From: a bacterium
GTDB taxonomy: Bacteria > SAR324 > XYD2-FULL-50-16
Reading direction: 5' to 3'
Assembly (NCBI GenBank): GCA_032250835.1
Contig: JAVVEA010000003.1
Span: 185,458 to 249,457, forward strand
DNA length: 64,000 bases
Part shown: piece by piece, positions 1 through 64,000 of the stretch
Layout of the letters: each line of letters opens with the position of its first letter
How positions within the stretch are numbered: position 1 is the stretch's first letter
Translations under genes and position numbers: made by a program
Notes under the pieces: model-generated
What the model was told of the DNA's origin: nothing
The model's database searches: none
What the model saw: the letters and a program-made list of their open reading frames with translations, nothing else

Positions 1-160
1 CTGAATGGTCTTGGAGCCAACCATAATCTACTTGGGTAGACGCACCGGCGGGGACTACTGCCGTTTCCAACAGCCGCGCCAAGGCCCGGTGTTGGTGGTC
101 AAAGGCGTATAAACTAGGGGTAGTAAGCATAAAGAGACAGAGTATCAGCCAAGGTCTCAA
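1..160 (-). CDS. DUF547-like secreted protein, N-terminal part (runs off window)
   Basis: Not in the ORF track. A TTG at 160-158 overlaps the TGA of the radical SAM gene (TTGA). Open frame MRPWLILCLFMLTTPSLYAFDHQHRALARLLETAVVPAGASTQVDYGWLQDHS: a signal peptide followed by the FDH..H...LL...V...VDY..L pattern typical of DUF547 N-termini. Confidence 0.7.
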   Translation of the reverse strand, partial: MRPWLILCLFMLTTPSLYAFDHQHRALARLLETAVVPAGASTQVDYGWLQDHS

Positions 161-1137
161 TGGGTCTCCTGCTGCTCTAACGCACCGTTGCACGAGCTAC
201 CCGCCCCAGCGGTGCAGCCGAAACAATGTTCCCCAACGGCAATCTTTTGGTTGGCGAAATCCAAATGGGACCGTTCGAAAATGTCCGCTTTAAAGGGACC
301 AAACCCTAGGGCTTGATTGAAGTCACAATCAAAGAGCTTCCCCTGGTAGTCCACCGAAACCAAGTTACGGCACATCACCCTTTGGGCGGCCTGTTCGTTG
401 AAATTCGCCTGAAGTAATTGCTGGTAGGCTTCCCATTGCCCTGATCGCTTGAGTTCCCCCGCAAATCGGCGGATAGGCATGTTGGCGATGCTGTAAAGCT
501 GGTTGAATTCAATTCCATAGTCCTCTCGCAACCGCGACCGATAGGTGGCTTCCAAAGCCCGCTGGTCACCGGGCAGGAAGGCCCCGTTTGGGTTGTATAC
601 CAAGTCTAGACCCAGGGGCCCTTGGCCGTAACCCACCTGATTCAGCCGTTGTAACCCTTGGATACTCCGACTAAAAACCCCATCCCCCCTTTGCTGGTCC
701 ACGTTCGCCCCGCTATAACAGGGCAAGGAGGCAATGATTTGAACTCGATTTGAAGCCAACCACTCTGCGGTGTCCTCTTGGCCGGGCTCAAACAACACCG
801 TAAGGTTGCAACGGTTGGTAACCTGAACCTCTAGTTGGGTTAAAGCCTGAACAAAGCAGCGGAACTGGGGGTTTAGCTCGGGAGCACCGCCGGTCAGGTC
901 AACCTGAGTGATGCTCGGCGTGGCTTCAACCAACTCAAGTACCCGTTGCATGGGGATCCAGTCCATCAATTCGCGGCGGGTGGGTCCGGCGGCTTGGTGG
1001 CAATGGTGGCAGGCTTGATTGCAAAGACTGCCGAGATTGACTTGCAGGATTTGGGTCGTACCACGTCGACAGTCGAGGGATGCCGAGGCGAGGCGTTGGT
1101 GGAAGGAAGGGGACTGAAATTGGGTGGATTGGTTCAT
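157..1137 (-). CDS. arsS: ArsS-like radical SAM protein (arsenosugar biosynthesis family, DUF3641 C-terminus)
   Basis: LQVNLGSLCNQACHHCH (CxxxCxxC), DLTGGAPELNP, ASLPCY, VMCRNLVSVD..G..DCDFNQ and C-terminal HCFGCTAGAGSSC. Start moved to ATG 1137 because the TTG at 1191 lies inside the predicted promoter. Confidence 0.85.
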   Translation of the reverse strand: MNQSTQFQSPSFHQRLASASLDCRRGTTQILQVNLGSLCNQACHHCHQAAGPTRRELMDWIPMQRVLELVEATPSITQVDLTGGAPELNPQFRCFVQALTQLEVQVTNRCNLTVLFEPGQEDTAEWLASNRVQIIASLPCYSGANVDQQRGDGVFSRSIQGLQRLNQVGYGQGPLGLDLVYNPNGAFLPGDQRALEATYRSRLREDYGIEFNQLYSIANMPIRRFAGELKRSGQWEAYQQLLQANFNEQAAQRVMCRNLVSVDYQGKLFDCDFNQALGFGPFKADIFERSHLDFANQKIAVGEHCFGCTAGAGSSCNGALEQQETH

Positions 1138-1181
1138 TGGAGGCTCATGAAGCTCGTTAAAAAGCGGCTGTATGAAACCAA

Positions 1182-1207
1182 TTCGCCCCAACCACTCAAA
1201 AAGTTAC
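1182..1207 (-). promoter_or_regulatory. ECF sigma (SigF-type) promoter GTAACT-N16-CGAA upstream of arsS
   Basis: Minus strand reads GTAACT TTTTGAGTGGTTGGGG CGAA. This matches the Caulobacter SigF consensus GTAACC-N16-CGAA and lies next to the cognate sigma/anti-sigma genes. Confidence 0.75.
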
Positions 1208-1218
1208 AAAAAATAGTC

Positions 1219-1857
1219 TCACCATTTTAAGATTTTAGGCCCCAGGAAAAACCCCCCTAAAGTGAACATTATGGTGGGGATCAGGTGCCATGCGGTTTGG
1301 TGGTATAGGTTGTCGTTAGACTCTAACAGCATCAGGGCAAAGTTACCCATCGAAGTGGCAAAAAGGACCGATAAAGCCCCCGACCAATGAGGTAACACCG
1401 GGGCCAAACGCTTCACTTGAAAGAGCATGTAGGCCCCCGGTAGCACCAAAAAGAGCATGAAGCTTTGGATGCAAAAGCGGTCCATCGGTTGCGGATAGAT
1501 CTGTTCTGGGTAGTGGAGCAGCGTATGGGCCAACTGGAATAATAAGCTGCTTACCCAGATCGTTAGGGGTAGGAAGCCGAGGGACGGTAGCCATCTTGGC
1601 AGGTCCATCCTGGGGATCGCCAAATAACAAGCGAGCGCGGCGCTGACCAACGCCGAACCGCCCAACAGGGCCAAGTGGGTGATGAAAAGTGGTTCCAGTG
1701 CTTGATCCGCCAAATCACTGCGCAAACCATAGTACCAACTAACCGCCAAAAAGAAGAACAAGCTGGCCCCTACGCCCATTAGTGAGGCCATCCAAGGCGA
1801 CCTCACCGCTTGGCAATCCTGGCGGCTTAGGCTGTCGATCAATTGTTGGTTATTCAT
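1219..1857 (-). CDS. NrsF/DUF1109-family membrane anti-sigma factor
   Basis: N-terminal M..QQLIDSL, GLRSDL motif, about 6 TM helices, APV..P..G motif and C-terminal LGPKILKW; overlaps the ECF sigma gene. Confidence 0.8.
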   Translation of the reverse strand: MNNQQLIDSLSRQDCQAVRSPWMASLMGVGASLFFFLAVSWYYGLRSDLADQALEPLFITHLALLGGSALVSAALACYLAIPRMDLPRWLPSLGFLPLTIWVSSLLFQLAHTLLHYPEQIYPQPMDRFCIQSFMLFLVLPGAYMLFQVKRLAPVLPHWSGALSVLFATSMGNFALMLLESNDNLYHQTAWHLIPTIMFTLGGFFLGPKILKW

Positions 1858-2404
1858 CCGCAGGGCTGAGTTGCTCGGTGATTTTTTTCAGACATCGGTG
1901 CAGGGCTACCTTCACGGCGGATTCGCTCATGCCCATCTTTTGGGACGTCTCCCGGATAGAGTAGCCTTCAATTTTGCACAACTGAACCAGTTGGCGTTGC
2001 TGGCTGGGGAGTTTTTCCAGAATATCGGACAGTTGTTCGCGCTGCAACTGGTAAAAGGTTACATCCTGCGTCTCTTTTTCGAGGGTGAGGTGGTCTAAAA
2101 AGGTCTTTTCCAGCTCCAACCGGCGGTAGGCTCCACGGAAGTGGTCTTTCAAACGATAGTTGGCGATAGCAAACATCCAGGGCTTAAAGGGGCGGTTTGC
2201 TTGGTAGGTATGGCGGGCTTTATGGATGGAAATCAGGCATTCTTGGATCAGGTCGTTTAAACCTTCGGAATCACTGACCTTACTCCGCATCAATGCATGG
2301 AGTAACCGCTCGCACTGCCGCAAGACTTCGGCGTAAGCCAATTCGTCTCCGGCCTGCGCTTGCGCCATGAGGGTTTCCAGGGGGATCGTGGGTGTTGGGC
2401 TCAT
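1850..2404 (-). CDS. ECF RNA polymerase sigma factor (SigF-like)
   Basis: AQAGDELAY, DLIQECLISIHKARHTY..RPFKPWMFAIANYR (region 2); LP.QQR...KIEGYSIRETS..MGMSESAVKVALHR (region 4). Confidence 0.92.
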   Translation of the reverse strand: MSPTPTIPLETLMAQAQAGDELAYAEVLRQCERLLHALMRSKVSDSEGLNDLIQECLISIHKARHTYQANRPFKPWMFAIANYRLKDHFRGAYRRLELEKTFLDHLTLEKETQDVTFYQLQREQLSDILEKLPSQQRQLVQLCKIEGYSIRETSQKMGMSESAVKVALHRCLKKITEQLSPADE

Positions 2405-2645
2405 CGTCGACCACCTTCAAGGTCCAATCGTCAGTTCATCCAAAGCCCTCCTCAACCTGGTGGCTTTTTGGTGTATAAGCTTTAGTCGCGAAAGGTTGCC
2501 TTCAAGACGAGCGGTTTGCACCCTGGGCGTCATCGGGGCCAGCAGGCTAGTCCGTTCTCTTGGGGGCGGAGGCCTACTTTTACGCGTTGAGCACCCAATC
2601 AAGTTGGATTTGCCTACCAACCGGGGGGAAAAAGAAGGCTTGGTT

Positions 2646-2671
2646 GTAACCTTTCGCGTTGAGCAACCGAA
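2646..2671 (+). promoter_or_regulatory. ECF sigma (SigF-type) promoter GTAACC-N16-CGAA
   Basis: GTAACC TTTCGCGTTGAGCAAC CGAA, an exact match to the SigF consensus, oriented toward the TetR gene. Confidence 0.7.
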
Positions 2672-2743
2672 CAACTGGGGCAAGAGTTTCCAAAAGGAGC
2701 GCCCAAGACTAATCCCAGTCTCTGCTGCTAGTTTTATTCCTCG

Positions 2744-2772
2744 TTGACTTTATAGACGACTGGTCGTATTGT
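2744..2772 (+). promoter_or_regulatory. Sigma70-like promoter with embedded TetR/NemR-like operator
   Basis: TTGACT-N17-TATTGT, with the imperfect palindrome TAGACGACTGGTCGTA (2753-2768) in the spacer. Confidence 0.7.
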
Positions 2773-2800
2773 CAAACTATAACTGATAAGAGAGGGGTAG

Positions 2801-3394
2801 ATGAAACGCAGCATCAAACGTGAAGAAACCGAAGGCCGCCTGCTTGAGGTGGGCTTGTCTTTGTTTATCCAGCAGGGGTATCACGGTACGGGTCTTAAAG
2901 AAGTGGTGGATCAGGCCCAGATGCCCAAAGGCTCTTTTTACGCTTATTTTGACAGCAAAGAAGCCTTTGGTGGGTCGGTGGTAAACCACTTCGCCCAACA
3001 GGGGCTGGCCCGACTGGCGGTTTCCTTGGAGCAAGCTCCAGATCCGCTTTTGGGCCTGAGGGCTTTTTTTCAGGCCAACCGGGATAAGATGGAGTCCAGG
3101 GGATTTGCTGGGGGGTGTCTTTTGGGGAATTTTTCTAACGAGTTGGGCGCGCAGGCCCATGAGATCACACCGCATTTATTGCAAGGCTTGGGTAATTTAT
3201 CCTTGCACTTTGCGGAGGCTTTGGAAAAGGCCCAAGAGCTGGGGCTGGTCCGGCAAGATTTGGACGCATCCACGCTGGGCGACCTATTGCTCAACGGATG
3301 GGAAGGGGCGCTGATGAGGGCTAAAACCCAAGTTTCCCCTGAACCGCTGGATCAATTTTTGACCAGCTTTTTTGACCACCTCCTAAAACCGTAA
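2801..3394 (+). CDS. TetR/AcrR-family regulator, NemR-like
   Basis: HTH QGYHGTGLKEVVDQAQMPKGSFYAYFDSKEAFG; GGCLLGNFSNEL and GWEGALMRAK motifs of the NemR subfamily. Confidence 0.88.
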   Translation: MKRSIKREETEGRLLEVGLSLFIQQGYHGTGLKEVVDQAQMPKGSFYAYFDSKEAFGGSVVNHFAQQGLARLAVSLEQAPDPLLGLRAFFQANRDKMESRGFAGGCLLGNFSNELGAQAHEITPHLLQGLGNLSLHFAEALEKAQELGLVRQDLDASTLGDLLLNGWEGALMRAKTQVSPEPLDQFLTSFFDHLLKP

Positions 3395-3426
3395 CGGGCG
3401 GTTCCTGCATGGTTGCGGGGTGGTTT

Positions 3427-3455
3427 TTGTAAATAGACGACCGGTCATATATAAA
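3427..3455 (+). promoter_or_regulatory. Sigma70-like promoter with second TetR/NemR-like operator
   Basis: TTGTAA-N17-TATAAA, with TAGACGACCGGTCATA (3434-3449) in the spacer, followed by an AAGGAG RBS. Confidence 0.7.
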
Positions 3456-3464
3456 GGAGATCCC

Positions 3465-4121
3465 TTGAACCAGATGTTTGCTTTAAAAAACTCACTAAAG
3501 GCTTTAGAAGACCAATTCAATGAAAAGATGCCCGCTGAAACGAGGCAGCTGCTAGAGCAAAAGCGGCGAGAGTTGGCTGCTTTGGAGATAGAAAAGGCGG
3601 TGCCCGCGTTGGGTGAATTGGCCCCTGATTTTACGCTCAAGAACTTTGACGGGCAGAAGGTCCAGCTTTCTGATTGGTTGGAGAAAGGTCCGGTCGTACT
3701 GAGTTTCTACCGGGGGGCTTGGTGTCCCTACTGTAACCTTGAGATCAAGGCCTTAGGCGATTCTCTTGAAGCCTTTCAGGCCGCAGGGGCCAGCCTTCTG
3801 GTGGTCTCGCCTCAGCGAGCGGAGTTTTCTTCTCGCCAAGTGGAACAGGGGCAGTTGAAATTTCCGGTCTTAGAAGACCCAGGGAATCAACTAGCCGCTA
3901 GGTATGGCTTGGTCTTCACCTTAGACCCCAGCTTGCGGCCCTTGTACGAGCAACTGGGCATCGACATCCCGGCCTACAACGGGGACACAAGCTTTCAACT
4001 GCCCTTCCCTGCTACCTTCGTGGTCGACCGACCGGGAAAAGTCAGGTTTCGATTCGTCGATTCGGACTACCGCAAACGCGCGGAGCCCCAAGAAATTTTA
4101 GATGTGCTCAACTACCTATAA
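3465..4121 (+). CDS. Peroxiredoxin-like AhpC/TSA family protein (CPYC)
   Basis: APDFTL, GPVVLSFYRGAWCPYCNLE, LPFPATFVVD, DYRKRAEP. Start at TTG 3465 (or ATG 3474) after AAGGAG. Confidence 0.88.
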   Translation: MNQMFALKNSLKALEDQFNEKMPAETRQLLEQKRRELAALEIEKAVPALGELAPDFTLKNFDGQKVQLSDWLEKGPVVLSFYRGAWCPYCNLEIKALGDSLEAFQAAGASLLVVSPQRAEFSSRQVEQGQLKFPVLEDPGNQLAARYGLVFTLDPSLRPLYEQLGIDIPAYNGDTSFQLPFPATFVVDRPGKVRFRFVDSDYRKRAEPQEILDVLNYL

Positions 4122-4130
4122 GAGGAATTC

Positions 4131-4670
4131 ATGCGGCTACAACCTGGTGACTATGCTCCCCCAATCGACCTTCCCAGTTTTGAAGGAACTCCCTTCAACC
4201 TACAGGCCAACCGGGGACGTTGGCTCTTATTATCCTTTTATCGTTACGCTTCCTGCCCTTTTTGTAACCTGCGCATCCATAACTTAAGCAAGGAAAGCGC
4301 AAGGCTGAAGGGATTGGGTTTAGATCTCGTCGCTGTGTTCCAGTCTCCTGAAGCCAAGGTCCGCGAACATGCGGGTGGCCGCAACCTAACCTATCCCATA
4401 TTATGTGATCCAACCGAGGATTTGTACCGGCAATATGGCGTAGAGACGTCCTGGGCTGGGTTTTTCGGCGGTATGATGCTCAAGATGCCCAAGATGTTTA
4501 ATGCATTCTTTAAGGGCTATCTGCCAGGGAGTATGGAGGGGCATATCAACCGAATGCCCGCTGACTTTTTGATTGCGCCCGATGGAACCATCAGACTTGC
4601 CTACTATGGCTCCGACCTCGCGGACCATCTGTCCCTAAATGAGGTCATCCAAGTCCTTCCGCAAGGGTGA
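4131..4670 (+). CDS. Peroxiredoxin-like AhpC/TSA family protein (CPFC)
   Basis: LLSFYRYASCPFCNLR, DP...LY..YGV, RMPADFLI..DG; GAGG RBS. Confidence 0.85.
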   Translation: MRLQPGDYAPPIDLPSFEGTPFNLQANRGRWLLLSFYRYASCPFCNLRIHNLSKESARLKGLGLDLVAVFQSPEAKVREHAGGRNLTYPILCDPTEDLYRQYGVETSWAGFFGGMMLKMPKMFNAFFKGYLPGSMEGHINRMPADFLIAPDGTIRLAYYGSDLADHLSLNEVIQVLPQG

Positions 4671-4767
4671 TCCAACGCCTCTAGGAGGACCGCCTAGGCA
4701 AGGCTTATCAACCATCCCGCCAAGCAACCTGCTGGTGTCCCACTGGTCTAAGAGTCAACTTTAGGGG

Positions 4768-4804
4768 AAGGGTAAGCCGGGAGGGGCTCGGCTTATCCTC
4801 TTTA
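4768..4804. terminator. Hairpin between convergent genes, probable terminator
   Basis: GGGTAAGCCGGG-AGGGG-CTCGGCTTATCC stem-loop followed by TCTTT. Confidence 0.5.
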
Positions 4805-4820
4805 AAGGGGCTTTGGGGGG

Positions 4821-5777
4821 TTAAGCCTTAGGGAAGTGCTGCTTGGTGAAGGGCTTGGGGATCTTTTTGAGGCGCTCTTGGACCTCTTCGATGCGGCCCT
4901 GTAGCTTGATGGCCTGATGGCCCAGCGAGGTGCCCGGTTCGCCCGAAAGTAGGGGGCGGCCGTTCAGGTAAAGGGCAAGCCCCTGTTTCAGCTCGCTACT
5001 CAGCGGCAAAACGGCACCGGTGTCCATAGATTCCACCAAATCTTCGCGGCTCAGGTAGAGCCCGCCGATCACGGCCTTGGCCTCGTATTTGGCTTCTTTT
5101 TCGATCAAGCGCCGCAGGCTGGTTAAGTCCGGTTGCGGGTGGCCTGCCTCGCCGGTTAATAGGGCTTGGCGGCTGTAGTTTTTTAAGATCGGGTCTAGCT
5201 GGTAGGCGGAAAAACAAAATTCCATAGCGCTGGTAAAGCCCCGGTAATGAACCTGAATCCGGGCCTTTAGGCAGGCCTCGTCAGGGTTCATGATCTTCGC
5301 TTTGATCCGGTGGCTAACCAACTTGTCTACCTTGTGCCCACAGGGCAACAGGCGCGACCAGCTACCGGCGAAGAGGTGTAAGGCCTGATCGACCACGTCT
5401 TCTAAAAGCGGGTAGTTTTGCAGGTCCACCTTAAATTCGCGGGGCACCTTGGCGCGTCCGTCGCGAACCAAGGATTCGCGCTCTAAAAAGAGGTTGGCTA
5501 AGGAGTTGTCCAAAATCAACAAGGAATCGCCTTGTAGGGCGCTCAGCTCGAACACAAAGATCGGTGTCGGTTGGGCAATGCTTTCTAGGTAGTCCGAAAA
5601 CTTCCCGGCCGGTTCGATGTGGAAATCAAAGCGGCAAGAGATGTTGAACTGATCGAAGAAAAAGGACTCCAACTGGCAGAGATAGTTTTTTAAGACCACC
5701 TCTAGGGGCGTAAAGTAACTAGAAGTTACCTGTTCGCCTCGGGTCAGGTCATAGTTTTTTGCCACTACCGGTTTCAT
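4821..5777 (-). CDS. Divergent FliM-like flagellar switch protein
   Basis: YDL near the N-terminus, KFSDYLESI..PT.IFVF...LQGDSLLILD middle domain, C-terminal SPOA-like domain (G.VLPL....LYLNGRP...GEPG...GHQAIKL); immediately downstream of a FliN-like gene. Confidence 0.65.
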   Translation of the reverse strand: MKPVVAKNYDLTRGEQVTSSYFTPLEVVLKNYLCQLESFFFDQFNISCRFDFHIEPAGKFSDYLESIAQPTPIFVFELSALQGDSLLILDNSLANLFLERESLVRDGRAKVPREFKVDLQNYPLLEDVVDQALHLFAGSWSRLLPCGHKVDKLVSHRIKAKIMNPDEACLKARIQVHYRGFTSAMEFCFSAYQLDPILKNYSRQALLTGEAGHPQPDLTSLRRLIEKEAKYEAKAVIGGLYLSREDLVESMDTGAVLPLSSELKQGLALYLNGRPLLSGEPGTSLGHQAIKLQGRIEEVQERLKKIPKPFTKQHFPKA

Positions 5778-5785
5778 TGGGTCTC

Positions 5786-7462
5786 CTAGAAGTCGATCCG
5801 GGTGATCCGTACGCCCAGTTGGTCATCGTTGATTTGAACCACTTCGCCTTTGGCGATCACTTCACCGCCCAAGACGATGTCCACCGGGTCGCCGATCTTG
5901 CGGTCTAGCTGGATCACCGAGCCATAGTTCAGGCGGGTCAAGTCGTCGCCCGTCAGGTTGGCTTGGCCGACCTCCACCTTTAACTGGTGGGGGATGCGGT
6001 AGAGCAGGCTCTTGCCCACCAAGCCATCGGCACCGGGGCGCTCATAGCTTTGGCTGGGCGATTGGGGGGCCATGGCTGCCGCCGGAGCGCCGCCTAGGTC
6101 TACTTTCATGCGTTCTGAAGCGCTGGCCGTCTCTTCGATCTCAAAGTCATGGTTTTCCTCTTCGTCGATGCCGCTGTCAAAGGAGTCCATCGGCTCTTCT
6201 AAGTCGCCGAAGGCGTCGCTGTCGTCCTCTTCTTCAAAGGCGCTGGAGCCAAAATCTTCGGTGCTGGCGTCATAGCCGCCAAAGGATTCTTCTTCGGGTT
6301 CTTCTAAGTCGCCAAAGTCCGCTTCGTCGGTCTCGCCAAAGTCGGTGCTGAGTTCGGCCTCAGCCTCGGGCATGTCCAGGTCGTCCTCCATGGCTTCAAG
6401 GTCCGGCATTTCTTCTTCCACTTCTTCTAGTGCGGCAAACTGCTCGTCTTCGTCGGCGTCATCAAAGCCATATTCGCCGGGCATTTCCAGCTCTTCTTCC
6501 TCTAAACCAACCCCGCCGATTTCTTCCAGATCGTCCTCGGCAAGGTCCTCGGGAAGCGACTGGTCCAATTCTTCTTCAAGCAGGTCTTCCTGGTGCCCTT
6601 TGAGGTCCATTTCCTTTTCCGAAAGATCCACTAAGGTGTCTTCGGGCAAGGTGGGCGGCTCTTCAAAGTCTTCTTCCTCTTCTTCATCCAGGCTGCCCAT
6701 CTCGTCTGCGCCTAAGTCCGCGTCGAAGCTGTCGTCGATCTCGGCGTCTAACTCGCCCAGATCGGCCTCCATCTCATCGCCGCCTAGTTCATCGGCCAGG
6801 GGTTCTAACTCGTCACTGCCCAGATCATCCCCAAAATCGTCGCCCATGGGCTCACTAAAGTCCGATTCCATCGGGTCTCCCAGGTCCAGGTCGCCTTCGG
6901 CTTCTAAATCTTCTTCACCCAGGTCCAGGTCGTCCTCGATTTCCGGTAGTTCGCCTAGGTCTTCGTCGGCGGCCTCGGCGTCGTGTACCTCCATCGACTC
7001 GTCTAAAACTAGGTCCTCGTTGAGGCTGGCTAATTCGCTTTCTAGGTCGTCGTCTGAATCGACCTGCATCACGTCAGAAGAGTCATCGTCACTGGGGATT
7101 TCGCTTTCATCGACGCCCAATTCGGCCTCTAAGTCGCTCATGTCAAGCTCGTCGCCGCCGGTTTCGACTTCCGGGGGCTCTTCTCCCAGGTCCATGTCGG
7201 CGTCTAGGTCCATATCTAGGTCGCCGCCCATATCCAGGTCATCGTCGCCGCCTAGATCCATGGCGGCATCGTCACCATCTAGGTTGTCTGAGCCTAGGTC
7301 GTCGCCGAAGTCCAGGTCATCGCCCAGGTCGGCCCCTAGGTCCATATCCCCGCCTAGGTCGTCTCCACCCAGGTCCAGGTCGTCGTCAAGCGCGAGGTCG
7401 TCTACCCCTTCGTTGTCGTCTAGATCCAGGTCCAGATCCAGGTCCATTTCTTCGTTGGCCAT
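5786..7462 (-). CDS. FliN/SpoA-domain protein with very long D/E-rich N-terminal region
   Basis: C-terminal IPHQLKVEVG...L..GSVIQLDRKIGDPVDI..GG.VIAKGEVV.IND.LGVRITRI is a FliN/SPOA domain. The preceding ~480 aa are acidic low-complexity DLDLG/DDLDMG-type repeats. Start at MANEE (7462). Confidence 0.8.
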   Translation of the reverse strand: MANEEMDLDLDLDLDDNEGVDDLALDDDLDLGGDDLGGDMDLGADLGDDLDFGDDLGSDNLDGDDAAMDLGGDDDLDMGGDLDMDLDADMDLGEEPPEVETGGDELDMSDLEAELGVDESEIPSDDDSSDVMQVDSDDDLESELASLNEDLVLDESMEVHDAEAADEDLGELPEIEDDLDLGEEDLEAEGDLDLGDPMESDFSEPMGDDFGDDLGSDELEPLADELGGDEMEADLGELDAEIDDSFDADLGADEMGSLDEEEEEDFEEPPTLPEDTLVDLSEKEMDLKGHQEDLLEEELDQSLPEDLAEDDLEEIGGVGLEEEELEMPGEYGFDDADEDEQFAALEEVEEEMPDLEAMEDDLDMPEAEAELSTDFGETDEADFGDLEEPEEESFGGYDASTEDFGSSAFEEEDDSDAFGDLEEPMDSFDSGIDEEENHDFEIEETASASERMKVDLGGAPAAAMAPQSPSQSYERPGADGLVGKSLLYRIPHQLKVEVGQANLTGDDLTRLNYGSVIQLDRKIGDPVDIVLGGEVIAKGEVVQINDDQLGVRITRIDF

Positions 7463-7592
7463 GATAATCCCTCGGATTCGCCCATAGGTTGGGTTAAAAT
7501 TGCTTGCCTTCGGTGGCTGCCAGTTCGACAATGGGGCTTTACCTCAACGCGCCCAAAAGTATCGGGCCCGTCCACCTGGGTTTGCCCTGGCA

Positions 7593-8255
7593 ATGCGAAA
7601 AAAAGACCAAATCGCTGCGGCGATCAAAAAAGTTTTTCCTCAACTCCCCTTCGAGCCGGTCCACCTGGACCGCTTCGAGCTTTACCTAGAACAGCTCGAA
7701 CGCTGGAATGCCAAGATCAATCTGACCGCCGTAACGGGCTTCGAAGCGCTGTTAGAAAAACATATCCTAGACAGCCTAGCGGGCTTAGAAATGGCCCGGA
7801 GCCAGTCGATCCTTTTGCATGGCAAGGCCATCGACTTGGGCTCGGGAGCCGGGCTACCGGGGTTGATTATAGCAGCGCTCTTTGAGCAAGTCGAGATCGA
7901 CTCGATAGATGGGGTCGGGAAAAAGGCGGCGTTCCAAGAAACATTGCGCCTTCGGATGGGCCTAAAATCCTTTGCGGCCCATGGCTGCCGTTATGAAGAA
8001 TGGGTCAAAGGGCGGCAAGAAAGTTACGATTTTCTTTTTGCCCGCGCCTTAGCTTCCATGCCGCAGCTGATGCCCTGGGCCAGGGACTTCTTAAAATCTG
8101 GCGGCGAGGCCTGGCTTTGGAAAGGTGAGTTGTTTGAGCACGAATGGGCCCAGGTTCCTGGGGGCCTCAAGGAAAACTTCACGGAGCCCCAGAGCTTTCC
8201 TTACCAGATCAATGAGTACCTAGGTGGGCGCATCATCCGCCTGCAAAAGCTTTAA
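7593..8255 (+). CDS. rsmG: 16S rRNA m7G527 methyltransferase
   Basis: WNAKINLTA, KHILDSL, DLGSGAGLPG, KKAAF, ARALA, WKG. Confidence 0.9.
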   Translation: MRKKDQIAAAIKKVFPQLPFEPVHLDRFELYLEQLERWNAKINLTAVTGFEALLEKHILDSLAGLEMARSQSILLHGKAIDLGSGAGLPGLIIAALFEQVEIDSIDGVGKKAAFQETLRLRMGLKSFAAHGCRYEEWVKGRQESYDFLFARALASMPQLMPWARDFLKSGGEAWLWKGELFEHEWAQVPGGLKENFTEPQSFPYQINEYLGGRIIRLQKL

Positions 8256-9145
8256 AACCGCAGGTGGGGGAAGTATTCCTTCAAGGCCCACAACAAATTT
8301 CGGGTCTGCTCAAAGCGGTTCATGGTGTAAAAATGAAAATCCCTCAAACCCGCCAAAAGTAGCTCTTCTACCTGCTCAATAGCGTAGTCTGTACCGAACC
8401 GCTCCATCTCGCTGGCGTCGCCGCCCCATTTGTCTAAGCCTTTTTGCAACTTAGGCGGAATCGAGGTGCGCGACAACTGGGCAATCCGCGCCACTTGCTT
8501 GGCGTTTGAAAGCGGGAAGATGCCTGCGGTCACCGGAATGGTGACTCCGGCCTGATCCAGCTTCTCTTTAAAGTCGAACATCACCTGGTTGTCAAAAAAC
8601 AACTGGGTCACGATCCCGTCCGCCCCGGCGTCGATCTTTTCCAAGAGGTGTTTGAAGTCTGTTTCTTTGTCGGGATTTTCCATATGCCCTTCGGGATACC
8701 CGGCCACCAAGATGCCGGCATCGGTGTGCTGGCGGATAAAGGCAACTAATTCCGAGGCATAGCCAAAGCCGTTTTCAGGTCTGGTGAAGCTGTCGGACCC
8801 TTTGGGCGGGTCACCACGCAACGCCAACACGTTGTGGATGCCATGGAATTCTAGGGACTTGAGCAGCTCTAAAACCTGATCCTGGCTCAGATGGGCACAG
8901 GTAAAGTGCGCCACGCAGGTGGTTTCGGCCAAGTTGGTGATGGCGCTGGCGATTTCCAGACTCTTTTCGGCGGTCGTCCCGCCCGCTCCATAGGTTACCG
9001 AGAAAAAGTCGGGCCGTAGGTTTTTTAACTTCGCGATGGTCTGGTATATCTGGCGCAGCCCCGACTCGGTTTTCGGCGGGAATAACTCAAAAGAAACGTG
9101 GGTCTGGTAGCGGTACAGATTCCGGATATTGCGTTGGTGCGGCAT
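8252..9145 (-). CDS. metF: 5,10-methylenetetrahydrofolate reductase
   Basis: SFELFPPK, SVTYGAGG, AHFTC, LALRGDPP, VAGYPEGH, TQLFFD, HFYTMN. Confidence 0.95.
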   Translation of the reverse strand: MPHQRNIRNLYRYQTHVSFELFPPKTESGLRQIYQTIAKLKNLRPDFFSVTYGAGGTTAEKSLEIASAITNLAETTCVAHFTCAHLSQDQVLELLKSLEFHGIHNVLALRGDPPKGSDSFTRPENGFGYASELVAFIRQHTDAGILVAGYPEGHMENPDKETDFKHLLEKIDAGADGIVTQLFFDNQVMFDFKEKLDQAGVTIPVTAGIFPLSNAKQVARIAQLSRTSIPPKLQKGLDKWGGDASEMERFGTDYAIEQVEELLLAGLRDFHFYTMNRFEQTRNLLWALKEYFPHLRF

Positions 9146-9214
9146 GGATACTTTAGGGTTCAGCGTTGTAGATGGCTGCTATCTTGCCTCAGTAGAGCCG
9201 GCTTGTACAGCCCA

Positions 9215-11950
9215 TTAAGTAGGACTGTGGTAGGTTCTGAGCTGAGTTAGGGTGTCCGGAAAAAGGGCTTCTAATTGGAGCATAAGATTTTTGACGCTCT
9301 GTAGGTCATTGTCATTGGAGCTTACTTCGATTTCATAACAGACCGCCGCCATCTTTTCGGCCCCTAAGTTGCCCGCCAAGCCGCCTAGTTGGTGGCTCAA
9401 CCGCATGATCTCCACTTCCAGGCCCTGGTGTATTGCCTGGCCGATTGCTTCGATCAACTGAGGCACCAAGAGGGCAAATTGGTCGCGCAGCGCTTCGAAA
9501 AAGGCACCGCCCACGTTGAGCCGGGTTTGAACGATCACTTGGTTGACCAACTGGGGATTGCCTATGGGCCGGGCAATCGCTTCTAAGTGCCGCTTCTTCT
9601 TTAAGGCCCGCCCCCAGACGGATAGCACCGAACCGACGTCCTTGGGAATGATGGGTTTAGGTAGTAGGTCCCGCATGCCCGCTTTTAAGTAATCTTCGCG
9701 GTCCTGGGGCAACAGGTTGGCGGTCATCGCCAAGATAACCGGGCAAGACTCGGGCGGCAACTGGGCCAGGATCTCTTGGGTCGCCTCGATTCCGCCTTTG
9801 ACGGGCATCCGGATGTCCATGAAGATTAGGTCATAGGCGTTGGCCAAGGCTTTTTCAACGCCCAGGGCTCCGTTTTCAGCCAAATCGGCTTGATAGCCAT
9901 ATTTCTCAAAGATCTTAAGCGCCAACATCTGGTTGATGTGGTTGTCTTCTACCAACAAAATTTTTAGCGGGTAGTTCTGTGCTAGATTAGGCAAACCCCT
10001 GGATTCTTCAAAGTTGGTTTCTCCAAGGGGCTGTCCCAGTAGCGCGGTGAGCAAGGTTTCCTCACGTACCGGCTTGCGTATCAACTGCATCCCAGGGGGC
10101 AGATCGGGGCGCTCTCCTAGGCCCACTAAGGCCAACTGGATCACCTCTGGCGGCAGAGGGGGCAAGTCTTTCAGCCATTCTAAACGGTTTTCGCCTACAT
10201 AAGGTACTTCAACGATCAAGGCGCAAGGCGCGTTGGTGGCGAAGATCCGGGCTAAAGCTTCGGGCGAAGGGGCCGGGATTTGGGTGATTCCATGGGGCGA
10301 AAGCAGGTCGTCTAGGGCCTTTAAATACCGCTCACTGGCGCTCACCACCGCTAGGCGCATTCCTTTGAGGGCACTAAGGTCCGGTAACAGCAATGGGTCG
10401 CTGGGCGACGCCGCAATCTGGGCGGGCAGCGTAAAGGCGAACTGGGTTCCCTTCCCGGTATCGCTTTCAAGCCAAATCTTTCCACCCATTAATTCCACCA
10501 GCCTACGTGAAATATTCAGGCCCAATCCGGTGCCCCGGTCTTGGTGTCCCACTCCTTGTACAAAGGCCTCAAAGAGATGTTCCCGCTTACTTCGCGGGAT
10601 GCCGGGGCCGGTGTCGGCGACCACAAAACGGAGTAAAGTCTGGTCTGGTTCGGTGGGCTCAAGCCACAGCTCCACCCGGACTTCGCCTTTCTCGGTGAAC
10701 TTGAGGGAGTTCCCGATTAGGTTGATTAAAATTTGGCGGACCCGGGTTCGGTCTAAAAAGACGGCCCGTGGGATGGCCGGGTCAAAGTGGGTGTATAATT
10801 CTATGCGGGCTTCGCTGGACTTTAGGGCAAAGAGGTCTAGGGTCTCTTCGATCAGTTTGCGCGGTTCGGTGGGGCTGGGGTTGAGCACAAACTTACCGGC
10901 TTCGATCTTCGAGAGGTCTAAAACCTCGTTGATGATCATCAACAGGTAGTCGCCGGAATATAAAATGGTGTCGAGGTATTCGCGTTGGTCCCGGTTTAGC
11001 GGCGTGTCGGCAAGCAAATTGGCCACGCCGATGACCCCCGAAAGGGGCGTGCGGATTTCATGGGACATGCTGGCTAAGAAGGCGGCCTTTGAAGCCGAGG
11101 CTTCTTCGGCGTGGCGGCGGGCCTCTTCGGCTTCTTGGGTGCGGCGGGCGACGGTTTCTTCAAGGTGGTCTAGGTGCTCGGCCAAAGCGGTCTCAACCCT
11201 TGAAATCTGGGCTAAGCCCTTTTGGCTGCGCCAGCTAATCGCCAACAGTACCGCCAAGCCGATCGAGTAAAAAAGCGCATGGGAGGCCTGGTGGTGCTCT
11301 ACTTGCTCTTGCTCTAGTTCCAAGTAACGCTCCATAGGCACCGACACGGTGATGCCGCCGCGTATATCGCCTAATTTATAGCCCTGTTGTGCATGGCAAG
11401 TGAGGCAGCCCGACTCGGTTACCAGGGGACGCATCATCCGTAAAAAAGGCTTGCCCTGGATTTCGCTGAGTTCCTTGGCTTCGGTAACCCCTTGCTCAAA
11501 ACTCTCTAAGGCCTTTCGCTCCCATGGGTCAGGTGTATTCTTGGGGTTGATCGGCTTGAGGCTGGTGATACGCCCATAAACACCGTACATCTCCGAGTAA
11601 CGTTCCAATAGTTGACGGAAAGCGTAGGCCGGATTGAGCAGGGTCAACTGGCGGCCTGAGGGCGTTAGTATATCGCGTTCGGGGACTTTAAGGTAGGGGT
11701 TGGGCGGCGTCGCATCGGTAACGGGGACATAGACCCCGCCATGGCTAGCGGCCCAACTGCGAAAAGCTAAGTCTTTGTAAAAGGCGGCCCTGGCGGCGTT
11801 GAGGGTTATTTCGCGGGTAACTCTGCGTTCATGGGACACATTGACCCAATAGGAGGCTACGACGGCACCGGTCCATCCGAGCAACGCCAAAAAAGCATAG
11901 AGCCAAAGACGCCAGAGTCTTTGTTGGTAATGTTGCCGCGGGTCCGCCAT
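9215..11950 (-). CDS. Hybrid sensor histidine kinase (DUF3365 heme-c sensor, HisKA, HATPase, REC, HPt)
   Basis: Periplasmic HGGVYV..NPYL..TLLNPA..SLKPINP.N.PD.WE with CLTCH; FLASMSHEIRTP; NLIGNSLKFT, DTGPGI, GTGLGL; REC LLVEDN..MDIRMP; HPt HQLGGLAGNLGA. Confidence 0.92.
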   Translation of the reverse strand: MADPRQHYQQRLWRLWLYAFLALLGWTGAVVASYWVNVSHERRVTREITLNAARAAFYKDLAFRSWAASHGGVYVPVTDATPPNPYLKVPERDILTPSGRQLTLLNPAYAFRQLLERYSEMYGVYGRITSLKPINPKNTPDPWERKALESFEQGVTEAKELSEIQGKPFLRMMRPLVTESGCLTCHAQQGYKLGDIRGGITVSVPMERYLELEQEQVEHHQASHALFYSIGLAVLLAISWRSQKGLAQISRVETALAEHLDHLEETVARRTQEAEEARRHAEEASASKAAFLASMSHEIRTPLSGVIGVANLLADTPLNRDQREYLDTILYSGDYLLMIINEVLDLSKIEAGKFVLNPSPTEPRKLIEETLDLFALKSSEARIELYTHFDPAIPRAVFLDRTRVRQILINLIGNSLKFTEKGEVRVELWLEPTEPDQTLLRFVVADTGPGIPRSKREHLFEAFVQGVGHQDRGTGLGLNISRRLVELMGGKIWLESDTGKGTQFAFTLPAQIAASPSDPLLLPDLSALKGMRLAVVSASERYLKALDDLLSPHGITQIPAPSPEALARIFATNAPCALIVEVPYVGENRLEWLKDLPPLPPEVIQLALVGLGERPDLPPGMQLIRKPVREETLLTALLGQPLGETNFEESRGLPNLAQNYPLKILLVEDNHINQMLALKIFEKYGYQADLAENGALGVEKALANAYDLIFMDIRMPVKGGIEATQEILAQLPPESCPVILAMTANLLPQDREDYLKAGMRDLLPKPIIPKDVGSVLSVWGRALKKKRHLEAIARPIGNPQLVNQVIVQTRLNVGGAFFEALRDQFALLVPQLIEAIGQAIHQGLEVEIMRLSHQLGGLAGNLGAEKMAAVCYEIEVSSNDNDLQSVKNLMLQLEALFPDTLTQLRTYHSPT

Positions 11951-11977
11951 AGGTTCCCCTGGGGGGCTGAAGACGGA

Positions 11978-12316
11978 TTAGGGCTGTTCGGTTGCTAGAC
12001 AGCGACCAATTGAGCCTTTTTTGCAAATCGTCACTCCATCAACCCATAGAGCTCCCGTCAAGTCCGCACCTTTGAGGGACACACCGCTGAGGTTGGCTTT
12101 ATACAAGGTTGCCCCTCTAAGATTGGCGTTGTCCAGCCTGGAGCCTTGAAGGTTGGCCTCAGTCATGTCGAGGTTTTGAAGGTCAACGCCTACTAGGTAG
12201 CAGTTTACACAACGGTTTAAAATACGAATTTCTTCAAGGGGTTCGTAGGCCCAGGCAGGAGTCGTGATGATCCAGGCCAGTAATAGGCCGAGCATCCCTT
12301 TGTTGAACAAATTCAT
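11978..12316 (-). CDS. Secreted pentapeptide-repeat protein
   Basis: Signal peptide, CVNC, ANLQG/ANLRG/ANLSG/ADLTG repeats, WVDG..C...SIGRC tail. Confidence 0.85.
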   Translation of the reverse strand: MNLFNKGMLGLLLAWIITTPAWAYEPLEEIRILNRCVNCYLVGVDLQNLDMTEANLQGSRLDNANLRGATLYKANLSGVSLKGADLTGALWVDGVTICKKGSIGRCLATEQP

Positions 12317-12333
12317 AGGTTGCTGGGTGTAAG

Positions 12334-12432
12334 TCAGAGGTATTCGGTTTGTTGGGCTTCAAGGAGTTGAAGCGTAAAGGCGACCAGAAAGAAGGGTACT
12401 GAAATAACAAAAAACAATGTCTGACTGATCAT
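12334..12432 (-). CDS. Small single-pass membrane protein (32 aa), below ORF-track cutoff
   Basis: GGAGG-AATAC-ATG; MISQTLFFVISVPFFLVAFTLQLLEAQQTEYL*. Confidence 0.55.
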   Translation of the reverse strand: MISQTLFFVISVPFFLVAFTLQLLEAQQTEYL

Positions 12433-12530
12433 GTATTCCTCCAAATAGGATTCCGCAAATATTAAGGCTTATCAGGCCTTCGCGGGAAATAGTTGTGTCT
12501 ACATTAACAATCTTTCATGTCAAATGCACG

Positions 12531-12568
12531 AAAAAAAAGCCGTACAAATTGGGAATCTGTACGGCTTC
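12531..12568 (-). terminator. Rho-independent terminator after cytochrome c gene
   Basis: AAGCCGTACA...TGTACGGCTT inverted repeat with an A-run that gives a U tract on the minus strand. Confidence 0.75.
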
Positions 12569-12585
12569 TTCTTGCGTAGCGGAAC

Positions 12586-13209
12586 TTACTTTACATTGCT
12601 TAGATAAATGGCAATGGCGTGTAAGTCTTTTTCGGTCAACTTCTCACCCTGGAATTGCTCGCGCATCTTCAAGGCGTGGTTGTTGGTCCGTACTCCTTCC
12701 AAAATGCGCTTCATCTGCCAGAACAGATAGTCGGCATGCTGGCCGTTTAACTTGGGGTAGGCCAAGAACTTCGGATCGTCGCCTTTGCCTTTACCGCCAG
12801 CACCGTGGCACTGAGTGCAGCCCAGGTTTTTAAAGAGCGCCTCCCCTTTGGCTACGTCTGCGGCAGAGCCGCTAGGAGTCACCACGCGGGGCAGGCCCGA
12901 AAGATATTCGGCGATAGAGTCGATATCTTGGGGGGTGAAGTCTTTAAGCTTCGGGTGGTTTTTCATCAGCGGAGTAGAGCCTAGTTCGCGCTTACCGTAG
13001 ATGATCGCGTTGAACTGATTGATCAGGTACAGCTTGTTTTGCCCGGCCAAGTGGGGATACTGCGGGGTTTTAGAAGCCCCAGCGGGGCCGTGGCAGGCCA
13101 CGCACAACTTTTCTTTGAAAAGGGTCTTGCCGTCTTTTGCCCAAACGAGTGAGCTGGCCGAAAAGACCGCGAAAGCCAGCGTCAGCCCATAGATCAACGC
13201 TTTTTTCAT
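12586..13209 (-). CDS. Diheme cytochrome c4-like protein
   Basis: Signal peptide, CVACH and CTQCH, YPHLAGQ and YPKLNGQ motifs, a Met axial ligand in each domain. Confidence 0.92.
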   Translation of the reverse strand: MKKALIYGLTLAFAVFSASSLVWAKDGKTLFKEKLCVACHGPAGASKTPQYPHLAGQNKLYLINQFNAIIYGKRELGSTPLMKNHPKLKDFTPQDIDSIAEYLSGLPRVVTPSGSAADVAKGEALFKNLGCTQCHGAGGKGKGDDPKFLAYPKLNGQHADYLFWQMKRILEGVRTNNHALKMREQFQGEKLTEKDLHAIAIYLSNVK

Positions 13210-13494
13210 AAGAGTACCTCAGAGCGCTTGTAAAATTGGATTCGGTCAAACAGGATAAAAGAGGCCGAGGCGATACCCTCTTAATTCATTGCCTAAGGCA
13301 CAGCCTCAATGGAGTTCGGTTATACTGAAAATAATCGACAAAACCAAGTCTTTTGGAAAAGCTTTTTAAAAAAGATGGCAGTTTCCGGAAAGGGGTTTTC
13401 TCAGTATGCTGAAACCACTAAACACTTTTTATTTCCGGTGGGGCGGTATTGTAATTTCGGTATATATCAACACTGTAATCACAAGGGAGTGGCC

Positions 13495-13968
13495 ATGGGC
13501 TTCAAACGAACGTTCAGCAGCGTGATTTTGATTTTCGGTTTGGTCGGTGGCCTTTGGGCTGCGGGCCTGAGCCTAGATCTTGCCCAAATGGGCTTGAGTG
13601 ACCAATGGGACCAGCCCTTGGCCAATCCCAGCGAAGTCCGCTGGCTCTTAGTTAGCGGAGACAAAGCCGCCCACTCGGAGGTGCATGAGTATTTTAATGA
13701 GCAAGGGGCCGATTGGCTGCAACGCCAGGGGTTGGTTTATTTAAGTGATATTAGCGCAATGCCCAGTCTGATCACCAAGATGTTTGCCCTGCCGAAGATG
13801 CGCAAATACCAATACCCTCTTTACTTAGACCGCAGCGGAGAGCAGGTAGGACCGATCCAGCCGCCCCAGGGCAAGTTGCTGCTGGTGGAACTGGCTAACG
13901 GGCAGGCACAGTCGGACCGGCTGGTTTCTAGTTTAAAGGAACTGCTCAGCGCGCTGGAGAGCCCATGA
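13495..13968 (+). CDS. Conserved exported hypothetical protein
   Basis: Signal peptide, L.DQWDQ and DISAMPSLITKMFALPKMRKYQY motifs; GGGAG RBS before ATG 13495. Confidence 0.7.
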   Translation: MGFKRTFSSVILIFGLVGGLWAAGLSLDLAQMGLSDQWDQPLANPSEVRWLLVSGDKAAHSEVHEYFNEQGADWLQRQGLVYLSDISAMPSLITKMFALPKMRKYQYPLYLDRSGEQVGPIQPPQGKLLLVELANGQAQSDRLVSSLKELLSALESP

Positions 13969-14627
13969 GCCGCTTTAAGGCCCTAATCTTCGATCTCGAT
14001 GGGACCCTGCTTGATTCCCTTGAAGACCTTGCTTCGGCCACCAACCGGATGTTAGAGCGTCAGGGCTTTATGCCCCACCCGGTTGCTGCCTACCGGCAGT
14101 TTGTCGGTGAGGGAGCCCGGCATTTGGTAATTTCTGCCCTGCCGGTCGGAACCAGCGAGGCACAGATCGAGGTTTGTTTGGAAGATTTCCGCCGGGACTA
14201 TGAAAAAAATTGCCATATAGATTCTGGTCTTTATCCGGGTGTTGAAGCCATGCTTGGTGACTTAGAACAAATGGGTCTACCCAAGGGCATTCTTTCGAAC
14301 AAGCCCCATGAGATCACTTGCGATTGTGTGGGCCACTTTTTGCAAAACTATTCTTTTGCGCCCCTTTGGGGGCACCGGGAAGGAAAACCGCGTAAGCCAG
14401 ACCCTACCTCGGCCCTTGAAATGGCAGAGCAAATGGGGGTCGATCCGGTCGATGTGTTGTATCTGGGGGATACGGCAATTGACATGAAAACGGCGGTGGC
14501 GGCGGGATTTTTTCCTATGGGCGTTTCCTGGGGTTTTCGGCCGAGTGAATTGATCGAAGCCGGAGCCCGTAAGGTCATTGACCATCCTGGGGAATTAGCG
14601 GAGTTCCTAAAGACTCCCATTGGCTGA
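13965..14627 (+). CDS. HAD-family hydrolase (phosphoglycolate phosphatase-like)
   Basis: FDLDGTLLDS, LSNK, KPDP, GDTAID, WGFR. Confidence 0.9.
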   Translation: MSRFKALIFDLDGTLLDSLEDLASATNRMLERQGFMPHPVAAYRQFVGEGARHLVISALPVGTSEAQIEVCLEDFRRDYEKNCHIDSGLYPGVEAMLGDLEQMGLPKGILSNKPHEITCDCVGHFLQNYSFAPLWGHREGKPRKPDPTSALEMAEQMGVDPVDVLYLGDTAIDMKTAVAAGFFPMGVSWGFRPSELIEAGARKVIDHPGELAEFLKTPIG

Positions 14628-14654
14628 GAACCATAATTATTTGAATGAGAGACC

Positions 14655-14894
14655 ATGAAACGACTGATCTACCTGATGCTTCCTGCGCTGCTTTTAGCTG
14701 CGAGCCCGGCCTTTGCCGTTATTTTGGACGAAGCACCGCGCAACAAAGCAGTGGCCTTTAAGAAGCAATACAACTGCACCGATGGCGAATGGCGTCAGGT
14801 CACTCGTCAGGTAACCAACCACAAAGGTCTGACCGAGCGCTATGTGGGCTACAAGTGCGTTAGAGCTGGCGACCGCAACAGCCAGGGCAGGTAA
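14655..14894 (+). CDS. Small secreted hypothetical protein
   Basis: Clear signal peptide (MKRLIYLMLPALLLAASPAFA), two Cys, GAGAG RBS. Confidence 0.65.
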   Translation: MKRLIYLMLPALLLAASPAFAVILDEAPRNKAVAFKKQYNCTDGEWRQVTRQVTNHKGLTERYVGYKCVRAGDRNSQGR

Positions 14895-14972
14895 GGTGCT
14901 AGTTCCGGGGAGGGCATAGACAAGCTAAAGGGCTTGGGCTATGTTTTTTTAAACCCCTGCTTCAAGGACTAG

Positions 14973-15914
14973 ATGAACCAGCCCCGAGCCATTGTGCTGG
15001 GCATGGGCTCCATTGGACGCCGCCATGCCCGCCTGCTCGCCGAGATGTCGATCCCTTTGGCCGCCGTCAGTGCGTACCCACAAGAGGGGATCCCCACCTA
15101 TGATGACCTGAATCAAGCGGTTCCTGATTTTGAGCCCACCCATGTGGTGGTGGCCAACCCGACGTCCATGCATCTGGGCTCCATCGAGTGGTTGGCGAGG
15201 TTGGGTTTTACCGGCAAAATGCTGGTAGAAAAACCGCTCTTTGACGGTCTTGGCTCGCCGAGTGGCGTGGACCGGACCCAGATCCAGGTGGCCTACAATC
15301 TCCGCTTCCATCCGCTACTCCAAAAACTTAAAAAACGCCTCCAAGGCCGCCGCGTGTTAACTGTCCAGGCTTACGTTGGGCAGTATTTGCCTACCTGGCG
15401 GCCCGAACGACCCTACCAAGAAAGTTATTCTTCGAAGCGTATGATGGGCGGCGGGGCGTTGCGCGACTTGAGCCATGAGTTAGACTACCTGAATTGGCTC
15501 TTTGGCCCCTGGGTTGCGCTCAGCGCGCTGGGCGGCAAGATCAGCGATTTGGAGATCGACAGCGACGACCATTTTTGCCTGCTTTACCAAACGACTAAGG
15601 ATGTCCGGGTAGGCCTAGAGGTCAACTATTTGGACCGCCGCACCAGCCGCCGCCTGAACGTCAACTGTGCCGATACCAGCTTTTATCTGGATTTTATCAG
15701 TGGCACCTTGAGCGAAGGGGATCAGGTCGAACAAGTCACCTTGGAGCGGGACCAGATGTATAAAGAGCAACTGCGGTGCTTTTTAGGACAAAATCCCGGC
15801 GATGCTTGTGATTATTTGCAGGCTATGGAGGTGATTGAAACCTTCGCCGCCGCCGAAGCGGCTAGCCGGCCGCCCTTTCGTTGGATCACCCGTAACTTGG
15901 AGAGCGACCTTTGA
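14973..15914 (+). CDS. Gfo/Idh/MocA oxidoreductase (nonulosonic-acid pathway type)
   Basis: GMGSIGRRH, VEKPL, YNLRFHP, GQYLPTWRP, GGGALRDLSHELDY. Confidence 0.88.
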   Translation: MNQPRAIVLGMGSIGRRHARLLAEMSIPLAAVSAYPQEGIPTYDDLNQAVPDFEPTHVVVANPTSMHLGSIEWLARLGFTGKMLVEKPLFDGLGSPSGVDRTQIQVAYNLRFHPLLQKLKKRLQGRRVLTVQAYVGQYLPTWRPERPYQESYSSKRMMGGGALRDLSHELDYLNWLFGPWVALSALGGKISDLEIDSDDHFCLLYQTTKDVRVGLEVNYLDRRTSRRLNVNCADTSFYLDFISGTLSEGDQVEQVTLERDQMYKEQLRCFLGQNPGDACDYLQAMEVIETFAAAEAASRPPFRWITRNLESDL

Positions 15915-16618
15915 AACGACTCTGCACCCTCTCGGCCCGTGGCGGTTCTAAAGGCGTCAAAAATAAAAACCTGCGCCTCTTGGGCGATAAGCCTCTACTG
16001 GCCCACAGCATCCTTCAGGCCCGCGAGTCGGGACTTTTTGACCTCATCGCCATCAACAGCGACTCAGAAGATATCTTGCAAGTCGGGCGGGATTTTGGTG
16101 CCGACTACTGCCTGCGCCGCCCCGACGAACTAGCGACCGACCTTGCCGCCAAACTCCCGGCGATCCAGTGGGGGGCGCAGGAGGTGGAACGCTTAAGCGG
16201 CCTGACCTTTGATACCTTCGTAGACCTCGACGCCACCAGTCCCTTGCGCTTGCCCAGCGACATCATCGGGGCCGTTGAATTATTAGAAAGCCAGGGGGCT
16301 GATAACGTGATCACCGGCTGTCCTGCCAGGCGCTCTCCCTATTTTAACTTAGTCGAAACCGACGATTCGGGCCGGGCCAGCTTGTCGAAGCAATTGCCCC
16401 AAGCGGTGGTGCGGCGTCAAGACGCCCCGAAGTGTTTTGACATGAACGCCTCCATTTATGTTTGGCGGCGTGAGTCTTTTTACGGGTCCCAGCGTATTTT
16501 TATGGAAAAGACCCTGCTTTTTGAAATGCCCGAAGAACGCAGTCCTGACATTGATAGTGAGTTAGACTGGGAAATCGTTCAGTTTTTGTATCTAAGATCA
16601 AATACCTCTAAGACGTAG
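15911..16618 (+). CDS. Acylneuraminate (CMP-nonulosonate) cytidylyltransferase
   Basis: ARGGSKGVKNKN, DATSPLR, RSPYFN, RRQD, MNASIY, DIDSELD. Confidence 0.9.
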   Translation: MKRLCTLSARGGSKGVKNKNLRLLGDKPLLAHSILQARESGLFDLIAINSDSEDILQVGRDFGADYCLRRPDELATDLAAKLPAIQWGAQEVERLSGLTFDTFVDLDATSPLRLPSDIIGAVELLESQGADNVITGCPARRSPYFNLVETDDSGRASLSKQLPQAVVRRQDAPKCFDMNASIYVWRRESFYGSQRIFMEKTLLFEMPEERSPDIDSELDWEIVQFLYLRSNTSKT

Positions 16619-16753
16619 TCCTAGGGCCTTTTTAGGAAAGAGAATTTATGGTGAAAAAGGGGACTGGAACTTTGCTATGGATTGCGCTATCCTTTGAGTC
16701 CAAAACCCGATTCTCAAGGGTTGGAATTTTAGCCAGACAGCAGCGAGCAACTG

Positions 16754-17404
16754 ATGATCAAAATCCTGTTAGCCGACGACCATAAAATCATGCGCGATGG
16801 CATGACCCTACTGATGCAACGCGAGGGTGACCTAGAAGTGGTCGCCGAAGCGGACGATGGGGAAGAAGCGGTCCGCTTGGCTTACCAAACCCGCCCCGAT
16901 GTGGTGTTGATGGACATCAACATGCCCGGCATGGACGGAATTGAAGCAACCCGTAAGATTTTGGCCGAACTACCCGAAGCCCGTGTGATCGCCCTAACCA
17001 GCCACACCGAAGGCAAAATGGTGCAGGAGATGTTCCGCGCCGGGGCACTGGCCTTTTTAGGCAAAAACTGCTCGAACCAAGAGATTTTAGATGCCGTACG
17101 CTCGGTGATGACCGAGAAGTATTACATCAGCGAGGAGATGACCGGGAAGGTGATCGAAGACTTTGTGTTGCAACACATCCCGCAGATCACCGAAGTGAGC
17201 GACAAACTGACGAACCGCGAAAAAGAAGTGCTGCGCATGATCGCCGAGGGATTTTCCACCAAGAAAATCGCCGAGACACTTAACTTAAGCAGCAAAACCG
17301 TCGGTGCCCACCGCGAAAACCTGATGAAGAAATTAGACCTACACAACGTAGCCCAGCTAACCCGCTACGCCATCCAAAAAGGCCTGATCTCGCTGCATCC
17401 TTAA
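16754..17404 (+). CDS. NarL/LuxR-family response regulator
   Basis: LADDH, DVVLMDINMP, LTNREKEVL...G.STKKIA..L.LS.KTV..HR..LMKKL. Confidence 0.93.
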   Translation: MIKILLADDHKIMRDGMTLLMQREGDLEVVAEADDGEEAVRLAYQTRPDVVLMDINMPGMDGIEATRKILAELPEARVIALTSHTEGKMVQEMFRAGALAFLGKNCSNQEILDAVRSVMTEKYYISEEMTGKVIEDFVLQHIPQITEVSDKLTNREKEVLRMIAEGFSTKKIAETLNLSSKTVGAHRENLMKKLDLHNVAQLTRYAIQKGLISLHP

Positions 17405-17648
17405 AAAACGCCCTGCGTTTTCCTCGGCCAGGGGCTCCGCCGGTGCCCCTACCAGCCTCCTTCGGCCTATCCCTAGGCCACTCGTTCCCTAAAATAGAAA
17501 AACATTGTGGCCACCAAGGGGCACTTGCTTCTGTGGCTTTGCGGTGCGCCTGAGGTTTCTCTAGACGGCCCTTTGTTGAGCTCATCTCAAGTTCAACGCT
17601 CTGATTCGACTTGGAACTCTTGGGTTTCCATAGTAGCTTATTTTTCAG

Positions 17649-20600
17649 ATGAATAGAGGCTTCAACACACCCAGCACTCAACCTCCTATGGCCGTCCCTC
17701 TAATCCGTAGCTTTACCCCCTATGTGGAGCCCTCAAGGTCATCTGAATATTTTGGTTTATCGGCAACCAACCTTAATTGGGAGACTTTACTTGCCTCGCC
17801 TCATGTCATTATTTTGGGGCAACCGGGGGTGGGGAAGACCTTTGAGATGCGGCAGGCGGCTGATCAGCTTCATCTGGAGAACAAAGAGCTTTTCTACTGT
17901 ACCGCTACTGACGTCTTACTTAGAAGGCCCTTGCAGGTGCCTGATCAGCCTCGATTTCAACAAGCTCAGGAGCAGGGCAAAGGTTTAGTTTTTTTGATCG
18001 ACTCATTGGACGAGGGCAACTTGCTTCCTCAAGGTGGCAAGGTAAGGACGCTTTTTGAGGCCTTTTACCGTTCGCCTGATCTTGGCCAAGTGGACAAAAA
18101 ACAGTTACATTGGGTGATTTCAGTGCGGCCAACCTATTGGGCCTTACTCCCAGATCGGGAGCTCGCCCAGGACTACGCATTTGCTACGCCGCGAAAACAT
18201 ACCGATGCCGGGCTAGGCGAAACTGAAGCGCACAAAGAGAGCGAAGAAAAAGCCGAGGCGCTTCGGGTTTCCCGGCCAGAAAAGAGTGAAGCCCGCCTTC
18301 TTGAAGTCACCCTCAACCCATTGGATTACGAACAAGTAAAAGCCTATTGTCATCAGATGTTCCCTCAAGACGGTGGTGATTTTTTTCGGGCCATGGAAAC
18401 ACAAGGGAAATGGGCTAATCTGCCGCGGGAAATCAAATATTGGTTCAACTTTTGGCGCAACAATGGCTCCTTTGGGACCCGAAAGGAGCGGATGAAGGAC
18501 TATTGCGCTACTTTGCTGGACGAGGCCAACGAAGACCTCAGAGTGGGCATACCCGATGCCCAAAAGTTGGCAAGTCGACTAGCAGCTGCTTTGGTTTTAG
18601 TAGAAGTTGGGCAATTGGCCCCGGTTGATAGGGACTCAGATAAGGGTCTGGATTTGTCTATAATGCTTCCCGAGTTGCCTACCGCTCGCCAATTAACTTC
18701 CCTTATAGACAGGGCCGCATTTAAAGACTCGGGAACCAACGTTGCCTTTGTCGACACCGAGGTACGCGATTTTTTAGCCGCTTGCTGGATTTTTGAGCAG
18801 TCCAAAGTGGGACCGGCTTACGAACTGTGCGAGTTCTTTTTTGCTTCCTCAGAAATAGGTCCACTGGCTAACCGGAAAGTACCTGAAGTCCTGGCTTGGA
18901 TCGGTCAGTTTGAGCAAGGACCCCGGTTCTTTCGACCCCTCCTAAATGCGGCACCCGACCTGTTGATCAGTCAGGGCGATCCAGCATTGTTGTCAGACTC
19001 CAACCTGAAACTAGTACTCGAAGCGATCCGCCATTTTCCGTACAATCTGGTGCAGGGCTACCGCGCACCAGCTATCCGGAACCAACTCAGTCAGTCAATA
19101 GGTCGCCTTTCATTGATGGACTATTATCAAGAGGTGATTGAAGACATTGTCTGCCCCCCTGGTTTACGTACACTCTTGCTACAAGTGGTTTCGCTTTCTC
19201 AACCGGCTCGCTTTGGCAAGTTAGCTGCAGATATTATCCAAGACGAAAACCAGCCATACCCATGCCGTTATGCAGCGGTAGACATTTGCGAGAAAGCCGC
19301 AGATTCTGACGTGTTCACTTCCCTGCGCGAGTACTTTTTGGTCTTGCCCGTGACGGTTTCCCAGCAACTCCGCCTGGATCTATTAGAACTTTTATATCCT
19401 CAGCATCTATCGGTCGAGGAAGTGCTCGCTTTTTTTAAAGGTGGGGACCTCAGGTTGGGCAACACTTTCCTGACGGATAGGGACTATCTAGTTAAAGGCG
19501 TAGCGGATCAAACAAAAGACGAAGACCTATTGGAATTTTTTAGAGGTTTGGCAAACCTCATAGCGGACATAAAAAAGCCCTTGGAATCGCCAACCGGGCT
19601 CCAAACCAAAGAGCAATACAGGTGGGCGTTAGCCACCTTGGGCGCTGTATTCGAGCGATTATTTCTCACGTGGGATGAAGGGCAAAGCATAGCCCCTTTG
19701 GGAGATGCTGTTCGAACTCTTTCTGCGCTGGGGTTACATGGCCGGACCAAGCAATGGTCGTTTGAAGCCGCCTATAGTACGCGCCCAGAACTACGAAAAC
19801 AGCTCATAACAGCGGCCCTTTGGTCAACACCGGAACGGTTTTACGGGCGCTATTTTTACAGCGCCCTATATTTAACTGAAAGTGACCTCGCATGGATATT
19901 ACCCAAAATTGGTATTCAAGAAAATGAGGCAATTGATATAAGTCTGTGGGATTTAGCGCGGTCCTTCGTAGATTCAGAAGGTCTGCAAATACATAAAGAG
20001 CAACTATTGCAGCAATCTCGCGATAAACCTCGTCTACATCAAACACTCCGAAATTACCTCGATGCGCCCAAGCAACAGCCCCTTAAGTTGCCAGATTTAG
20101 GATCTCAATTAGAGTACGATATTCGCTTTCAAGCTGGCTTCAAACAGTGTCAAGAATTGCTTCCTCATCTTCAAGCCATCGAGACTGACGCAAAAGGGGA
20201 TTTGTTAATGCGTGTCTGGGATTTTGCCGAGGAGTACCGAAATTTCTCGGGTTCAAACCGGTCAGAAATTCCTATCGACCGATTCGATTTTGAACCAAAA
20301 GAGTTAAGCCGAGCTTTCCGCAAGGGGCTAGTTTTTTACTTTGAACATTTTGCCGCCACGCAGCCGACACCAGACAGTTCCACTTACGGTGACGTGTTAG
20401 CCTTGGTAGCATGTCAGTTGATCGCTTCGGTAGAAGGTGTACAAGCATTCGACCAATATAGGGCTCGCAAGGCTCTGCAACTTGGTTTTTACGAACTCAA
20501 CCAGTTTCCTTGGTGGTGGACATCACTAGCTTCTCGACATTTTGGGGTCCTTGAGGAAATCTTACCGCCTCTTTTCGAAGCAGAAATGAGAGCAACAGGG

Positions 20601-21989
20601 ACTGAAGAAAGGCCGCGACATGCACAAGTACTCAATCATTTTTCGGCTCTAGCGCTTGAATATTCTATCAAGCAAGAAATGCCGAAGGAATCAAAGTCAG
20701 GAAACGACCTGTTTGGGCAGGAGGACCGTTCTCTCACAGAATCCGAGTTGGAGCTGCAACATGCATTAAGTGCCTGTGCAGCCTCCATGCTTTGGCCGCT
20801 GTTTCAAACTATCCCCCCAAAATCAGTACATATTTTGGAGGCTGCACTGGCCATTTTACTTCCTCATTTTGGGAGCGATCCAAAACTAGTCCAGTTAATT
20901 TCCCAGCGGGCGCAGAACGAAGGAACACCCCAAGACGGGAAAATCGCCCAAAAATATTGGTCTGCTTGGCTGCGGTTGGAACCTAAATCTTGTTGGATTG
21001 CGGTTCGAAAAATATTGCCTGAGGACCTTCCAGTTAAGCAGGCGGTTTTGGAAGCGGTTTTTGATCACTCCTACCACGAAGCACATGATCAACGGGTCAA
21101 CTGGCTTGGTAGTCTAAGCGTGAACTTGCTGGACGAAATGCTGATTGCTTTTGCTACGGCATTTCTTTACGAGACGGATCCACGCAGAGAAAGAGTTCGG
21201 GTCCTTACCAGGACAAGGACAGGGATTGAGACTCGCGACCAGTTACTGCAGACTTTGGGTACGCATACCGATTCCGTTGCGGCCTACAACTCTTTGCTTG
21301 GTTTATTGCAAAATCCCCTTTTTCAGGGGAGGTATTACGAAATATCGGGGCATTTGGCGAGTATAAGAGGATTCCTATATTCACCAGCCCCCTGGAAGGC
21401 ATCCGACGTTTTGGAGTTCGAGCACTCCCACACCCACCAACCTAAAGACGCTCAACAGTTCTTCAAGCAAATCTGCAACCGCGTTGAGATGGCTCAAGAG
21501 CGCCTCCTTATAAGCGACTTTGCGCCCATGTATTTGATCAACAACAAAGCCTCCGAAGCGGACTTTCAGTTCTGGCTAAGTGATCAACTGGACCACAACT
21601 CCAATGGGTACCATGTGGGGATGGAGGAGATGAAATCCAACCGAAACCGCCGTGACATCACAGTAAGCCGTTCAAGTGAGCAGGGCCACTGGACCGTTGT
21701 CGTTGAAGCCAAATTGATCGAAGGCTCTAGATACAGTGCAAACGATCTTTTTTCGGCGCTAGAAAAACAGCTAGTAGAGCGCTACTTAGTAGGACCTGAA
21801 TCCGAGAAGAAAGGGGGCATCCTCTGGGTCGTCAAAAAACGCGATAAGACGTTCCTCTGGGAAGGCGAGACCTTGGAGTTTGCGGAGTTGATTGCCCGGC
21901 TCAACGAAAGAGCACAAGCCCTTGCCCGAGAAAAGGGGCTGGTGGGGTTGCGGGTTATGGGGGTTGATTTGAGGTCCAGCCGCATTTGA
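17649..21989 (+). CDS. Large STAND/NACHT-like NTPase with C-terminal PD-(D/E)xK-like nuclease; putative antiphage protein
   Basis: Walker A GQPGVGKT, Walker B FLIDSLDE, long helical middle region, C-terminal E.DFQ.WL...RRDITV...VVVEAK...QLVERYL. Visibly more AT-rich than its neighbours. Confidence 0.7.
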   Translation: MNRGFNTPSTQPPMAVPLIRSFTPYVEPSRSSEYFGLSATNLNWETLLASPHVIILGQPGVGKTFEMRQAADQLHLENKELFYCTATDVLLRRPLQVPDQPRFQQAQEQGKGLVFLIDSLDEGNLLPQGGKVRTLFEAFYRSPDLGQVDKKQLHWVISVRPTYWALLPDRELAQDYAFATPRKHTDAGLGETEAHKESEEKAEALRVSRPEKSEARLLEVTLNPLDYEQVKAYCHQMFPQDGGDFFRAMETQGKWANLPREIKYWFNFWRNNGSFGTRKERMKDYCATLLDEANEDLRVGIPDAQKLASRLAAALVLVEVGQLAPVDRDSDKGLDLSIMLPELPTARQLTSLIDRAAFKDSGTNVAFVDTEVRDFLAACWIFEQSKVGPAYELCEFFFASSEIGPLANRKVPEVLAWIGQFEQGPRFFRPLLNAAPDLLISQGDPALLSDSNLKLVLEAIRHFPYNLVQGYRAPAIRNQLSQSIGRLSLMDYYQEVIEDIVCPPGLRTLLLQVVSLSQPARFGKLAADIIQDENQPYPCRYAAVDICEKAADSDVFTSLREYFLVLPVTVSQQLRLDLLELLYPQHLSVEEVLAFFKGGDLRLGNTFLTDRDYLVKGVADQTKDEDLLEFFRGLANLIADIKKPLESPTGLQTKEQYRWALATLGAVFERLFLTWDEGQSIAPLGDAVRTLSALGLHGRTKQWSFEAAYSTRPELRKQLITAALWSTPERFYGRYFYSALYLTESDLAWILPKIGIQENEAIDISLWDLARSFVDSEGLQIHKEQLLQQSRDKPRLHQTLRNYLDAPKQQPLKLPDLGSQLEYDIRFQAGFKQCQELLPHLQAIETDAKGDLLMRVWDFAEEYRNFSGSNRSEIPIDRFDFEPKELSRAFRKGLVFYFEHFAATQPTPDSSTYGDVLALVACQLIASVEGVQAFDQYRARKALQLGFYELNQFPWWWTSLASRHFGVLEEILPPLFEAEMRATGTEERPRHAQVLNHFSALALEYSIKQEMPKESKSGNDLFGQEDRSLTESELELQHALSACAASMLWPLFQTIPPKSVHILEAALAILLPHFGSDPKLVQLISQRAQNEGTPQDGKIAQKYWSAWLRLEPKSCWIAVRKILPEDLPVKQAVLEAVFDHSYHEAHDQRVNWLGSLSVNLLDEMLIAFATAFLYETDPRRERVRVLTRTRTGIETRDQLLQTLGTHTDSVAAYNSLLGLLQNPLFQGRYYEISGHLASIRGFLYSPAPWKASDVLEFEHSHTHQPKDAQQFFKQICNRVEMAQERLLISDFAPMYLINNKASEADFQFWLSDQLDHNSNGYHVGMEEMKSNRNRRDITVSRSSEQGHWTVVVEAKLIEGSRYSANDLFSALEKQLVERYLVGPESEKKGGILWVVKKRDKTFLWEGETLEFAELIARLNERAQALAREKGLVGLRVMGVDLRSSRI

Positions 21990-22054
21990 CCGTATCGGTC
22001 TTACGCTTGGCTATCGAGAAGAAATGGCAAAATTCGCCACCTGCTCCCAAAATC

Positions 22055-22456
22055 CTACCGGATATTATGTTCCTTAAAAAGCGGAATGTACTTTTGGTCT
22101 TCGCCTAAGATGTGGCTGACGAGCCAGTCGGTCATGAAGGTCATGACGTCCACGCCAATCATGAAATTGCTGCTGCTGTCGAACTGGCTTTTTAACTCGT
22201 GCAGTTTGCGGGTGAAGCTTTCGTGCTTGGCTAAGTGGTCTTCGGCGCGTTCGTAGCCGATCTGTGCGAAGATTTCGGCTTCGTGCGAAAAGTGATCTTC
22301 GGTGTATTCTAGCAGCCCTTTAAAGATGTCTTGCAGTACCGCTTTCGATTCGCCTTGGCCCATGGCGGTCTGCAATTGCGCAATTAGGCCGAAGAGTTTC
22401 TGGTGCTGTTGGTCAATGGTGCCGATCCCTACGGCGAGGCTTTCATCCCACTTCAT
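22055..22456 (-). CDS. Bacteriohemerythrin
   Basis: MKWDESLAVGIGTIDQQH, HFSHE, H...H, WLVSHILGED; start at ATG 22456. Confidence 0.92.
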   Translation of the reverse strand: MKWDESLAVGIGTIDQQHQKLFGLIAQLQTAMGQGESKAVLQDIFKGLLEYTEDHFSHEAEIFAQIGYERAEDHLAKHESFTRKLHELKSQFDSSSNFMIGVDVMTFMTDWLVSHILGEDQKYIPLFKEHNIR

Positions 22457-22716
22457 TGGTACCAATCTACAAATCTGTAATTGCGTAAAATTAGGCCGAA
22501 CCCAAAAGGCCCCACCTTTGGAGAGAGCCCAGGCTAACCTACCCGAATCAGGCTGGCAACGGTCCAATTAACATCTAGTCAAGCAGATTACCTAAAGCTT
22601 TGAATCCGGGGGCCTTTTGTTAGCCTAAGCGGCCCTTGCCTGGACGCCTGTTTTTGCGGTAGGCCATAAGACACAAAGGCGGCAGTCGAGCCTTTTGCCA
22701 AAAAATTAGGAGCAAC

Positions 22717-24048
22717 ATGACCGATTGGATCAATCAATTAAACGGCCTCGTTTGGGGTCCGCCCATGCTGGCCCTGATCTTAGGCACCGGCTTGTTCCTC
22801 AGCCTGGGGCTCAAAGGCTTCCCGATCCGCAAACTTCCCGAAGGGTTCCGCCTGCTTTGGGCGGGGCGGCATTCACAAGAAAAGGGCGACATCACCCCTT
22901 GGGGGGCTTTAATGACCGCCCTGGCGGCAACGATTGGCACCGGAAACATCGCCGGGGTAGCTACGGCCATCTTTCTGGGCGGTCCTGGCGCGCTCTTTTG
23001 GATGTGGGTCACGGCTCTGGTCGGGATGGCCACCAAGTACGGTGAGGCGGTCTTGGCGGTACATTTTCGCGAGATCGACGCCAAGGGGGAGCATGTGGGC
23101 GGCCCCATGTATTACATCAAAAACGGCATGGGCCCCAAATGGGCTTGGCTCTCCTTCCTGTTTGCTTTCTTCGCCGCAGTGGCGGGCTTCGGCATTGGTA
23201 ATATGGTCCAAGCCAACTCGGTGGCTGATGTGGTGCAGTCCACTACTGGTCTGGATCATTGGGTGACCGGTTTGGTGTTGGCGGTTTTGGTGGCTTTGGT
23301 GCTTTTAGGCGGCATCCGCCGTATTGCCGAGGTGGCCGGTCGGTTGGTCCCGGCCATGGCGATTTTATATATTTTAGGCGCCCTCTCGGTCTTGCTGATC
23401 CATTTAGACCAGTTGCCCGGCGTGATGGCCGAAGTCTTTGCCCAGGCCTTTAGCCCCACCGCTGCCCAGGGCGGTTTTGCCGGGGCTGGGGTGTGGATGG
23501 CGATCCGCTACGGTGTGGCCCGAGGCGTTTTTTCCAATGAGGCGGGCTTGGGCAGTGCCCCTATAGCCCACGCCGCCGCCCAAACCAAAGACCCCATCAC
23601 CCAGGGCATGGTGGCCATGTTGGGCACCTTCATCGATACGTTGATTGTTTGTACCTTAACGGGCTTGGTGATTCTGGTCAGTGGCGCTTGGACCAGCGGC
23701 GAAACCGGAGCGGCTTTAAGCTCCATGGCCTTTGGTCGGGGCTTAGGGCCCACCGGAGAGTGGATCGTGGCCCTGGGCTTGGCCCTTTTCGCTTTCACTA
23801 CGCTGATCGGCTGGAGTTATTATGGCGAAAAGGCGGTGGAGTATCTGTTGGGTGTGCGGGCTATCGTCCCCTACCGGATCGCCTGGGTGCTTTGCATCCC
23901 TCTAGGCGCGACCACCAAGTTGAGTCTAGTCTGGCTGATCGCCGACACACTCAACGCTTTGATGGCGCTGCCTAACTTGATCGCCCTCGTCTTTTTGGGG
24001 CCTTTGATTTTCCGGCTAACGGCCCAGTGGGCCGCACAACGCAAGTAA
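22717..24048 (+). CDS. Sodium:alanine/glycine symporter (AGCS family)
   Basis: ATIGTGNIAGVA, GGPGALFWMW, GGPMYY, RGVFSNEAGLGSAP, DTLIVCT; AGGAG RBS. Confidence 0.95.
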   Translation: MTDWINQLNGLVWGPPMLALILGTGLFLSLGLKGFPIRKLPEGFRLLWAGRHSQEKGDITPWGALMTALAATIGTGNIAGVATAIFLGGPGALFWMWVTALVGMATKYGEAVLAVHFREIDAKGEHVGGPMYYIKNGMGPKWAWLSFLFAFFAAVAGFGIGNMVQANSVADVVQSTTGLDHWVTGLVLAVLVALVLLGGIRRIAEVAGRLVPAMAILYILGALSVLLIHLDQLPGVMAEVFAQAFSPTAAQGGFAGAGVWMAIRYGVARGVFSNEAGLGSAPIAHAAAQTKDPITQGMVAMLGTFIDTLIVCTLTGLVILVSGAWTSGETGAALSSMAFGRGLGPTGEWIVALGLALFAFTTLIGWSYYGEKAVEYLLGVRAIVPYRIAWVLCIPLGATTKLSLVWLIADTLNALMALPNLIALVFLGPLIFRLTAQWAAQRK

Positions 24049-24055
24049 CACGGCG

Positions 24056-25456
24056 GTGAGGCGATACCTTTTAAATGCGGCGCTGCTAAGCAGCGGTGCC
24101 AGTGGGGCCGTTCTTTGGATCGCCTCTAACCGAATGTTAGCCCCCTGGTTTGGCTTGAGCGACAGCGGAGCGGCCTTGACCTCGGTGCTGCTGCTGGCCG
24201 CCGGACTGGGCGCTTGGCTGGGCGGTTGGGCGGTCGAGCACAGGCCCCAGGGATTACTGTTAACCCACAACATGACGGCCTTGGCGCTGGCCTGCCTGGC
24301 GGTCCCTAGTTTACGTGCGGGACTTAGCTCACTGTTCGGGCAGCCCAGCCTGTTGGCTAGCCCCTGGTTGGCCTCGATCCTGCTTTTTGGTTTGCCCGCT
24401 GCGGCTGGGGGGTTTTTGATGCCTCTGCTGTTGCGCCTGGGTTTGTTGTGGCAAGGGGACCGGGCCTTGGGTGCGGGGCTCGGCAGGCTGTTGGGGAAGC
24501 AGTTGCTGGGATGCTGGCTGGGCTATTGGTTGGGACGGTATGGCCTGTTGCCTTGGCTGCGGATCGACGGCATCTTTTTAGGTCTGGGGCTCATTTGGGG
24601 GGTCTTGGCCTGCTGGGGGTATGTACTCTGGGCCCCGGGACGCTTTTCTAAGGGGAATTTGAGTCTCCTGGCGGTTTTGGCCGGGCTTTTGGCCACTTCC
24701 GGCGGGACGCTGGCCCGATTGCCGCTGCCCGAAGGGGTGGCTGCTGATCTCCAAGGGCCTGACGCCCGTTAACGATTGATCCACCGTACTGACCCCGAGG
24801 CCCCCAGTTGGACCTTGTGGCGCGACCTTGAGCGAGTCGAGCAGGTAGGTTCGGAACCCGAACTTTTGGCTTGGGAATTGGCCGCTTGGGCAGGCCCGAT
24901 GCCTCGGCAGGTTTTGTTGTGGGGCCCCGGCAGTCTGGCTTGGGCGGTGCAAATCAGGTCCCGTTTTCCCTCGGCCCAGTTGACTTGGCTCAACCCCGAG
25001 GCGGCCTGGGTGGAACTGGCCCAGCGGCTACCGGGCGGGGAGGCCTTGGTGCGCCGCCAAGCGGACCCACGCCAATGGTTGGCCGGGCACCGCCAAAGTT
25101 ATGATTGGATCTTATCGGCCCAGGGACCCCGCCCCCCGGCAGCTTGGGCGAGCCAAGAGTTTTACCGGCTAGTGGCCAACCGCTTGACCCGCGAGGGGGT
25201 GTTTTTAACCGCTTTGGAGTCCCCCCGTGCCAGCCCGCTGAGCCGGTCCACCTCGGCTACTTTGGGCCGCGTGTTTGGCCATCGGCAGGAGTTTTTAGGT
25301 CCCCTGGGGCCGGTATGGCTGGCAGCGCCGCGCCCCTTTGGTCAAACCTCGAGCCCCGAAGCGTTGTCCTTTAAGCCCCAACCCTTGGGCCAGGAATCGG
25401 GTGCGGAGATTTTTAGCGATTTAGAAGCGCCGCTTGCGCGGCTAACATTACCTTAA
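24056..25456 (+). pseudogene. Membrane-fused spermidine-synthase-like gene interrupted by in-frame TAA at 24770-24772
   Basis: A TM module (24056-24772) and a Rossmann-like module (24776-25456; D.RQWL...YDWI, SQEFY..V..RL...GVF) lie in the same frame, separated only by TAA-CGA. Confidence 0.55.
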
Positions 25457-25465
25457 GGATTGGTG

Positions 25466-26356
25466 ATGAAAAAGGCTCTTTGGCTTGGGTTGGTCTGGCT
25501 TTGCTGCCCTCTGGAACTTTGGGCCTTTGACGGGAACCAAGCGCTGCAACATATCCAAACCCAGTTGGATTTTGGTCCCCGTTATCCGACCAGTCCAGGG
25601 CACCAAAAGACCCGCCAATGGCTCATCCGACGCCTCGGCCCGCTGGCCGACCGGGTCGAAAAGGACCGCTGGGACCACGAAGATGCCCACAAAAAAGTTT
25701 ATGCTTTGGAAAACCTAGTTTTCCGGTTCCAGCCCCAACGCAAGCAGCGGCTGATTCTAGGGGCCCATTACGACAGCCGCCGCTTCGCCGACAAAGATCC
25801 GGCCGATCCGTTCGCCGCCTTGGCCGGAGCCAACGACAGCGCCTCGGGTGTGGCGGTCTTGGTGGAATTAGCGCCTCAGTTGGCGGCCTTGATCAAGGGC
25901 AAGGAGTGGGGCTTAGATTTGGTGTTTTTTGATGCCGAAGAAGGGGAGCTAGACCCCAAGGCACGGCCCTGGAAACCCATCGGTTCGATCCATTTTGCCA
26001 GCCAACTAAGCCGTTTTTATCCAGAACTTAAGCCCCAGTTGGCGATTGTCGTGGATATGGTGTGCGACAAAGATTTGCAGTTGAAGTTCGAGCGCTTCAG
26101 TCTCGACTCGGTACCCAAACAGGTTTGGCGGATGTGGGAGCTAGGGGCCCAGCAGAGCGATGGATTTATTGCCGAATATGGCTACGCCATCTACGACGAC
26201 CATTACCCCCTGATCCAAGCGGGTGTGCCGGCCCTGTTGCTGATTGATTACGACTACCCGGCCTGGCATACCCAGGCGGACCAGATCGACCAATGCAGCG
26301 CAAAGAGCCTGCAAGCGGTGGGGGACACGTTGCTTCAGTTCCTCAAAACCTATTAG
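25466..26356 (+). CDS. M28 family peptidase / glutaminyl cyclase-like
   Basis: Signal peptide, FGPR, GAHYDSR, GANDSASG, FFDAEE, VDMV, DDH, WHT..D. Confidence 0.88.
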   Translation: MKKALWLGLVWLCCPLELWAFDGNQALQHIQTQLDFGPRYPTSPGHQKTRQWLIRRLGPLADRVEKDRWDHEDAHKKVYALENLVFRFQPQRKQRLILGAHYDSRRFADKDPADPFAALAGANDSASGVAVLVELAPQLAALIKGKEWGLDLVFFDAEEGELDPKARPWKPIGSIHFASQLSRFYPELKPQLAIVVDMVCDKDLQLKFERFSLDSVPKQVWRMWELGAQQSDGFIAEYGYAIYDDHYPLIQAGVPALLLIDYDYPAWHTQADQIDQCSAKSLQAVGDTLLQFLKTY

Positions 26357-26805
26357 GGGAGCTTGCGGTCCAGATGGGCTTCGTAGTTGACCAAGCGGCG
26401 GTCGTAGGTACCCTGCATCAGCGGCGAGCTGATCAGGAAATCGGCGGTTGCTCGGTTACAGGCCATCGGCAGGTTCCAAACCACCGCCAACCGCAGCAAG
26501 GCTTTGACGTCCGGGTCGTGGGGCTGGGCGGCTAAGGGGTCCCAAAAGAAGAAGAGGAAGTCCAAGCGCCGTTCGGTGATCATCGCGCCTACTTGGCTAT
26601 CTCCGCCTAGAGGGCCGCTGGCTAGCCCGACCACTTCCAACCCGCAACGCTCACGCAGCAGCCGACCGGTGGTCCCGGTGGCGACCAATTCGTGGTTCAT
26701 CAGCGTCCCTTTGTTGAAATTAGCCCATTCTAAGAGCGTCTCTTTGCGGTTGTCATGCGCCACTAGCGCAATCCGCTTGATCTTGTTGATGCGTATTTTG
26801 TCCAT
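26353..26805 (-). CDS. mgsA: Methylglyoxal synthase
   Basis: IALVAHD, ATGTTG, SGPLGGD, FFWDPL..QPHDPDVKALLR, ACNRATAD. Confidence 0.96.
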   Translation of the reverse strand: MDKIRINKIKRIALVAHDNRKETLLEWANFNKGTLMNHELVATGTTGRLLRERCGLEVVGLASGPLGGDSQVGAMITERRLDFLFFFWDPLAAQPHDPDVKALLRLAVVWNLPMACNRATADFLISSPLMQGTYDRRLVNYEAHLDRKLP

Positions 26806-26883
26806 TTCCTGATTGCCGATTGTGTTATGCTTTGGCCTAAGATAGGCTTGAAGCCATCTTGGGGCAAGTCAAATGAGGTTTTT

Positions 26884-27519
26884 TTGGAATCCTGGTACCA
26901 CCGTTATATCTTTCCTTCCTTGCTGGATTGGCTGATGTCCGGCGAGCCCTTCACCGGGCTGCGGAGTCAGCTCTTATCGCCGGTGCGGGGGCAGGTCTTA
27001 GAGATCGGCCTGGGCACGGGGCTCAATCTGTCCCATTACCCGGCCAATTTAGAGGCCCTAAAGAGCCTCGACCTTTCCCCGGCGCTGGCTCGCCTCGCTA
27101 GCAATCGTTTGGCTGCGGCCCCTTTTGAAGTGATCCATTACCTCGGCAGTGCCGAATCTATGCCCTTTGAGGAGCGGCAGTTTGATCAAGTGATCAGCAC
27201 CTGGACCCTCTGTAGCATTGCCGACCTGGATGCGGCCCTGCGCGAGATCAAACGGGTGATGCGGCCCGGAGGGGTCTTCCGCTTCGTCGAACATGGAGCC
27301 CACCCGAACCCCAAAATCCGGGCTTGGCAAGACCGCCTCAATCGGCTGCATAATAAATTAGCTTCGGGCTGCAATCTGAACCGGGACATCCGCTCGGCCT
27401 TGCTGGAGCACGGCTTTTTCTTTGAGCAATTGGAATGTTGGGAAATGGCCCGCACACCTAAGATTTTAGGCTACCATTGTATGGGCGCGGCGCGGTTGCT
27501 GCGCCCCGAAGAGCCTTAA
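26884..27519 (+). CDS. Class I SAM-dependent methyltransferase
   Basis: VLEIGLGTGLN, AE.MPF...FD, TLCS, RVMRPGG..FVEHG, GCNLNR; start at TTG 26884 after GAGG. Confidence 0.88.
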   Translation: MESWYHRYIFPSLLDWLMSGEPFTGLRSQLLSPVRGQVLEIGLGTGLNLSHYPANLEALKSLDLSPALARLASNRLAAAPFEVIHYLGSAESMPFEERQFDQVISTWTLCSIADLDAALREIKRVMRPGGVFRFVEHGAHPNPKIRAWQDRLNRLHNKLASGCNLNRDIRSALLEHGFFFEQLECWEMARTPKILGYHCMGAARLLRPEEP

Positions 27520-27561
27520 AAAAGCACACCAAGCCCGCTTGCCCAAAGGTGAAATGATGGC

Positions 27562-27867
27562 TGTAGGGGGCCGATAGATTGGCGAAACTTAGGCCCACTC
27601 TCGACTTACGCAAACCCACCAACATCTAATCGTCCTCTATCGGCACCGCCCAGTCGGCCCCCTAGGCGTTTGCGCTGATTCGGGTGAACTAGCTACCCTT
27701 GGGGTTCGCCTAGAGGCGCCCTGGTTCGGTCCCGAGTAAATCGCCAGAGCCCAACGTGAAAGGGCGCGTCTTTACCGAAGTGACCAAAAGCTGAAGGAAC
27801 CCCAGCGGATGGCTCAAGGGTACTGGGGAACAAAGGTTTTCTGGCATGAAGGCCCCGATGCCCTACA
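27562..27867. repeat. Highly structured intergenic element (REP/REPIN-like or ncRNA)
   Basis: Nested inverted repeats: TAGGGGGCCGA/TCGGCCCCCTA, GCCGATAGA/TCTATCGGC, TACCCTTGGG/CTCAAGGGTA, GCGCCCT/AGGGCGC; termini TGTAGGG...CCCTACA. Confidence 0.5.
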
Positions 27868-27869
27868 AA

Positions 27870-28418
27870 TTAAAAGTCTTCGAAGAGGCCTGTCGGCTTG
27901 CCGTCGATGCTGGTTTGGTTGTTCTGGGCCCGGTACTCGGCCAATACCTCGGGCCCTTTTTTTAGGCCCCACTGGGTCAGCTTTTCACGGTCACCTTGGT
28001 ACTCAAAGAAGGGCACCCCATAGCCGCAAGAGGTCTGCGCCGAATCTAGTTGCACTAAAACGATTTGCCGGGCCGCCAAATGCGGTGTAAACTGGCTGTA
28101 AAGCTCTTCCCACTCAGGGTGCCGGGGGTAAACCGCCCGGCCTTGGCCGTAGAGTTTTAAAATTAAGGGCTTTTGGTCGAAGGAACAAAACATCACGGTG
28201 ATGCGCCCATTCTCAAAGAGATGCGCCGAAGTCTCGTTGCCCGAGCCGGTGAGATTTAGAAAAGCAAAGGTTTTTGGGCCTAAAACCCGGAAACTATCGA
28301 GCCCTTTGGGGTTGAGGTTGATGCGCCCCTCAAAGGGTGCGGTAGCGACGAAGTAAACCTTCTGTTCCTGAATAAACTCAATGAGTTTATCCGACAAAGC
28401 GTCAAAGAATTGTGCCAT
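27870..28418 (-). CDS. Pyridoxamine 5'-phosphate oxidase-family FMN-binding protein
   Basis: FI.EQ..FVATAP..GR.N..PKG, LTGSGNET.AH, MFCSF..P.IL.LYG, SCGYGVP, N..SIDG.P. Confidence 0.9.
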   Translation of the reverse strand: MAQFFDALSDKLIEFIQEQKVYFVATAPFEGRINLNPKGLDSFRVLGPKTFAFLNLTGSGNETSAHLFENGRITVMFCSFDQKPLILKLYGQGRAVYPRHPEWEELYSQFTPHLAARQIVLVQLDSAQTSCGYGVPFFEYQGDREKLTQWGLKKGPEVLAEYRAQNNQTSIDGKPTGLFEDF

Positions 28419-28598
28419 TGTTTATACCCAATATCGCGTTTTTTCCAAAATTAGCCTAAACAGTCTAGAACCAGTCGTAAAGCCAAAGAAACGAACTTAG
28501 GAGATTTGCCTAGGGAGAAATTCCGTTTACCTGCGAGCGGCTTTGTTCTACACTCGTCCACAGCCTTAAGACCCAGTCAACCTCGAGGACTTCAGAAT

Positions 28599-30560
28599 AT
28601 GCGCGTCGAAAATCAAGCGCTAAAGCGATTGCTGGCGGTGAGCCCTCTCGCCGAGGCCTACGCTAAAGAAGCCTTCATCAACATGGGGGAGCAGCTCGAC
28701 GAGAAGCTGGCTGACTACCTCCACAAAACCGTGGTTTCTTATTCCAAACTGACGACCATCAAGGACCGCATCTTCGGGGCCCGTGACATTGGCGACAAGT
28801 TGGAAGTGGCGCTGGACTTGATGCCCACCCTGATCTTTACGGCCCCCTTCCGGTTTAAAGCCGAAGGCCGTCCCGCTGTGGCGCTGCGGCAGCTTCACAT
28901 CGCCGTATTGGACGCGGCCATGAACCGCTACCGAGAATCTACCAACTTCCAAACCGAGTTTTTTAAGTCCATCCCTTTTTCGATCAAACAAGCGGAATTG
29001 GACCAGAAAATGGACTTGGACAAGGGGGATGAGACCTTTTTGCCCCGTCAGGTGATGCTGGAGATGATCCAGGTAGCCCAGGGCTTTTTGCGGCTGCCCA
29101 AGAGCGGCAAGCGCAATGAGTTGATCGAGCAATATTACATCTACCAAGCGACGACCCAGATTTTTTTCCAGTTTTATTTTGAGCTGATCACCAAGGCCCC
29201 TTCGGACATGGTGGTGGCACTGATCGAAAAGATCTTTGCTTATCTTTTGGCGGCCCTGCGGCGCTTTGAGATCTTGCACTTCATGCAATCTGACGTCTCG
29301 AGTGATCAGATCGAATTTTGGATCGAAAAGGACGCCGCCAATGCGCGCCACCCGATGCTGCGCAAACACATCTTCTCATATGCCGCCAACTACAGCCCGC
29401 TACTGCGCGCCGGGGGGCAACAGGCCCTATCGGCGAACGGCCAGCGGTTGCTACAGATCCAAATCGAAGCGATCAAACAAATGGGTGTGGCCCGCTTGAC
29501 CTTGTTGCTCAAAAGCCTGCGGCGCTACCGGGGAAAGGGGCCGATAAAGTTTATTTTGGCCCAGTTGCAACGAAGCCAGATGGACCTATTAGAATCGCTA
29601 TTAGAACATCTGCAAAATACCGAAGACGCCGAGGAACAAGACATTTTGCGCATGGCCGCCGCACTGGGTAAAAACTTACGGGGCAAATCAGCGCAGAAAC
29701 AGAATTCCGGAGCGACCGGTAAGGTGTTGGCTTCGGCCGAAGCGCAGCGACTGGTGTCCGCCAAGCGGAATCTGGCCAATATGGACACCTCGAAGATGCT
29801 CAACCAGCACAAGATTGCGGATTACCTCAAAGAGCAACTCAAGAAGGTCTACGAGCGGGCCCGCAAAGAAGGGGCCATGACCAAAGACAAGATCCCCAAG
29901 TACTTAGCCTCCTTCGCCGATAGTTCCTCAACGGTGCTTTCGAAGCCGCGCATGGCACCGTCGGAAGTCGAAGAATTTGTGGCCAGTACGGACCAAATAT
30001 TAGAGGAAATCGTTAGTTCCGCAGGGCTGACCGAAGCCGAGTTGCAGGATACCCGCGAGAGCATCACGACGCAGTCCAAGGCCCTATTGACCGCCGAAAC
30101 GGTCGAGGAAAAGGCCGAAATCTTAAACAGCATCGGTGATAAACTGATGGACGCCCAAAATCAGGCAGAAGAAAAACTGCCCGAAGCAGAGCGCCAGCAA
30201 GTTAAATTTGAGAAATTAAAGGACTCAAAAATCATCTCTATTGGGTTCGAGGAATTCAGCCCTTCGATTACCGTTGCTGAGCTCATGAGCTTTCCGCTAG
30301 GGACCAAAGAGGCGGCTAACGAAGAAGAATGGTTTAAGTGTCACTTAAGTTACTTGCATATCTTGGCAGACCATTCCAAAATCGATAAAGAGAAGTTGGA
30401 CAACATCGAGGCCGTTAAAGACCGGTTCCCCAAAATCCGGTACAAAAAGTACTTCGATATTTTTCCTAACAATAAGTTTGATGACTCTGTTTTGAGCGCA
30501 GTTTATTCCTTGTGGGAAAACAACGGGTTAGAGCGCTTGAGACTGGACCAATCTGCCTGA
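28599..30560 (+). CDS. Large alpha-helical hypothetical protein
   Basis: About 650-aa ORF with host-like codon usage and GAGG RBS before ATG 28599; no recognised motif. Confidence 0.75.
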   Translation: MRVENQALKRLLAVSPLAEAYAKEAFINMGEQLDEKLADYLHKTVVSYSKLTTIKDRIFGARDIGDKLEVALDLMPTLIFTAPFRFKAEGRPAVALRQLHIAVLDAAMNRYRESTNFQTEFFKSIPFSIKQAELDQKMDLDKGDETFLPRQVMLEMIQVAQGFLRLPKSGKRNELIEQYYIYQATTQIFFQFYFELITKAPSDMVVALIEKIFAYLLAALRRFEILHFMQSDVSSDQIEFWIEKDAANARHPMLRKHIFSYAANYSPLLRAGGQQALSANGQRLLQIQIEAIKQMGVARLTLLLKSLRRYRGKGPIKFILAQLQRSQMDLLESLLEHLQNTEDAEEQDILRMAAALGKNLRGKSAQKQNSGATGKVLASAEAQRLVSAKRNLANMDTSKMLNQHKIADYLKEQLKKVYERARKEGAMTKDKIPKYLASFADSSSTVLSKPRMAPSEVEEFVASTDQILEEIVSSAGLTEAELQDTRESITTQSKALLTAETVEEKAEILNSIGDKLMDAQNQAEEKLPEAERQQVKFEKLKDSKIISIGFEEFSPSITVAELMSFPLGTKEAANEEEWFKCHLSYLHILADHSKIDKEKLDNIEAVKDRFPKIRYKKYFDIFPNNKFDDSVLSAVYSLWENNGLERLRLDQSA

Positions 30561-30570
30561 GGAGCAGCTT

Positions 30571-31923
30571 TTGACCGTAAAGCGAACCAGAACCGTAATG
30601 ATTGACGACCTAGACGCGTCGATGACGATCCAGGCTTATTTGGGCTTTTCTAAGCTGTACACCCCGGCGACACCGAAGTCGGCCCAGTGGGTGATGCATA
30701 ACTTTAAGGGAAGCAAAGTGATGGTCGAACGGGGCGGCAAACGCGGTGCTCTGCCCATTGAAAAGCTGCGCCCTGGCGACAACCTCCTGCGTATTTACGA
30801 GATCCCCGCCGATAAAGCCAAACTGACCCAAGTCACTCCTCGCTTGGCCGCCGAGCTGAAGGCGCGGGGCTTTAAATCTTTTTTGATCGAAGAAGAGGTC
30901 CAGACCCTCCACTCGGCCGCTGCCGAACGCAAGGCGGAAACCATCGTTAGCGTCAAGAAGCTACAAGAAAAAATGGTCGAAGCTTCCCCAGTGCGCGAAG
31001 AGGCCAAAGGCGCGGTCGAAGACCTGTTGGACAATGCCCGTGCCGGTAAGGTGGACACCAAGCAGGTGATCGCTTATGTAGACCGGATTTGTGACGCAGG
31101 CACCTCTGAGGCCTTGACCGCTATGGTCAGCCTCAAACAGAGTGACCAGACCTACGCCCACTGTGTGGACGTAGCCTCGATCTTCCAGACCGCCTACTTT
31201 GACATGCTCAAGCTCGACGGTCGGCAGAGTGTTTTTCGCGACCCTAAAGAAATCATGCTGGCTGGGTTCATGCACGACTTTGGCAAGTCTAAGGTGCCCA
31301 AGGATATTCTTGATTCCACGAAGCGTTTCGACCGGGATTCTAAGGAAATGAACCTGTTACAGTCGCACCCCGTTTTTGGTGCCGAATTGCTCAGCCACAT
31401 GGGCCTGCCTGACCATATCGTCAACATGGCCCACTACCACCATTGCAAGATGGACCCGGGCATGAAGAGCAGCTATCCGCCGGTTGAATACGAAAAGGTC
31501 TACTACGAGACCCGTATTTTGGCCTTGGTAGACGTCTATCAAGCCTTAGTAGGCAAGCGGAGCTACAAAAAATCTTGGACCCCGCCAGAAACCATCCGCT
31601 ACTTAGGGACCTTGGCGGGCGTGGAATACCCCGATGAATTGTACGCCAGCTTTTTAGCGGTCATGGGCAAGTACCCCAAGAGTTCTTTAGTGAAGCTCAG
31701 CACCGGTGCCGCAGGCTTTGTGATGAACGTTCCGACCGACAAAACCCAACTGGACCGGCCCCAAGTCGCCTTGGCGCTAGACGCAGACGGGGAACGCATG
31801 ACCCACAACGACCTAGTGGACTTGCAAGTGGAATTGGATCTTGAGATTGTGGGGGAGTTGGACGCTCAAGACGTCTTTGGCCAACATGCCGTAGACGTCT
31901 TCTGCGAATTGCACGTCGCTTAA
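30571..31923 (+). CDS. HD-GYP-like phosphohydrolase (putative cyclic dinucleotide phosphodiesterase)
   Basis: TYAHCV, MHDFGK, HPVFG, HYHHCKMD...SSYP, DVYQAL...RSYK, G.YP..SLV.LSTG; AGGAG RBS. Confidence 0.85.
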   Translation: MTVKRTRTVMIDDLDASMTIQAYLGFSKLYTPATPKSAQWVMHNFKGSKVMVERGGKRGALPIEKLRPGDNLLRIYEIPADKAKLTQVTPRLAAELKARGFKSFLIEEEVQTLHSAAAERKAETIVSVKKLQEKMVEASPVREEAKGAVEDLLDNARAGKVDTKQVIAYVDRICDAGTSEALTAMVSLKQSDQTYAHCVDVASIFQTAYFDMLKLDGRQSVFRDPKEIMLAGFMHDFGKSKVPKDILDSTKRFDRDSKEMNLLQSHPVFGAELLSHMGLPDHIVNMAHYHHCKMDPGMKSSYPPVEYEKVYYETRILALVDVYQALVGKRSYKKSWTPPETIRYLGTLAGVEYPDELYASFLAVMGKYPKSSLVKLSTGAAGFVMNVPTDKTQLDRPQVALALDADGERMTHNDLVDLQVELDLEIVGELDAQDVFGQHAVDVFCELHVA

Positions 31924-31940
31924 AAAGGTCCCAGGAGCCT

Positions 31941-32216
31941 TTAAAAGGGTGCGTTTTTGTCGTAAAAGGCGCGCCATTTGGTGATCGGCATGAACTCCAG
32001 TTCTCCGCTGTCGTAGTTCATCATGATCCAGCCTTCGGTCATATCCCGCAAGTCTTTCAACTTCTTGATCTCGCTTTCTTCAAGCATCTCCGGTTCTTCG
32101 ACCAGTTCTTTCCACAATTCGTACTCCAACTGGACCATCCAGCGGTCTGAATAATATTTGAGCGATAATTTGGCCATATACTCGGCCAGATTCTGCGCGA
32201 TACCCTTAATCTGCAT
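31941..32216 (-). CDS. Conserved hypothetical protein
   Basis: GAGG RBS; LAEYM..LS...WM..LEY.LW...GWI pattern. Confidence 0.7.
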   Translation of the reverse strand: MQIKGIAQNLAEYMAKLSLKYYSDRWMVQLEYELWKELVEEPEMLEESEIKKLKDLRDMTEGWIMMNYDSGELEFMPITKWRAFYDKNAPF

Positions 32217-32240
32217 AGATTCCTCTGGTTTGCAGTCCTT

Positions 32241-33149
32241 TTAAGTGGGAGCCCCCTCCTGGGATTGTTTATCTTGTAGCAACAACTGCCACAAGGTCAA
32301 CCCAGCAGCGCCCAAGATTCTTTGCGCCGGGCGTTGTAAATATAAATCAAGATATTGCACACCGAATGAAGGCGTCTCAAAGGCCACCAAGCGGCCTTGG
32401 GCTAGTTCCGGCTCGATCATATGGCGCGGCAGACTGCCCCAACCGGTCCCGTCGAGTAGGATCCTCTTTAATATCTCGAAACTGCCCACATGCCAGTGCG
32501 GGGCCCCTTTTAGATAGTCCAAGGAGCCTTGGGGCCCCTGGCGGGCGGTCTCGGCGACGAGGATCTGGGGCTGGGTTCTAAGGGCCTGATCGCTGAGCTG
32601 GCAATCCTTTAAGGGGCTTTGAGCCCCGTAGACCGGCAGTAGCGCTACCTGGGTCAGCCATTGGCGCTCGATCAGCGTCTCAGGATGCGACGAGCCGCCC
32701 TTGGGTTCGGCGGCAATGGCCAGATCGGCCTGCCCTTCCATAAGGCGTTCCCAGGTACCGCCAAGCAATTCGATCCACAACCTAACCTCTGTGTCGGCAA
32801 AGAGCGCTCCGAAGGTTTCTAACCGCGCTAAAAGCCGTTCTAAGGGGTACAAGGCACTGACCGCCAAGCCCAGGCGGGGCTCAAAGCCCCGCACTAGGCT
32901 TCTGGATAGGTCTTCAAGTCGCTCGAAGCCTTCGAGCAGCGGGCGGGCGCGGTCTAAAAAAACCTCACCCCGTTCGCTCAGGCGGGCTTTATAGCCCCGA
33001 CGGTCGAGCAGTTCAAAGCCGACCTCTGCTTCAAGCTTTTGGATCATGGCGCTTAAGGCTGGCTGGCTTTTGTGCATCCTTTTGGCTGCTTGGCGCAGGC
33101 TGCCAGTCTCGCTTAAGGTCCGTAAAATTTCTAGCGGTTCTCGGTCCAT
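32241..33149 (-). CDS. LysR-family transcriptional regulator
   Basis: ETGSLRQAAKRMHKSQPALS..IQKLE.EVGFELLDR; substrate-binding domain with GWG.LP. Confidence 0.93.
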   Translation of the reverse strand: MDREPLEILRTLSETGSLRQAAKRMHKSQPALSAMIQKLEAEVGFELLDRRGYKARLSERGEVFLDRARPLLEGFERLEDLSRSLVRGFEPRLGLAVSALYPLERLLARLETFGALFADTEVRLWIELLGGTWERLMEGQADLAIAAEPKGGSSHPETLIERQWLTQVALLPVYGAQSPLKDCQLSDQALRTQPQILVAETARQGPQGSLDYLKGAPHWHVGSFEILKRILLDGTGWGSLPRHMIEPELAQGRLVAFETPSFGVQYLDLYLQRPAQRILGAAGLTLWQLLLQDKQSQEGAPT

Positions 33150-33170
33150 ATGATCAGTTTAGTGGATCAT
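33150..33170. promoter_or_regulatory. LysR recognition site (T-N11-A palindrome)
   Basis: ATGATC-AGTTTAGTG-GATCAT adjacent to the LysR start, divergent from the DoxX gene. Confidence 0.6.
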
Positions 33171-33263
33171 GTTGATCAAAACAAACGAATTTTTTCTTAT
33201 CAGTATTTCGCGTAGACTGGGAGCGTATCCTAAAAGAAATAACACCATTCCTTAAGGACGCTC

Positions 33264-33704
33264 ATGAAACGCTATCTGATCCACGGAGCCCGCATCCTCT
33301 TAGGTGCGATCTTTTTTATCCAAGGTCTCAATGGGTTCTTTAACTTTATGCCCATGCCCGAGATGCCTGCCGAGGCGAACGGATTTTTGGGGGCTTTGGC
33401 GGCGACGGGATATTTCTTCCCGATGCTTAAAGTCACCGAAACCCTGGCCGGTTTGATGCTCCTAAGCAACCGGTGGGTTCCTTTGGCTTTGCTGATGCTC
33501 GCGCCGGTGACGGTGAACATCATGGCCTTCCACCTATTCTTGGCCCCACTGGGGCTGCCTATTGCGGTGGTGGTGGTGGCTTTGGAGGCCTTGCTGGGCT
33601 ACCTGCACTTTGACGCTTTCCGCGCCATCTTCGCCATGCCTGGGGTGGTGGACCGTCAAATGGAAGAGGAGGCCCATCCTCGACCCCATATCAAGGCCGC
33701 CTAG
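33264..33704 (+). CDS. DoxX-family membrane protein
   Basis: RILLG.IF...GLNGF, TGY.FP..K..E...G..LL....PLAL..LAPVTVNI..FH. Confidence 0.85.
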   Translation: MKRYLIHGARILLGAIFFIQGLNGFFNFMPMPEMPAEANGFLGALAATGYFFPMLKVTETLAGLMLLSNRWVPLALLMLAPVTVNIMAFHLFLAPLGLPIAVVVVALEALLGYLHFDAFRAIFAMPGVVDRQMEEEAHPRPHIKAA

Positions 33705-33806
33705 AGCCGCTTTTGATCTCAGTTGGGGGCCCTTCGGGGCCGCTATTTAGGGTTTGAAGAATTGTCCCCATTCTGGTAAGCCTGTCTGGACAATCTCTTA
33801 GAGCCT

Positions 33807-34241
33807 ATGGCCCCGATGAAATACAAAACCAACGCAACTGCCCTTTATCTCAGCCTGTCCCCAGGCGAAGAAATCATCACCTGCCTGAGCGACTTAGCGC
33901 GTCGAGAAGGTCTTGAGGCTGCTTGGGTGGTGGGTATTGGGGTTGCCAAAGATTTGGAACTGGGCTTTTACCGAGGGCAAAGCCAAGACTACCTAACCCG
34001 TCGCTTTGCCGGGGACTACGAAATCTTGAGCCTAACGGGTAACCTCAGCCTCAAGGATAAGGTGCCGATGGTGCATTTACACGGAAGTTTCTCGGGTGAA
34101 GACTTTGGGGTCATCGGTGGGCATTTTATGGCAGGGACCATCTCTGCGGCCGGAGAATTTTGGGTTTACCCTGGTAGCGAACCGTTGCACCGGGCCTTTG
34201 CACCTTCGCTTAACCTGCATGTCTGGGATTTGGAATCATGA
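33807..34241 (+). CDS. PPC/DUF296-domain protein
   Basis: L.PGEEI, GIG, EILSLTGN, HLH, GGH. Confidence 0.88.
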   Translation: MAPMKYKTNATALYLSLSPGEEIITCLSDLARREGLEAAWVVGIGVAKDLELGFYRGQSQDYLTRRFAGDYEILSLTGNLSLKDKVPMVHLHGSFSGEDFGVIGGHFMAGTISAAGEFWVYPGSEPLHRAFAPSLNLHVWDLES

Positions 34242-35647
34242 GAACCCTCTGGCTTTGCTTGCTAGCTGGGTTCTTGCTCGGCTCGGCTGCCTGTTCCTCC
34301 AACCCGGGGAACTCTTCCTTGGACTTTGGCGAAGACGCCCAGTTGATTTCCCAGGCCCGTGGCGGTGATGCATACGCTATGGCTGTCTTAGGGGCCAACT
34401 ACCGGCGTGGCGAGGGCATGATACGCGACAGCGAAAAAGCCCGCATCTGGCTCGAACGGGCGGCTTCAAAGGACCACCCTGTGGGCCTGTATAATTTAGC
34501 GATCCTCTACCGCGAGGGCCACGTGGTGCCGAGGGATTTGGCCAAAGCCGATGAGTTGATGACCCGCGCCTTGGGTGGTTTGAAGCGCTTAAGCGAAGAA
34601 GAAGACCCGCGCGCCTGGGCTAACCTGGGGTATCTCTACGAGATTGGCTGGATCTTGCCGCCGGACCGTAAGTTGGCCTTTGAATATTACCAAAAAGCCG
34701 CCGAAGCGGGCTTTGCCCGGGCCCAAAATAACCTGGGCTTGATCTACCAATACGGCGAGCCCGCCCAGCTAGAACTAGCCGCCCATTGGTACCAGAAATC
34801 GGCAAACCAGGGCTTTGCCCGTGGCCAAGCCAACTTGGCCCAGCTTTATGACCTCGGCTACGGCCTGCCGCGTGACCTTGGTGAAGCGTTAAGGTGGTAT
34901 GAACTTGCCGCCAAGCGGGGCAGTGCGATGGCCCAAAACCGGTTGGGAAGTCTCTATGAAACCGGCGAGGGCTATGACCGGGACTACCATGCCGCCTTTA
35001 AATGGTACCGCCGCGCCGCAGACGACCAATTCGCCCCGGCGATGATCAATCTGGGAAGGCTGTACGAGCAGGGTAAGGGCGTGCCCAAGGACCCCAACAC
35101 CGCCTTCTTCTGGTACCTAAAATCCATCGGGGCTGAGCCCGAACTTGGCAAACAGCGGATCAACCGGCTGTTAGAAGACCTAGCGGAGCACAAAAAACAT
35201 TTGGATTTACGGGGCTCGAAATTGGCTGGGTTGAGCTTGAAGGGGATCAACTTTTCTGGTGCCGATTTAAGCGGAGCGGATCTGGCCGGAGCGGACTTGA
35301 GCTGGGCTCAGTTTGTGGGCGCTAAGCTGATCCGTGCCAATCTGGTCGGAGCCGACCTGAGCTTTGCGCTGCTGCGTCGGACTGATTTGACCGACGCCAA
35401 CCTGAGCCGTGCCAACCTCAACGACGCCCAAATGATGTCGGCCAACTTGACCCGAGCAAACCTAAAGGAAGCAAGCTTGAAGTCTACCGCCTTGGTGGGG
35501 GCTAACCTAACCCAAGCCAACCTATTTGGCATAGACGCCGCACGGGTTAACCTGGAAGGGGCCAACCTGAGCGGAGCGCACGAGGTGCCCAGGCTTTGGA
35601 AAGACCACCTAGGCAGCGACGGCATCTACCGCGCCGGAACTCCCTAA
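34238..35647 (+). CDS. Lipoprotein with SEL1-like repeats and C-terminal pentapeptide repeats
   Basis: Lipobox LLGSAAC; about 7 repeats of A..NLG.LY..G...D...A..WY..AA; then ADLSG/ANLVG/ANLTQ pentapeptides. Confidence 0.88.
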   Translation: MRTLWLCLLAGFLLGSAACSSNPGNSSLDFGEDAQLISQARGGDAYAMAVLGANYRRGEGMIRDSEKARIWLERAASKDHPVGLYNLAILYREGHVVPRDLAKADELMTRALGGLKRLSEEEDPRAWANLGYLYEIGWILPPDRKLAFEYYQKAAEAGFARAQNNLGLIYQYGEPAQLELAAHWYQKSANQGFARGQANLAQLYDLGYGLPRDLGEALRWYELAAKRGSAMAQNRLGSLYETGEGYDRDYHAAFKWYRRAADDQFAPAMINLGRLYEQGKGVPKDPNTAFFWYLKSIGAEPELGKQRINRLLEDLAEHKKHLDLRGSKLAGLSLKGINFSGADLSGADLAGADLSWAQFVGAKLIRANLVGADLSFALLRRTDLTDANLSRANLNDAQMMSANLTRANLKEASLKSTALVGANLTQANLFGIDAARVNLEGANLSGAHEVPRLWKDHLGSDGIYRAGTP

Positions 35648-37584
35648 GCCGGTTCGCCGCAGTCTACCGAGCAGGTCCCCACGCGCCGGTACTGCATCCC
35701 CCAAGCGATCACCAGGGCCAACAGGCCCAATAGGGTGGCGTTGCCTAAGCCCCAAAACTTAAAAATCGTCGGGTGCATCAAGGTGAGCGCTCCTAAGAGC
35801 AGCATGGGCCGTTCGGGCCAGCGGTTGTCGGTGATCAGGTAGTTTTGTAAGAGCGAGGTGAAGGCCAGGGCCCCCAAAAGCGAACGCCCCAAGATCCATA
35901 GACCCTGGGTCCAAGAGGTGATCCCGTGCAGGATCAATTCGGGGTTGAGCACAAACATAAAGGGGATGATCACCGTACGCAGGTCGTAATAAAAGGCCTG
36001 CAACCCCGTGGCGATAGGGTCCGACTTGGCGATGGCCGCGGCCGCGTAAGAGGCCAGCCCCACCGGCGGGGTGTCGTCGGCCAAGATACCAAAATAAAAA
36101 CAAAACAGGTGGGCTGCCATCAGCGGAATGGCCCAGCCTTCTTGCTGGCCCAGGGTCACGATGATGGGGGCGGTCAGGCTGGCCATCACAATGTAAGTCG
36201 CCGTGGTGGGTAGGCCCATGCCCAAGAGCAGGCTAGCCACGGCGGTGATCGCTAAGAGGGGCAAGAGCTGGCCGCCCGAAAGTTGCTCGACCCAACTGGT
36301 CAACATGCCGCCCAACCCTAAGCCGACGGTCCCGATCAAGATGCCCGCAGCCGCCGTGGCCAAGGCCACGGGCACCATATTAACCGCCCCACGTACCATC
36401 CCTTCGCCCAATATCCGCCCCGTATCGGCTAGGCCAGACCAAAGGCTGCGCCGTTGCACTTTGGCCTGGAAAAGCATCATGCCCAGCAGCAGCCCCGCAA
36501 GTGTTAAGATAGCGTTGAAGGCCGCCAGTTTAGGGCTGTGCCGCAGCACCACCAACTCCCAAGCCAAGACGGCCAGGGGGATCAAGTGGTGCCAACCGGC
36601 TTTCAGCAAAGGCCACAAGACCGGTCGGTCGGCTTTGGCTAGGCCTTTCATACCCAGCTTACTGGCCTCTAGGTGGGTCACATAAAAGAGCGCACCATAA
36701 GACAACAGGGCGGGGATGAGGGCCGCCTTGACCACTTCTAAGTAGGGCAGATTGACATATTCGGCGATGATGAAGGCTGCAGCACCCATCACCGGGGGCA
36801 TCAACTGCCCGTCCGTGCTAGCGGCGACTTCAATGGCCGCCGCCTTTTTGGCCGGGAAACCGCTGCGCTTCATTAAGGGGATGGTGAAGGTGCCGGTGGT
36901 GACGATGTTACTGATCGAAGAGCCCGAAACCAGACCGGTCAGGCCGCTAGAGACCACCGCCGCTTTGGCCGGGCCCCCCTTAAATCGCCCCAGCAGGGCC
37001 AAGGCTGTTTGGGTGAAGAACTCACCGGCGCCGCAGCGTTCTAAAATCCCGCCCAGCAATACAAAAAGAAAGACCGTCGAGGCACTCACGTCCAAGGGGA
37101 TGCCGTATATCCCTTCGGTCGATAGAGCCACTTGGTTTAGGTACCGGGGCAGGCTGGCCCCCGGAAAGGAAAGTGGGCCGGGCAGATAGGGGCCCAAGAA
37201 GACGTAGACCGAAAAAAAACCGGCAATCAGCGGGAGTGCGGGGCCGATGGCGCGGCGGGTCGCTTCTAACAGCACCAAGACCAACAACCCACCGATCCAA
37301 AGATCGCGGCTTAAGGGCAGGCCCGCTCGGGCGCTGAGCCCTTCCCAATCGAGTACTAAATACAGAGCCAAAAGTGCCGCCACTGTGGCGACCACCCAGG
37401 ACCAGCGGGGGTCTGGCCGGTTGGCGCGGCGGCCATAGGGCAGGCTGACAAAAGCTAGGGCCAGGGCAAAGGCCAAATGAACCGACCGGGTCAGCGTGGG
37501 GTCTAAGATCACCCACCGGGCCACGGCCAGCTGGAAGGCCGCCCAGCCCAAGGCCAGCGGCCAAGCTAGCAGCGGTAAACCCAT
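35644..37584 (-). CDS. TRAP transporter fused 4TM/12TM permease
   Basis: GGPAKAAV, GSSISNIVTTGTFTIP, EVAASTDGQLMPPVMGAAAF, LGMGLPTTATY, DDTPPV. Confidence 0.95.
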   Translation of the reverse strand: MGLPLLAWPLALGWAAFQLAVARWVILDPTLTRSVHLAFALALAFVSLPYGRRANRPDPRWSWVVATVAALLALYLVLDWEGLSARAGLPLSRDLWIGGLLVLVLLEATRRAIGPALPLIAGFFSVYVFLGPYLPGPLSFPGASLPRYLNQVALSTEGIYGIPLDVSASTVFLFVLLGGILERCGAGEFFTQTALALLGRFKGGPAKAAVVSSGLTGLVSGSSISNIVTTGTFTIPLMKRSGFPAKKAAAIEVAASTDGQLMPPVMGAAAFIIAEYVNLPYLEVVKAALIPALLSYGALFYVTHLEASKLGMKGLAKADRPVLWPLLKAGWHHLIPLAVLAWELVVLRHSPKLAAFNAILTLAGLLLGMMLFQAKVQRRSLWSGLADTGRILGEGMVRGAVNMVPVALATAAAGILIGTVGLGLGGMLTSWVEQLSGGQLLPLLAITAVASLLLGMGLPTTATYIVMASLTAPIIVTLGQQEGWAIPLMAAHLFCFYFGILADDTPPVGLASYAAAAIAKSDPIATGLQAFYYDLRTVIIPFMFVLNPELILHGITSWTQGLWILGRSLLGALAFTSLLQNYLITDNRWPERPMLLLGALTLMHPTIFKFWGLGNATLLGLLALVIAWGMQYRRVGTCSVDCGEPA

Positions 37585-38567
37585 TAGCGTTGCAGCCGCT
37601 CGGGGACCTTAAAGCCCTTTTCGCGGTAATACTTCAAAGCCCCTGGATGCAGCGGTGCGCTCAATCCTTCCAGCAGGCTTTCGGGCTTAAGCCCTTCAAA
37701 AGCCGGGTGCATGGCCTTGATCTCTTCAAAATGCTCCACCAACAGTTGGGTGATCTGGTAGGCCAGTTGTGCGTCCAGCTTGGCTGAGGTGACTAAGGTG
37801 GCTTTGACGCCCACGGTATCGACCACTTCGGGCATAGCCGCCGCCGGGTAGTATTTGCGGAAGATTTGGGCCGGGGCGTAATAGGGCTTGGCGGAGATCA
37901 AGGCTTGGATCGGCGGGCCAGTGATCGCCAAGATGCCCACTTTCACGCGTCCGCTGGTCGCTTCTTTGAGGTTTCCGTTGGGGTGGCCGACGGTATAAAA
38001 AAAGGCGTCGATCCGCTCGTCTTGGAGTAGGCCGGGAGCCTCAACGGCCTTAACTTGTTTGGCGTCCAAATCCGCCTCGCTGATCCCGAAGGCGGCCAGC
38101 ACATCGCGGGCATTGCCCAACTGGCCCGAGCCGGGATTGCCCAAGTTAACCCGTTGGCCCTTGAGGTCGCTGAGTTGCTGGATACCCGAATCTACCGAGG
38201 CAACCAGCGTCACCGCTTCGGGGTGCAGCGCGGCGATGCTGCGCAGGTCCAATTGGGGGCCGATGGCCTCCCATTCAGCTTGGCCGTAATAGGCTTGGTA
38301 CTGCCGGTCCGATTGGGCGATGCCTAGTTGTAGGTCCCCTGAAAGCACGGCGTTGATGTTAAACACCGACCCGCCGGTGGATTGGGCGGCGGCCTTGACC
38401 TTATGCCCTTCGGACCCTTCGTTGAGTAGCCGGGCGAGACCCTGGCCCACTGGGTAATAGACGCCGCTCAAACCGCCGGTACCGATGTTGACGAAGCGGG
38501 TGCCCATTTCCTGGTCGCAGCTGGCCCAGAGCGGGAGCAGTAAAAAAAGTATCAAGATGCGTTTCAT
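37584..38567 (-). CDS. TAXI-family TRAP solute-binding lipoprotein
   Basis: IGTGG.SGVYYPVG, STGGSVFN, AQSD, GNPGSG, PLHPGA.KYY. Confidence 0.95.
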   Translation of the reverse strand: MKRILILFLLLPLWASCDQEMGTRFVNIGTGGLSGVYYPVGQGLARLLNEGSEGHKVKAAAQSTGGSVFNINAVLSGDLQLGIAQSDRQYQAYYGQAEWEAIGPQLDLRSIAALHPEAVTLVASVDSGIQQLSDLKGQRVNLGNPGSGQLGNARDVLAAFGISEADLDAKQVKAVEAPGLLQDERIDAFFYTVGHPNGNLKEATSGRVKVGILAITGPPIQALISAKPYYAPAQIFRKYYPAAAMPEVVDTVGVKATLVTSAKLDAQLAYQITQLLVEHFEEIKAMHPAFEGLKPESLLEGLSAPLHPGALKYYREKGFKVPERLQR

Positions 38568-38753
38568 ATTGGTCTCCTGTTGCTCGAATCCTAACCGCTT
38601 TGCCGGTGCAATTCAAGCCCGCCCGGTTGGGGGGCCGAGTTATGGGTTGTTTTGGGCCTAATTTCATCTTTTTTTGCTTGGTTTGAGCCGGTAAATCCGC
38701 TAACTTCGGGCCATAAGAGTTACTACTGTCTTAACGTTGCCGGGAAAATACCG

Positions 38754-39782
38754 ATGCTCAAGAAACTATTGGTTCTGATCGCCCTGATGGGGGTTGTGGC
38801 AACCCCTGAACTCTTTGCTGAAGACTCCTGGGACATGGATTCTTACGGCCGAGTGCGGAGTACTGTTCAGTATAAAGATCAGGATGATGGTGCCAGTCAT
38901 TATGCTTGGTACGACATGACCACCGACGCCTTTATCGGGATCAAGGCGACTAAAGACGTCGGCGAAGGCTGGAAATCGAGCGCTACGATTGAAGCGGAAC
39001 TGCTCAGTGCCGACACAGTGGTACTGCCCCAGTACATGTATGTTACCTTGGAAAACAGCTACGCCAATCTATCGGTAGGCCGCCAAGAATCGAGCGGGAC
39101 CAAGCTGGGCGGCAAATATATGGAAAACATCGACGAATCTTTGTCGATTGCTGAAACCATCGGCACCGGAGACTTCTTTAAGCTAGGCTTAAACCAAGCG
39201 GGTTTGACCTTTGTGACCGGGCGACACGCCAAATCCGACGATTCCGGCAACACAGTGGGCCCGCGCTATGACGAATCGGTCTTGGGGCTTTATTATGACC
39301 ACAACATTGCCGAAACCTACCCAATCGCTTTCAGCATCGCGAACATCGACGAGGCCCCTTCTAAAAACCAATCGGCGGCAATCATCGCACAAGGCCATGG
39401 TGACGAACGCTACACCGCTTATTCCTTCAGCTTCGGGGTGCCGGTTTCGAATGTAGAGTTTTCCTTTAATTACGACCACTTCCACCAAACCCACCTAGAT
39501 AGCTCAAGCACGCCGGATGTCTTAAAAAACACCATCGTGATGGGCTTTGATCTGGATCTACCCTACGAGTTGGGTTATTCCTTCCTTTATTCGAGCCAAA
39601 GCATCGACGACGGCAGCCCGGCGTTGACTGATTATACGGGCTACGACATGACACTGCTTTGGCCCTTTAAGGGGATGAACTTTTTCGGCTCCTACTCTAC
39701 CCAGATCACCAAAGACGCCGACGAAGCAGATACTCGATATATCTTGTACGGTGCGGGCTTGGCCTATCATTTCGGCAAGTAG
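38754..39782 (+). CDS. Putative outer-membrane porin/beta-barrel
   Basis: Signal peptide from MLKK, YGRVR, alternating beta-strands, SVGRQ, terminal GLAYHF. Confidence 0.7.
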   Translation: MLKKLLVLIALMGVVATPELFAEDSWDMDSYGRVRSTVQYKDQDDGASHYAWYDMTTDAFIGIKATKDVGEGWKSSATIEAELLSADTVVLPQYMYVTLENSYANLSVGRQESSGTKLGGKYMENIDESLSIAETIGTGDFFKLGLNQAGLTFVTGRHAKSDDSGNTVGPRYDESVLGLYYDHNIAETYPIAFSIANIDEAPSKNQSAAIIAQGHGDERYTAYSFSFGVPVSNVEFSFNYDHFHQTHLDSSSTPDVLKNTIVMGFDLDLPYELGYSFLYSSQSIDDGSPALTDYTGYDMTLLWPFKGMNFFGSYSTQITKDADEADTRYILYGAGLAYHFGK

Positions 39783-40070
39783 TTACAAGCGGTAGTCCAC
39801 GGCCCGCGATTCACTGGCCCGCTGCTTGATGTATTGCACCACCTCTTGATGGGCCGGATGGATGGCGTAGGCTTCCAGGCCGGTCTCGTCTTCGACTAGG
39901 GCAGTTAAGACCAAGTCCGCTGAACGTTCGCTACGGACAAAGTCGAGCCCGACTTCTATTTTAATCAGTTCAGGAACCAGATCTACCAAGGCTTCTAAGC
40001 GGCGCTTTATTTCTTCAAGGTCCTTTTGGGCCTCGGGGCGGAAGCGGAACATAACGATATGTTTGATCAT
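39783..40070 (-). CDS. Dabb (stress-responsive A/B barrel) protein
   Basis: MIKHIVMFRF, LEAYAIHPAHQ, VDY; AGGAG RBS. Confidence 0.9.
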   Translation of the reverse strand: MIKHIVMFRFRPEAQKDLEEIKRRLEALVDLVPELIKIEVGLDFVRSERSADLVLTALVEDETGLEAYAIHPAHQEVVQYIKQRASESRAVDYRL

Positions 40071-40167
40071 TTTTCTCCTGGCTGTAAGCTGAATCCTAGA
40101 TGTTATGGGCACCCCTCTTTAGGGTGGGGGTGAAGCCAGACTAAATCAACCTCTCTTAGGGAGCAAC

Positions 40168-41031
40168 ATGAACCTTCCCGGCTTGGTGGACTTTCACTGC
40201 CACTCCACCGCCAGCGACGGAAGCTTAGCACCGGCCCAATTGGTCGAGGCCGCCGCCGCCCAGGGAATCGGTCTGATGGCCCTCACCGACCACGACACCG
40301 TTGCCGGGCTGGCCCCGGCCCGCGCTAAGGCCCAGGAACTAGGCATCGGTTGGATCGATGGGATTGAGCTGAGCGCCAAGTTTGCGGGCGGGCATCTGCA
40401 TATCTTAGGTTACGGCTTTGATCCGACCCATCCGGGCCTGCTAGCGGGCCTAAGCGCCTTCCGTCAGGCCCGCAAAAACCGCCTCACCAAAATCTTAGAT
40501 AAATTGTCCCACTGCGGGCTGCCGCTTGAAGAGGCGGACCTGGACCTTTCCGAGGGCACCAGTCCAGGCCGCCCGCATATTGCAGCGGCGATGGTCGCTA
40601 AAGAATATGTGAAGGACCAGAATCAAGCCTTTGACGAATATTTGGGCCACCAGGGTAAAGCCTATGCGGACAAAGAAATTTTTGGGCCCCAAGAAACCAT
40701 TGCCTTGATCAAAAATGCCGGGGGCTTGGCGGTGGTTGCGCATCCCATCTCTTTGTATCTAAAGCGCAGCGAATTAGCGGACTACTTAGAATACCTTAAA
40801 GGCCTGGGGCTGGACGGAATTGAAGCTTACAATTCTTCGCACCAGAACGACCAATGCAACCGGCTGGTCAAGATCGCGGCTCAGTTGGACTTATTGGTAA
40901 CCGGCGGATCGGACTTCCACGGCACAGCCAAACCGTTGGTACAGTTGGGACGATTAAAAAAAGGCCGGAAGATCCTCTCGAAGTGGATTTCCCCGCAGTT
41001 CTTTGATACTTTGGGGATCGAAACCACATAA
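40168..41031 (+). CDS. PHP-domain phosphoesterase (YciV/TrpH-like)
   Basis: DFHCHSTASDG, ALTDHD, GIELS, HILGY, GRPHIA, AHP, TGGSDFHG. Confidence 0.92.
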   Translation: MNLPGLVDFHCHSTASDGSLAPAQLVEAAAAQGIGLMALTDHDTVAGLAPARAKAQELGIGWIDGIELSAKFAGGHLHILGYGFDPTHPGLLAGLSAFRQARKNRLTKILDKLSHCGLPLEEADLDLSEGTSPGRPHIAAAMVAKEYVKDQNQAFDEYLGHQGKAYADKEIFGPQETIALIKNAGGLAVVAHPISLYLKRSELADYLEYLKGLGLDGIEAYNSSHQNDQCNRLVKIAAQLDLLVTGGSDFHGTAKPLVQLGRLKKGRKILSKWISPQFFDTLGIETT

Positions 41032-41039
41032 GGGGGATC

Positions 41040-42620
41040 ATGACAGACTCGGCGGGTTCGCCCCGAGGCTTTTTGCTGGTTGCGGTGACCGACGTACATG
41101 GGCGGTATATCTCCTTGTCTACTTTAGACATGAAGCCCCATGAGCGCGGTCTGGACCGTGTGCACAGCTATTTAAAAAAGAAACGTGCCGAAGGCTGGGA
41201 TACCTTGGTCATCGATAATGGTGACAGCATCCAAGGCACCCCGCTGGTGGACCTGTTCCCCTACGGCACTGGCGGAGACCACCCGCTCAACCTGACCCAC
41301 CGGACTTTGGGCTTCGACGCCTTTATTTTAGGCAACCACGAATTTAACTTTGGTTTTGATAGTTTGCAAGAGATCGCCTCAAAGGCTCCGGTGCCCTGGC
41401 TTTCGGCCAACATGACCTATGCCGAGGATGGCTCTACGGCCTATAAGCCTTATCAGATCTTTGAAAAGGGCGGCTTGAAGGTGGGCTTGATTGGGCTGAT
41501 CACCGCCTATGTGCCCCGCTGGGAGCATAACTCGATGATCCCCGGCCTGGCCTTTGCCGAAGCCGCCGAGACAGCGGCCAAATATGCCCAGGAGCTGCGC
41601 CCCCAGGTGGATGTGCTGATCGCCAGCTACCACGGCGGCTACCACAAAGACCCCGAGACGGGCGAGCTTTGGTGCCATGATCCTTTGGAAAACGAGGGTG
41701 AGGCGATATTACAGGCTGCCCCGGAGCTGGATCTATTGATCACCGGGCACCAGCACCGAAGCACCGTGTTCCAACAGGAAAACGGGACTTGGAGCGCCCA
41801 GCCGGGCTGTTATGCCAACCAGTTCTTGAGCGTCGCCATCACCCCGCAACCTAGCGGAAACCGTTCGGTGACCCTGCGTCCTGAGTTGATCGAAACTCGG
41901 GGATTCGAGCCCCAACCGGAGTTGACGAAGGCGCTAGACCCTCAGATTGCAAGGGTTCGGCGAAAATTGGACGGATATTTGGGCAGTGCGGACCCGAGCT
42001 TTAGCATCACCGACCCGATGCGCGAGGTCTGGCTGAAGAAACACCCCATGATCCAATGGGTCAATAACTTGATCGCCGAGCACACCGGCGCGCCCATCGT
42101 TTGCACCTCCCTGCTCGACAGCGCTTTACCGGGCTTGCCCGAAGAGGTGCATCTGCGCGACATCATCCAAAACTACTTCTTCCAAGACAACCTCTGCTTG
42201 ATCCACGTGACCGGCGAGGTTTTGATGGAGGCTTTAGAGCAGGTGGCTAGTTTCTTTATCCTGCAAACCGGCAAGAGCGGCGAACCCAAGGTGACCATCA
42301 ACGCTGAATGGCGTGCCTTTCGGGTGCGCAGTTACAACTACGACATCTTTGACGGGATCGATTATGGCTTCGACCTAAAGCGCCCGATTGGTGAGCGGCT
42401 TGCTTACCTGCGCTTTAAGGGCGACGACGTCAAACCCCGCGACCGCTTGTTGGTCGGCCTGACTACCTACCGGGCCCAGGGGGCTTTTTATAAGATGTTT
42501 AATCCCGAGCAGATTGTCGAAGAGTTCCCCGAGAAGATCACCGACTTGATGGTGGCTGACTTAAAGCAGCGGGGCCACCTTTCGGTGGAGCCGGTGCAAA
42601 ACTTTAACGTCTCTTACTGA
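41040..42620 (+). CDS. Metallophosphoesterase/5'-nucleotidase (CpdB-like), no signal peptide
   Basis: TDVHG, DNGDSIQG, GNHEFNFG, HGG, GHQH; C-terminal nucleotidase domain with YNYD..DGIDY.FDL. Confidence 0.88.
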   Translation: MTDSAGSPRGFLLVAVTDVHGRYISLSTLDMKPHERGLDRVHSYLKKKRAEGWDTLVIDNGDSIQGTPLVDLFPYGTGGDHPLNLTHRTLGFDAFILGNHEFNFGFDSLQEIASKAPVPWLSANMTYAEDGSTAYKPYQIFEKGGLKVGLIGLITAYVPRWEHNSMIPGLAFAEAAETAAKYAQELRPQVDVLIASYHGGYHKDPETGELWCHDPLENEGEAILQAAPELDLLITGHQHRSTVFQQENGTWSAQPGCYANQFLSVAITPQPSGNRSVTLRPELIETRGFEPQPELTKALDPQIARVRRKLDGYLGSADPSFSITDPMREVWLKKHPMIQWVNNLIAEHTGAPIVCTSLLDSALPGLPEEVHLRDIIQNYFFQDNLCLIHVTGEVLMEALEQVASFFILQTGKSGEPKVTINAEWRAFRVRSYNYDIFDGIDYGFDLKRPIGERLAYLRFKGDDVKPRDRLLVGLTTYRAQGAFYKMFNPEQIVEEFPEKITDLMVADLKQRGHLSVEPVQNFNVSY

Positions 42621-42844
42621 TGAGTTTGATCCACCGGGTATCGAATGAGCGCCAAAGCTTGGCTGAGCGTTTGGGCCCTGATTTGGGGGTGCGGGGCTAT
42701 AGCTTGATCTTGATTGACGGCCGCGAGTTGCGCGGCGTGATCGAGTCCGTCGGCACGGACCATTTGGTGTTGTTGCAGGCCCAGGAGCGCGAACGCTTGA
42801 TTCCGTTAAGCTCCATTTTGTTTTTGGAAGCCAAGGACGAGTGA
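42620..42844 (+). CDS. Small protein with predicted Sm/Hfq-like fold
   Basis: TGATG coupling; LILIDGRELRGVIESVGTDHLVL...RLIPLSSILFL resembles Sm1/Sm2 motifs. Confidence 0.55.
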   Translation: MSLIHRVSNERQSLAERLGPDLGVRGYSLILIDGRELRGVIESVGTDHLVLLQAQERERLIPLSSILFLEAKDE

Positions 42845-42865
42845 GGAGCGGGGCTAGAAAAAGCC

Positions 42866-42994
42866 CCCGCGTAGCGAAAAGAAAAGCCCGCGCGCAGCGA
42901 AATAACCGGGGTGCAGGGGTTTTCACCCCTGCACCCCACTTGTTTGCGCTCCGCGCTTCTTCGCTGCGCGGGGCTTTTTTCTTTCGCTTCGCGG
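42866..42994. repeat. Nested palindrome (REP/MITE-like; probable bidirectional terminator)
   Basis: Inner GGGGTGCAGGGGT-TTTC-ACCCCTGCACCCC (42908-42937), enclosed by ~35-bp imperfect arms at 42866-42900 and 42960-42994. Confidence 0.7.
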
Positions 42995-42995
42995 T

Positions 42996-44912
42996 CTATT
43001 TTTTCTTCAGGCCCTTCGCCAAAAACTCCTCAAACTCCTCCCCGCTACGCGCAGTCCCCACAAACCTTGCCCGTTCAGTCCCGTCGGGCGACAAAATAAG
43101 GTAGAGCGGCAAGGCCACTGTTTTAAAACGCTCAATCTGTAAATCCAGGTTGGCCGGGCCCCGCTCGCCGCCGTCGGTATAAAGCCGGGCCAAGGTGAAA
43201 TGGCCCTTGAGCAGGCGGTGTACCGGCTCTTGGGCCAAAATATTCTGCTCCATCCAACGACAGTTCACACAGGTATAGCCGGTGAACTCCAAAAAGAGCG
43301 GGCGGCCCGAAGCCTGGGCCTGACCCATAGCCGCCTCAAAACGGTCATTCCAAATCAAGCTGGCCGCTTCCTCTTCGCTAACATATTCGGCCCCGACCAG
43401 AGAATGGCCATCAGGGGGCGGCAAGACCGAGTCCAATAAACTGCCCAAACTCCCGCCGCCCAGCCCTTGGGAGGTGTAAAACAAGATCCCGCCAAAAACC
43501 AAAATCCAAGTGAGCTGCCCCGGCGATTTGAGGCGGCCTGAGCTCAAGCCGGTTTTGATCAAATAAGCCAAGATCGCCACCAGTAACAACATCCAAGCCA
43601 AAATCACCCGGTCGCGGCTGAGTAGACCGGTCCCAAAAACCAAGTCGGCATTGGAAAAGAACTTCAGGCTCGCCGCTAACTCGATCAGGCCTAAGACCGT
43701 CTTCGCCCGGCCCAACCAAGCCCCGCTGGCCCCCTGCATCTTGCCCACCAGAGCGGGGGCCAAGGCCAACAAAAAGAAGGGGAAGGCGAAGACACTGGCG
43801 AAAACCAACATGCCCAACAGCGGCCAAAGCCATTCGCCCTGTGCCGCCGCGATCATCAAGGTACCCACAAACTGGACGGTGCAGGTAAAGGCGGTCAGGG
43901 TGAAGGTAAAGCCCATCAACACCACGCCCAAAGCCCCGCCGGTCTTGCGGGCCTTTTGGTCGAAGAACCCCTGGATACCCGCCGGAAGGCTGATCTCAAA
44001 AGCGCCCATCAAAGAGGCCGCAAAGACCACAAATAGGACAGCAATGGCCAAGTTCACCCAAGGATTCGAGGCGAGCTGCACCGCCGCGCCCGCCCCAAAG
44101 ACCCAAGAAAGGATCAGGCCCGTACCCGTATAGGTGCCCACAATCCCCAAACCAAATAGGCTGGCTAACTTCAAAAGGCCTGCCGGATTGCCCTCGGCTT
44201 GCTTAGAAAAATAGCTGATGGTGATCGGCACCATCGGGAAGACGCAAGGGGTGATCAAACTAGCCAAACCCATCAACGCCGCCAAGCCGATAAAGGCCCA
44301 AAAACCCTCAGCGCCCAGCGGACTGCCTTGAGGTGCGGCCAAGTCAGGCAAAGCGTCCACCGAGCGGTCGGGGGTCAAGTATTCATCGCGCGGCGCGGCG
44401 TCCACCGCCCGGTAAGGGACGCTTAAGGCGATCTCTTTGGGTGGCAAACAAACCCGGAAGCTACAGGTCTGGAATTTGATCTTCAGGTCCAACTGGCGGG
44501 GGCCTACTTCGAAGTCTGTGCCGGTCCGGAAGTTCTGGTAAAAAAAGGCCTGACCTTCGTGGCTCGATAGGGTCATCTGGATGACCTTGTCGAACTCTGT
44601 CTTGGGCCGGGTCTCATAGACCGGGCCGTCGGGAACCAAGCCCGGTGCGGTGATCTTTACGCTGGTCGGCGGCGGGGCGTCTTCTTCGGGGGCCTCGAAG
44701 ACCGAATAGATATGCCAACCCTCTTCGGTATCCACTTGAACCACCAACCGGGCCGCTTCGCCGGGGCGCAAATCCTGAGGCACCAAATGGGCACTAAAGC
44801 GGATCTGCTCCTCGCCAGGCACCGGAAGGCCGTCGGACAAGTGGGCGCTGGTGGCCCAGAGATTTATAGGTAGGAGCAACAGGCCTAGGGCGGCCAAAAG
44901 AAGGGGTTTCAA
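42996..44912 (-). CDS. dsbD: Thiol:disulfide interchange protein DsbD
   Basis: N-terminal GWHIYS and QTCSFRVCLPP; TM TPCVFPMVP and FTCT; thioredoxin FTGYTCVNCR. Confidence 0.9.
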   Translation of the reverse strand: MKPLLLAALGLLLLPINLWATSAHLSDGLPVPGEEQIRFSAHLVPQDLRPGEAARLVVQVDTEEGWHIYSVFEAPEEDAPPPTSVKITAPGLVPDGPVYETRPKTEFDKVIQMTLSSHEGQAFFYQNFRTGTDFEVGPRQLDLKIKFQTCSFRVCLPPKEIALSVPYRAVDAAPRDEYLTPDRSVDALPDLAAPQGSPLGAEGFWAFIGLAALMGLASLITPCVFPMVPITISYFSKQAEGNPAGLLKLASLFGLGIVGTYTGTGLILSWVFGAGAAVQLASNPWVNLAIAVLFVVFAASLMGAFEISLPAGIQGFFDQKARKTGGALGVVLMGFTFTLTAFTCTVQFVGTLMIAAAQGEWLWPLLGMLVFASVFAFPFFLLALAPALVGKMQGASGAWLGRAKTVLGLIELAASLKFFSNADLVFGTGLLSRDRVILAWMLLLVAILAYLIKTGLSSGRLKSPGQLTWILVFGGILFYTSQGLGGGSLGSLLDSVLPPPDGHSLVGAEYVSEEEAASLIWNDRFEAAMGQAQASGRPLFLEFTGYTCVNCRWMEQNILAQEPVHRLLKGHFTLARLYTDGGERGPANLDLQIERFKTVALPLYLILSPDGTERARFVGTARSGEEFEEFLAKGLKKK

Positions 44913-45100
44913 TTGAGGTACTCCGGCGGTTCGTCGCCCAGGTCAAGCGCCTCAGGCGCAGGGGGACCTTCTAGAGAATAAGAGCCGTCCGCCCATTTGC
45001 CCAGGTCGATCAACTTGCAGCGCTCGCTGCAAAAGGGACGGTTCGCGTTCTTTTCCCAATGGGTCTTTTTTTTACAAATCGGACACTTCAATTCACGCAT
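44909..45100 (-). CDS. yacG: DNA gyrase inhibitor YacG
   Basis: CPICKK...RPFCSERCKLIDLGKWA; start at ATG 45100. Confidence 0.92.
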   Translation of the reverse strand: MRELKCPICKKKTHWEKNANRPFCSERCKLIDLGKWADGSYSLEGPPAPEALDLGDEPPEYLN

Positions 45101-45104
45101 GATT

Positions 45105-45770
45105 CTAAAGGATAGGAGCAAGGCCCTTAAAGGCGAAAAACCCGGCAAAGCCGATCAAAAAAAGGCCCAAAGTACCCACCATAGCGCGGTAGGCTTCAAG
45201 CGATAAAAAACGTTGGCCTTTAAACATCGAGTAGCTAACGAGGCTGTACCATAACAAATCGGCCAGGAGGTGCCCCGTAAAGAAAGCCACCAGACCGCGC
45301 CAGCCCGCTTCGCTGGCCTGTAAGATATACCCTAAACCGATGGTCGCCCACCAAATACTCCAGTAGGGATTGGCCAAGCTCAAGAGCGCACCGCTGACCG
45401 GTAGCCCCCAAGGGGAGCTAACGGCCGGGCCGCAGGATAGGTCCAGTTCCAAACGGCCCAGGCCGAACAACATCGCGCCGCCCATCCAAAGCAGGATCAC
45501 CGACCCGGCCAAGGCAATACTGCTAAAGGCGGCAGGGGTGGTGAGTAAGGGGGCGAGCCCGTTGAAGAGAGCCAAGATCAACAGGGCTTCTAAAATCCCG
45601 TGACCCAAAATCAACCGAGGGCCTGTCCAAGCACCGTGCCGCCCACTCTGAGCCAAGGTGGCCGAGAGCAGCGGGCCGGGCATCAAGGCCCCCGAAAGGG
45701 CGATCAAAAAACTACTAAAAAACAAGCCCAGCAACAACAAAATCAGTCCAGTTTGACCGAATAGGTCCAC
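45105..45770 (-). CDS. LysE-family transporter
   Basis: GALMPGP, GH..LE, NPYW..WW, GH...D..WY. Confidence 0.88.
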   Translation of the reverse strand: MDLFGQTGLILLLLGLFFSSFLIALSGALMPGPLLSATLAQSGRHGAWTGPRLILGHGILEALLILALFNGLAPLLTTPAAFSSIALAGSVILLWMGGAMLFGLGRLELDLSCGPAVSSPWGLPVSGALLSLANPYWSIWWATIGLGYILQASEAGWRGLVAFFTGHLLADLLWYSLVSYSMFKGQRFLSLEAYRAMVGTLGLFLIGFAGFFAFKGLAPIL

Positions 45771-46795
45771 CCATAGGGGTCTTCCCGCTCACCGCGTTGC
45801 AGGCTGGTCAAACGCTGGTAGAGGTCGCTCATGACCGGGCCCGGCTGGTCCGCCTGAGTCCCAATCTGGTGCCAAGTACCGTCGATCAGCAACTTACCAA
45901 TCGGGCTCAAGACCGCCGCGGTCCCGCAGGCGGCCATCTCTTCAATCTCGCCCTGTTCAGCCAAAAAGTCGATGGGGCGTTCTTCAAGGCTAAAACCCAG
46001 CTCTTTTTCGGCCAGCGTCATGATGGCGCGGCGGGTTACCGAAGGCAGGATGCTGGATGATTTTGGCGTGGCGAAGCGCTTGCCCTTGAGCACCATCACA
46101 ATGTTCGCACTGCCCGCTTCTTCTAAGTATTTGCGTTCCTTGGGGTCTAGGTACAAGGCCTCGTTGGCACCCAAAGCCTGGGCCTTGCGGGTCGCCAAGA
46201 GGCCCCCGGCATAGTTGGCCCCGACCTTATAATGCCCCAAGCCCAAAGGCGCGGCGCGGTCGATGTCGATTACTGCGAGGCTGATCACGTTCAACCCGCC
46301 GCTTTTATAATAAGGACCCACCGGGCTGGCGAAGACCCGGAATTCATATTCCGGTGCCGGACGTAGGCCCATGTTCTCTCCAAGTCCCATTAAGATTGGG
46401 CGGATATAAAAAGCAGCGCCCGAGCCGTAGGGCGGTACCCAAGAAAGATTGGAGCGGATCACCGATTCAATGCCTTTCATGAATAGCTCAGTAGGCACCT
46501 TGGGCATCAGTAAGCGCTCGGCGCTTTCTTGCATCCGCTGGTTGTTTAGGTCCGGGCGGAAGAGCAAGATCCGTCCGTCTTGGGCGGTCTGCGCCTTAAG
46601 CCCTTCAAAACAGCTCTGGCCGTAGTGCATGACCGTCGACCCTTCGTGGACAGACATGACCTCATCGGTGACCATCTCCCCTTCGCTCCAGACGCCGTTT
46701 TTATAGGTCGCCTTAAAACGAAAGTCGGTCTTGAGGTATGAGAAGCCCAGGCTTCCCCAGTCTAAATCCTGTTTCTTGGTCGCGTTCATGGTCAC
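45743..46795 (-). CDS. ilvE: Branched-chain amino acid aminotransferase
   Basis: HYGQSCFEGLKA, LFRPD.N, YIRP, KVGANYA, EEAGSAN, SILPSVTR, CGTAAV. Confidence 0.95.
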   Translation of the reverse strand: MTMNATKKQDLDWGSLGFSYLKTDFRFKATYKNGVWSEGEMVTDEVMSVHEGSTVMHYGQSCFEGLKAQTAQDGRILLFRPDLNNQRMQESAERLLMPKVPTELFMKGIESVIRSNLSWVPPYGSGAAFYIRPILMGLGENMGLRPAPEYEFRVFASPVGPYYKSGGLNVISLAVIDIDRAAPLGLGHYKVGANYAGGLLATRKAQALGANEALYLDPKERKYLEEAGSANIVMVLKGKRFATPKSSSILPSVTRRAIMTLAEKELGFSLEERPIDFLAEQGEIEEMAACGTAAVLSPIGKLLIDGTWHQIGTQADQPGPVMSDLYQRLTSLQRGEREDPYGWTYSVKLD

Positions 46796-46802
46796 TAAAC
46801 CG

Positions 46803-47564
46803 CTAAAGGTGGAATAACTTCTGCCATATATTTGGGGCTATGGCGAAAACCCCGGTAGCCAGAGCCAAAAAGGGCCCGAAGGGAATGGCTTGACTTAAGC
46901 CCTGCCGCTTAAAGGCCAACCAACCGCCGCCAATCACCAAACCCAACAAGGAGGAAAGGAAGACAATCGGCAAGATTGCTTGATAGCCCAAGGCAAAGCC
47001 CAACAGGCCCATCAGGCTGGCGTCCCCTTCACCCAGGCCGGGCTTGCCTCGGATCGCCAAAAAGAGGGTGCTGATCCAATGGAACAAACCGGCCCCTACC
47101 AAGAGGCCGATCAAGCCGTCGACCAACCCCGTGGGGTCCACTAACCCATACCAGAGGGCTTGCAGGAAAAGAAGGCCCATAATGGGCAAAGTATATATTT
47201 GACCGCTGATTAAGTCTAGCCAGGAGATCAACAGCAATCCGGCACCTAAGCAGAGCCAGTATAGGCTCAACCAGAAATCCCCGGTCACCCACCAGAGGAT
47301 CAGGGCCGCCAGTCCGGCCAAGGCTTCACTGAAAGGATGCAAGAGCGGGATGGGGGCTGCACAGTGGCGGCAGCGCCCCTTAAGGAGCAGCCAACCCAGC
47401 ACCGGGAAGAGGCCGATGGGGCCGATGGGCTTGGAACAATGGGGGCAGGTCGAGCGCTGGAGCAGGCTGGCCCCAGCCAGCAGGCGCTGGCCGGTGGTCA
47501 AAGCGAAGGAACCCAAAAAAAGGCCCAGAATGCACAGGTAAAGGGCAACGGGCCAAGGGGCCAT
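46803..47564 (-). CDS. pilD: Prepilin peptidase (A24)
   Basis: GSF, RSTCPHC, GRCRHC, GEGD, IPFGPFL. Confidence 0.88.
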   Translation of the reverse strand: MAPWPVALYLCILGLFLGSFALTTGQRLLAGASLLQRSTCPHCSKPIGPIGLFPVLGWLLLKGRCRHCAAPIPLLHPFSEALAGLAALILWWVTGDFWLSLYWLCLGAGLLLISWLDLISGQIYTLPIMGLLFLQALWYGLVDPTGLVDGLIGLLVGAGLFHWISTLFLAIRGKPGLGEGDASLMGLLGFALGYQAILPIVFLSSLLGLVIGGGWLAFKRQGLSQAIPFGPFLALATGVFAIAPNIWQKLFHL

Positions 47565-47565
47565 G

Positions 47566-47784
47566 TTAGCGCAGCGTTTGGAGGATCGCCTCGATCTGGT
47601 CGCGGCCTTCTAGTTTATCTTTTTTGAGGCGGTGCAGCCGGATTTCGTCGTCGTCGCTTAGCCCTTTGGTCTTTTCCATCGACTCCACCTCGGCTTCTAA
47701 GGCGTCGTGCTCTTTCATTAGGCGGTCTAAGTCGTAATTGCTTTTGCGGTGCTGGCTGATCAGTTCTTTATCTTTTGCTTCCAT
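47566..47784 (-). CDS. YdcH/DUF465-family protein
   Basis: L..EH..LE......L...E..L..LKK.KL..RD.I..IL; GGAGG RBS. Confidence 0.8.
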   Translation of the reverse strand: MEAKDKELISQHRKSNYDLDRLMKEHDALEAEVESMEKTKGLSDDDEIRLHRLKKDKLEGRDQIEAILQTLR

Positions 47785-47793
47785 AGGTCCTCC

Positions 47794-49521
47794 TTAGTTG
47801 ATGTGAGCAATCTGTTCGGTGATGTCGCGAACGTAGCGTTCCTTTTGGGCGTCTAGCCCCTGGGCGTCCTTGCCGGTCAGGTTAAAATAAAACTTCACCT
47901 TCGGTTCGGTCCCCGAAGGCCGCAGGGTGATGCGGCTGCCGTCGGCGAGCAGAAAGGCCAATACGTTGGACTTAGGCAGGTCTAACTGGCCCTTGGTTTT
48001 TCCCTGCGCATCCAAGACCACTTGATTTTGGTAGTCCCGGATTTCGTTTAACGCCACCCCGCCGATCTCTTGGGGGGGCTGTTTCCTAAAGTGTAGCAAG
48101 ATTTTTTGGATTTGCTCAGCCCCTTCTTTGCCTTTATAGGTCTGGGTCAATAATTCGTCGCTATGGTAGCCGAACTGTTGGTGCAACTCGTCCAGCCGCA
48201 CCATCACGGTCTTGCCTTGGGCCTTGAGGGTGGCGGCCATTTCGGCGAAGATCATGCAAGCGCTGACCGCGTCTTTGTCGCGGACAAAGTCGCCGAATAG
48301 ATAGCCATGGCTTTCTTCGGTACCAAAGACATAGGTCTCACCGGGCTGAGTCTCTAACTCCGCCATCACGGCGCCAATATACTTAAAGCCCGTCAAGACC
48401 TCATGGGTCTTTAAGCCCTTGGCTTGGGCGATTTTCGCGCCTAAGGTGCTGGTGACGATGGTGGTGATGTAGTGCCCGCTTTGGGGCAATTTGCCTGCCG
48501 TGACCAGCGCCTCTAAATAAAAATCCAGCAGCAATTGACCGATTTGATTTCCGTTGAGCCGTAGCCACTCGCCATTCTGGCGGACCATCGCGCCGATCCG
48601 GTCGGCGTCGGGGTCGGTAGCTAAGATCAATTGATCTTCGGGTCCGGCGGTTTTGACCGCCTCTTCCATGGCCGCCCCTTCTTCGGGGTTCGGGTAGGCC
48701 ACGGTGGGGAACTCACCGTCGGGCAGTTCTTGGCTGGGTACTACGGTGACCCGCTCGAATCCGGCTCGCTTGAGCGCCTCACGCACCGGCAGGTTGCCTG
48801 CCCCGTGCAGCGGTGTATAGACCACCCCAAAGTCTTTATAGTCCTTCACATCGCCTAAAGACAATTCCATCACCCGGCGGTAATAGGCCTCGTCTACCCC
48901 TTCACCGATGATCTCGATTTTTCCTTCTTTGACGGCCTGATCAAAGTCCAGGGTCTTTAAGGAGGACCAATCGGTGATTCCGTTGACCCGGTCGATGATC
49001 CCTTGATCATGCGGGGCGGTGACCTGACAGCCATCGTCCCAACTGACTTTATAGCCGTTGTATTCGGGCGGGTTGTGGCTGGCGGTGACCACGATTCCGG
49101 CGGTGGCCTTAAGGTGGCGTACCGCAAAGGAGAGCATGGGGGTCGGGCGTAGGCTGTCGAAGAGATAGACCTTAATCCCGTTGGCCGCCAAGACGCTGGC
49201 CGATTCGCGCGAAAACTGATCGGACATACGGCGGCAGTCGTAAGCGATCACCACCGAAGCGTTGCGGATGCCTGCTTGGGCCAGATAGTCCGCCAATCCT
49301 TGGTTGGCACGGCGTACGGTATAAATGTTCATCCGGTTGCTGCCCGCCCCTAAGATACCCCGCAAACCGCCGGTACCAAATTCTAGGTCCTTATAAAAGC
49401 GGTCGGTCAGTTCTTTTTCGTCACCCGCATCGATCAGGGCCTTGATCTCGGCCTTGAAGGCGGCGTCAAAGGCGGGCTCGTTCGCCCAAGCCTGGGCGGT
49501 TTGGAGAATTTGGGGGTCCAT
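47794..49521 (-). CDS. pgm: Phosphoglucomutase/phosphomannomutase
   Basis: FGTGGLRG, TASHNP, DPDADR, TGFK, EESHG, RPSGTEPK; start MDPQ after AGGAG. Confidence 0.93.
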   Translation of the reverse strand: MDPQILQTAQAWANEPAFDAAFKAEIKALIDAGDEKELTDRFYKDLEFGTGGLRGILGAGSNRMNIYTVRRANQGLADYLAQAGIRNASVVIAYDCRRMSDQFSRESASVLAANGIKVYLFDSLRPTPMLSFAVRHLKATAGIVVTASHNPPEYNGYKVSWDDGCQVTAPHDQGIIDRVNGITDWSSLKTLDFDQAVKEGKIEIIGEGVDEAYYRRVMELSLGDVKDYKDFGVVYTPLHGAGNLPVREALKRAGFERVTVVPSQELPDGEFPTVAYPNPEEGAAMEEAVKTAGPEDQLILATDPDADRIGAMVRQNGEWLRLNGNQIGQLLLDFYLEALVTAGKLPQSGHYITTIVTSTLGAKIAQAKGLKTHEVLTGFKYIGAVMAELETQPGETYVFGTEESHGYLFGDFVRDKDAVSACMIFAEMAATLKAQGKTVMVRLDELHQQFGYHSDELLTQTYKGKEGAEQIQKILLHFRKQPPQEIGGVALNEIRDYQNQVVLDAQGKTKGQLDLPKSNVLAFLLADGSRITLRPSGTEPKVKFYFNLTGKDAQGLDAQKERYVRDITEQIAHIN

Positions 49522-49528
49522 GGGTCTC

Positions 49529-49978
49529 CTAGGATTCAGAGGTGTTTTGGGTAAAGTCTTGGGCCACTTTTTGGGCCGAGGCAAAGGCCTCGGGGCGCAC
49601 TAAAATCTCCATCGGCAGCCCACCTAAGTTCGGCAGCAAGGCCGAACTGTGGCGGTTGGCCACCTGGGTTTCGATGCCCTTTGAATCAAGCAGACTGGTC
49701 AAAAGCCCCACCTCGGCAAAGTCGTTGCTGCGGAATAGGGTCACCCAATTGGGCTGGGGTTTGGTCTTTTTTTCCTTATCTGCTCGGTATTGGTGCAGGT
49801 CCACCACCTTATCGGAACTGCGGTGGAGTTGCTGTCGGCGGTTGTCTTGCAGGCGGACCACCAAGGCCCAAGCACCCAGGTATTCCAAGGCGGCGATCCA
49901 ACCGGGGAGGTCGGGTCCATAGAGCAGCAACAAAATATGAAGCGCCCAACTGATCAATAGCGCCCAGAGCAAATGCAT
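49529..49978 (-). CDS. Membrane protein with DUF2007 domain
   Basis: Two N-terminal TMs; W..L......E..L..SLL...GI.......G.....I.V....A..A. Confidence 0.7.
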   Translation of the reverse strand: MHLLWALLISWALHILLLLYGPDLPGWIAALEYLGAWALVVRLQDNRRQQLHRSSDKVVDLHQYRADKEKKTKPQPNWVTLFRSNDFAEVGLLTSLLDSKGIETQVANRHSSALLPNLGGLPMEILVRPEAFASAQKVAQDFTQNTSES

Positions 49979-49981
49979 CGG

Positions 49982-51862
49982 TTATAGCTTTGCGTAAAAT
50001 TCTTTGATGGAAGCCACCATGGATTCCAAATCCAAACCTGCCTCGGCCAGTTGTTCGTCTCTGGTCGCATGTTCATAAAACTGATCGGCTAGACCCAGGT
50101 TTAAGCAGGGCTTATAGACCCCACGCCGGGCCAACATCTCCATCACCCCGGCCCCGAAGCCCCCGGCGATGGCGTTTTCTTCTATCGTGACTATCCCTTT
50201 GGCCGGGGCTAATTGGGCTAAAATCAATGCTTCGTCTAAGGGTTTGACGAACCGGGCGTTGATCAACCCTGCCTTGATTCCAGCGGTCTCTAAAGCCGCC
50301 AGGACCTGCTGGCAGGGCGCTACCATCGATCCAGCGGCCACCAAGAGCAGGTCCGTCCCCGCTTGGATCAACTCACCTTTGCCCCAATCGAGCAAAGGGG
50401 CCTCGCTGGGGTTTTCGTAAAAGTCGCTGCTGTTCGCCCGGGGGAAGCGCAATGCCGAGGGCCCTTGGTCGTATTGGTGCAACATGCGCATCATCGATTG
50501 CAGCTCTTTGCCGTCTTTGGGGGCTAAAATCGCCATGCCCGGAATCATCCGCAGATAACTCAGGTCCAAGACCCCGTGGTGGGTCGCCCCATCAGCCCCG
50601 ACAAACCCGGCACGGTCTAGGATAAACCGAACGGGTAGGCCTTGCAAGGCAACGTCATGGGCAATATGGTCCACCGCCCGTTGCAAGAAGGTCGAATAGA
50701 CCACCACAAAGGGCTTGATTCCCTGAGCAGCCAAACCTCCCGCAAAGGTAACGGCGTGCCCTTCGGCAATGCCCACGTCAAAGATGCGTTTTTCAAATTT
50801 TTTCTGGATCCGGGCGAGCCCCGTATTGCCCAGCATAGCTGCCGAGATGGCCACCACCTCGGGGTCCTGGTCCATCAACTGCTCGATGGCTTCGCTGAAT
50901 AGGTTGGTGTTGCTTTTGCCCAGTTCGGTCTTCGTGATGGGCTTGCCGGTGATCGGCTCGAAGGCTCCTACACCGTGGTAGCTCAGCGCGTCGCCCTCGG
51001 CGGGTTGGTATCCCTTACCTTTTTGGGTGGCTACGTGGATCAAGATCGGCCCCTTGATGTTCTTGGTTACCTTCAAGGTACTGACCAAGTCACCGATGTT
51101 GTGGCCGTCTACCTGACCAAAGTAGCGGAAGTTGAGGTTCTCGAACCAGACGCCATGGGTAAAGAAGGCCATGAAGCTGTCGTTGATCCGCTTAAAGGTC
51201 TGGTGGATCGCCTTGGGCAAGAAACCGTCGTCCGAATGTTTGGTGATCTCGTTGCGGATCAGGTTAAAGGATTTACTGGCCGAAATGTTGATGATCGTCT
51301 TGGACAGGGCCCCGACCACCGGGTCGATGGACATTTCGTTGTCGTTTAAAATGACGATCAGGTTTTCGTCCAAATGCCCCGCATGGTTCAAGGCCTCAAA
51401 GGCCAAACCGCCGGTCATCGCCCCATCCCCGATGACCGCGATGCAGTTGTGGTTTTGACCCTTTAGGTCGCGGGCTACTGCAAAGCCCAAACTGGCCGAG
51501 ATGGAGGTGCTGGCGTGCCCGGCCCCGAAGTGGTCGTAGGGGCTTTCATCGCGGTTTAAGAACTTGGAGATGCCGCCCTTCTGGCCCAACTCTTCTAAGC
51601 GGTCCTTGCGGCCCGTTAGCAGTTTGTAGGTATAGCCCTGGTGCCCGACATCGAAAACCACTGGGTCCACGGCGAAGTCAAAGACCTTGGCCAAGGCGAT
51701 GGTCAATTCGACTGCGCCGAGCGAAGAAGCCAAATGGCCGCCCGTGCGGCTGACTACGTCGATGATGTGGGCCCGGCACTCTTCGGCCAGCGTTTCTAAC
51801 TTAGAGATCGAAAAGGATTGGATCGATTTCGGATCGGATATTTGGTCCAGCAGCTGGGTCAT
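49982..51862 (-). CDS. dxs: 1-deoxy-D-xylulose-5-phosphate synthase
   Basis: GGHLASSLG, DVGHQ, GHASTS, GDGAMTGG.AFEALN, NDNEMSI, DVGIAE, YSTFLQRA, DRAG.VGADG.TH. Confidence 0.97.
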   Translation of the reverse strand: MTQLLDQISDPKSIQSFSISKLETLAEECRAHIIDVVSRTGGHLASSLGAVELTIALAKVFDFAVDPVVFDVGHQGYTYKLLTGRKDRLEELGQKGGISKFLNRDESPYDHFGAGHASTSISASLGFAVARDLKGQNHNCIAVIGDGAMTGGLAFEALNHAGHLDENLIVILNDNEMSIDPVVGALSKTIINISASKSFNLIRNEITKHSDDGFLPKAIHQTFKRINDSFMAFFTHGVWFENLNFRYFGQVDGHNIGDLVSTLKVTKNIKGPILIHVATQKGKGYQPAEGDALSYHGVGAFEPITGKPITKTELGKSNTNLFSEAIEQLMDQDPEVVAISAAMLGNTGLARIQKKFEKRIFDVGIAEGHAVTFAGGLAAQGIKPFVVVYSTFLQRAVDHIAHDVALQGLPVRFILDRAGFVGADGATHHGVLDLSYLRMIPGMAILAPKDGKELQSMMRMLHQYDQGPSALRFPRANSSDFYENPSEAPLLDWGKGELIQAGTDLLLVAAGSMVAPCQQVLAALETAGIKAGLINARFVKPLDEALILAQLAPAKGIVTIEENAIAGGFGAGVMEMLARRGVYKPCLNLGLADQFYEHATRDEQLAEAGLDLESMVASIKEFYAKL

Positions 51863-52518
51863 GTAGGGGTATCTGCTTTTTTGATCATGAGGGCCGCCGC
51901 GTCGCGTACCAGCGGGCTGGGGTCGTGCTTGCTCAATTGTTCGAGTCGTTCCAACGGTGGCAGCGGACCGATTTTGTCATACAAGCGCAGGCAGTTCAAC
52001 CGAATCATGGGATCTTTATGGTTTATTAGGGCTTTAATCTGCTTGCTCCACTTCGGCTGGTCGCAGGCGAGAAAATATTTTAACGCCGAAAGCAGGATAT
52101 GCTCTTGTAAAAAGGATTCTTCAAAAAGCCCTTCAAAGCCCTTGATGGCGGGCTTTTTGACAAAACGAGCCCACCAAGTGGGTGGCTTGAGGCGTTTGAG
52201 CACCACCGAGGTGAAGTCCGAGCTACCATAGACCGCAAAGGCCTCTAACAGTTCTTGCAGCAAGATCGGATCGTGGCTACGCTCGAACAGGGCCTTTAGC
52301 GGCCCACGGGCGGCATCGCTCTTAAAGCGGGCCAAAGCGCCGATGGCGTGGTTGCGTACCACCGCCTCTTCGCTGGACAGAAGGTCTAAAAAATCGGCCT
52401 CCTTTAATTCGCCCATCTCTTCAAAGCGGATTAGGGCATCATGCGCGCTGCGCCGGGCCGCCGGATCGGTCCCGTTGGCAAGCTGGTCTAAGGCCAGGAG
52501 GTGCTGTTCTTTGAGCAT
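51859..52518 (-). CDS. HEAT-repeat protein
   Basis: Repeats such as DPAARRSA, EAVVRNHAIGAL, DPMIRLNCL, DPSPLVRDAA. Confidence 0.75.
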   Translation of the reverse strand: MLKEQHLLALDQLANGTDPAARRSAHDALIRFEEMGELKEADFLDLLSSEEAVVRNHAIGALARFKSDAARGPLKALFERSHDPILLQELLEAFAVYGSSDFTSVVLKRLKPPTWWARFVKKPAIKGFEGLFEESFLQEHILLSALKYFLACDQPKWSKQIKALINHKDPMIRLNCLRLYDKIGPLPPLERLEQLSKHDPSPLVRDAAALMIKKADTPT

Positions 52519-52616
52519 TCAGTCCCTGTGAATTGACAACTGGGGGTCGAAGTCCTTAAATAGTAGACCTAAGAACCCATTCGTTCAAGTATCTTCAACT
52601 CCGCTCCGGTTCGGCC

Positions 52617-53162
52617 ATGTCCACGCTGGTGACTCTCTCGGCGGTGACCAACGATTCGATCCTCGTCTTTCGGGAACAGGATTATTATTTTGGCATCAGC
52701 CCGGCTGACTTTGGCCCACCTTTTATGCTCGACCAACTTGAAATCGCCCCGACCAACGTGAGCGAGGCGATTTGGTACTACCGTGACAAAGAACCTTTGA
52801 GCGAAGAAGAGGCCGAGGGCATCTTCTTGCACCTCGGGGCGCTTTTTGGTTTGCGGCCCATTGGCTTCGGCTTTCAGGGGATGATCTTCTTAAATGAGCT
52901 GGCTCCGGGGCTGCGCCTCGGCCTCTTTTTAGACAACCTCACCTTCCGCGTGCCCATCTGGGAGGTTCCCAAACGTCTGATAGAGGTCACTTCGAGCGTC
53001 AAACTACCGCCCGAATTGCCGCCTAGAGCGATCCGGCAGGTGATTAGCTACAACCGAAAGCAGGTCTTATTGATTGATCCGGTACGCCTCTCGGAGGTTT
53101 ATCAACTAATCGCCCCCGAACGCATCCGCAATCTGTTGAAGGCTTACCACCAAGAACTTTAG
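52617..53162 (+). CDS. Divergent CheW-like protein
   Basis: ILVF....FGI, LHLGALFG, RLGLFLD.L, P...I.QVI.....VLLIDP.RL follow the CheW strand pattern. Confidence 0.5.
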   Translation: MSTLVTLSAVTNDSILVFREQDYYFGISPADFGPPFMLDQLEIAPTNVSEAIWYYRDKEPLSEEEAEGIFLHLGALFGLRPIGFGFQGMIFLNELAPGLRLGLFLDNLTFRVPIWEVPKRLIEVTSSVKLPPELPPRAIRQVISYNRKQVLLIDPVRLSEVYQLIAPERIRNLLKAYHQEL

Positions 53163-53824
53163 TCGGCCTGCAACCGCGCTTCGATAGCGGCTAGGACTTG
53201 GGGCCGGTCCAAGCGGCTGGTGTCAATCCGGTGCGCGTCGGGCGGGCAGACCAGTGGGGCTAAATCGCGGGTCATGTCTGAATGGTCGCGGTCGTTGATC
53301 TCTTTGACTAAAGCCTCAAAGGTGGGGCCGCTGGTGGGCTGTCCCAACTCCAAGGCTCGGCGTTCGGCACGGATTTTTGGGTCCGCGTCTAAATAAAATT
53401 TGTTTTTACTTTCAGGGAAAACCAAGGTACCAATATCGCGTCCGTCGACGACCACCGAATAAGCCTGGGCCAGTTCACGCATGCTGGCATTGACGTAGTC
53501 TCGGCAGGGCCCAAAGCCCGCCACATAGCGGATTTGGCGGGTTAATTCCGGGTCCCGGATGGCTTGGGTAACCTCTTCGCCATTTAAACGAACCACTTGG
53601 GCATGGGCCTCAAAGGACACTTGAAGGGCCTGGGGCGCTTGGGCAAAGTATTGCGCTATCTGGGCCTCATGGCCCTGGGCTTGGCCAAATTGGCGGATGC
53701 CGTAGAGCGTCAGGGTCCGGTACATCGCGCCTGAGTCGATGTATTCGATGCCTAAACGCTGGGCCAGCATCCGGGCGATGGTGCTTTTGCCCGAACCGGC
53801 GGGACCGTCGAGAGTGATGATCAT
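53159..53824 (-). CDS. cmk: Cytidylate kinase
   Basis: DGPAGSGKST, DSGAMYR, DGRDIGT, RD..D..R..APL. Confidence 0.95.
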   Translation of the reverse strand: MIITLDGPAGSGKSTIARMLAQRLGIEYIDSGAMYRTLTLYGIRQFGQAQGHEAQIAQYFAQAPQALQVSFEAHAQVVRLNGEEVTQAIRDPELTRQIRYVAGFGPCRDYVNASMRELAQAYSVVVDGRDIGTLVFPESKNKFYLDADPKIRAERRALELGQPTSGPTFEALVKEINDRDHSDMTRDLAPLVCPPDAHRIDTSRLDRPQVLAAIEARLQAD

Positions 53825-53902
53825 AAGCTAGCTTTAAATAAGGGTGTTTTGCCGCCCCGCATTTTTTTTGGCTTGAACTTTGTGACCTAAAGGCCCCTAG
53901 CC

Positions 53903-55030
53903 ATGCCCGATATGCCCTTTGTGGGATACCGAAAGATCTTGCACGTCGATATGGACGCTTTTTATGCATCCGTCGAGGTCAAGGACCGGCCCGAACTTAA
54001 GGGCAAACCGGTAATCGTCGGCGGGACGGGCAGCCGTGCGGTGGTCGCCGCAGCTTCTTATGAGGCGCGCCAAAGCGGCGTGCATTCGGCCATGAGTATC
54101 GCCAGGGCCAAAAGGCTTTGCCCGCAAGGCATATATTTGCCACCCCGCTTTGAAAGATACAAGGAAATTTCGGCTCAGTTGAGGGCCATCTTCGACCGCT
54201 ATACGGACTTGATCGAGCCCTTGGCCCTTGACGAGGCCTGGCTGGACGTAACCGCCAACAAACAAAACATCCCCTCGGCCACCTGGGTGGCGACCCATAT
54301 CAAGTGGGACATCGAAAACCAACTGGGCCTCACCAGTTCGGCGGGGGTGAGCTACAATAAATTCCTCGCCAAGATCGCCTCGGGCATCGACAAACCCAAC
54401 GGGCTCTACATCATCACCCCCAAAGATGCCCCCGGTTTTTTAGAGGCCATCCAATTGAGCCGACTGCCCGGCGTGGGGCGTGTGATGTCTGCCAAGCTCA
54501 AGGAAAAGGGGTTAGAATATGGCTACCAACTACTTGAGTGGAATCGTGAAGATCTTCGGGCTCAGTTTGGCAAATTCGGCAGCCAGCTCTTCGACCTGAT
54601 CCGGGGGGTTGATGACCGCCCGGTCAACAACCACCGCGAACGTAAATCGGTGGGAATCGAGCGAACCTTTGGGGTGGACGTGGGCTTCGGTCCTGCCTTG
54701 GACCGGGCCTTAGACGGGCTGCTGCGTGGCCTGTTCGAGCGGGTTAAAAAACAAGGGGCTAAGGGGCGGACCTTGACGCTAAAGGCCAAATTTGCGGACT
54801 TTAAACAGGTGACCCGTAGCGCTAGTCAGTCCAAACCCTTGAGCCAGGCCAAAATGCGCCAGCTAGCTCAAGAAAAGTTGGCCCAACTAGCAGCCCAATA
54901 CCCTAAAGACCACCTACGGCTATTGGGGCTGAGTCTGTCGGGCTTTGAGGGGGAACCCAAAACCTCCCCGAATGAACAATTGTATTTACTCGACCAATTC
55001 CGCGAAACCTCCAACAGCGAAGCCGATTGA
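53903..55030 (+). CDS. dinB: DNA polymerase IV
   Basis: HVDMDAFYASVE, ASYEAR, LDEAWLD, NKFLAKIAS..DKPNG, RKSVG.E.TF. Confidence 0.96.
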   Translation: MPDMPFVGYRKILHVDMDAFYASVEVKDRPELKGKPVIVGGTGSRAVVAAASYEARQSGVHSAMSIARAKRLCPQGIYLPPRFERYKEISAQLRAIFDRYTDLIEPLALDEAWLDVTANKQNIPSATWVATHIKWDIENQLGLTSSAGVSYNKFLAKIASGIDKPNGLYIITPKDAPGFLEAIQLSRLPGVGRVMSAKLKEKGLEYGYQLLEWNREDLRAQFGKFGSQLFDLIRGVDDRPVNNHRERKSVGIERTFGVDVGFGPALDRALDGLLRGLFERVKKQGAKGRTLTLKAKFADFKQVTRSASQSKPLSQAKMRQLAQEKLAQLAAQYPKDHLRLLGLSLSGFEGEPKTSPNEQLYLLDQFRETSNSEAD

Positions 55031-56463
55031 TGATCCCTTTAACCCCCCAAGTGGCCGCACAGATTACCGGAGGCCGCTGGTTAAGAGTCCCCAAAGATTT
55101 TGAGCAACCCTTGGTTGGCGCCGCCTTCGACAGCCGTCGGATTGGTTCAGAACAAATCTTTTTTGCGCTGAATCAAGGGGGGGTGGACGGCAGTCGTTTT
55201 ATCGACCAGCTACCGCCGACCCAAATTGAACTGGCGGTGGTGCAACAGGAGGTTCCTGCGCCCGAAGGTTTGGCGGTCTTATGGGTGCCCGACAGCCTCA
55301 AGGCACTGCACCAACTGGCTCGATGGCGGGCTGAACATTTTGGAGGTAAGATCCTCTCGCTGACCGGCTCTAGCGGCAAGACGACCACCAAAACTTGGCT
55401 GCGCCATTGCCTAGAGCCTCATCTGGCGGTTCAGTCGAACCCCGGCAGTTTCAATAACCATATCGGCTGTCCGGTCACGGTCTTGAGCCTTAAGCCTGAG
55501 ACGGAGTTGCTGATTCTGGAGATGGGCACCTCGGGGGTCGGCGAGTTGGAGTTGTTGTGCGGCATCGCCCCGGCGGACGTGACCTTGCTGCTCAATGTGG
55601 GCCATGCCCATTTGGGCAAGTTCGGCAGCGCCGAAGCCCTCTTGGAAGCTAAATTGGAAATATTTAAACACCAACGCCTCGGCGGGCAGGCCATCGTCCC
55701 CGGCTGGGACCAGCGGATACAGGGCAGGCTCCCGAGCGGAGCCTGGACCTTTGGGCCCGGTTCGCCGCGCTTTGCCCGGCGCTTGGAGGCGGTAGGGCCC
55801 TTGGGTCAGCGTTTTGAATTGAGCGGGCCTTCGGGCTCGGTCCAGGTCGAGGTGCCCCACCCCGGAGACTATGTGGGGGACTTGTTGGCGGCAGTTTATG
55901 CGGTATTTGAGGCCCTGGAGCTGCCGGTGGAAACGCTGGCCGATTGCTGTTCCAGCCTGCCCCAAGAACGGGGCCGTAGCACGCTGGTCTGTGGGGCGCT
56001 GGGCGAACAACTGCTGGACGATAGCTACAACGCCAACCCCGAATCAGTGGTCAACATGTTGCAAACCCTAACGAGCCTAAAAGCGGATCGGTATATTGGG
56101 GTCGTGGGGAATCTGGCGGAGATGGACGAGGGCTTACAACAGAGCGGTGAGGTGATCTTGCGGGGCCTGCCTCCTAAATTGACCCACTTGTTTTTAGGCG
56201 GCCAATCGGGCCAAGACTTAGCCCCCGCGATCCGCCAAGCCCGCCCGGACCTGGAATTACATCTCTTTGAGCAGCCCTTGGAGCTGTTGCCTCTATTGGC
56301 ACCGTTACGTGGCCCCGGTGCCGTGATCGGCATTAAGGGTTCGCGCAGCGCCCATATGGAACGACTTACCTGGGCCCTGAGTGGTCAAGACGCTGCCTGC
56401 CCCTTGCCTCGCTGCGGCCTGCTGCTCAACTGCGCCGACTGCCCCCAACTCAACGCCCATTAG
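55027..56463 (+). CDS. murF: UDP-MurNAc-tripeptide--D-Ala-D-Ala ligase with C-terminal Cys cluster
   Basis: DSR, LTGSSGKTTTK, SFNNHIG.P, LEMG, NVG.AH, DDSYNANPES, KGSR. Confidence 0.9.
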   Translation: MMIPLTPQVAAQITGGRWLRVPKDFEQPLVGAAFDSRRIGSEQIFFALNQGGVDGSRFIDQLPPTQIELAVVQQEVPAPEGLAVLWVPDSLKALHQLARWRAEHFGGKILSLTGSSGKTTTKTWLRHCLEPHLAVQSNPGSFNNHIGCPVTVLSLKPETELLILEMGTSGVGELELLCGIAPADVTLLLNVGHAHLGKFGSAEALLEAKLEIFKHQRLGGQAIVPGWDQRIQGRLPSGAWTFGPGSPRFARRLEAVGPLGQRFELSGPSGSVQVEVPHPGDYVGDLLAAVYAVFEALELPVETLADCCSSLPQERGRSTLVCGALGEQLLDDSYNANPESVVNMLQTLTSLKADRYIGVVGNLAEMDEGLQQSGEVILRGLPPKLTHLFLGGQSGQDLAPAIRQARPDLELHLFEQPLELLPLLAPLRGPGAVIGIKGSRSAHMERLTWALSGQDAACPLPRCGLLLNCADCPQLNAH

Positions 56464-59096
56464 AGTTCTTCGATCCCTTCGGTCGGGGCCGCGCCATAGG
56501 GGCTACCCGGCGGGGTGGCGACTGGCGGTGGCGCTAGGGACGGGCTGCTGTCCTGGTCGGCGTTGAGGTCCGCTTCTTCGGGCGGGGCCTCGTCGCTGGG
56601 TGCCTCGGAATCACCCTGGTCTTCAGGGGTGCTGTAGTAGTCCGTTAAGCCAGTGTCGGCGTCTTGGTGGCAGTGGATCGGTTGGGTGCCACCTTTAAAG
56701 AATTCAAACTCCGCTTTGGGATGTTCGTCGCAGTCCAGTAGCCCCGAATCGGGCACAATTTTGACCATCTGGATTCCGTTGGGCTGGCTAAAAGGCAGTA
56801 CCGGAAGGGTCTTGAGGCTAGCGGTCATGAAGTCTACCCAGATAGGTGCGGCGGCGCGAGAGCCGGTCTCTAGGTTGCCCAAGCTTTTTTGGGTGTCGTC
56901 AAAGCCCACATAGACGCCCGCCAAAAGCTGGGGCGCAAAGCCCATGAACCAAGCGTCGGTATAATTGTTGGTGGTGCCCGTCTTCCCGGCGACCGGACGC
57001 CCCAGAGCTTGAGCTCTAAAGCCTGAGCCCCGCTTGACGACGTCTTGCAGGGTCAAGGTGGTCAAGAAGGCGGTCTCGCTGTTTAACACGGCCTGCTCAC
57101 GGTAACTTTCTTGGTTGAGCAAAACCTTTCCCTCTGGGGTTTCGATGCGCCGCACAAAGCGCGGCTCGATCAGCTTGCCCCCGTTGGCGAAGACCGCATA
57201 GGTCCGAGCCAATTCTTTGAGGGTCACTGAAGCGGTGCCCAGCCCGAGGGTCAGGTCTTCGGGCAATTCGGCGGTAATGCCCAGTTTGCGGGCGTGGGCA
57301 ATGATCTTGTCAATGCCCAGCGACATGGTCAGGCGGATGGTGGGTACATTTTTGCTGTGGGCCAACGCATTTTTCAGCGAAATCTTTCCTTTAAAGCTCT
57401 TAGAGAAGTTGCCGGGCCGCCACTGGGTGTCTTTAAAGACCAGCGGCGTGTCGTCTAACATGCTCGCACGGGTGAAGCTGCCGTCCAAGGCCAAGGAATA
57501 GACGATGGGCTTAAAGGCCGAGCCGGGCTGGCGTTGTGCCTGGATGGCCCGGTTATACTCGCTGCCCGCAAAATCAAATCCGCCAGACATGGCGTATACT
57601 TCGTTGTTGCGAGGGTCCATGGCCAGGATGGCCCCGTTGGCTTCAGGCGTTTGGGTCAGCTTAAGTGCAAAACCCTGGTTTTCGCCTTGGTGGTCTTCTA
57701 GAGTCACCTCAACCAAGTCGCCTTCCTTTAATATGTCGCGCAGGTCCCGGAGCCGGGTCCGCCAATTAAGCGAAGTTTGATAATCGACGGGCCGCGCCCA
57801 GCGGTGGTCCTCTAGATAGATATGGCCCTCCTGCTGGCCGAGATCGACCAGCGCCCGGTTAGGGCCCACTTCGCGCACCACGCCCACTGCATGGCCACCC
57901 AAGAGGAAGTGGTTTTCGAGGGTGGCATCTTCGATCTTGGCTTCGAAGGTTTCCTTAAGCTGTTTGCGGCTGTCTTCTTCGATAGACTTCCAGACTGACG
58001 CCACCCGGCCCGTTTGTTCGTCAAAAAAGCGATCATCTAGGTTGGCTTCGTCGCCCACTTCGCGCCAAAGGTTGCGTAGTGCCCCCCGGTATCCTTGGCG
58101 GTGGTCGTGATCATAAAGCCCTTTGGCTAGGGATTGTTGCGCGGCGATCTGCATCTTGAGGTCCATGAAGGTATAAATCTTCATGCCCCCGGTGTACAAC
58201 ATATCCATCCCGTAAAGGTCCAAGACCATCCGGCGGATGTGTTCGGTATAATAGCTGGCCTCGTTGCTGTCTTCGCTCTTGCCGAGTTTGAGCACAATGG
58301 GCTTTTCCTGGGCTTCTTTGGCTTGCTCTTCGGTGATGTAGCCCTGGTAAGCCATAGCTCCCAAAACTAAATTCCGCCGTCTAACGGCGTTTTTCATGCT
58401 CGCTGTCGGAGCCCAGCGGCTTGGAGCCTGCGGCAGACCGGCCAAGAGGGCGGCTTCTTCAAGTTCCAGTTCCCTTGCGGACTTGCTGAAATATCCCTGG
58501 GCCGCCGCTTCAATGCCATAGGCCCCGTGGCCGAAGTAGGCTTTATTGAGGTAAAGTTCCAGGATTTGGTTTTTGGTGAACCGGCTTTCGATTTGTACGG
58601 CCAGCAATAATTCACGGACCTTGCGGATGATTTTCTTTTCTGATGAAAGCAAAAACATCTTGGCGGTCTGTTGGGTCAGCGTCGAGGCTCCCTGGGCAAA
58701 GTCCATCTTGATCACGTCGATGACCACCGCCTTGGCGATGCGGATCAGGTCAATGCCGTAATGGGAATAAAACCGGCTGTCTTCAATAGACAGCAGGGCC
58801 TGGGTCATCACCGGCGGGACTTCGTCATAGGGGATCAAGACCCTCCGTTTGGTGTAAAATTCGGTCACCAAACGGCCATTGCGGTCGTAGACCTGAGTGG
58901 GGAGGTCGTACTTGGGCTTTTCCAGTTCGCTTAAGTTGGGCAGCGATAAAGACAGGTACAACAAAAAGACCAGCAACAACGAACCCCCCAGGATGGCCAA
59001 ATAAACCAACCGCACGACCCAACGGACCAAAAGCGGGTGGCGGGATTCAAGCCGGACCAAGAGGTCCGGGCGGATGGGTAGATTCGAATAAGCCAT
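56460..59096 (-). CDS. mrcA: Penicillin-binding protein 1A
   Basis: EDSRFYSH.G, GASTLTQQ, RKVRE (transglycosylase); SAFK, SKN, KTG (transpeptidase). Confidence 0.93.
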   Translation of the reverse strand: MAYSNLPIRPDLLVRLESRHPLLVRWVVRLVYLAILGGSLLLVFLLYLSLSLPNLSELEKPKYDLPTQVYDRNGRLVTEFYTKRRVLIPYDEVPPVMTQALLSIEDSRFYSHYGIDLIRIAKAVVIDVIKMDFAQGASTLTQQTAKMFLLSSEKKIIRKVRELLLAVQIESRFTKNQILELYLNKAYFGHGAYGIEAAAQGYFSKSARELELEEAALLAGLPQAPSRWAPTASMKNAVRRRNLVLGAMAYQGYITEEQAKEAQEKPIVLKLGKSEDSNEASYYTEHIRRMVLDLYGMDMLYTGGMKIYTFMDLKMQIAAQQSLAKGLYDHDHRQGYRGALRNLWREVGDEANLDDRFFDEQTGRVASVWKSIEEDSRKQLKETFEAKIEDATLENHFLLGGHAVGVVREVGPNRALVDLGQQEGHIYLEDHRWARPVDYQTSLNWRTRLRDLRDILKEGDLVEVTLEDHQGENQGFALKLTQTPEANGAILAMDPRNNEVYAMSGGFDFAGSEYNRAIQAQRQPGSAFKPIVYSLALDGSFTRASMLDDTPLVFKDTQWRPGNFSKSFKGKISLKNALAHSKNVPTIRLTMSLGIDKIIAHARKLGITAELPEDLTLGLGTASVTLKELARTYAVFANGGKLIEPRFVRRIETPEGKVLLNQESYREQAVLNSETAFLTTLTLQDVVKRGSGFRAQALGRPVAGKTGTTNNYTDAWFMGFAPQLLAGVYVGFDDTQKSLGNLETGSRAAAPIWVDFMTASLKTLPVLPFSQPNGIQMVKIVPDSGLLDCDEHPKAEFEFFKGGTQPIHCHQDADTGLTDYYSTPEDQGDSEAPSDEAPPEEADLNADQDSSPSLAPPPVATPPGSPYGAAPTEGIEEL

Positions 59097-59098
59097 GC

Positions 59099-60172
59099 TT
59101 AAAGCAGGTATAGATGGTTTTTATGGACCACCACCGCTCCTTGCGGTTTGGTGGAGACCAACTCTTTGGTGGTCTTGCTGTCTGCTTGGGCCAGACCGAC
59201 GCCAATACGGATTCCAGCGGTATTTTGGATCATCAGCACCGCCTTCTTTTCAAAGTCCCCTTCGACTGAAGCCACGCCCACGGCGAGCAGGCTCTTGTTT
59301 TGGCGCAGCGCTTTCTCGGCCCCGGCATCGACCACTAAACGGCCCATAGTTTCGGCGTGGTGCAACATCCAGCCGCCCTTGGGCCCTGGACCGCGCTTGT
59401 CTTGGGGTAAGAAGAGGGTACCGATCTTTTCGCCCCGTACCGCTTTGAGCAGATTGCCCGGTTCTTTGCCACTGGTGACGATGGTGCGGATGCCCTGGCG
59501 CATGGCCAAATCGGCTGCCTTCAGCTTGCTGAGCATGCCTCCGGTGCCGCCCGAAGACAGTGAATCTTGGCAATATTCCACTAATTCTGGGCTGATTTCT
59601 TTTACTTCTTCGATCAACACAGCCTTGGGGTCTTGGCCCGGATCGCCGGTGTAAAATCCCTGGATTACACTCAGGACCACCAATAGGTCCACCTGCAACA
59701 TAGCAGCGGTCAGCGCCGCCAGTTGGTCGTTGTCCGAAAAGGTGGTTTCCTCAAAGCTAACCACATCGTTTTCGTTGATGATCGGCAGGATGTCGTTGCG
59801 TAGTAGGCCTTCTAAGGTAGATAAAATGTTCTGGTGCGCTGCGGGGTGTTTGAAGTCGTAGCGGGTGATCAATGCCTGGGCGGGTAAGACGCCTTGCTCT
59901 TTAAAAAAGTCGGAATATACCTGAAACAAACGCCCCTGACCGATGGCGGCGAGCATTTGTTTTTTGACCACCGGGTCCTTCTCTTTGGCGAAGTCGTTAA
60001 ATTCCTGCCCAGCGCCACAGGCCCCGGAACTGACCAAGATCACCTCGGCATCTTGGCGGATTTCGCAGATCTGCAGAACCAAGTCGGAGATTTGGTTGTA
60101 GTCGAGTCGGCCATCTTTGCGGGTGAGGACGTTGGTGCCTACCTTAACCAAAATGCGCTTTTTTTCTTTCAA
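59099..60172 (-). CDS. proB: Glutamate 5-kinase
   Basis: VKVGT, VSSGA, PIINEND, DND, GTGGM.SK; PUA domain. Confidence 0.96.
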   Translation of the reverse strand: MKEKKRILVKVGTNVLTRKDGRLDYNQISDLVLQICEIRQDAEVILVSSGACGAGQEFNDFAKEKDPVVKKQMLAAIGQGRLFQVYSDFFKEQGVLPAQALITRYDFKHPAAHQNILSTLEGLLRNDILPIINENDVVSFEETTFSDNDQLAALTAAMLQVDLLVVLSVIQGFYTGDPGQDPKAVLIEEVKEISPELVEYCQDSLSSGGTGGMLSKLKAADLAMRQGIRTIVTSGKEPGNLLKAVRGEKIGTLFLPQDKRGPGPKGGWMLHHAETMGRLVVDAGAEKALRQNKSLLAVGVASVEGDFEKKAVLMIQNTAGIRIGVGLAQADSKTTKELVSTKPQGAVVVHKNHLYLL

Positions 60173-60804
60173 CGCTCGTCCTGCTGGGGCGGTTCGGGGT
60201 TTAAGTCTTGGTTCGCCGCCTCGGGTGCGGCCCAGGTTTCTGCTTCTGCTTCGGCCTCTAGGCTCTCGGGCGAAACCTGACGGTGTTCGGAAAGATCATA
60301 TTCTTCGGGCCGGGGCAGGTCCTTTAGGTCTTTGAGCCCGAAGGCCTCCAAAAAGCGGCGGCTGGTGCCGAATAACATGGGCCGCCCCGGTGCGTCGAGT
60401 TTGCCGGTGATACGGAGCAGGTCGCGTTCTAACAGACTCTTGACGGCATAAGAGGAGTCCACGCCCCGGATTTCTTCAATCGCCGCACGGGTGACCGGTT
60501 GTTTGTAGGCAATGATCGCCAGGGTTTCCATCAACCCCGGACTGAGCCGCACCTGCCGCACCGATTTGGACTGTAAGACCCATTCTTTATAGGCCATTCG
60601 GGTGCGCAACAAAAAGCCGCCGCCCACCTCGACCAACTCAAAGGCCCGGCCCTGTTGGTTGTATTCCTCTTGAAGCCGCGCTAGATGGCCGCGGACTTCG
60701 GATTTTTCTAGCTCCAATAACTTGGCGATTTCCGGCACACTCAACCCTTGACGGGAGCTGAATAACAGGGCTTCAACAATTTGAGTAGTTTGGGGCCGAT
60801 TCAT
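60169..60804 (-). CDS. scpB: SMC-Scp complex subunit ScpB
   Basis: VEALLF, ETLAIIAYKQPVTRA.IE.IRGV, PGRP..FGT...FL..FGL..L.DLP. Confidence 0.95.
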   Translation of the reverse strand: MNRPQTTQIVEALLFSSRQGLSVPEIAKLLELEKSEVRGHLARLQEEYNQQGRAFELVEVGGGFLLRTRMAYKEWVLQSKSVRQVRLSPGLMETLAIIAYKQPVTRAAIEEIRGVDSSYAVKSLLERDLLRITGKLDAPGRPMLFGTSRRFLEAFGLKDLKDLPRPEEYDLSEHRQVSPESLEAEAEAETWAAPEAANQDLNPEPPQQDER

Positions 60805-60951
60805 CAGGTATTTGGGGCCTGGGTTAAAGGTCCCTCCTTCTTAACAAATCCACAAGAACCCGTCCATAGCCGAGCACTGCCCTGGCATGGACAAGGGCAG
60901 GTGGTTGGTCTATGCTGGTTCTTTAAGCGACCCATACATTTTAGGAGCAAG

Positions 60952-61464
60952 ATGGAGTCAACCAGGGGCATCAATTTGCACCCCAGCGTCCGGATGGGCC
61001 AGAATGTGGTCACCACCGGCAATTTGTCGATCGGCGAGAACAGCTCCGTTTGGCATAATTGCACCCTGCGCGGGGACGTAGAGCCGATCACCATCGGCAA
61101 AAATTGCAACATCCAAGACAACACGGTCCTGCATGGCCAGTTGGGCAAACATGACGTCAAACTGGGCGACAACGTTTCGGTCGGTCATGGCTGCATCTTA
61201 CATGGCTGTGAATTGGCGGACCATAGCTTTGTGGGGATGGGGGCGATTGTGATGAACGGGGCTTACATCGGCTCTTATGTATTAGTCGCCGCTGGGTCCT
61301 TGGTGCCTGAGGGCAAGCGTTTTGAAGACCCCTATACTTTGGTGATGGGCCGGCCGGCCAAAGCGGTCCGAGCGCTGAACGAACGTGAAATTGCCATGAT
61401 CGAAGGCACCCCCCAGCGTTATTTGGACTATGCCCAACGTTGGCTCCCGCCTCAACCGGCTTGA
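60952..61464 (+). CDS. Gamma carbonic anhydrase-family (hexapeptide repeat) protein
   Basis: SSVW....LRGD, NIQDNTVLH, VGH..ILHGC, VGMGA, GRPAK..R; AGGAG RBS before ATG 60952. Confidence 0.92.
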   Translation: MESTRGINLHPSVRMGQNVVTTGNLSIGENSSVWHNCTLRGDVEPITIGKNCNIQDNTVLHGQLGKHDVKLGDNVSVGHGCILHGCELADHSFVGMGAIVMNGAYIGSYVLVAAGSLVPEGKRFEDPYTLVMGRPAKAVRALNEREIAMIEGTPQRYLDYAQRWLPPQPA

Positions 61465-61474
61465 GATAAAGCCC

Positions 61475-62446
61475 ATGCCCAAAGACGCCCAGTACGATCT
61501 ATATAAAAAACAAAAATCTACTGCCTTAAAGCCACTGCGCCACTGGGCCGAGTGGGTTTTATTGGCCAGTTTTAAGGGCTTTTGTTCGACCCTGTCGATA
61601 GGGACCAACCAGCGGATGGGGCGGGCTTTGGGGCGTTTGATCTATCGTTTTGCCAAGCGAGATTTAGGCGTCGGGCGTTACCAACTCTCCTTTGCACTGC
61701 CCGAGTTAGACGAAGACCAGCGCGAATCCTTGATGCTAGAATGCGCTGAAAATGTGGGCCAAACCCTCTTCGAGGCGTTGGCGATTGACCGCTTTGCTAA
61801 AGACCCGGACCGCTGGATTGAGCTTCAAGGGCGCGAGGTGGTCGAGTCAATCAAGGCCTCGGGCAGCGGGGCGTTGCTGCTCTTTGGGCACTTCGGCAAT
61901 TGGGAGTTGATCCCGGTGGTTTATCAGATGTTAGACATCCATGGTCTGGCCCCCGAGAGCCCCATTGGGGCCGAAAAGCTCGACCGGATGCTGGTGGCCA
62001 ACCGTACCAACGACCATTTTACCGTAATCCCCAGGGGTACCGGCAATTCGGCCAAAGAATTACTTAAAAGCTTCAAACACGGCGGTTTTTACCTAATGGC
62101 CATCGACCAAGACTTGGCGCGGGTTAAAAACCACTTTGTGGATTTCTTCGGAAAACCAGCGGCGACCGCCAAGGGGGCGGCGACCTTGGCCCAGAAATTT
62201 AAAGTCCCCGTTTTGAGCCTCTTTGGCCAGCGGTTGGCCGACGGACGGCACCTCTACCGAATTTGTTTGCTCGCTGAGCCGCCTTACCAAGGGGGTGAGG
62301 AAGAAAACCTCAGGTTGACCCAAAGTTTTTCCTCGGCCTACGAAGCCCATATCCGGACATCGCCCGGCCAATGGGTCTGGTTCCACCGCCGCTGGAAGAC
62401 CCGCCCCGAAGACCCTGTGTCCGATTCGAGCGAGGAATTGCCATGA
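61475..62446 (+). CDS. lpxL: Lipid A biosynthesis acyltransferase (LpxL/HtrB family)
   Basis: HFGNWE, DQD, FFG..A, PGQWVWFHRRWKT. Confidence 0.85.
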   Translation: MPKDAQYDLYKKQKSTALKPLRHWAEWVLLASFKGFCSTLSIGTNQRMGRALGRLIYRFAKRDLGVGRYQLSFALPELDEDQRESLMLECAENVGQTLFEALAIDRFAKDPDRWIELQGREVVESIKASGSGALLLFGHFGNWELIPVVYQMLDIHGLAPESPIGAEKLDRMLVANRTNDHFTVIPRGTGNSAKELLKSFKHGGFYLMAIDQDLARVKNHFVDFFGKPAATAKGAATLAQKFKVPVLSLFGQRLADGRHLYRICLLAEPPYQGGEEENLRLTQSFSSAYEAHIRTSPGQWVWFHRRWKTRPEDPVSDSSEELP

Positions 62447-62976
62447 ACCGGGTGGTCGTCATAGGTCTAGCCTTAGGCTTCTTGGTGGGCCTAGCCTTGT
62501 TTTTGGTGGAGCCCGAAGTGCCGGAACGCGCAGAGGACCCGTCGGGGCCCGAGCCGGCGGTTTTGAGCCAGATTGAGATCAAAGACTATGACCAATCGCG
62601 CCTTAAATTGCGGGTCTATGCCGCGCGGGCCGAGGTTTTTGAAGAAACCGAAGTGACCCGTTTGACCCAGGTGCATGGCATCCTTTTACCAGAAAAGCTT
62701 GGGGGCGAGTCCACCCGCTTTAAAGCCGCCTTCGGTAAACTAGAAGGCAAGACTAAACGGGTCACCTTGACTGGAGATATCCGCATCGAGTTACCCCGTG
62801 GCCGGGTGATCCTGACCCAGATTTTATATTTCGACCAGGAAAAGGAACTGCTTTGGGGGGATCAGCCCCTGCGGATGCTGGGCCCTGGGGATCAGGTGGA
62901 CGCTGCGGGCTTGACCTACCAGCTCAAAGATGCCTTTTTGACGCTCGATCAGCCAGCGGTAGAGGTGGAGTTATGA
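62443..62976 (+). CDS. lptC: LPS export ABC transporter periplasmic protein LptC
   Basis: One N-terminal TM, beta-jellyroll pattern (L.G.I.I...T..L.FD); ATGA overlap with lpxL; precedes lptA. Confidence 0.7.
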   Translation: MNRVVVIGLALGFLVGLALFLVEPEVPERAEDPSGPEPAVLSQIEIKDYDQSRLKLRVYAARAEVFEETEVTRLTQVHGILLPEKLGGESTRFKAAFGKLEGKTKRVTLTGDIRIELPRGRVILTQILYFDQEKELLWGDQPLRMLGPGDQVDAAGLTYQLKDAFLTLDQPAVEVEL

Positions 62977-63836
62977 AAGCTTGGCTTTGCCTCATTTGTT
63001 TGCTTTTGCCGCTGCCTGCTGTGGCCCAATCCAAGGCCAGTCTGGTGGGTATCCAGATGTTGGTGGATAAGGAAAAGGGGCACATGACGGTGATCGGGGA
63101 GGTGGTGGTGCGCCAGGAGGCCCGCGAGATGGTCTTAACGGCCGACCGACTGGAACTGGAGCGTGACACCATCAGCGACGAGATCACCTTTGCTAAGGCC
63201 AGCGGTTCGGTGGTGGTCCACCAGAAAGACGGCTTCGCCCAGTTCGACCAAGGCCAATTTGACCGGAATTTAAATCTGGTGCTGGCTGAAGGAAACTTGG
63301 TGCTAGGCGACCAGCAGACCCGAGTGACCGGGCACCGCGCCCGCTACGACTTGGACCGTAAAACCGCCCAGGTCACCCCTCTGCCCGGTGCACAGGTGCA
63401 CTTTGAGCTACAAAAAAAGTCTCAGCTCAACCCGGGCGAGTATTCGCAGGTTAAGGGACAGGCAAGCGAGATCTTACTGTTTGAGGCCGTACGCAAAGCG
63501 GTCTTGCAAGGGGCGGTGGCTTTAAGGGACGAGGAGGAAATGGCCGATTTGAGCGCTCAGCGGTTGGTGCTCTTTTTGGACCAAAACGACGAACTTGAGG
63601 AAATCACCGCCTCTGGCGGATTCCGGATGGCCCAACCGGGGCGTAAGTCCAAGTCGGACCGAGCGGTGCTGGATTACCGCAAGCGGATTGTGACTCTTTT
63701 GGGTAATGCTGAGGTCTCTCAGGTGGACGAAGGCCGGGTGGAGGGAGACCGGATCGAGATGTATATGGATGTAGACAAGGGTCTGGTCCAGGGTAAGCAC
63801 CGCCAGCCGGTGCGGATTGAAATCCCGCTCAACTGA
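62973..63836 (+). CDS. lptA: LptA/OstA-family protein with tandem OstA domains
   Basis: Signal peptide; two OstA-like repeats (G.V.V.Q..LTADRL...A.G.V / GAV.L...L.AQRL...A.G). Confidence 0.75.
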   Translation: MKAWLCLICLLLPLPAVAQSKASLVGIQMLVDKEKGHMTVIGEVVVRQEAREMVLTADRLELERDTISDEITFAKASGSVVVHQKDGFAQFDQGQFDRNLNLVLAEGNLVLGDQQTRVTGHRARYDLDRKTAQVTPLPGAQVHFELQKKSQLNPGEYSQVKGQASEILLFEAVRKAVLQGAVALRDEEEMADLSAQRLVLFLDQNDELEEITASGGFRMAQPGRKSKSDRAVLDYRKRIVTLLGNAEVSQVDEGRVEGDRIEMYMDVDKGLVQGKHRQPVRIEIPLN

Positions 63837-64000
63837 TGTCGTTCTGTCAATCGCCCGCCGAGGCCCGCGAACTGATCCGCCTTTGGAAGGCCCAGTTGCT
63901 GGTCGAGGAAGCACTAGGCCAGAGCTTGCTGCCCGTGCGGCCCGAGGTGGCCCGGTTGGAAGGGCGCAATTACTTTAAGTTGGGCTTGGGCGAGGAGGCC
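63836..64000 (+). CDS. Hypothetical protein, N-terminal part (runs off window)
   Basis: TGATG coupling to lptA; open frame MSFCQSPAEARELIRLWKAQLLVEEALGQSLLPVRPEVARLEGRNYFKLGLGEEA. Confidence 0.55.
   Translation, partial: MSFCQSPAEARELIRLWKAQLLVEEALGQSLLPVRPEVARLEGRNYFKLGLGEEA

What the first reader, a model, noticed from the sequence alone, without database searches (positions are those of the whole stretch)
17649..21989. Stand-alone 1446-aa STAND/NACHT-like ATPase with C-terminal PD-(D/E)xK nuclease: candidate single-gene antiphage system with inverted architecture
Seen: Walker A GQPGVGKT (~17817) and Walker B LIDSLDE (~17994) sit at the extreme N-terminus with no domain in front. About 1000 aa of helical, repeat-like sequence follow, then a C-terminal SEADFQ...RRDITV...VVVEAK...QLVERYL segment with restriction-endonuclease-like D...ExK spacing. 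The gene is visibly more AT-rich than its flanks and sits alone between a NarL regulator and hemerythrin. Known: characterised Avs/AVAST STAND proteins carry an N-terminal effector and a C-terminal TPR sensor, and oligomerise on binding phage proteins. Inference: a horizontally acquired NLR-like immune protein with the nuclease placed after the sensor, which may imply a different activation geometry.
Basis: partly seen in the sequence, partly recalled or inferred. Interest (0 to 1): 0.8.

Follow-up and report, generated by a model that had tools for sequence, protein, structure and literature searches.

The report
Divergent HyoA/Avs10-type antiphage NACHT nuclease
This is an intact, horizontally acquired gene for a large bacterial immune-receptor-like protein (ATP switch, helical sensor, DNA-cutting tail) that is a very distant member of an antiphage family already catalogued and tested, so its unusual-looking layout is the family norm and not a new kind of system.

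Summary

- **N-terminus:** aa 1-480 model as a NACHT module. All 40 listed Foldseek rows are animal NLR entries, best E 4.8e-10.
- **C-terminus:** aa ~1267-1446 model as a PD-(D/E)xK nuclease (pLDDT 89.6; BamHI Z 8.7). E1303, D1336, E1353, K1355, Q1374 and Y1379 are kept in 156-157 of 157 relatives.
- **Acquisition:** the gene is a 4.65-kb low-GC insert between a NarL-type regulator and a hemerythrin. These two genes abut in three fetched relatives; a fourth lacks this hemerythrin.
- **Family:** it is not a new architecture. It aligns end to end with NCBIfam NF058534, "NACHT antiphage protein HyoA" (E 5e-121, but 405 bits against a cut-off of 1200). 740 cluster representatives share the layout.
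- **Published context:** the Erebus/Hypnos/bNACHT64 group, called Avs10, is reported to sense phage major capsid protein (PMC13581612).
- **Divergence:** this copy is an outlier, at most 24.6% identical to any relative.

This scan reached the same family on other genomes. Verdict: new, divergent member of a known kind.

The parts
17405..22054 (.). Inserted segment of 4.65 kb between the NarL-type regulator's stop and the hemerythrin's stop; GC 49.6%
   Evidence: The tblastn synteny shows the regulator about 43-160 nt from a hemerythrin in G007, G006 and G010, and about 280 nt from the Na:Ala symporter in G003. None has a gene in between. No convincing target-site duplication, integrase or transposase was found.
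17649..21989 (+). Gene for the 1446-aa NACHT-sensor-nuclease protein (P0001); the start may instead be the ATG at 17688 (M14)
   Evidence: ORF. NCBIfam HyoA match E 5.1e-121, 405.5 bits, end to end. The Atlas record begins at residue 14.
17766..19043 (+). NACHT NTPase module, about aa 40-465 (nucleotide-binding domain, helical domain, winged-helix domain)
   Evidence: The AF2 model of aa 1-480 has pLDDT 83.5 and pTM 0.81. In Foldseek against PDB, 144 matches have E<=0.001, and all 40 listed rows are animal NLR entries such as NOD2, NLRP3, NLRC4 and NAIP, best E 4.8e-10.
17817..17840 (+). Walker A, GQPGVGKT (aa 57-64)
   Evidence: Sequence. G62 is kept in 147/148 and K63 in 146/148 relatives.
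17994..18014 (+). Walker B with the NACHT signature, LIDSLDE (aa 116-122); DSLDE fits D[GAS]hDE
   Evidence: Sequence. D118 148/149, D121 146/149, E122 149/149. The signature is as defined in the preprint 10.1101/2022.07.19.500537 (passage read).
19044..21446 (+). Helical sensor-like region, about aa 466-1266, the least conserved part of the protein
   Evidence: Median identity to relatives is 18.8-19.3% over aa 481-1150. A family profile gives weak matches to HEAT-like alphaRep repeats (E 1.7e-4 to 0.04). Model residues 1-117 (aa 1150-1266) are all helical. The fold of aa 466-1149 was not modelled here.
21447..21986 (+). PD-(D/E)xK nuclease domain, about aa 1267-1446. Catalytic candidates: E1303 (21555), D1336 (21654), E1353 (21705), K1355 (21711), plus Q1374/Y1379 (21768/21783)
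   Evidence: The AF2 model has pLDDT 89.6. D1336 sits at the start of a strand, E1353 and K1355 in the next strand, E1303 at the start of the preceding helix, and Q1374/Y1379 in the following helix. VIA-align gives BamHI Z 8.7 (rmsd 3.6, 133 aa), CdiA-CT 8.5 and 8.1, Can2 7.6, McrC 7.5, HamA 7.1.

Best explanation
The gene encodes a single-protein antiphage receptor of the HyoA/EruA superfamily. That superfamily appears to correspond to the published Hypnos/Erebus/bNACHT64 group, called Avs10.

Proposed mechanism:
1. At rest the protein is an autoinhibited monomer held by its NACHT NTPase.
2. During infection the long helical region binds a phage protein. For tested Avs10 proteins this is the HK97-fold major capsid protein.
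3. Binding releases the NACHT module to exchange nucleotide and oligomerise.
4. Oligomerisation brings the C-terminal PD-(D/E)xK nuclease domains together.
5. The nucleases cut DNA, which stops the phage and probably kills the cell.

Shown here: the gene is intact; its three-part anatomy; the NACHT fold and signature; the nuclease fold with every catalytic residue in place; its end-to-end relation to the HyoA profile; and its recent horizontal insertion.

Inferred from the family only: antiphage activity, oligomerisation, DNA as substrate, and the trigger. I put capsid protein as the trigger of this particular copy at about 0.45.
For: - **Family relation.** NCBIfam HyoA matches at E 5.1e-121 over aa 37-1442 and EruA at 5.3e-30. 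All 7 of 7 relatives tested are best matched by HyoA, at 531-1161 bits.
- **Shared architecture.** 740 cluster representatives match at E<=1e-3, with the same length class.
- **NACHT.** The Walker A and B motifs and the D[GAS]hDE signature are present and conserved. The fold matches animal NLRs.
- **Nuclease.** The model is confident and the catalytic E, D, ExK and QxxxxY residues lie on the canonical elements. Of the 28 VIA-align rows that cover the domain, 24 are by title restriction endonucleases, nuclease toxins or defence nucleases.
- **Selection.** The protein keeps 60 of the 68 family columns that are at least 85% conserved and in which it has a residue.
- **Accessory gene.** Homologues were found in 2 of 41 related genomes with the protein as query, and in 3 of 88 genomes of the phylum with the HyoA profile. 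Both counts include G000. The gene is a low-GC insert at a conserved junction.
Against: - The HyoA score of 405.5 bits is far below the equivalog cut-off of 1200, and EruA's 104 bits is below its cut-off of 1000.
- The protein is at most 24.6% identical to any of 156 relatives, whereas the relatives typically have a partner at about 40%.
- It differs at 8 of 68 strongly conserved columns, among them W106A, R258L, W343L and W898F. It also lacks the family's 'RFHHR' segment, with V368 where 130 of 155 have H.
- PADLOC v2.0.0 gives no hit, and Pfam gives only sub-threshold P-loop hits.
- It does not lie in a defence island. Its neighbours are conserved housekeeping-type genes.
- That NCBIfam 'HyoA' is the Hypnos protein rests on the names and on earlier unchecked notes of this scan. 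No paper I could read states it.
- No experiment exists for this protein or for its host.
Confidence: 0.78

Rival explanations
1. It has the same machine but a different trigger. It is a deep, separate lineage of the superfamily whose fast-evolving helical region has been retargeted to a phage or host cue other than the HK97-fold capsid protein, possibly with altered autoinhibition.
For: - The sensor region is only about 19% identical to relatives.
- The protein is a lone long branch, with maximum identity 24.6%.
- Several family-conserved residues in the NACHT and winged-helix part are replaced.
- The paper reports sensor families for which no phage trigger was found, Avs22-24 and bNACHT20 (PMC13581612, passage).
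Against: - The sensor is about equally divergent among all family members (20-22% between others), so low identity is the family norm and not a sign of retargeting.
- The HyoA profile aligns through the sensor in a single stretch.
- According to the paper, Avs sensors recognise folds across targets that lack sequence similarity.
Confidence: 0.25
2. It is an inactive relic: a horizontally acquired defence gene that is no longer functional and is drifting.
For: - It has an unusually high number of departures from conserved columns for the family: 8 of 68, rank 18 of 157.
- The same genome holds a clear remnant of a second copy, a 101-aa ORF on another contig.
- No promoter-like site lies upstream above chance.
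Against: - A 4341-nt frame is open without a single stop.
- All Walker and nuclease catalytic residues are intact.
- 60 of 68 conserved columns are kept.
- Both domain models are confident.
Confidence: 0.08
3. It is not a defence gene. It is a STAND signalling ATPase with a host role, for example tied to the adjacent NarL-type regulator.
For: - It lies directly downstream of, and on the same strand as, a response regulator.
- There are no defence genes next to it.
- STAND NTPases include non-immune regulators (PMC13581612, passage).
Against: - The regulator is conserved at this locus without the gene in the 4 of 4 relatives fetched, so the pairing is an accident of insertion.
- A conserved nuclease effector and the match to a family curated as antiphage fit immunity.
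- The distribution is patchy.
Confidence: 0.05

Closest known systems
HyoA (NCBIfam NF058534, 'NACHT domain-containing antiphage protein HyoA'). Probably the protein of the Hypnos system, a link inferred from the names and from earlier notes of this scan.
   Same: - Same length class: 1446 aa against a profile of 1430 positions.
- A single end-to-end alignment.
- N-terminal NACHT, long helical middle and C-terminal nuclease with the same conserved E, D, ExK and QxxxxY residues.
- Its nearest relatives score 531-1161 bits on this model.
   Different: - It scores 405.5 bits, a third of the equivalog cut-off.
- It is at most 24.6% identical to any relative.
- It has lost several family-conserved residues: W106, R258, W343, W898 and H368.
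Avs10 (Erebus/Hypnos/bNACHT64), as named in 'Diverse bacterial pattern recognition receptors sense the core phage proteome', Nature 2026, PMC13581612
   Same: A single-protein STAND/NACHT antiviral receptor with a large helical sensor and an effector needed for cell death. If HyoA and EruA are the Hypnos and Erebus proteins, this gene belongs to the same superfamily.
   Different: - Tested Avs10 proteins come from Enterobacteriaceae such as EhAvs10, whereas this one is from a sparsely sampled phylum (88 species genomes held).
- Its trigger is unknown.
- I read passages only. None of them stated where the Avs10 effector lies, and the supplementary tables that list sequences and clades were closed.
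EruA (NCBIfam NF058535, 'NACHT domain-containing antiphage protein EruA'), the sister model
   Same: Homologous over aa 214-864 (E 5.3e-30). The relatives of this gene also match it at 64-267 bits.
   Different: The match is much weaker than to HyoA (104 against 405 bits) and comes in three stretches. The cut-off of 1000 is not approached.
Avs1-5 / AVAST and most bNACHT proteins (N-terminal effector, central NTPase, C-terminal sensor)
   Same: The same logic applies: a STAND NTPase switch, a repeat-type sensor, and a nuclease effector activated by oligomerisation. For SeAvs7 and SeAvs3 the effector is a Cap4-type PD-(D/E)xK nuclease (PMC13581612, passages).
   Different: The domain order differs. 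Here the NTPase is at the N-terminus, with no domain before it, and the nuclease is at the C-terminus.
PD-(D/E)xK nucleases with solved structures: BamHI, CdiA-CT toxins, the Can2 nuclease domain, McrC, HamA
   Same: They share the core fold with the acidic residues and the lysine on the second and third strands. Z is 7.1-8.7 over 106-146 aligned residues.
   Different: Sequence identity is only 9-21%. The Z values are in the range the tool calls middling. No sequence-level match to any PDB chain was found.

Membership tests
NACHT clade of STAND NTPases | Walker A GxxxxGK[ST], and Walker B followed by the D[GAS]hDE signature | tested here: met
   GQPGVGKT is at aa 57-64 and DSLDE at aa 118-122. 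Both are conserved in 146-149 of 148-149 relatives. The signature definition was read in 10.1101/2022.07.19.500537.
NACHT clade of STAND NTPases | NBD, helical-domain and winged-helix fold like that of NLR proteins | tested here: met
   The AF2 model of aa 1-480 has pLDDT 83.5. In Foldseek against PDB all 40 listed rows are animal NLR entries, E 4.8e-10 to 2.2e-6, probability 1.00. The Pfam NACHT model itself is not significant (E 0.14).
HyoA equivalog (NCBIfam NF058534) | Whole-protein score at or above the curated cut-off of 1200 bits | tested here: not met
   The score is 405.5 bits, or 402.9 bits in the genome search. It is therefore filed as a distant relative and not as HyoA.
HyoA equivalog (NCBIfam NF058534) | End-to-end collinear match to the profile | tested here: met
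   One stretch aligns aa 37-1442 to profile positions 26-1428 of 1430.
EruA equivalog (NCBIfam NF058535) | Whole-protein score at or above the curated cut-off of 1000 bits | tested here: not met
   The score is 104.4 bits in three stretches.
Avs10 (Erebus/Hypnos/bNACHT64) | Activation by HK97-fold major capsid protein | not testable with these tools
   This needs co-expression or binding assays. No capsid gene of family PF05065 was found in the own genome (0 matches).
Avs10 (Erebus/Hypnos/bNACHT64) | Membership of the paper's NTPase clade and sensor structural cluster | not tested
No authentic Hypnos, Erebus or bNACHT64 sequence was available here.
PD-(D/E)xK nuclease superfamily | Acidic residue at the start of the second core strand, (D/E)xK on the third, and a further acidic residue on the first helix | tested here: met
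   D1336 comes just before the strand at model residues 188-194. E1353 and K1355 lie in the strand at 197-208. E1303 is at the start of the helix at 154-167. These residues are kept in 156-157 of 157 relatives.
PD-(D/E)xK nuclease superfamily | Restriction-endonuclease-like alpha/beta core fold | tested here: met
   VIA-align against 48,161 chains gives BamHI Z 8.7, CdiA-CT 8.5 and 8.1, Can2 7.6, McrC 7.5, and OkrAI and BstYI 7.4. Of the 28 rows that cover the domain, 24 are nucleases by title. Z is middling by the tool's own note. Foldseek E-values were weak, 1e-3 to 3e-2.
Known defence systems in PADLOC-DB v2.0.0 (2023) | A match to any of the 5027 models | tested here: not met
   There were 0 families at E<=1. 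That library predates the naming of Hypnos and Erebus in 2024, going by the date of reference 16 of the paper.

The most novel reading that the evidence does not exclude
This protein founds a third deep lineage of the HyoA/EruA (Avs10) superfamily in a poorly sampled phylum. Its sensor would be tuned to a trigger other than the capsid protein seen for enterobacterial Avs10, and its resting state would be held differently, because it lacks several residues that are nearly invariant in the family's NACHT and winged-helix part (W106, R258, W343, and H368 of the 'RFHHR' segment).
Probability: 0.25. Interest if true: 0.45.

Novelty: new member of a known kind. Interest (0 to 1): 0.3.

Why it matters
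- It extends that family to a very divergent copy in a sparsely sampled phylum.
- The locus is a clean natural example of single-gene defence acquisition: one low-GC gene dropped between two genes that are otherwise adjacent, with no mobile-element genes.
- The copy is an outlier that keeps every catalytic residue. It could therefore help to define which positions of the family are truly essential, and how far the sensor can drift.
- It opens no long-standing question.

Tried and rejected
- **Pfam, PADLOC and PDB sequence searches of the whole protein** gave nothing usable. A family-profile search of PDB gave only weak alphaRep/HEAT-like matches in the sensor.
- **Literature searches:**
  - 'HyoA'/'EruA' returned 35 papers. 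None of the 20 listed is on this family; the EruA listed is an unrelated SlyA-type regulator.
  - 'NACHT + antiphage + Hyo' returned 0 papers.
  - 'bNACHT64' returned only the Avs paper.
  - The published Kibby 2023 paper is not held, and its preprint does not mention bNACHT64.
  - The van den Berg 2024 paper was not found.
  - So the equation HyoA = Hypnos is not documented by anything I read.
- **Foldseek of the 297-aa C-terminal model** was muddled by its helical N-terminal part. Acetyl-CoA carboxylase central domain came top and the nucleases had weak E-values. VIA-align resolved this.
- **Target-site duplication.** A 13-nt repeat, TCCTTAAAAA[A/G]CG, sits at both junctions (17398 and 22071). 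One copy spans the regulator's stop codon. The other lies in hemerythrin coding sequence, which aligns roughly with the corresponding hemerythrin end in G007. 55 short repeat families occur in this 4.9 kb. I rejected it as chance.
- **Promoter and terminator scans** were at shuffle level: 3 against 3.4 expected, and 7 against 6.2.
- **The search for related loci** with the 129-row alignment could not run, because no stretch was conserved enough. I used a profile search of the phylum instead.
- **Complex prediction.** I paired the sensor (aa 465-1150, with an alignment) with the mature HK97 capsid protein (Swiss-Prot CAPSD_BPHK7, residues 104-385) as a stand-in. The verdict was 'no answer', with score 0.00 in both runs. 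This is evidence neither for nor against binding.
- **Prophage capsid gene in the own genome (PF05065):** none found.
- **The hemerythrin as a synteny anchor** failed, because it is multi-copy (14 matches in G000). The Na:Ala symporter worked.

Full report
**1. The observation**

The window has a single uninterrupted ORF at 17649..21989 on the + strand, 1446 aa with an ATG start.
- GQPGVGKT at aa 57-64 (nt 17817).
- LIDSLDE at aa 116-122 (nt 17994).
- SEADFQ at aa 1302-1307, RRDITV at aa 1334-1339, VVVEAK at aa 1350-1355 and QLVERYL at aa 1374-1380.

The upstream gene (16754-17404, +) has a response-regulator receiver domain plus a GerE/LuxR domain. The downstream gene (22055-22567, -) is a hemerythrin, followed by a Na:Ala symporter.

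The gene is compositionally odd:
- Its GC is 49.4% against 54.7% for the genome.
- Only 2.7% of 3545 genome windows of the same length are as low.
- Its GC3 is 50.2% against 63.7-71.8% in six neighbouring genes.

The ESM Atlas holds the sequence from residue 14 on, so the ATG at 17688 is an alternative start.

**2. Relatives**

Pfam gives only sub-threshold P-loop and STAND hits at aa 44-125. PADLOC v2.0.0 gives nothing, and the PDB sequence search gives nothing.

NCBIfam gives a single end-to-end match to NF058534, 'NACHT domain-containing antiphage protein HyoA'. The match is E 5.1e-121 and 405.5 bits, aligning aa 37-1442 to profile positions 26-1428 of 1430. It is far below the equivalog cut-off of 1200 bits. 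The sister model NF058535, EruA, matches at 104.4 bits against a cut-off of 1000.

- The word-indexed protein search found 6 relatives, the best 22% identical over 98% of the query.
- The exhaustive HMMER search used aa 247-1446, because the tool takes at most 1200 aa. It found 740 cluster representatives at E<=1e-3, 332 at <=1e-10 and 3 at <=1e-30. Nearly all of the 150 listed are 1350-1490 aa long.
- Seven of seven relatives that I scanned are best matched by HyoA at 531-1161 bits, all still under the cut-off, with EruA at 64-267 bits.

This protein is an outlier within the family. It is 22.2% identical to the 156 others at the median and 24.6% at most, whereas the others typically have a partner at about 40%. 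Only 7 of 156 have a median identity as low.

**3. Anatomy**

In a MAFFT alignment of all 157 sequences:
- NTPase residues are nearly invariant: G62 147/148, K63 146/148, D118 148/149, D121 146/149, E122 149/149, R160 148/149.
- DSLDE fits the NACHT signature D[GAS]hDE, as defined in the Kibby et al. preprint (passage read).
- Six C-terminal residues are nearly invariant: E1303 157/157, D1336 157/157, E1353 156/157, K1355 156/157, Q1374 156/157, Y1379 157/157. E1326 is kept in 155/157.

*N-terminal model.* An AlphaFold2 model of aa 1-480, built with 54 aligned sequences, has pLDDT 83.5 and pTM 0.81. Foldseek against PDB gives 144 matches at E<=0.001. All 40 listed rows are animal NLR entries or complexes: NOD2, NLRP2/3/7/9/14/1, NLRC4, NAIP, and oocyte-lattice entries that by my recollection contain NLRP5. 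The best E is 4.8e-10.

*C-terminal model.* A model of aa 1150-1446 has pLDDT 89.6 and pTM 0.71. Its first 117 residues are helical. The rest is an alpha/beta domain in which:
- D1336 sits at the start of one strand.
- E1353 and K1355 sit in the next strand.
- E1303 is at the start of the preceding helix.
- Q1374 and Y1379 are in the following helix.

This is the canonical PD-(D/E)xK arrangement.

*Fold searches of the C-terminal model.* Foldseek on this model was muddled by the helical part. VIA-align against 48,161 chains gave:

| Match | Z | Other figures |
|---|---|---|
| BamHI | 8.7 | rmsd 3.6, 133 residues |
| CdiA-CT toxins | 8.5 and 8.1 | |
| Can2 | 7.6 | |
| McrC | 7.5 | 21% identity |
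| OkrAI, BstYI | 7.4 | |
| HamA | 7.1 | |

Of the 50 rows shown:
- 28 cover the domain, defined as model range starting at residue 100 or later.
  - 24 of them are by title restriction endonucleases, nuclease toxins or defence nucleases.
  - One is of unknown function.
  - Three are unrelated enzymes.
- 21 cover only the helical part.
- One spans the whole model.

The Z values are middling by the tool's own note. The case for a nuclease rests on the fold together with the invariant catalytic residues.

*The middle of the protein* (about aa 466-1266) is the least conserved part, at 18.8-19.3% identity. The family profile weakly matches HEAT-like alphaRep repeats there. I did not model aa 466-1149.

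**4. Acquisition**

With the protein as query, 2 of 41 related genomes, G000 included, hold a match. The other is G002, where two pieces of one truncated open frame on a short contig match at 20% and 25% identity. With the HyoA profile, 3 of the 88 genomes held for the phylum match at E<=1e-20, none over the cut-off.

The Na:Ala symporter is found in 8 of 21 genomes, G000 included. I fetched the region from the four relatives with the best matches (G007, G006, G010, G003). I did not fetch G002, G011 or G009, where the matches were weaker and the fetched loci shorter or cut at a contig end. The tblastn results were:
- In G007 the order HAD, GFO-family oxidoreductase, cytidylyltransferase, regulator, hemerythrin, symporter, M28 peptidase is as in the window. 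The regulator lies about 43 nt from the hemerythrin.
- In G006 and G010 the regulator and the hemerythrin lie about 155-160 nt apart.
- In G003 the regulator (91% identical) lies about 280 nt from the symporter, with no hemerythrin.

None of the four has anything between these genes. In the window they are 4650 nt apart. The gene is therefore an insertion in this lineage.

I found no integrase, transposase or convincing target duplication.

**5. What is known**

The Nature 2026 paper PMC13581612 and its preprint versions were read as abstract and passages only. The paper reports that:
- Avs10 is defined as Erebus/Hypnos/bNACHT64.
[quoted passage not shown] - The paper cites Kibby 2023 and van den Berg 2024 for these systems.

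A phage paper lists Erebus and Hypnos among defence systems and mentions a phage inhibitor of Hypnos (PMC12390725, passages).

That NCBIfam's HyoA and EruA are the Hypnos and Erebus proteins is my inference. It rests on the names, on both being NACHT antiphage models, and on earlier unchecked notes of this scan, which reached the same family in at least 10 other genomes. No text I could read states it. The passages I read do not say where the Avs10 effector lies, and the supplementary tables were closed.

**6. Mechanism**

By homology, the most likely sequence is:
1. An autoinhibited monomer.
2. Binding of a phage protein by the helical region.
3. NACHT-driven oligomerisation.
4. Juxtaposition and activation of the C-terminal nucleases.
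5. DNA cleavage and abortive infection.

The anatomy, the folds, the catalytic residues and the insertion are shown here. Everything functional is inferred from the family. My confidence that it is an antiphage NACHT-nuclease of this superfamily is 0.78. My confidence that its own trigger is a capsid protein is about 0.45.

**7. Points against, and open points**

- The protein fails both equivalog cut-offs.
- It is a long branch.
- It departs from 8 of the 68 strongly conserved columns in which it has a residue, ranking 18th of 157 by mismatch fraction. The departures include W106A, R258L, W343L and W898F.
- It has V368 where 130 of 155 relatives have H, in an 'RFHHR' segment.
- It keeps the other 60 columns, and both domain models are confident, so decay is unlikely.
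- It is not in a defence island.

**8. Verdict**

The functional reading is supported, but the claim of a new, inverted architecture is not. This is a new and very divergent member of a known kind. Interest is modest.

Noticed in passing
L003 (G000 contig C14) 1420-1725, with neighbours at 1086-1388 and 1753-3120: A 101-aa ORF is 43% identical over 74 aa to the last part of this protein (aa 1369-1441; E 4e-12). That is closer than the at most 24.6% whole-length identity to any database relative. It looks like the remnant of a second copy. It is flanked by a CopG/BrnA-like antitoxin ORF and a 455-aa TIR-domain protein (TIR_2, E 2.2e-20), so it forms a small defence islet on another contig.
   Followed up: partly
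window 24056-25456: Two ORFs without Pfam matches lie between the Na:Ala symporter and the M28 peptidase: a 238-aa hydrophobic one and a 226-aa one, in a region of 61-63% GC with strongly negative AT skew. In all 4 fetched relatives the symporter and the peptidase are directly adjacent, and neither ORF is found there by tblastn. This is a possible second lineage-specific insertion.
   Followed up: partly
window 22055-22567 and genome-wide: The hemerythrin family is highly multi-copy in this genome, with 14 matches in G000, and in several relatives, with 14-15 in G006 and G007. G007 has two tandem copies at the syntenic position.
   Followed up: no
window 18744-18758 (aa 366-370) and aa 106, 258, 343, 898: The protein has 'AFVDT' where the family consensus reads 'RFHHR' (V368 against H in 130 of 155), and it replaces four near-invariant residues (W106A, R258L, W343L, W898F). 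From memory, a winged-helix histidine helps hold NLRs in the ADP-bound off state. Whether H368 is that residue was not tested.
   Followed up: no
window 17398-17410 and 22071-22083: A 13-nt direct repeat, TCCTTAAAAA[A/G]CG (12 of 13 identical), sits at both edges of the inserted segment. One copy spans the regulator's stop codon. The other lies in the hemerythrin coding sequence, so it is probably chance.
   Followed up: yes
L028 (G002 contig C264) and L029 (G012 contig C77): The only other HyoA-profile matches in the phylum's 88 genomes are these two. One is a copy truncated by a contig end in G002 (418 bits, profile positions 233-1402). The other is a 1325-aa open frame in G012 that matches only profile positions 200-557 (108 bits), perhaps a different NACHT protein.
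   Followed up: no
window 17649 versus 17688: A public protein collection (the ESM Atlas) holds this protein starting at residue 14, so gene callers used the second ATG. Neither ATG has an obvious Shine-Dalgarno sequence upstream.
   Followed up: partly
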